Source: the human T2T-CHM13v2.0 reference genome, Homo sapiens. Taken from it: a stretch of DNA of 64,000 nt. Shown piece after piece: positions 1-64,000 of this stretch (its first letter is position 1; each line of letters starts with the position of its first letter). Both the position numbers and the translations under genes were made by a program. Where the stretch lies: assembly GCA_009914755.4 (NCBI GenBank), contig CP068257.2, forward strand, positions 18,784,001-18,848,000, in the 5' to 3' direction. The notes beneath the pieces were generated by a model, which saw only the letters and a program-made list of their open reading frames with translations, searched no databases and was not told where the DNA came from.

Positions 1-1299
1 GGCTTTTCCTAGTATATGCTGACTAGGCCCCTTTCTTCCATTAGCAGGACCAGAACTAATTTTACTTAACCCTCATTAATAATCTGATGACCAAGAAAAG
101 AAGAATGGATAGATCTCTAAAAAGTGGTGGGCTCTATTATCAAGGAGGAGGTATGTAATTATGCTACATAAGGGGTAAGATTCAGACTTATATGAAAAGA
201 ATGAGGCACTTCTTCAGGCCCAGGGAGTTCTGGAGATCTGGGGTTTTGTTGTTGTCAAGGACATTGACTCAGAAGTTCCCCACTCCAACTCTGAAATTGT
301 GTATCATCCCAATCGGTGTTCTTATCTGAATTGCAGAATTAAAAAAAAAAAAAAACCCTACAGAAAGAGCGGAATTATTAGGTTGAGAACCCAACATGTC
401 CTGGAAATATTCCACACTTATAATTAAATTTTGTGCCTTATTTTAAAGTTTCTGCCCTTTAAGTACCAAAGATAAATATCTTTTTCAAGGCAGCCTTCTC
501 ACTTTCACAGTCACTTAAACTTTGATTAACAATGTCAGTTTCTCCTTATCTTTCTCCAATATATATTTGTAGGACTTAATAATAGCCATCTGATACCACA
601 GTCCTTATGACTGCCAATTCCCACCACAGCTCACAACTCTTCTGAGCTATTGCACAATTCAGTTCATTTCATTCCGTCGGTATCACATCTGAATTCCTCA
701 GTAGTCAATTGTAGTACAGCTGTAGTGAGGGGCTATCACTACTCCATGTGCCTCCAATTCTCTGGTCCTCATGGCCCATCAGCCAGCAAGTAAGTGATCC
801 AGTTTCAAAAATTACCTCTTTAAAGATCATCTCCCAATACAGTCACAGTCTGAGGTCTTAGGACTTCAACATATAAATTTTGGTGAAATACATTACTTCT
901 CCAAATGTGGCTCACTCAAATGTAGGCTTATCTATATATTATTTCCTGGGTTTAACTCTCCCAGTCTTTCAGGTTTGGAATGGAATTCCATTCTCACTTT
1001 CCTTATATTTGTAAAATTGAATTAAATGGCTTTCAATTGAATTCCCACTGCATTCTTACCATTCATGCCGTAAAACTTTTCAGATGTTATTTAATTATTT
1101 TCATACTCATTTACTTCCCTGTTATACTGTAAATTCCAAAGGGAAAGAACTGTTATCTTATTTACTATCAAAGCCTCAGGACCTAACACAGTACCTAACA
1201 TCTATTAGAATCACCATAAATAATTTGATCATATCTTTTTATTGCATTATTAATGACTTGAAGGCAGAGTGTGTGCATTGTTCAACATTGAATCGCAAA

Positions 1300-1661
1300 T
1301 ACTGTGTTAGCCAATTTTCATAATGCTATGAAGAAATACCCAAGACTGAGTAATTTATAAGAAAAATAGGTTAATGAACTCAAAGTTCCACATGGCTAGG
1401 GAGGCTCACAGTCATGGCAGAAAGCAAAGGAGGAGCAAAGGCACATCTTGCATGGTGGCAGGCAAGAGAGTGTGTGCAGGGGAACTGCCCTTTGTAAAAC
1501 CATTAGATCTCAGAGATTTATTTACTCTCATGACAACAGGATGGGAAAATCTCCTCCCATGATTCAGTTATCTCCCACCAGATACCTCCCATGATACGTG
1601 GGGATTATGGGAGCTACAATTAAAAATGAGATTTGATTGGTGACACAACCAAACCATATCA
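1300..1661 (-). mobile_element. Solo LTR of the ERVL-MaLR THE1/MST family in reverse-complement orientation
   Basis: The reverse complement matches the THE1-type LTR consensus along its length. It starts TGATATGGTTTGG...CCCATAATCCCCACGT..., continues ...CATGGGAGGAGATTT..ATGGTTTTACAAAGGGCAGTTCCCCTGCACA...GCCATGACTGTGAGCCTCCC, and ends ...TTATAAATTACTCAGTCTTGGG. ORF 1374..1562 lies inside it and is spurious. Confidence 0.8.
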
Positions 1662-2166
1662 CATAGCATCCAAAACAATTCCTATTTACCCAATGGTAAG
1701 TATATAACAATTGTTTATTCAGATTTACTTAACTGATTGCTTAAAATATTTTGTCAATTTATGGAACATCTACAGAAATTTGATTGCTTCAGGGATATAG
1801 TCATTAATTCACTTTACTTGTGTACTTTTTTATAAGTTCTGATTATGCTTAATTTTGTTTTCAAAAATGGGTCTTAAATGCTAGGTGTGTGAAAGAGTTG
1901 AATTTCATAAAACATTTCTCAGTGTCAATCTTTTAATATTAATTATTTTCCTCAAACTAGTGTAATAAACCTTAATAAACTATTTGTATAAGGAACTTTT
2001 TTTCATTAAATTTTACTGAGTTTAAAAAAGCACTTTAAAGGATTTTTTTGAAAGAGTAACATAGTACACCTAAAAAGTTATTTATAATACAATAAAATAA
2101 GATATCCAGGAAAGCTGGAAGAAAGGAAGTAACTGGAAATATGGGAACAAATATCTTTGAGCATCA

Positions 2167-3485
2167 TTTTTTTTTTAACCTCTGAACTTTTTATTGGCCT
2201 CCTGCTCCCCAAAGGTACTCTGCTTCTGCTGGCTTAATGTCTGAGAACTTCGGTGTCATTGGTCCCAGACACCACTTTGCCATCCACTGTCTGGCAGGTG
2301 GCAGTCTTTTGGATGGTTTGCATAGAGTTGCTGCTGTCCAGGGCATTACCAAGATTGAAGTCCTCACCATCTTCCAGCAGGGGGTGGTAGGTGGCGATCT
2401 CAGCCTCCAGCTTGACCTTATGTTCAGCAGCGCCTCCTACTCCTGGGCCTGGTGCTGCCCCTCTGCCCAGGTCTGTGGCAACTCGGACTCCAGGTGCATC
2501 AGGGTCCCATTGGGCTGCTCCATTTGCAGGGCATAGCTGGCCTCCACCTCCTTCAGGCTGTTCTCCAAGCTGGCCTTCAGATTTCTCATCGAGTACAGGT
2601 CGATCTCCAAGGACTGAACTGTATGTCTCATCCCCATGAGTATCATCTCAGCAGCTCCAACCTCGATGAACTGTGTGGTGACCACTGTGGTACTCTCCTC
2701 AATCAGCCGAGACTAGTATTTGTCCAGCTCCTCTCGGTTTTTCCGAGCCAGCTCATCGTATTGGGCCTGGATGTCTGCCATGATCTTGGTGAGGTCCTGC
2801 AATTTGAGGGCATCTACTTCCACGGTCAACCCAGAGCTGGCAATCTGGGCTTGTAGGCCTTTTACTTCCACTTCGTGGTTCTTCTTCATGAAGAGCAGCT
2901 CCTCCTTGAGAGCTTCCATCTCTGTCTCCAGCTGCAGTTGAGTGACATTGGTGTCATCAGCGATCTTGTGGAGCCCATGGATGTTGCTCTCCACAGACTG
3001 GTGCATGGCCAGCTCTGACTCATACGTGACTCTAAAGTCATTAGCAGCAATACGGGCATTGTCGATCTGCAGAACGATGCAGGAACTATCCACAGTATTT
3101 GCGAAGATATGAGCACTCAGGTCCTCGATGGTCTTGAAGTAATGGTCCCAGTCTCTGACCTGGGGTCCCTTCTTCTCCAGGGGCTCCCGGATTTTGCTCT
3201 CCAGCTTCCAGTTCTCCGTCTCCAGGCTCCTCACTCTGTCCAGGTAGGAGGCCAGCCAGTTGTTCAGGCTTTGCATCGTCTCCGCATTCTGGATGCCTCC
3301 CATTCCAGCCAGAACCCCGGCCATTCAGGCAGCCAGGACCCCGGACCCCAAACCGACCCGGAAGCTGGTGGAGCAGGACACCAAGATCCGGGAACCAGAG
3401 ACTCGGTGCCTGCGTAGATGGTGGAGAAGGTGGAGCGAGTGGTGAAGCTCATGCTGTCTGGGAGGAGAGAGAGAGGAGAGGACTC
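2167..3485 (-). pseudogene. KRT18P: Processed (retrotransposed) pseudogene of keratin 18 (type I keratin). It is intronless, has a 3' poly-A tail, and carries internal deletions and frameshifts.
   Basis: The minus-strand translation gives MSFTTRSTFST... (ORF 3264..3452), then a 203-aa in-frame segment (ORF 2713..3324), then ORF 2437..2685. The 203-aa segment reads ...LAGMGGIQNAETMQSLNNWLASYLDRVRSLETENWKLESKIRE...LFMKKNHEVEVKGLQAQIASSGLTVEVDA...ADIQAQYDELARKNREELDKY. ORF 2437..2685 reads ...TVQSLEIDLYSMRNLKASLENSLKEVEASYALQMEQ.... Together these are colinear with KRT18 head, coil 1A/1B and coil 2 in one continuous genomic stretch with no introns. The C-terminus ...DTEVLRH* is followed by a 3' UTR with an AATAAA signal and a poly-A tract. 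The tract is a poly-T on the plus strand at 2167-2176. About 70 bp of the head domain is deleted and there are at least two frameshifts. Confidence 0.9.
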
Positions 3486-4000
3486 AGGCTTTTTTGAGCA
3501 TCATTCTAAGAAATTAATCACAGAAATTAAAAAGTAGGAAGAATTTAAATAAAAACCTAAATTAATATGCTAATTTTAGACATGAATGTATGAATTAGAA
3601 AAATGTAAATATTTTCTCCTCTGAGCCACAGGTTTCATAACAGCAGCAAATCATACCCTCATATGTTTTCTATAACCCTATGTTCTCAAACAAAATAAAT
3701 CTTGTTTTAAATACTTGAACCCCATATGTATTTATAAGACAATGCAAATCCATATCACCTTTTAGAAAATAGTTTGTTCAAAGCCTCATATTGAACACTT
3801 CTTGACAGGTAAAAATCCTGTAAAAATGAGATTTAAAACAAAGTGCAATAGATACTCCATTGGAAAGACATAAATGACATGGTGTAAAGGGAAAAGGTTA
3901 GTAAAATAATTCCTATTAACTCTCAGAAGTTTTATCTTTATTTTTAAAACACAGAGTATGAGCATCTAGATTAACGTAAGTAAAAAAAAAAAAACAAAAA

Positions 4001-4200
4001 GCATAGCAAATGGTTGCTTAATAGAGTCTATTGACAAAAAGAAAAGATGCATGGAATGTCAATTATTAATAATAATAGAAGATATATATGCATAGCAATA
4101 TAATATTGCAATTGCATAGCAAATGGTTGTTTAATAGAGTCTATTGACAAAAATAAAAGGTGCATGGAATGTCAATTATTAATAATAATAGAAGATATAT
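4001..4200. repeat. Tandem duplication of a unit of about 113 bp (two copies, about 90% identical)
   Basis: GCATAGCAAATGGTTG(C/T)TTAATAGAGTCTATTGACAAAAA..AAAAG(A/G)TGCATGGAATGTCAATTATTAATAATAATAGAAGATATAT occurs at 4001-4087 and again at 4114-4200. Confidence 0.85.
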
Positions 4201-4627
4201 TATATTGCATTGTTTTTAATCCTTTACCAATTTTATGGTACTTCTGACATAATGATCTCCTATTTGAGTCACAGTCTAATGAGGCAAATGGGCCAATTAA
4301 TATAACCATTTTTATACATTTAGACTCAAGCTCAGAGCTTTTGTGATTTGTCCAAATTTACCCAGGTAAACTGCCTCTAGTCAAAGTCACCAATGAATTC
4401 TGCATTGCTAAACCGTTGGTTAGTTCTCCATCCCAGTCTCACTTGACCTAGAAGAAGTATTTACCACAACTCATTATTACTCCCATATCTTTGACGCACC
4501 ACTTTTATCAGCCTAGACAGCACTTACTTTTCATTTTATTCCTTCCCCACTAGCTGCTACCCCTTCTCATTCTTTTGGTTGCTTTTTCCTCTCTTTCTGA
4601 CTTCTTAATATCAAATGCCCCTGACTT

Positions 4628-5047
4628 AGTCTGTTTTGTGTTGCTAAAAGGGATATAGGGGCTGAGTAATTTATTAAGAAAAAAAAATGTTGTTTATTTG
4701 GCTTGCAATTGTGATGTCTGAAAAAGTTAAAGATTGGGCATCTGGTAAGCGCATCAGGCTGCTTCCACTTATGGCAAAAAGAGAAGGGGAGCCAGCATGT
4801 GCAGAGATCACATGTGGAGAGAGGAAGCAAGAGAGAGACGCAAATGCTGCCAGAACTTTTTAACAACCTGTTTTCCTGGGAACTAATAGAGTGAGAACTC
4901 ACCCTTAAGGAAGGGCATTAATTTATTCATGAGGGATCTGCCCCCATGACCCAAATACCTCCCACTAAGCCCCACCTACCAACACCAACACGTTGGGCTT
5001 AAATTTCAACATGGAGTTTGTAGGGAACAAACATCTAAACTATAGCA
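4628..5047 (-). mobile_element. Solo LTR of the ERVL-MaLR MST family (MSTA/MSTB-like) in reverse-complement orientation
   Basis: The plus strand reads GTCTGTTTTGTGTTGCTAAAAGG..GCTGAGTAATTTATTAAGAAAA...TTATTTGGCTTGCAATT.......CATGAGGGATCTGCCCCCATGACCCAAATACCTCCCAC..CCCCACCT..AACACC...ATTTCAACATGGAGTTTG.AGGGAACAAACATCTAAACTATAGCA. This is the reverse complement of an MST-type LTR (TGATATAGTTTGG...CTAATACA). The first roughly 12 bp are missing. Confidence 0.7.
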
Positions 5048-6129
5048 GCCCCCTTTGCTTCCTCTGACATACTCACTCCCTTATTGATTTCATTCTGCTT
5101 CCTCACTAAAAGTACCAATCATATCGCTCTAAAATGTACCTCTCTAACTGAATTTTCCTCTTATACTCTGGATTTATATATTTGACTACCTATACAATAT
5201 ATCCATCTGGGTATCCTATAGACATCTCAGGTTACACATGCCCAGACCTGAATTCCTGATTGCCTTCCCAAGATCTTTTGTACCTGTTTGCTTTGTCATC
5301 ACTATAGATGGGTAATCTACCTTTTAATCAGGCAGCAGATCCTATGAGACGAGGGGTGAGATTTGATCATTGGCTTTAGTAATGTACAAGTCATTGCTGA
5401 ATTTGACAAGAGGTAATTTACTTATGCAAATGCATGAGTTACAATATCACTAAACTTCTGTTAGAGAATATATAAAAATATTTTAAAGTACTGCTAAACC
5501 TTGTTACTTCCACTCCTCACACCCTGGTCAAAGCCACATCATCTCTCACCTGGATTATTGCAGTAAACTCTCTCTTATTAATTTAGTATTCTGCTTCTAC
5601 ATTTGTTGATCCTCCACCTAGGCTATAGATGCTCCTCAATTTACAATGGGGTTGTGTCCCAATATGCATATTGTAAGGTGAAAATCTCATAAATTAAAAA
5701 AAAACACGTTTAACACACTTAGCCTATGAAACATCATAGCTTAGCCTAGTCTACCTTAAATGTGCTCAAAATGCTTACATTACCAGTTAGGCAAAATCAT
5801 CTAACACAAAGTCTATTTTAAAATAAAATGTTAACTATCTCATGTAATTTATTGAACACTAAACTGAAAGTGAAAAACGGAATCGTTGTATAAGTACTCA
5901 CCATTAATGTACAGAGTTGAAAGCATGTTGGGCCTGAAGAACATCTGAGGTATTGAATTAAAATTAATTGCAGGTTGCAGAGGATGCTACAGTGACAGGA
6001 TCATCAATCTCTGTCTCTTCTGATGAGGCTCAAGAATAGCATGCAGAGGCACTGGAACATCCACACTTGTGGATGGTTTAACAGGAATAGTGTTCTTCAA
6101 AATTATTTTAAGTATTGGTTGTTTACCCT

Positions 6130-6531
6130 TGTATTAGTCCATTTTCATGCTGCTGATAAAGACATACCTGAGACTGGGCAATTTACAAAAGAAAGTTTAA
6201 TTGGATTTACAGTTCCACGTGGCTGGGGAACCTTCACAATCATGGTGGAAGGCAAGGAAGAGCAAGTCCCACCTTACATGGACGACAGCAGGCAAAGAGA
6301 GAATGAAGAAGATGCAAAAGTGGAAACCCCTGATAAAACCATCAGATCTCATGAGACTTATTCATGACCATGAGAACAGTATGGGGGACCACCCGCCCCC
6401 CATGCCATGATTCAATTATCTCCCAGTAGGTCCCTCCCATATCTCCCAGCAGGTCCCTCCCACAACACCTGGGAATTATGGGAGTACAATTCAAGATGAG
6501 ATTTGGGTGGGGACACAGCCAAACCATATCA
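6130..6531 (-). mobile_element. THE1/MST-type LTR, read as the 3' LTR of a minus-orientation MaLR element
   Basis: The plus strand reads TGTATTAGTCCATTTTCATGCTGCTGATAAAGACATACCTGAGACTGGG...CCACGTGGCTGGGGA...CATGGTGGAAGGCAAGGAAGAGCAAG...GGGAATTATGGGAGTACAATTCAAGATGAGATTTGGGTGGGGACACAGCCAAACCATATCA. This is the full-length reverse complement of the THE1 LTR. Confidence 0.85.
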
Positions 6532-6883
6532 TTATGTCCCTGGCCCCTGCCAAATTTCATGTCCTCACATTTTAAACCAATCATGCTATTCAAACAGTCC
6601 CCCAAAGTCTTAGCTCATTTCAGCATTAACTCAAAAGTCCACAGTCCAAAGTCTCATATGAGACAAGGCAAGTCCCTTCAACCTATGAGCCTTTAAAATC
6701 AAAAGCAAGCTAGTTATTTCCTAGATAAAATGAGGGTACAGACATTGGGTAAATACAACCATTTCAAATGGGAGAAATTGGCCATAACAAAGAGGCTACA
6801 GGGCCCATGCAAATCCGAAATCCAGCAGGGCAGTCAAGTTTTAAAACTCCAGAATGACCAGAGAGAAATAACCAGTGCAAAAA
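6532..6883 (-). mobile_element. MaLR internal region, 3' end including the polypurine tract, reverse complement; continuous with the LTR at 6130-6531
   Basis: TTATGTCCCTGGCCCCTGCCAAATTTCATGTCCTCACATTTTAAACCAATCATGC...AAGTCCACAGTCCAAAGTCTCAT...GGGAGAAATTGGCCA... is typical THE1/MST-int antisense sequence. Its reverse complement begins purine-rich (GGCAGGGGCCAGGGACATAA), which is PPT-like, immediately next to the LTR. Confidence 0.7.
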
Positions 6884-7137
6884 TCCTGTTCTCATGGTCG
6901 TGAGTAAGTCTTATAAGATCTCATGGTTTTATTAGTGGTTTCCACTTTTGCATCTTCCTCATTCTGTCTTTGCCTGCTGCCATCTCTGTAAGATGGAAAT
7001 CGCTCCTCCCTGTCTTGTGCAATGATTGCAAGGCTTCCCCAGCCTTGGAACTGTTAAGTCCAGTTAAACCTCTTTATTTTGTAAATTGCGCAGTCTTGGG
7101 TACGTCTTTATCAGCAGCATAAAAATGGACTAATACA
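6884..7137 (+). mobile_element. Partial THE1/MST-type LTR (3' portion of about 250 bp) in plus orientation, acting as the 5' LTR of a plus-orientation element
   Basis: CCTGTTCTCATGGTCGTGAGTAAGTCTTATAAGATCTCATGGTTTTATTAGTGG......TTAAACCTCTTTATTTTGTAAATTGCGCAGTCTTGGGTACGTCTTTATCAGCAGCATAAAAATGGACTAATACA is the sense THE1 LTR 3' half and ends with the canonical ...CTAATACA. Confidence 0.8.
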
Positions 7138-7653
7138 ATTAATTCATGTCGGGAGTGGCGCACTGCTGAGAAGATACCCAAAAATGTGGAAGCGACTTTG
7201 GAACTGGGTAACAGGCAGAGGTTGGAATGGTTTGGAGGATTCAGAAGACAGGAAAATGTGTGAAAGTTTGGAACTTCCTAGAGACTTGTTGAATGGCTTT
7301 GCCCAAAATACTGATAGCGATATGGACTATAAGGTTCAGGTAGAGGTGGTCTCAGATGGAGATGAGGAACTTGTTGGGAACTGGAACTAAGGTGACTCTT
7401 GTTATGTTTTAGCAAAGAGACTAGCGGCATTTTGCCCCTGACCTAGAGATCTATGCAGGGTCTCTAGGGAGAGAGACGCTAGAGGGTCTCTTGAACTTGA
7501 GGGAGATGATTTAGGGTGTCTGGTGGAAGAAATTTCTAAGCAACAAAGCATTCAAGCAGTGACTTTGGTGCTGTTAAAAGCATTGAGTTTTAGAAGGGAA
7601 ACAGAGAATAAAAGTTTGAAAAATTTACAGCCTGACAATGGCTCCAGAAAATT
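7138..7653 (+). mobile_element. MaLR internal region (5' part, beginning at the PBS side) in plus orientation
   Basis: ...GCTGAGAAGATACCCAAAAATGTGGAAGCGACTTTGGAACTGGGTAACAGGCAGAGGTTGGAA...GATGAGGAACTTGTTGGGAACTGGA...TTTAGCAAAGAGACT.GCGGCATTTTGCCCCTG... is THE1/MST-int sense, directly continuing from the LTR at 6884-7137. ORF 7184..7390 is inside it. Confidence 0.75.
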
Positions 7654-8039
7654 TATTGTTTTAATTTTTAACTTTTTTGACCATCACAAATAGGACTTTT
7701 TATTTGACACTATTGTAAGTCTGAACTTTAAACACATTCTTGGACTGGTGGTTTATATTCATCAGCTTATACATCTTTAGCACCTGTCTCATCCCCAGTG
7801 GCTTTTCCAGAGCTACTACCTTTACCCAATTCAGACTAGGGCTTCTTCAGCATTTTTACTTTTCTAATGAGAACATCATAAAGGGGATAAATAGACTGGC
7901 AAGGCTTTTCTATGTTTTTCCAGTGCTGCCTGGAATCAATTTATGAACCCCTTCTTTCAAAGCATTTGTCAGCACCTCTCCTTGGGTCATGATTTTCATC
8001 ATCTTCTTCTGGATTTGGTGTACCTGTTGGTGCTGAGCA

Positions 8040-8583
<544 letters not shown>

Positions 8584-8935
8584 GTGTATATATATAAAAT
8601 ATATAAATATATATAAATATATAACATATATTAATATATTATATAATATATAAACATATTATATAATATAATATAGATTATATATTAAATAATATATTAA
8701 TATATTACATAATACATTATATTATATAATATATTATATATTATTATTAATTATATAATATATTAATATATTATATAATTAATAATAATATATAATATAA
8801 TATATTAATAGATGTGCAATATAATATATTAATATATGTGCAATCTAATACATATATGTAATATAAGTATAATATATAATATAATATATATTATGTAATA
8901 TAATACATATATACATATATGTATATACATCTCCT
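8584..8935. repeat. AT-rich simple repeat, (TATAA)/(TAATA)/(TA)n-like, about 350 bp
   Basis: TATATATAAAATATATAAATATATATAAATATATAACATATATTAATATATTATATAATATATAA.... It sits where the upstream Alu would have its A-tail. Confidence 0.9.
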
Positions 8936-10010
8936 TTACTCACATATTGCCATTCTCAATTAGCCCTATCCTGAAATTTTCATCTCCCTTCCCTTTTTAA
9001 TTATTACCCATATGCCTATCATGTTCTAACACACTGGATCCTTTATTTATTTCTTCATTTATTGGCTTATCGTCCATCCATTATAATATGAGCTCTACGA
9101 AAACACACATTTTTGCTTGTTTCGTACAGTGTAGCAATCCCAGTGCCCTATAACAACTTCTGGTATGGTAGGTGAATGAATGAGTAATAAATGGCAGAGT
9201 GGTTGTATAAAAAGAAACAGAATAACAGAAAGATGAAAAATATATTTTATTCAGCAACTAAAGAAACTATGAAGTCTAGAATAGAATAAAAGCAGATAAG
9301 ATAGTTATTTGTTCATCAATCATCTGCAGTAGAGATAGAGGGTATGATAAGATGCTGGAATGAGTTATACATAATAGTTAAAAGTTAAAGGCAGTACTCA
9401 CCGACTATTAGATAAAAATTGGCACATCTATAGAAAAGGAAAGAGTCATGTGTTATACTGGGTTAAATGATACAAACAGAAACTAGGATGACATCTTAAG
9501 AATTTAAGAAACAAAAGAAAATATAGATAAAGCCAAAAGGCTAATGTTTAAATGTACTTATCAGAGGGTGATATAAGGTATGAATTTATAATTATTAGAG
9601 AAAAAACTGTCAGGCAAATAAAGTACACAACACATAATGATTAATAATTGAGAACAAAATACAATAAACAAGTGGATAAGTAGAACAACAATTTTTTTTT
9701 CATACTTAAGAAGACAGAAGATAGTACTGGTTATTTCATTATTTTCTTCCAGGAAAAAGAAACTAGTTTCATGTTTGAAACTTAGAAAGTTACATCTTAA
9801 TGGAAAAGATGGCTCTGTCAATGAAGCTCATTAACAAAGCACCTGAAATACTAAAAAGCCAAGTACAAATGTTATGGTTGCTTTCACAAATTATGCGAAT
9901 AAATACTCAGAAGCCAAAAGAAAGCAGATAGGGTACGTAATGTCTTGGGAAAGAAAAAACATGCTTAATTATCTTGCAATACATTTTTTGTTAATAATTA
10001 AGAAGAAAGT

Positions 10011-50900: not shown

Positions 50901-52966
50901 TCAAGCCCATGACTTCTCATTGAAACTCTGATGGTTATACGTGATTATGGTAGTGTTGACTCACCCTCAGAGCTACTTACATTTTAAGTTTTACCTTTTT
51001 CAATAATAATAATGAAATAATGTTGATATATAATCACCATGTTCCACGTTTCATGGTTTAGCAAAATACATGGACAGAGAAAAAGTAAAGTTTGGCCAAT
51101 ATAACTTGGCTATAAAAGTCAGGCAGAGGTTCCTGTTTTCAGTAATCTAAGTAAATGGTCCACCAATAAAATACAAAAACTGAACTGACATACTTTAAAT
51201 CACTACAATACTCAATAAACATAAAGACTCACTATAAATTGTTATGCACACATTTGTATTTGCATCTATTGTTTTCACACAAGTGGGTGTGTGCAATTTA
51301 CAGAACGTTTCGTTTCCCTTTCCAAATGAGTTTACTCTCTTTGCATTTTAAATGGAAAATACAAGCAGACTGAGTTCTTTTACCTTCCATGTAGACTATA
51401 AAGACATGCTGTTTCCTTTATTCCATCTACAGTAGTCCGTCCTGTTTTCAAACACTTTTTAACAAAAAGAAGTATCAGCATTAATTCATTCATTATTTCC
51501 AATATTAGTAATATTCATAGATTATTTCGATGATATAATCAAGTTGCCCTGGAATCTCCTCTCCTCAACTGATTGTGGAGTGACAGCCATATTTTTAACC
51601 ACAAAATATTTCAAATCATGGATTATTTTGTTTAAATATAAGAATTTTTCTAGGGGTCACTAGAGGAATCTGAGTAGCCTGATAAAGGTATATACCAAAA
51701 CAAGCAGCTGTTTGCACTCTGTAATTAATGAAGTATCATAATCTATTACTCACCAAGAACATTAGACCATGGATAATTTGCTCACTGCTCTATGCCTTGC
51801 AATATATAGTGCCTAATATAACATAGATGCTCAAGCACTGTTTTTGAGTTGATGTGTAAGATACTTCTCCCAATTTGTCTAATAGTAGAATTTATGAATG
51901 ACCAGGGTCAACATAGGTGGAGTCATAGAACCATAACTCCAATCCATGTGTGCTTACATATAATAAGATCTCAGTTACTTTTTCTTGAATGATCAGGAGA
52001 TTAAACATAAACATGGCAAGTTTATGGGCAAGTAACCCCAAATTACTTAGAAGGAGGAAAAATTCTCAAAGCTACTTAGTGAATTATTTGAAAACAAATA
52101 AGTGTTCAGAGAAGAATGTTTTTTAAAATTCATAGTCCAGTGTTCTTCGTTTATGTAACAGAAAGGCAATGTTCTCTTACTCTTCCAAACCATAGCATTA
52201 GAAAATCAAGTCTCATATAGTCACAATTTTTAAAAAATATGAGAGCTAAGATGAAACTTATCTCAAAAAAATTTTCTCAGTAAAGACAGGAACTTGCAAT
52301 ATTGTGGTACTTTTCTGTCACAAACATGTCTGGTCTTCAGCACAGTCAATCCTCATTATAAGCAAATACATATTTGCAAATATGTCTACTCACTAAAATT
52401 TATTTGTAACCCTAAAATCAATAGTCACAGCGTGTTGCGGTCATTTGCAGATATGCATGAAATAGTGAAAAGTTTGATTCATTTGTCACTCTCCTCCCCA
52501 GCTGAGGTACAACAAGGCAATATTCTAGCTTCTTGTTTCATAACTCATAATGTAAATGTGCCTTTTTGTGAGATATTTGGTGCTACAGTTTTCACTTCTT
52601 TGGGGGGTGATTCCAGCTGTTTCAAAAGACCCCTAAACAACATTGGAGTGCTATGAAGTTTTTCTACGGGCAGGAAGACGGTGATGTGCCTTACAGAGAA
52701 ATTATGTGTTTAGTTAGGCTTCATTCAAGCATGAGTTAAGGTATTGGCTGTGAGTTCAATGTTAATTAATCAACAATATATATTAAGTAAGTTAACTTTA
52801 CAAAGAAATTTGTAAAAGAGGTTACGTACTGATCAGTTGATGAAATGTGACCAGAGGCTCCCAGGACCCCAAACTTGTATTTTCCTTGGGAACAATGATT
52901 CAGTATTCACTAATTCAGTGTTCATGGTGACTTTATAGAGCATAACAACCACAAACAATAAGATAT

Positions 52967-53246
52967 GGCCGGACGTGGTGGCTCACGCCTGTAATCCCAG
53001 CACTTTGGGAGGCCGAGGTCAGGAGATCGAGACCATCCTGGCTAACACGGTGAAACCCCATCTTTACTAAAAATAGAAAAAATCAGCTAGGCGTGGTGGC
53101 GGGCACCTGTAGTCCCAGCTACTCAGGAGGCTGAGGCAGAGGAATGGTGTGAACCTGGGAGTCAGAGCTTGCAGTGAGTCGAGCACGCCACTGCACTCCA
53201 GCCTGGGCTACAGAGCGAGACTCCATCTCAAAAAAAAAAAAAAAAA
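52967..53246 (+). mobile_element. AluY-like SINE with some CpG decay and a small internal deletion near GAGGCGGGCGGATCACG, and a poly-A tail of about 16 nt
   Basis: GGCCGGACGTGGTGGCTCACGCCTGTAATCCCAGCACTTTGGGAGGCCGAGGTCAGGAGATCGAGACCATCCTGGCTAACACGGTGAAACCCCATCTTTACTAAAAATAGAAAAAATCAGCTAGGCGTGGTGGCGGGCACCTGTAGTCCCAGCTACTCAGGAGGCTGAGGCAGAGGAATGGTGTGAACCTGGGAGTCAGAGCTTGCAGTGAGTCGAGCACGCCACTGCACTCCAGCCTGGGCTACAGAGCGAGACTCCATCTC followed by A16. Confidence 0.93.
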
Positions 53247-53424
53247 GTGACTGTATATCTCTTTACTTCATCTTGTGACGTGTTTGGAATAACTGAGATC
53301 TCACCTCACCTACACACACTCACACACAAATATAAATGCATTCGCATATACTTACTGCAAGAATATGAATTTATTCTGTATTTTTACCTCAACTGTGTAT
53401 ATATTCACTATAAGAGGATTAATT

Positions 53425-53718
53425 GTCTGGCACAGTGGCTCATGTATGTAATCCTAGCACTTGAGGAGGCCAAGGCAAGAGAATGGCTTGAAGCCAGGAG
53501 TTCAAGACCAGCTTAAGCAACAATGTTGTGTTTTTTAATTAGCCAGGTGTGGTGATACATACCTGTAGTACTAACTACTCAGCAGGCTGAAGTGGGAGGA
53601 TCACTTGAGCCCAGGACTTCAAGGCTGCAGAGAGCTATGATCATGCCACTGCTCTCTAACCTGGGCAACAGAGACAGAGGGAAATCATGTCTCCAAAAAG
53701 AAAGAAGAAGAACAAGAA
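53425..53718 (+). mobile_element. Older, diverged Alu SINE (AluJ/S-like) with a degraded A/GA-rich tail
   Basis: GTCTGGCACAGTGGCTCATGTATGTAATCCTAGCACTTGAGGAGGCCAAGGCAAGAGAATGGCTTGAAGCCAGGAGTTCAAGACCAGCTTAAGCAACAATG...AGCCAGGTGTGGTGATACATACCTGTAGTACTAACTACTCAGCAGGCTGAAGTGGGAGGATCACTTGAGCCCAGGACTTCAAGGCTGCAGAGAGCTATGATCATGCCACTGCTCTCTAACCTGGGCAACAGAGACAGAGGGAAATCATGTCTCCAAAAAGAAAGAAGAAGAACAAGAAG. ORF 53247..53516 partly overlaps it. Confidence 0.88.
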
Positions 53719-53943
53719 GATTAATAGCTACATAATTATTTCCTCTGGTAAAATTATTATCTTTGTCATAGCTATGCTACAGCATTTTAGGTACCACATG
53801 TAATCAATTCCAAATTACTAATGCTAGAGAGAAAAGGTAGACTATAGTGAATTGTTCCATCATTCTTACTGTAGAGAGCTATTGAGGCTTCCAATGAAAT
53901 GACTATGAGATCTTAGAGCAGCTAATAACATAAAAAAGGGGTA

Positions 53944-56279
53944 CAAGTATACCTTGTTTTATTGTGCTTTTCAGATGTTCCTTTTTTTGTTTTTTACAAA
54001 TTGAAGATTTGAGGCAACATCTGTCCAACAAGTATATCAGCACCATTTTTCCAACAGTATGTGCTCACTTCATAACCCTGTGTCACGTTTTTGTAATTCT
54101 TACAATATTTCAATCTTTATTATTATTATTATATGTAATTTTTGAAGTTACTATTGTAATCGTTTTGGAGCACAACAAACTACACCCATATAAGATGGCA
54201 AACTTAATCAATAAATATGTATGTTCTCACTGCTCCAGCTGCTGTTCATCTTCCAGTCTGTCTCTCTCTCTGTGGGCTTCTCTATTCCCCAAAACATAAA
54301 AATATTGAATTTAGACAAATTAACAATCCTACAATAGCTTCTAAATTTTCAAGTGAAAGGAAGAGTTGTGCCTATCTCACATTAAGTCAAACACTAGAAA
54401 TAATTAAGCTTAGTGAGAAAGGTGTGTCAAAAGCAGAGACAAACTGAAAGCTAGGCCTCCTGTGTTAAAGAGTTGGTCAAGTTGTGAATGTAAATAAAAA
54501 ATTATTGAAGAAAATTAAAAGCGCTATTCCAGCGATCACATGAATGATAAGAAGGTGAAATGGCCTTATTATTGATATGGAGAAAGTTTGAGTGGTCTAG
54601 ATGGAAGATCAAACTAGCCACAACATTCCCTTAAGCCAAAGCCTATCCAGATCAAGGCCTTACCTCTTTTCAATTCTATGACGGTAGGCTGCGAGAGGTG
54701 AGGAAGCTGAAGAAGAAAAGGTGGAAGGTAGCAGAGGTTGGTCCATGAAATGTAAGGAAAGAAGCCATCTCTGTAACATAAAAGTGTGGCAACAAGTGCT
54801 GATGTAGAAGGTACAGCAAGTTTTTCAGAAGATCTGGCTGAGATAATTGATGAAGAAAGCTCACTAAACAATAGATTTTCAGTGTAGCCAAAGCATCCTT
54901 CTATTGGAAGAAGTGCAACCTAGGACTTTCATAGCCAGAGAAGAGAAGTCAATGCCTGGCTTCAAATCTTCAAAGGATAGGCTGACTCTCTTGATAAGAC
55001 TAATGCAGATGACAAATGTAAGTTGAAGTCAATCTTCATTTACTATCTGAAAATAATAGAGCCCTTACAAATTATGCTAAATCTACTTTGCCTTTGCTCT
55101 AGAAATGAAAGAACAAAGTCTGGAGAACAGCACATCTGGTCACAGAATGGCTTACTGAATAATTTAAGTCCACTGTTGAGACCTACAGCTCAGAAAAAAA
55201 AAGTTTCAAAATATTCCTTCTCTTTAGCAATGCCTCTGGTCACCCAAGAGCTCTGATGAAGAAGCACAAAAGATTAATGTTGTTATACCTGCAAAAACAA
55301 TGTCCATATTGCATATTATGGATCAAGGAGTAATTACAACTTTCAAGTTTTATTATTTAAGAAATACATTTTGTAAGACTTTAGCTAGCATAGGTAATCA
55401 TTTCTTAGATAGACATGAGCAAAGTAAATTGAAACCTGAAAAGGACTCATCATTCTAAATGTCATTAAGGACATTTGTGTTTCACAGTAGAAGGTCAAAA
55501 TACCTACTTTAACAGAAGTCTGAAAACAGTTGATTACAACCCTCAAGGAAGACTTGAGGGGTTCAAGACTTCGACAGAGGAAGAAGTAATTGCAGATGTG
55601 GTGGAAATAGCAAGATAAATAGAATAAGAAGTGGAGCCTTAAGATGTGACTTAATTGCCACAATTTCATGATTAAACTGGAATGCACAAGGAGTTGGTTT
55701 ATATGGATGAGCAAAGAAAGTGGTTTCTTGAGATGGAATCTACTCCTGCTGAAGAGGCTGTGAACATAGCCAAAATGACAGCAAAGGGTTTAGAATATGG
55801 CTTAATTGATATTGCAGTGGCAGGTTTTGAGAGGACGGACTCTGATTTTAAAAGAGATTCTATTGTGAGTAAAATGCTATCAAATATTGTGGCATGCTAC
55901 AGAGAAATCTTGCATGAAGGGAACAATCGATGTTCCAAACTTCATTGTCTTATTCTCAGACACCGTCTCAGCCACCCTAAACTTCACCAACAACCATCCT
56001 GACCATTCAGCTGCCATCAACATCGAGGCATCATCCTCCATAAGCATACAGACTGTGACTGGCTGAAGGCTCAGATAATTGTTAGCATTTTTAACAATTA
56101 AGGATTGTACATTTTTTTAGACACAATGCTATTACACCCTTAATAGAGTACAGTATAGTGTAAATATAGCTTTTATATGCACTGGAAAACCAAAAAAATT
56201 GTGTGACTTGCTTTATCGCGATATTTGCTTTATTACGTTGATCTAGAACCAAACTGGCAATATCTCCAAGGTATGTCTA
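53944..56279 (+). mobile_element. Nearly full-length Tigger1 (TcMar-Tigger, pogo superfamily) DNA transposon of about 2.34 kb with terminal inverted repeats and flanking TA target-site dinucleotides; an ancient fossil
   Basis: The 5' terminus CAAGTATACCTTGTTTTATTGTGCTTTTCAG... matches CAGGCATACCTCGTTTTATTGCGCTTCGC. The 3' terminus ...GGCAATATCTCCAAGGTATGTCT matches ...CGCAATATCTCCGAGGTATGCCTG, the inverse of the 5' end. TA precedes the element at 53942-53943 and TA follows its end. The internal sequence is colinear with Tigger1 throughout. Confidence 0.88.
54334..56085 (+). pseudogene. Decayed Tigger1 pogo-type transposase coding region, about 1.75 kb, with an N-terminal CENP-B/HTH-like DNA-binding region and a DDE catalytic region. 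The start codon is mutated to ATA and there are multiple frameshifts and stops.
   Basis: Plus-strand ORF fragments read ...SKFSSERKSCAYLTLSQTLEIIKLSEKGVSKAE... (ORF 54217..54447, the N-terminal HTH region) and ...MDEQRKWFLEMESTPAEEAVNIAKMTAKGLEYGLIDIAVAGFERTDSDFKRDSIVSKMLSNIVACYREILHE... (ORF 55682..56002, the C-terminal region). The nucleotide sequence between is colinear with the Tigger1 transposase, for example ...AAGTCAATGCCTGGCTTCAAATCTTCAAAGGATAGGCTGACTCTCTTG... and ...GGTCACCCAAGAGCTCTGATGAAGAAGCACAAAAGATTAATGTTGTT.... The frame is broken repeatedly. Confidence 0.8.
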
Positions 56280-59200
56280 TAATTTCCAACCATATAATTT
56301 AATCCTGTTATTTACCAGTGAAGCAGGATTATGAATCATTGTGGTTCATCAAGAAAAATGGCCTTCCAAATTCAGCATTTGTATTATGCAAATAAATGTT
56401 CTATAGATTTACTTTTTTTTTATTTTGGAGTTTGCTGCATGGTTTCATATTTGTACATGATGCTCTTTAAACCAAACTGATAAAAACAGCATATTAAGTA
56501 ATACATTTTTGTTAGAACTTTCACTATTTGTATATATATTTTGAATATTTTTACTTAATATTATTTAATATAGAGAATAGTGTCCTCTAAATATAGCCTT
56601 GGAGACAAGAGTTCTGCCATTTTAGATTTAATTCATATGAACACCTTAACATTCCTAAATTCCATATTCTGTTACTAATTGCTACTTAGCATTCAATTTT
56701 CAATATCTTTGAATTTAAGCTCATAAGGCCCTTTGAAAATCTCCTGAAAGTAATTGTTTTGATGTAATGATGTCAGCTCATTACCTAATTCATCAAAGTG
56801 ACACTACATTTAATAGACTACCAAAGTATTAATGCCCTATTTCATGTAGAGATAAAAATCCAGAAAACGATCTAGTTAGAAAATCCAGTTAGAAAAAATT
56901 TGTAACTTGAAGCTTCTTGTTATGAAGTTTCCATGTCTATCTGTCATTTTCCACTGGCAATTCATAGTAAATGAAATTGAACAACGGCAGACAAAATTAT
57001 TTTTAAAGCTACACTAGTCCACTATATGTAATTAAATATGACCAACAAAAATTACATATTCCATTAATTATTTACATTGTATTTGCCTTTTGTTCAAGAA
57101 TTGCTAACCATATCAAAATTTTTCTGCTCACTTTTATTATTAGTTTTAAAATATAGAATGAATACCAATATCCCTAACTCCTGTATCTGTACCAAAACAT
57201 TTTTGGACAAGGTCATTGGTTGGTTAACTATTTTTCTTTCATCTCCAAATATGTAGAACTTTTTTTCTGAGTAATATTTGAGGAACAGAACTACAAATTC
57301 CACTAAGAACATGCTTTTCATATAAATTATTCTGATGAATCCAACAACTGCTCTCTATCTGCCCTGTGACCACCTGGCTGCAGCCATCCTCATCTCCTGG
57401 CTGTAGCCATCCTCATCTCCCCTCTGGAAAACTGCAAAATCCTTTTTTTAATCTGAGGTTCTACTTTAGTCCATTATCAACCATTGGTAGCTTAAAGACA
57501 AGTACTGTCCAGACAAAATACATTAAAACAGCTCGCACCCTTGCTTGGACATTTCAATGGTTTCTTTTTGTCCTTAGATGAAATTCCAAACCACTTTTTT
57601 AGAACATACTTCATGAGTCATCACCTGTTACAACTCAAGCATCAGTTTGTAGCATCCCCTCATTTTATTATTTTCTTATTAGAGTCCAGAAATACTTATA
57701 TTGTTGTTAATTTAACTCAAGCACATTCAAGCCCCGGGTGTTTGAACACTTTCTTTTCTTGGCATGCTGTTCTCTCTATCTTACTCCTAACATTTGATCA
57801 TCTCCTCACAGAGGCATTGCTGCAGCCTCTATACAGTACAGAACTATGACATCCCCAGTCACTCTCAGCTCACACTGCCTAACTTCCTTAGAAACAGGGC
57901 ATAAAGGCGCCATGAGGTCAGTCAGGAGTCCTGTTTTTGTCTTGTTTTGTTTTTCCTCTTGAAATATTCCAGGAAGGCCACTTATGAGAAATCCACGTTA
58001 AATGAACACTTCCACATACTATCTGTATTAGTGAAGACAACATTAGATTCTGTAAAAAAGAACCCCCCAAATTTCAATGGCTTGAGGGTTTATGATTTCT
58101 GTGACTGGCTAATTTCACTTAGCTTAATATTCTCAAGGTTCTTCCAGTGGTTACATACAGCAGATTTTCTTCTTTTTAAAAACTGAATAGTATTCTGTTT
58201 TATGTGCATATTGCATTTTCTTTACCCGCTCTCACAGCACCGTGCACTTAAAAATGTAAGAGAGTAGGTCTCATGTTGTTTTCTTAGCACAATTTTAAAA
58301 ACAAAATTTTATTCCTCACTCACCTAATTATGCAGTGTTTGTAATCAATAGGTTGATGTCTTTTTCACATTGACTGTTCTTTCATTGGGTAGCTTAGCCA
58401 TTAGGTGATTCTGCTGCCCAATGGAAACAAGAATCTCTGTAGAAACAGACTGTTTTTAGCACAAACTCTCTCACCTTAGGTTTTTTTATTTTTTGGTTTA
58501 GCTTAATTAAGCATAATACGGATTTTATTTTTTAAACAATGATATCTTAAAAATCTTTGTCTAGCAAAAGTCTTCTCAGCTCTATCCCTCTCCGTTTTTG
58601 TTACAATAACAAAAGATTTCATGCTTATATAATCTCACAGAGATAAAAAATATTAATTCATTGCAGTAAGTTTCTCAGTGGTCTGTCTTTTCTTCAGGGA
58701 TTTTATCCAACAAAGGAAACAATATTTTGAGATTTATCATATGCCAAAATCAGTAGAGTTCAATGGTCAAAAAAAAGTACAGACAATTTTAGAAACCACA
58801 ACAGAATGTGTCTCTATTTTACACATTCCACTGTTCAAAGGGCCTTTACATTCATAGTATATGTTGTGAAATAAACATATAATGCCAATCATTGTTCTAA
58901 TAATTGGAAGAATATCAGGTGCATAGTAGGTACTTATACTTGTGAGGTCTTATGCCAATAGCATAAGGTACCACTGAGGAGCCCACTCCGAACTTTACAT
59001 TAGACAAGATCTGTCAATCAGGTAATAATAAATTTTGCTGATAATTGCTCGACATTAGAATAAAAACAGAAATTAAAGTAAAAGTAAACAATTATAAAGG
59101 AAGACAGTATCCTTGTCCTTTTCGCACCAGATATCTGTATGTTTCTACTGTGGAAGGAGGTACATCAAACATTTTAAGCATGTACATTAAACATTTCTAC

Positions 59201-59413
59201 AGTGGAAGGAGGTACATCAAACATTTAACTCCATTCCTTCTGCTTCTGTGCTAATCTAACTTGTGATTTAATTCAGTTTTTCATACAAATGACAATAGTC
59301 ATGATTGGTGGCCCTGATAGCCACCAGTCATCAGAGCTACTGAAGTTCTCATTATGGAAAATATTTTTTTAATTTATTAATTACATATATTGTTGCTTTA
59401 GGTATATTTTGTT

Positions 59414-59422
59414 CTCTCTCTC

Positions 59423-59449
<27 letters not shown>
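59414..59449. repeat. Compound microsatellite (CT)5(GT)13
   Basis: CTCTCTCTCTCTGTGTGTGTGTGTGTGTGTGTGTGTGT. Confidence 0.95.
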
Positions 59450-59453
<4 letters not shown>

Positions 59454-62192
59454 AGCACTCAATAGCTGCTCATCTCAGGAATAGTGAAAAAATTGAGATT
59501 CTGAACCTATAAAATACATGATTGTACCATGTTGATGTTTCTCTTCTCTTTTTGTCTACAAACCAACACCTGTGTTCTTTGGGAAACATCAGGTCTTGCT
59601 CTTTTTTATTTTGTAAAGCTTTAGATGAAGGAAATAATAATACTCTTGTTTTCATAAGAAAAAAAGACTATAGTTCAATACCAGGATTTTAAAGGCGGTC
59701 TTATCACATGGTTTCTTCTGTGTAATGGATAAGGCAAGATGATCTACTAAGAGTGAATAGGTTTAAATATTTATGGATAATAGATTCTATTTGAGTAATT
59801 GCTGTAAAAAAGGTGAAAAGTAATTTCCAGGAAGTAGAGCAAAACAAGGTGAAAACAGAAAGAATTTGACAGCAGGTTTTAGGAACTATTACACTTGGTG
59901 ACAATAGGAGCACGGTAATTCATTCTTTTAAAAAAAAAAAATTCTCATAGCATGCTTCTTCTTCAGAAAAACTCAGAGATGGCTGATGATTAGGCACAGA
60001 GTGAGGTTGTTTTGTAAAAGACCAATCTGAGGGCAGTGAATTATGGAGTCAAAAAATGCCAGCAAAATGATAAATGAAGAGAAATACAAGAAGGTAAGGT
60101 CTATAGGAACCATTCTATTACCATCACCTCACACAGTATGTGATATGTTTTCGGTACCTAATTAATGAAACCTTAAGCTATATAAAGTTATAATCCAATA
60201 TTTCCATGTTTAGAAATTTATACCATAAAAATGCTTACACAATTATACAAATATGTGACTACAGAGATATAAGTAAAAACATTATTTGTAACAATAAAAT
60301 GCCAAAAATAAATATACACCATAATGTGGAATATTATTAAGTAGACATTAAAGTGAATATGAATCTACAGGTTAAAGAAAATTATGATCTTTCCTAAACC
60401 ATCATGAAGACTAGTTTATGCAATTATACAAAAGAATAAGACAAAAGAAATGGCTGGATATGGAATTGGTTATTTTCATGCCTACCTCTGAAAATGTTTG
60501 AAAACAGTAAACTTATTTTCTTCACTTTTCACGACCTAGAAAGTGGTGAAAATTTTTATAATAAAGGAAAATTTTTTCATTTTGTTATTAAAAATATTTC
60601 ACTGCCAACCTCAGTAAGAGTATATGAATAGAAAAAGGAAAACAGCATTTTAAATTTAATGAAATAGGAAAAAATAGTACATAATTATTTCTTTAGCTCC
60701 TTTTAAATAACTCTACTCTAAATGAATTCTTTGAGTAGTGTGGAAAAGGTAAAATCAATTCTTAAACTTTGTAATTTATATATCCTTTTGAAAACCTTTT
60801 TGAATGGTTCTGCTCAAGTGTGTTTCATTGGCAATGAAAATTATATGATTATATATAGATACCCTTGAATTCAGTAAGCAGGGTTTGTAACAAATCAGAA
60901 AATTGTATTTTAATTTGCAGTTTCTTCTTGATCTACTACTAATGAAAGTTTCACTGAATTATCTGCTTAAAGGTCAAAATGCTAATTAAGAGTTTCTCAT
61001 CAGTGATAATTCAGATATGTGGAAAAATGATGACATTAGGTCTTTGTCTTCTTGAGTTAACTTATTTTGTACTCGGTCTTCTCAAAATTCTGATAAAAAT
61101 GAAGACAGTTTATAATTAATACTTTCTGTTTCATAATACTTTCTGTTTCATTCAATAGACATTCCCCTTTAAAGGAACACATAAGGAGTTTCCCCCTTTT
61201 CTAATGTAACTTTATAATATACACCTTAATAAGCTAAATCTTGCAGACCACTTTTTAAACTACAAATATAATGCTATACTTTAGGTAGCATCTATAACAG
61301 TTACTCTTTCAAAAATATATGTTAAATTTTTAGAATTATTGATCTACCAATTTGACATTTCTACATCTAGGGAGAATAAATCATTTCATGTTTACTATTC
61401 TATCATATGTGATATATCATTTCAAAGTTCACAACATATACTAGTCTGTGTGTTAGATAGTTCATGGGACATGGATATCCATCCAAGCAAGTAACTATCC
61501 CTCTATATACAAATATAGCTATGGCTTACAAAACGAGGATACATTTTAAAAGGCCAGGTCATCTGATTTAAGCCATAAACATGTAAGTATACTTACCAAC
61601 AGTAAAGACTGTGTGTGCGCATGTGTGGTGTGCCTGATTGCTTGTGTGTGTAATCAAATTTATATTGTCTTACAATAACACTATACCTAAAAATACTTAT
61701 ACCACGACATGATCATGGTGGTAAAGTGATGGCATATTCCAAAGGCGTACTTTTAAAAGGTCTAACAGAGAAACAGTTGCAAAGGCTTTGACAAAGACTT
61801 AATGACTATCAATAAAGTATAGTGAATATCGTTGCCAATTGTAACCCTGAAAAATAGTACCCCAGTAAGAGTTATAATAGTGGAAGAAGGCTGCCCAATA
61901 GGGACTGTGTCTTTGGGACTGAAACAGCCCCTGCCAAAACCACAGCCTGAAGAAGAATGGCCAAAATGCTTCATGATTTCTTATCTTCTGATCTCTAATC
62001 ATCTGTTGTTAAACCCACTGGGCAAAGACAATTAAAATCCAGAGGGTAAGGAAATCCTTGATGCAGTCCATAGAGGTCAGTAGTAGAGAGGGGAAAGAAT
62101 GGAACTGGAGAGGAAAATGGAAAACATCTCTATTGTATTTACAGCATGTATTATGCTCATGGATTAGAAGAATCAACAAATAAAGGTGTCAG

Positions 62193-62219
62193 GGTTTTTT
62201 TTTTTTTTTTTTTTTTTTT
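62193..62219. repeat. Poly(T) homopolymer of about 27 nt
   Basis: GTCAGGG followed by T27 and then GATGTACATA. There is no Alu body next to it, so it is not an obvious SINE tail. Confidence 0.9.
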
Positions 62220-64000
62220 GATGTACATATAGATTAAGCACAAACCAATAAAATCTCTAGGGAAAAATGTTTATTGGAAACTACAACCTGAATTCTAAAA
62301 TATAGAAGACAAGGTGAACTGGAATAGCTCAATACTCCAATCAATTTCTCTGAAAAAGAAGAAAAAAGTTAAAGCAGCCACAGTACCTGATATCAATACT
62401 CATACATAAAACTACGAAAATCAAGATAGCATGGTATAGATGAAAGGACAATGAAACAGAACAGAGTATAGAAATAGACCCACATATGTAAGTCCTTAGT
62501 AAGAGGCCACAGAGTCCTTTTAGCACTAAAATAAATTATTGCAAAATAGTACACAGTTGATCAAAACTAAACAAATATTCTGTAGGTTTTCATTGTATTA
62601 AGTCTTAAAATAATATATTTAATTGAAAACACAGCTTCTAATGAGACAGGAATATCTCTAGTTTTTCCAATCATTACTTTTATCTATGGATGAATGTTAT
62701 TTATTTTCAGAATGAGACAAAATTTCAGTATTCTACTTCTCCCCACCCTTTTTAAAAACAACTCTAAGCACTTAATAAGTTGCTTTCATAAATAAATAAG
62801 TAGAAAGAAATGGAACAGACTTTTCATAACAATATAACATGTTTATTCTACGTTTTCCTAAATTATATCCAAAACTTACTACAATTTAATATAAAAATGT
62901 TTATTAGTAAATAATTAGATTAAGTTTTTTTAATTTTACTAAAATTATGATTTAGAAATAGCCTAAATTGAAAACGGATTTGATTAGTTCAATTCTTCCT
63001 TGTAAATATATCATTGACAGGAATTATCACATTTTTTAGAATTTTACACTGTAGGGCAGAATAACATTATAAATATGGGTAAAATATGTCATTCCCTTGA
63101 AAATCAGAACAAAAGTGGTCCTTTGTAAAGGATGCCTGAGTAAGGGATACTGGCATAGCCACTAGCCTATGGACCTTTTCTGATGCACATCAACTTTAGA
63201 AAATTGGACATTTAAATGTCCCAGTTTAAGACTATTGCTCTAAAGTAGAGTAGAGGGAAAACACTGTATCTACTCAGCATATAATGCTTTGATTTCCTCT
63301 GATTATAAAATATCCTGAGAAGACCCATTAATCAGTCATATATCTGCTGAAGCTCTTAAATGTCTTTAGTCCTTTAGGACACTCGAGTTTATAATTAAAA
63401 ACGAATTATGAAATCAAGATAATTACAAAATCATACCTTTAACAACATATTACAATTAATTCCAAAAAGAAAAAAAATCTACTTCAATTTGCCAAGAACC
63501 AATTAATATTAAATGCAGCATTACTTCTACCATTGTAACTTTAATTTGAGTATAAAAAAGAATAAGGACAATGAAAACATATTTTTGTCTTTCCTTCCTT
63601 ACTTCTCTCTTTTTTACCAAATGAAGGAAATAAATATATGAGAATGACATATACATTCACACATACACACAAAGGCACATTTATACATATATATTTGTCT
63701 ACTTACAAACCCACAAAGAAGCACACAAACACAAATTTACATATGACTAAAGTCAATTTAATTAGCTCCAAAGGAATGTTAATGTAGAAAGGAGTGAGGA
63801 AGAAAAGTCACCTAGATTGAGGAGATATTTCTACCAGAGGGACTTATGTCTTCTCTGCTCCTTCCTTCACTCAGTACTATGTATGTGAGAATCATAGAAA
63901 TAAAGGTGTCAGCATTTTGCTTATACTTTTTACTGTTACTATTGTTATTTTATGGTTTTCTTTTTCTTTTTTCTTTAAACATTTGTTTATCTGGGAAACA

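What the first reader, a model, noticed from the sequence alone, without database searches (positions are those of the whole stretch)
6130..7653. Head-to-head junction of two truncated THE1/MST (MaLR) elements: a minus-orientation 3' LTR plus PPT-side internal fragment abutting a plus-orientation partial 5' LTR plus PBS-side internal fragment
From 6130 to 6883 the plus strand reads the reverse complement of an intact LTR followed by the reverse complement of the internal region's 3' end. At about 6884 the orientation flips to a sense LTR 3' half, which ends CTAATACA, followed by sense internal 5' sequence to 7653. This cannot arise from a simple inversion of a contiguous segment of one element, whose order would be A B rc(E) rc(D). 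It implies either two independent insertions truncated against each other or a recombination or deletion event between two elements. The switch point at about 6884 lies in the middle of LTR sequence on one side and internal sequence on the other, with no intervening unique DNA.
Basis: seen in the sequence. Interest (0 to 1): 0.5.

Follow-up and report, generated by a model that had tools for sequence, protein, structure and literature searches.

The report
One rearranged THE1 retroelement, not two
The head-to-head junction is real, but it is most likely a single ancient THE1 (MaLR) retroelement that suffered an internal inversion with losses and a ribosomal-protein pseudogene insertion, which is ordinary genomic decay with no sign of function.

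Summary
6130-6531 is a complete THE1-type LTR on the minus strand. 6532-6857 is the last ~327 nt of THE1-int on the minus strand. 6883-7138 is the 3' 256 nt of an LTR on the plus strand. 7139-~7651 is the first ~480-490 nt of THE1-int on the plus strand.

Three details differ from the finding.
- The switch point is not clean. It holds 25 nt (6858-6882) that probably copy an LTR segment in antisense, a templated insertion.
- The right end is not a bare truncation.
- The claim that one element cannot give this order is a logic error. Inverting LTR5(147-402)+int(1-1252) inside a minus-oriented provirus gives exactly this junction.

The two LTRs are each other's closest relatives among 58 distinct THE1/MST LTR copies (NJ bootstrap 100/100). 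They share a block combination seen in no other copy. The two internal fragments do not overlap and are equally diverged (about 10%).

Best reading (about 0.7): one provirus with a pseudogene insertion, then an inversion with flanking losses repaired by end joining. No outgroup genome was reachable. Ordinary; low interest.

The parts
6125..6129 (.). ACCCT, candidate half of the 5-bp target-site duplication next to the intact LTR end
   Evidence: Read directly from the sequence. The partner copy cannot be checked because the other LTR end is missing. Inference only.
6130..6531 (-). Complete THE1-type LTR (W1), interpreted as the 3' LTR of a minus-oriented provirus. It contains a private 23-bp tandem duplication at 6417-6462.
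   Evidence: (D7). Full length relative to 49+ other copies, with TG...CA ends.
6532..6857 (-). THE1-int 3' end, positions ~1253-1579 of a 1579-nt reference internal region (L027)
   Evidence: 88-91% identity to many copies and 9.2% substitution divergence from the majority consensus.
6858..6882 (.). 25-nt junction insert (J1), CCAGAGAGAAATAACCAGTGCAAAA. Probably a templated copy of LTR positions ~213-236 in antisense.
   Evidence: No match in int, the LTR 5' parts or the reference loci. Matches 6296-6319 at 19/24, which is the antisense of 6941-6964 in W2. p = 0.0045 against shuffles and 0.0095 against random window 25-mers.
6883..7138 (+). 3' 256 nt of an LTR (W2, LTR positions ~147-402), interpreted as the remnant of the 5' LTR of the same provirus, now inverted
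   Evidence: (I1, I4)
7139..7651 (+). THE1-int 5' end (PBS side). Positions 1-478 are secure to 7640; homology possibly runs to ~491 at 7651. It carries a ~30-nt private insertion near 7458-7490.
7652..7679 (-). Degenerate poly(A) tail (poly-T on the plus strand) of the processed pseudogene. This is junction J2 with THE1-int.
   Evidence: Sequence reading together
7680..8047 (-). 5'-truncated RPS3A processed pseudogene: 3' UTR with AATAAA (7680-7727), stop codon (7728-7730), codons for aa 153-264 (7731-8047) with in-frame stops and a frameshift
   Evidence: Pfam Ribosomal_S3Ae, E=1.4e-5 and 2.3e-4, below the gathering score.
8048..8290 (.). (TA)n/(TG)n and AT-rich low-complexity DNA abutting the pseudogene's 5' end (J3). 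The expected continuation of THE1-int (492-1252) and LTR positions 1-146 is absent.
   Evidence: The only other THE1-like match anywhere in the 64 kb is a 68%-identical MaLR LTR at 1303-1661.

Best explanation
This is one THE1 (ERVL-MaLR) provirus that integrated in minus orientation more than 40 Myr ago. Its 3' LTR end at 6130 is still an intact integration boundary. An RPS3A mRNA was later retroposed by the L1 machinery into the internal region near position ~490.

A double-strand-break or template-switch event then inverted the block LTR5(147-402) + int(1-~490) + pseudogene. The event had breakpoints at int 1252/1253 and at LTR5 146/147. The remaining pieces, int ~492-1252 and LTR5 1-146, were lost, either in the same event (a deletion-inversion-deletion) or in a later deletion ending in the AT-rich repeat at 8048.

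Junction J1 was sealed by end joining. In the process, 24-25 nt were copied from the nearby LTR, either by snap-back (fold-back) synthesis or by a template switch. The structure has no evident function; it is a fossil of repair.

Shown: the anatomy, the strands, the coordinates, the sister relationship of the LTRs, the pseudogene, and the similarity of the insert to the LTR. Inferred: the order of events, one event versus two, and the repair pathway.
For: Anatomy and coordinates.

One provirus:
- W1 and W2 are sisters in 295/300 and 100/100 NJ bootstraps among 17 and 58 distinct LTR copies.
- W2's nearest neighbour is W1 by 5.5 points of identity (0.791 against 0.736).
- Both carry an A-type block followed by a B-type block, plus a private C in CTCATGGTC. 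No other LTR combines the two blocks: 25 A-type and 27 B-type blocks in the loci, with 0 co-occurring.
- Their identity of 79-83% is about the range of genuine 5'/3' LTR pairs, 81-85%.
- The internal fragments cover 1-~490 and 1253-1579 without overlap. They show equal divergence, 10.4% and 9.2%, and the same nearest reference copies.
- No part of the element is present more often than one provirus allows.

Pseudogene.

Templated insert.

Real locus in several independent human-derived contigs.

Age: THE1 is simian-specific and more than 40 Myr old (PMC10735291). A JC distance of ~0.19 between W1 and W2 gives about 44 Myr at 2.2e-9 per site per year (inference).
Against: - No outgroup or ancestral state could be obtained, so neither the inversion nor its polarity is observed directly.
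- The pieces predicted to lie right of the pseudogene (int 492-1252, rc LTR5 146-1) are absent, so at least one extra loss must be assumed.
- The W1/W2 sister relationship would also follow from two independent copies of one rare sublineage, or from old gene conversion between inverted LTRs.
- The reference panel is 56 copies taken from contaminant contigs, some of which may be chimeric.
- The templated-insert match is only 19/24 (p about 0.005-0.01).
- W2 has more private changes than W1 (27 against 12). Genuine LTR pairs show similar asymmetry, for example 19 against 7.
- The TSD cannot be checked.
Confidence: 0.7

Rival explanations
1. Two independent THE1 insertions in opposite orientation. 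Element A is on the minus strand and element B on the plus strand. They were later truncated against each other by a deletion running from A's int 1252 to B's LTR position 146. B's remainder was lost at or beyond the pseudogene.
For: The head-to-head order is compatible with this. Both models need two junction-forming events. The 25 nt at J1 could be a leftover or filler. W2 is more diverged than W1.
Against: It requires a second insertion of the same rare sublineage within a few kb. None of 56 other LTR copies groups with W1/W2 (100/100 bootstrap) and none has the block mosaic, so that sublineage is probably under ~5% of int-associated LTRs. The retained pieces happen to be exactly complementary, with no overlap, and equally diverged. 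The rate asymmetry is within the range of true LTR pairs.
Confidence: 0.17
2. Two unrelated elements whose inverted LTRs were homogenised by intrachromosomal gene conversion soon after they came to lie 500 bp apart. This would mimic a sister relationship.
For: Inverted repeats 500 bp apart can convert each other. W1/W2 cherry support (100/100) is higher than for any genuine pair in the panel, 0-62%.
Against: The LTRs now differ by 17-21%, so any conversion would have to be about as old as the insertions. It adds a step without explaining the complementary internal fragments.
Confidence: 0.05
3. An L1-mediated retrocopy of a read-through THE1 transcript with twin priming. Read on the minus strand, this would give an inverted 5' segment followed by a sense 3' segment.
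For: On the minus strand the order is rc(LTR147-402 + int1-490) followed by sense int1253-1579 + LTR, with the middle missing. That is the topology twin priming produces.
Against: The sense segment ends with a complete LTR including its last bases (..AATACA). It abuts the flank directly, with no poly(A) tail and no downstream transcript sequence. An L1-made copy should end in poly(A). The only poly(A) belongs to the RPS3A pseudogene at the other end.
Confidence: 0.03
4. An assembly or scaffolding artefact in the source of the window.
For: Repeats often cause misjoins. Two metagenome contigs of this region (L130, L131) are themselves chimeric.
Against: L128 and L129, from different JGI samples, span the left flank, J1 and J2 at 99.7-99.8% identity. 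The cores of L130, L131 and L132 are identical across J1 or J2.
Confidence: 0.01

Closest known systems
THE1 / ERVL-MaLR proviruses (THE1x LTR + THE1-int), as annotated by RepeatMasker/Dfam
   Same: LTR with TG...CA ends, ~350-400 bp. LTRs abut the ~1.6-kb THE1-int on both the PBS and PPT sides. About 10% divergence from consensus fits the >40 Myr simian-specific activity period (PMC10735291).
   Different: The provirus is broken. The 5' LTR lacks its first ~146 nt and is inverted together with the first ~490 nt of int, and int ~492-1252 is missing. The LTRs combine sequence blocks that are separate in the 56 comparison copies, so they may belong to an intermediate subfamily. The subfamily could not be named without Dfam.
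Complex inversions with flanking deletions (delINVdel class of human structural variants) and breakpoint templated insertions (Pol theta end joining / MMBIR).
   Same: An inverted block bounded by losses on both sides, with a short insert at one junction that resembles nearby sequence in inverted orientation.
   Different: Here it is an ancient, fixed, 1.2-kb event inferred inside a repeat. No pre-event allele is available. One event versus two cannot be told apart.
RPS3A processed pseudogenes (ribosomal-protein retrocopies made by L1)
   Same: Intronless cDNA homology to the C-terminal 112 codons, the 3' UTR with AATAAA, an A-rich tail, 5' truncation, and disabling stops and a frameshift.
   Different: No target-site duplication could be recognised. 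The 5' end runs into a microsatellite, and the target (THE1-int) does not resume on the far side.
L1 twin-priming inversions
   Same: Topology: an inverted upstream part followed by a sense downstream part, with a gap between them.
   Different: No poly(A) or TSD at the sense end. The sense part ends in a complete LTR, which indicates proviral DNA rather than an RNA 3' end.

Membership tests
ERVL-MaLR THE1 element | LTR of ~350-400 bp with TG...CA termini, homologous to other THE1/MST LTRs | tested here: met
   6130-6531 aligns end to end with 49+ copies. Termini TGATATGG...ACTAATACA.
ERVL-MaLR THE1 element | Internal region homologous to THE1-int and directly flanked by LTRs | tested here: met
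   6532-6857 and 7139-7640 align at 77-91% to internal regions that lie between LTR pairs in contigs L009, L064, L069, L075, L101 and L109.
ERVL-MaLR THE1 element | 5-bp target-site duplication flanking the provirus | tested here: inconclusive
   Only one end survives (ACCCT at 6125-6129). The other LTR end is deleted.
ERVL-MaLR THE1 element | Subfamily call (THE1A-D, MSTA, ...) against the Dfam/Repbase consensus | not testable with these tools
   No repeat library is available. The names THE1 and THE1-int rest on my memory of the consensus sequences plus PMC10735291 for the classification scheme.
Single provirus (both LTRs from one integration) | The two LTRs are closest relatives and the parts are non-redundant | tested here: met
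Single provirus (both LTRs from one integration) | Orthologous locus in an outgroup shows an intact or empty site consistent with one insertion | not testable with these tools
   Only human-derived contigs were retrievable. L130 and L131 are chimeric.
Processed pseudogene (RPS3A) | Intronless homology to the mRNA including the 3' UTR, followed by poly(A) | tested here: met
   Pfam Ribosomal_S3Ae hits in two frames, both below the gathering score. tblastn aa 153-264, E=6e-24. AATAAA and an A-rich tail at 7652-7727.
Processed pseudogene (RPS3A) | Target-site duplication of 7-20 bp | tested here: inconclusive
   Only a weak CCAGAAA(T/A) match, 7645-7652 against 8105-8112, separated from the 5' end by a microsatellite.
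L1 twin-priming product | Poly(A) tail and TSD at the end of the sense segment | tested here: not met
   The complete LTR abuts the flank at 6129/6130 without any A-run.

The most novel reading that the evidence does not exclude
The 256-nt inverted LTR pair with its 500-nt spacer, together with a 5'-truncated plus-strand LTR that keeps its 3' portion and faces an antisense RPS3A pseudogene, could be transcribed. The transcript would be a hairpin or antisense RNA, either a dsRNA / ADAR-editing substrate or an antisense RPS3A-like RNA, with some regulatory effect. Separately, the junction may preserve a rare readable trace of snap-back templated end joining in an ancient primate germline inversion.
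Probability: 0.05. Interest if true: 0.35.

Novelty: already known. Interest (0 to 1): 0.1.

Why it matters
It matters little biologically. This is a decayed retroelement of a very abundant family, in a region full of other repeats, with no sign of function.

Its value is mainly methodological:
- An apparent 'two-element' junction is better explained by one provirus with an internal inversion.
- LTR-pair phylogeny can discriminate between the two readings.
- A short junction insert can still be traced to its template after tens of millions of years.
- Metagenome contigs carrying host repeats can be chimeric and should not be used as paralogues or orthologues without checking.

Tried and rejected
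1. I first read both flanks, from memory, as a Tigger DNA transposon with an antisense transposase. Pfam showed the right flank is an RPS3A pseudogene instead, so that reading was rejected. The Tigger-like end at ~5618-5900 remains a memory-based guess.

2. A viral-contig scan for THE1-int found nothing.

3. The count of rare shared bases between W1 and W2 was uninformative. It gave 2, against 0-5 for genuine pairs.

4. The excess of private changes in W2 was considered as possible error-prone repair synthesis. I dropped this because genuine LTR pairs show the same asymmetry and int5' is not hypermutated.

5. L130 (98%) and L131 (94%) first looked like paralogues or orthologues. L131 seemed to carry an intact 5' LTR, which would have been an ancestral state. 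Mismatch profiles show abrupt jumps from about 100% to about 75% identity, so both are chimeric assemblies and were rejected as evidence.

6. I tried to reach non-human orthologues through exact ORF look-ups. Only human-derived contigs were returned.

7. The 25-nt insert has no match in the THE1 reference loci, the internal region or the LTR 5' parts.

8. Flank continuity across the composite could not be tested. No copy of the left-flank repeat is present in the fetched loci or elsewhere in the window.

9. Apparent internal inversions in other contigs (L038, L053, L108) are not used as support, because those contigs may also be chimeric.

Full report
**What is there**

The window is primate (human-type) DNA.

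- From 6130 the plus strand reads TGTATTAGTCC... and at 6531 it ends ...CCAAACCATATCA. This is the reverse complement of a complete LTR with TG...CA ends.
- A second LTR piece on the plus strand (6883-7138, ending GGACTAATACA) is an inverted repeat of 6129-6379, at 83% identity and E about 1e-71.

No repeat library is offered, so I collected real copies of the family.

- A 19-mer from the 5' internal fragment pulled 7 low-coverage human contaminant contigs out of bacterial genome assemblies.
- A 19-mer from the 3' internal fragment pulled 120 contigs out of (mostly human-associated) metagenomes.
- Against these, 6532-6857 aligns on the minus strand at 88-91% to the last ~327 nt of the ~1.58-kb internal region.
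- 7139-7640 aligns on the plus strand at 77-85% to its first ~478 nt. In several contigs that internal region sits between two LTRs.

The names THE1/MaLR and THE1-int rest on my memory of the consensus sequences. The classification and age (three internal classes, THE1 simian-specific, more than 40 Myr) come from PMC10735291.

**The junction itself (J1)**

- Internal homology stops at 6857 and LTR homology starts at 6883.
- The 25 nt in between (CCAGAGAGAAATAACCAGTGCAAAA) match nothing in the internal region, the LTR 5' parts or the reference loci.
- They do match 6296-6319 in the minus-strand LTR at 19/24. Equivalently, they are the antisense of LTR positions ~213-236, whose copy in the plus-strand LTR lies only ~59 nt from the junction.
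- Restricted to the element's own LTRs, this score is reached by 0.45% of shuffles and 0.95% of random window 25-mers.
- I read it as a probable templated insertion. An inverted copy of sequence close to the break is what snap-back synthesis during end joining, or a replicative template switch, produces. This is inference from established repair biology, with moderate statistical support.

**The right end (J2)**

I had guessed from memory that the flanks were a Tigger transposon. Pfam refuted that for the right flank.

- The minus strand of 7654-8045 hits Ribosomal_S3Ae, with E = 1.4e-5 and 2.3e-4 in two frames. Both hits are below Pfam's gathering score.
The alignment shows internal stops and a frameshift.
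- The stop codon (7728-7730) is followed by a 3' UTR with AATAAA and a degenerate A-rich tail. On the plus strand the tail is a T-run at 7652-7679.
- That tail abuts THE1-int at about position 478-491.

So the 'truncation' of the plus-strand fragment is the poly(A) junction of a 5'-truncated RPS3A processed pseudogene. Its 5' end (8047) runs straight into (TA)n/(TG)n and AT-rich low-complexity DNA, an Alu, and more AT-rich DNA to ~8930. THE1-int does not resume there. The only other THE1-like match anywhere in the 64 kb is a 68%-identical MaLR LTR at 1303-1661.

**One element or two?**

Write a minus-oriented provirus as rc(LTR3) rc(int 1579->1) rc(LTR5). Inverting the block rc(int 1252->1) rc(LTR5 402->147) gives rc(LTR3) rc(int 1579->1253) | LTR5(147->402) int(1->1252) | rc(LTR5 146->1). 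The left junction of that product is exactly J1.

I then tested whether the two LTR pieces behave as the two LTRs of one provirus.

- I aligned 58 distinct LTR copies over the shared 256 nt.
- The plus-strand piece (W2) has the minus-strand LTR (W1) as its nearest neighbour, by 5.5 points of identity (0.791 against 0.736).
- The pair forms a neighbour-joining cherry in 295/300 bootstraps with 17 sequences and 100/100 with 58.
- Five 5'/3' LTR pairs from single proviruses in the contigs give only 0-62%. Two of these proviruses recur in several independent contigs. Their identities are 81-85%. W1-W2 is 79% in that same alignment and 83% by direct pairwise BLAST.
- The alignment shows why. W1 and W2 both carry 'GGTTTCCACTTTTGCATCTTC', typical of one group of copies. 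It is followed by 'TCTTTGCCTGCTG...GCTCCTCC.TG.CTT', typical of another group, plus a private C in CTCATGGTC.
- In 394 kb of reference loci there are 25 and 27 occurrences of the two block types, and none in the same LTR.
- The internal fragments do not overlap (1-~490 against 1253-1579). They have the same nearest reference copies and are equally diverged from the majority consensus, 10.4% and 9.2%.
- Nothing is present in more copies than one provirus would supply.

Two tests were uninformative. Counts of rare shared bases did not discriminate. An excess of private changes in W2, 27 against 12, is matched by genuine pairs, for example 19 against 7.

**Most likely history** (steps inferred unless stated)

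1. A THE1 provirus integrated in minus orientation. The LTR/flank boundary at 6129/6130 is intact (shown). The JC distance between W1 and W2 (~0.19) implies about 44 Myr at 2.2e-9 per site per year.
2. An RPS3A mRNA was retroposed into the internal region near position ~490. The junction lies exactly at the end of the poly(A) tail (shown).
3. The block LTR5(147-402) + int(1-~490) + pseudogene was inverted. Its left junction was sealed with a templated 24-25-nt insert.
4. int ~492-1252 and LTR5 1-146 were lost. This happened either in the same event (a deletion-inversion-deletion with breakpoints at int 1252/1253, in or beyond the pseudogene, and at LTR5 146/147) or by a later deletion ending in the unstable AT-rich tract at 8048.

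I cannot order steps 2 and 3 with certainty. Alternatively, the pseudogene could have landed at an already existing int/AT-rich junction, since L1 endonuclease prefers such sites. Confidence in the single-provirus reading is about 0.7.

**Rivals**

- Two independent insertions of the same rare sublineage truncated against each other (0.17). This needs an extra insertion, a coincidence of sublineage (probably under 5%, given 0 of 56) and complementary retained parts.
- Two elements with old gene conversion between the inverted LTRs (0.05).
- An L1-made twin-primed copy of a read-through THE1 RNA (0.03). It has the right topology, but the sense segment ends in a complete LTR with no poly(A).
- Assembly artefact (0.01). 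This is excluded by independent contigs: L128 (5967-7708, 99.7%) and L129 (1-8112, 99.8%), plus the identical cores of L130, L131 and L132.

**A caution found on the way**

L130 and L131 first looked like a paralogue carrying J1 with a different left LTR, and a copy carrying J2 with an intact 5' LTR. That would have been an 'ancestral' state. Their mismatch profiles jump from about 0 to about 25% differences per 50 nt at sharp points: ~6515 and ~7540 in L130, and ~7180 in L131. They are chimeric metagenome assemblies of different THE1 copies and say nothing about ancestry. For the same reason I do not use apparent inversions in L038, L053 and L108 as support.

**Comparison with what is known, and verdict**

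Every component belongs to a well-known class:

- a THE1/MaLR provirus;
- a ribosomal-protein processed pseudogene;
- a small complex inversion with flanking loss and a templated junction insert.

Standard repeat annotation of the human genome should already mark the pieces. The only locus-specific conclusion is that they derive from one element rather than two. No function is suggested by anything found. Novelty: already known. Interest: 0.1.

The decisive missing evidence is RepeatMasker/Dfam coordinates and subfamilies, and the orthologous locus in other simians.

Noticed in passing
window 7652-8047 (minus strand): A 5'-truncated RPS3A processed pseudogene: aa 153-264, stop codon, 3' UTR with AATAAA, and a degenerate poly(A). 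It directly abuts the THE1 internal fragment.
   Followed up: yes
window 6417-6462: A 23-bp tandem duplication (TATCTCCCAGYAGGTCCCTCCCA x2) private to the minus-strand LTR. It is absent from all other LTR copies aligned.
   Followed up: partly
window ~7458-7490: An insertion of about 30 nt in the plus-strand THE1-int fragment relative to all reference copies (GGGTCTCTAGGGAGAGAGACGCTAGAGGGTCTC). It looks like a local duplication of CTAGAG-containing sequence.
   Followed up: no
window 8046-8290 and 8600-8930, Alu at ~8294-8600: A long (TA)n/(TG)n and AT-rich palindromic low-complexity tract, split by an Alu. It has many near-perfect inverted repeats, is potentially unstable, and borders the pseudogene's 5' end.
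   Followed up: no
window 1303-1661: Another, more distant MaLR LTR, 68% identical to the LTR at 6130-6531, in the same (minus) orientation.
   Followed up: no
window ~2444-3331 (minus strand; L129 6415-7302): Called ORFs with Pfam PF00038 (intermediate filament) hits in the human contig L129, which overlaps the window. Probably a keratin-type processed pseudogene upstream of the finding.
   Followed up: no
window ~5618-5900: The sequence resembles, from memory only, the terminal inverted repeat and subterminal region of a Tigger-type (pogo) DNA transposon. No other copy was found in the window or the loci, so this is unverified.
   Followed up: partly
window ~10010 onward: Looks like the 5' end of an L1 element (GGGGAGGGGTCAAGATGGCCAACTAGAAACAGCT...). 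Read by eye only.
   Followed up: no
L130 (1-3598) and L131 (1-1389): These human gut metagenome contigs are chimeras of the window locus with other THE1 copies or an Alu. Identity switches abruptly from about 100% to about 75%. Host repeats in metagenome assemblies can be misjoined.
   Followed up: yes
L097 10-1921: This contig shows int 5' part - LTR - int 3' part on one strand, i.e. two internal regions sharing one LTR (a tandem THE1 arrangement). It may also be an assembly artefact.
   Followed up: no
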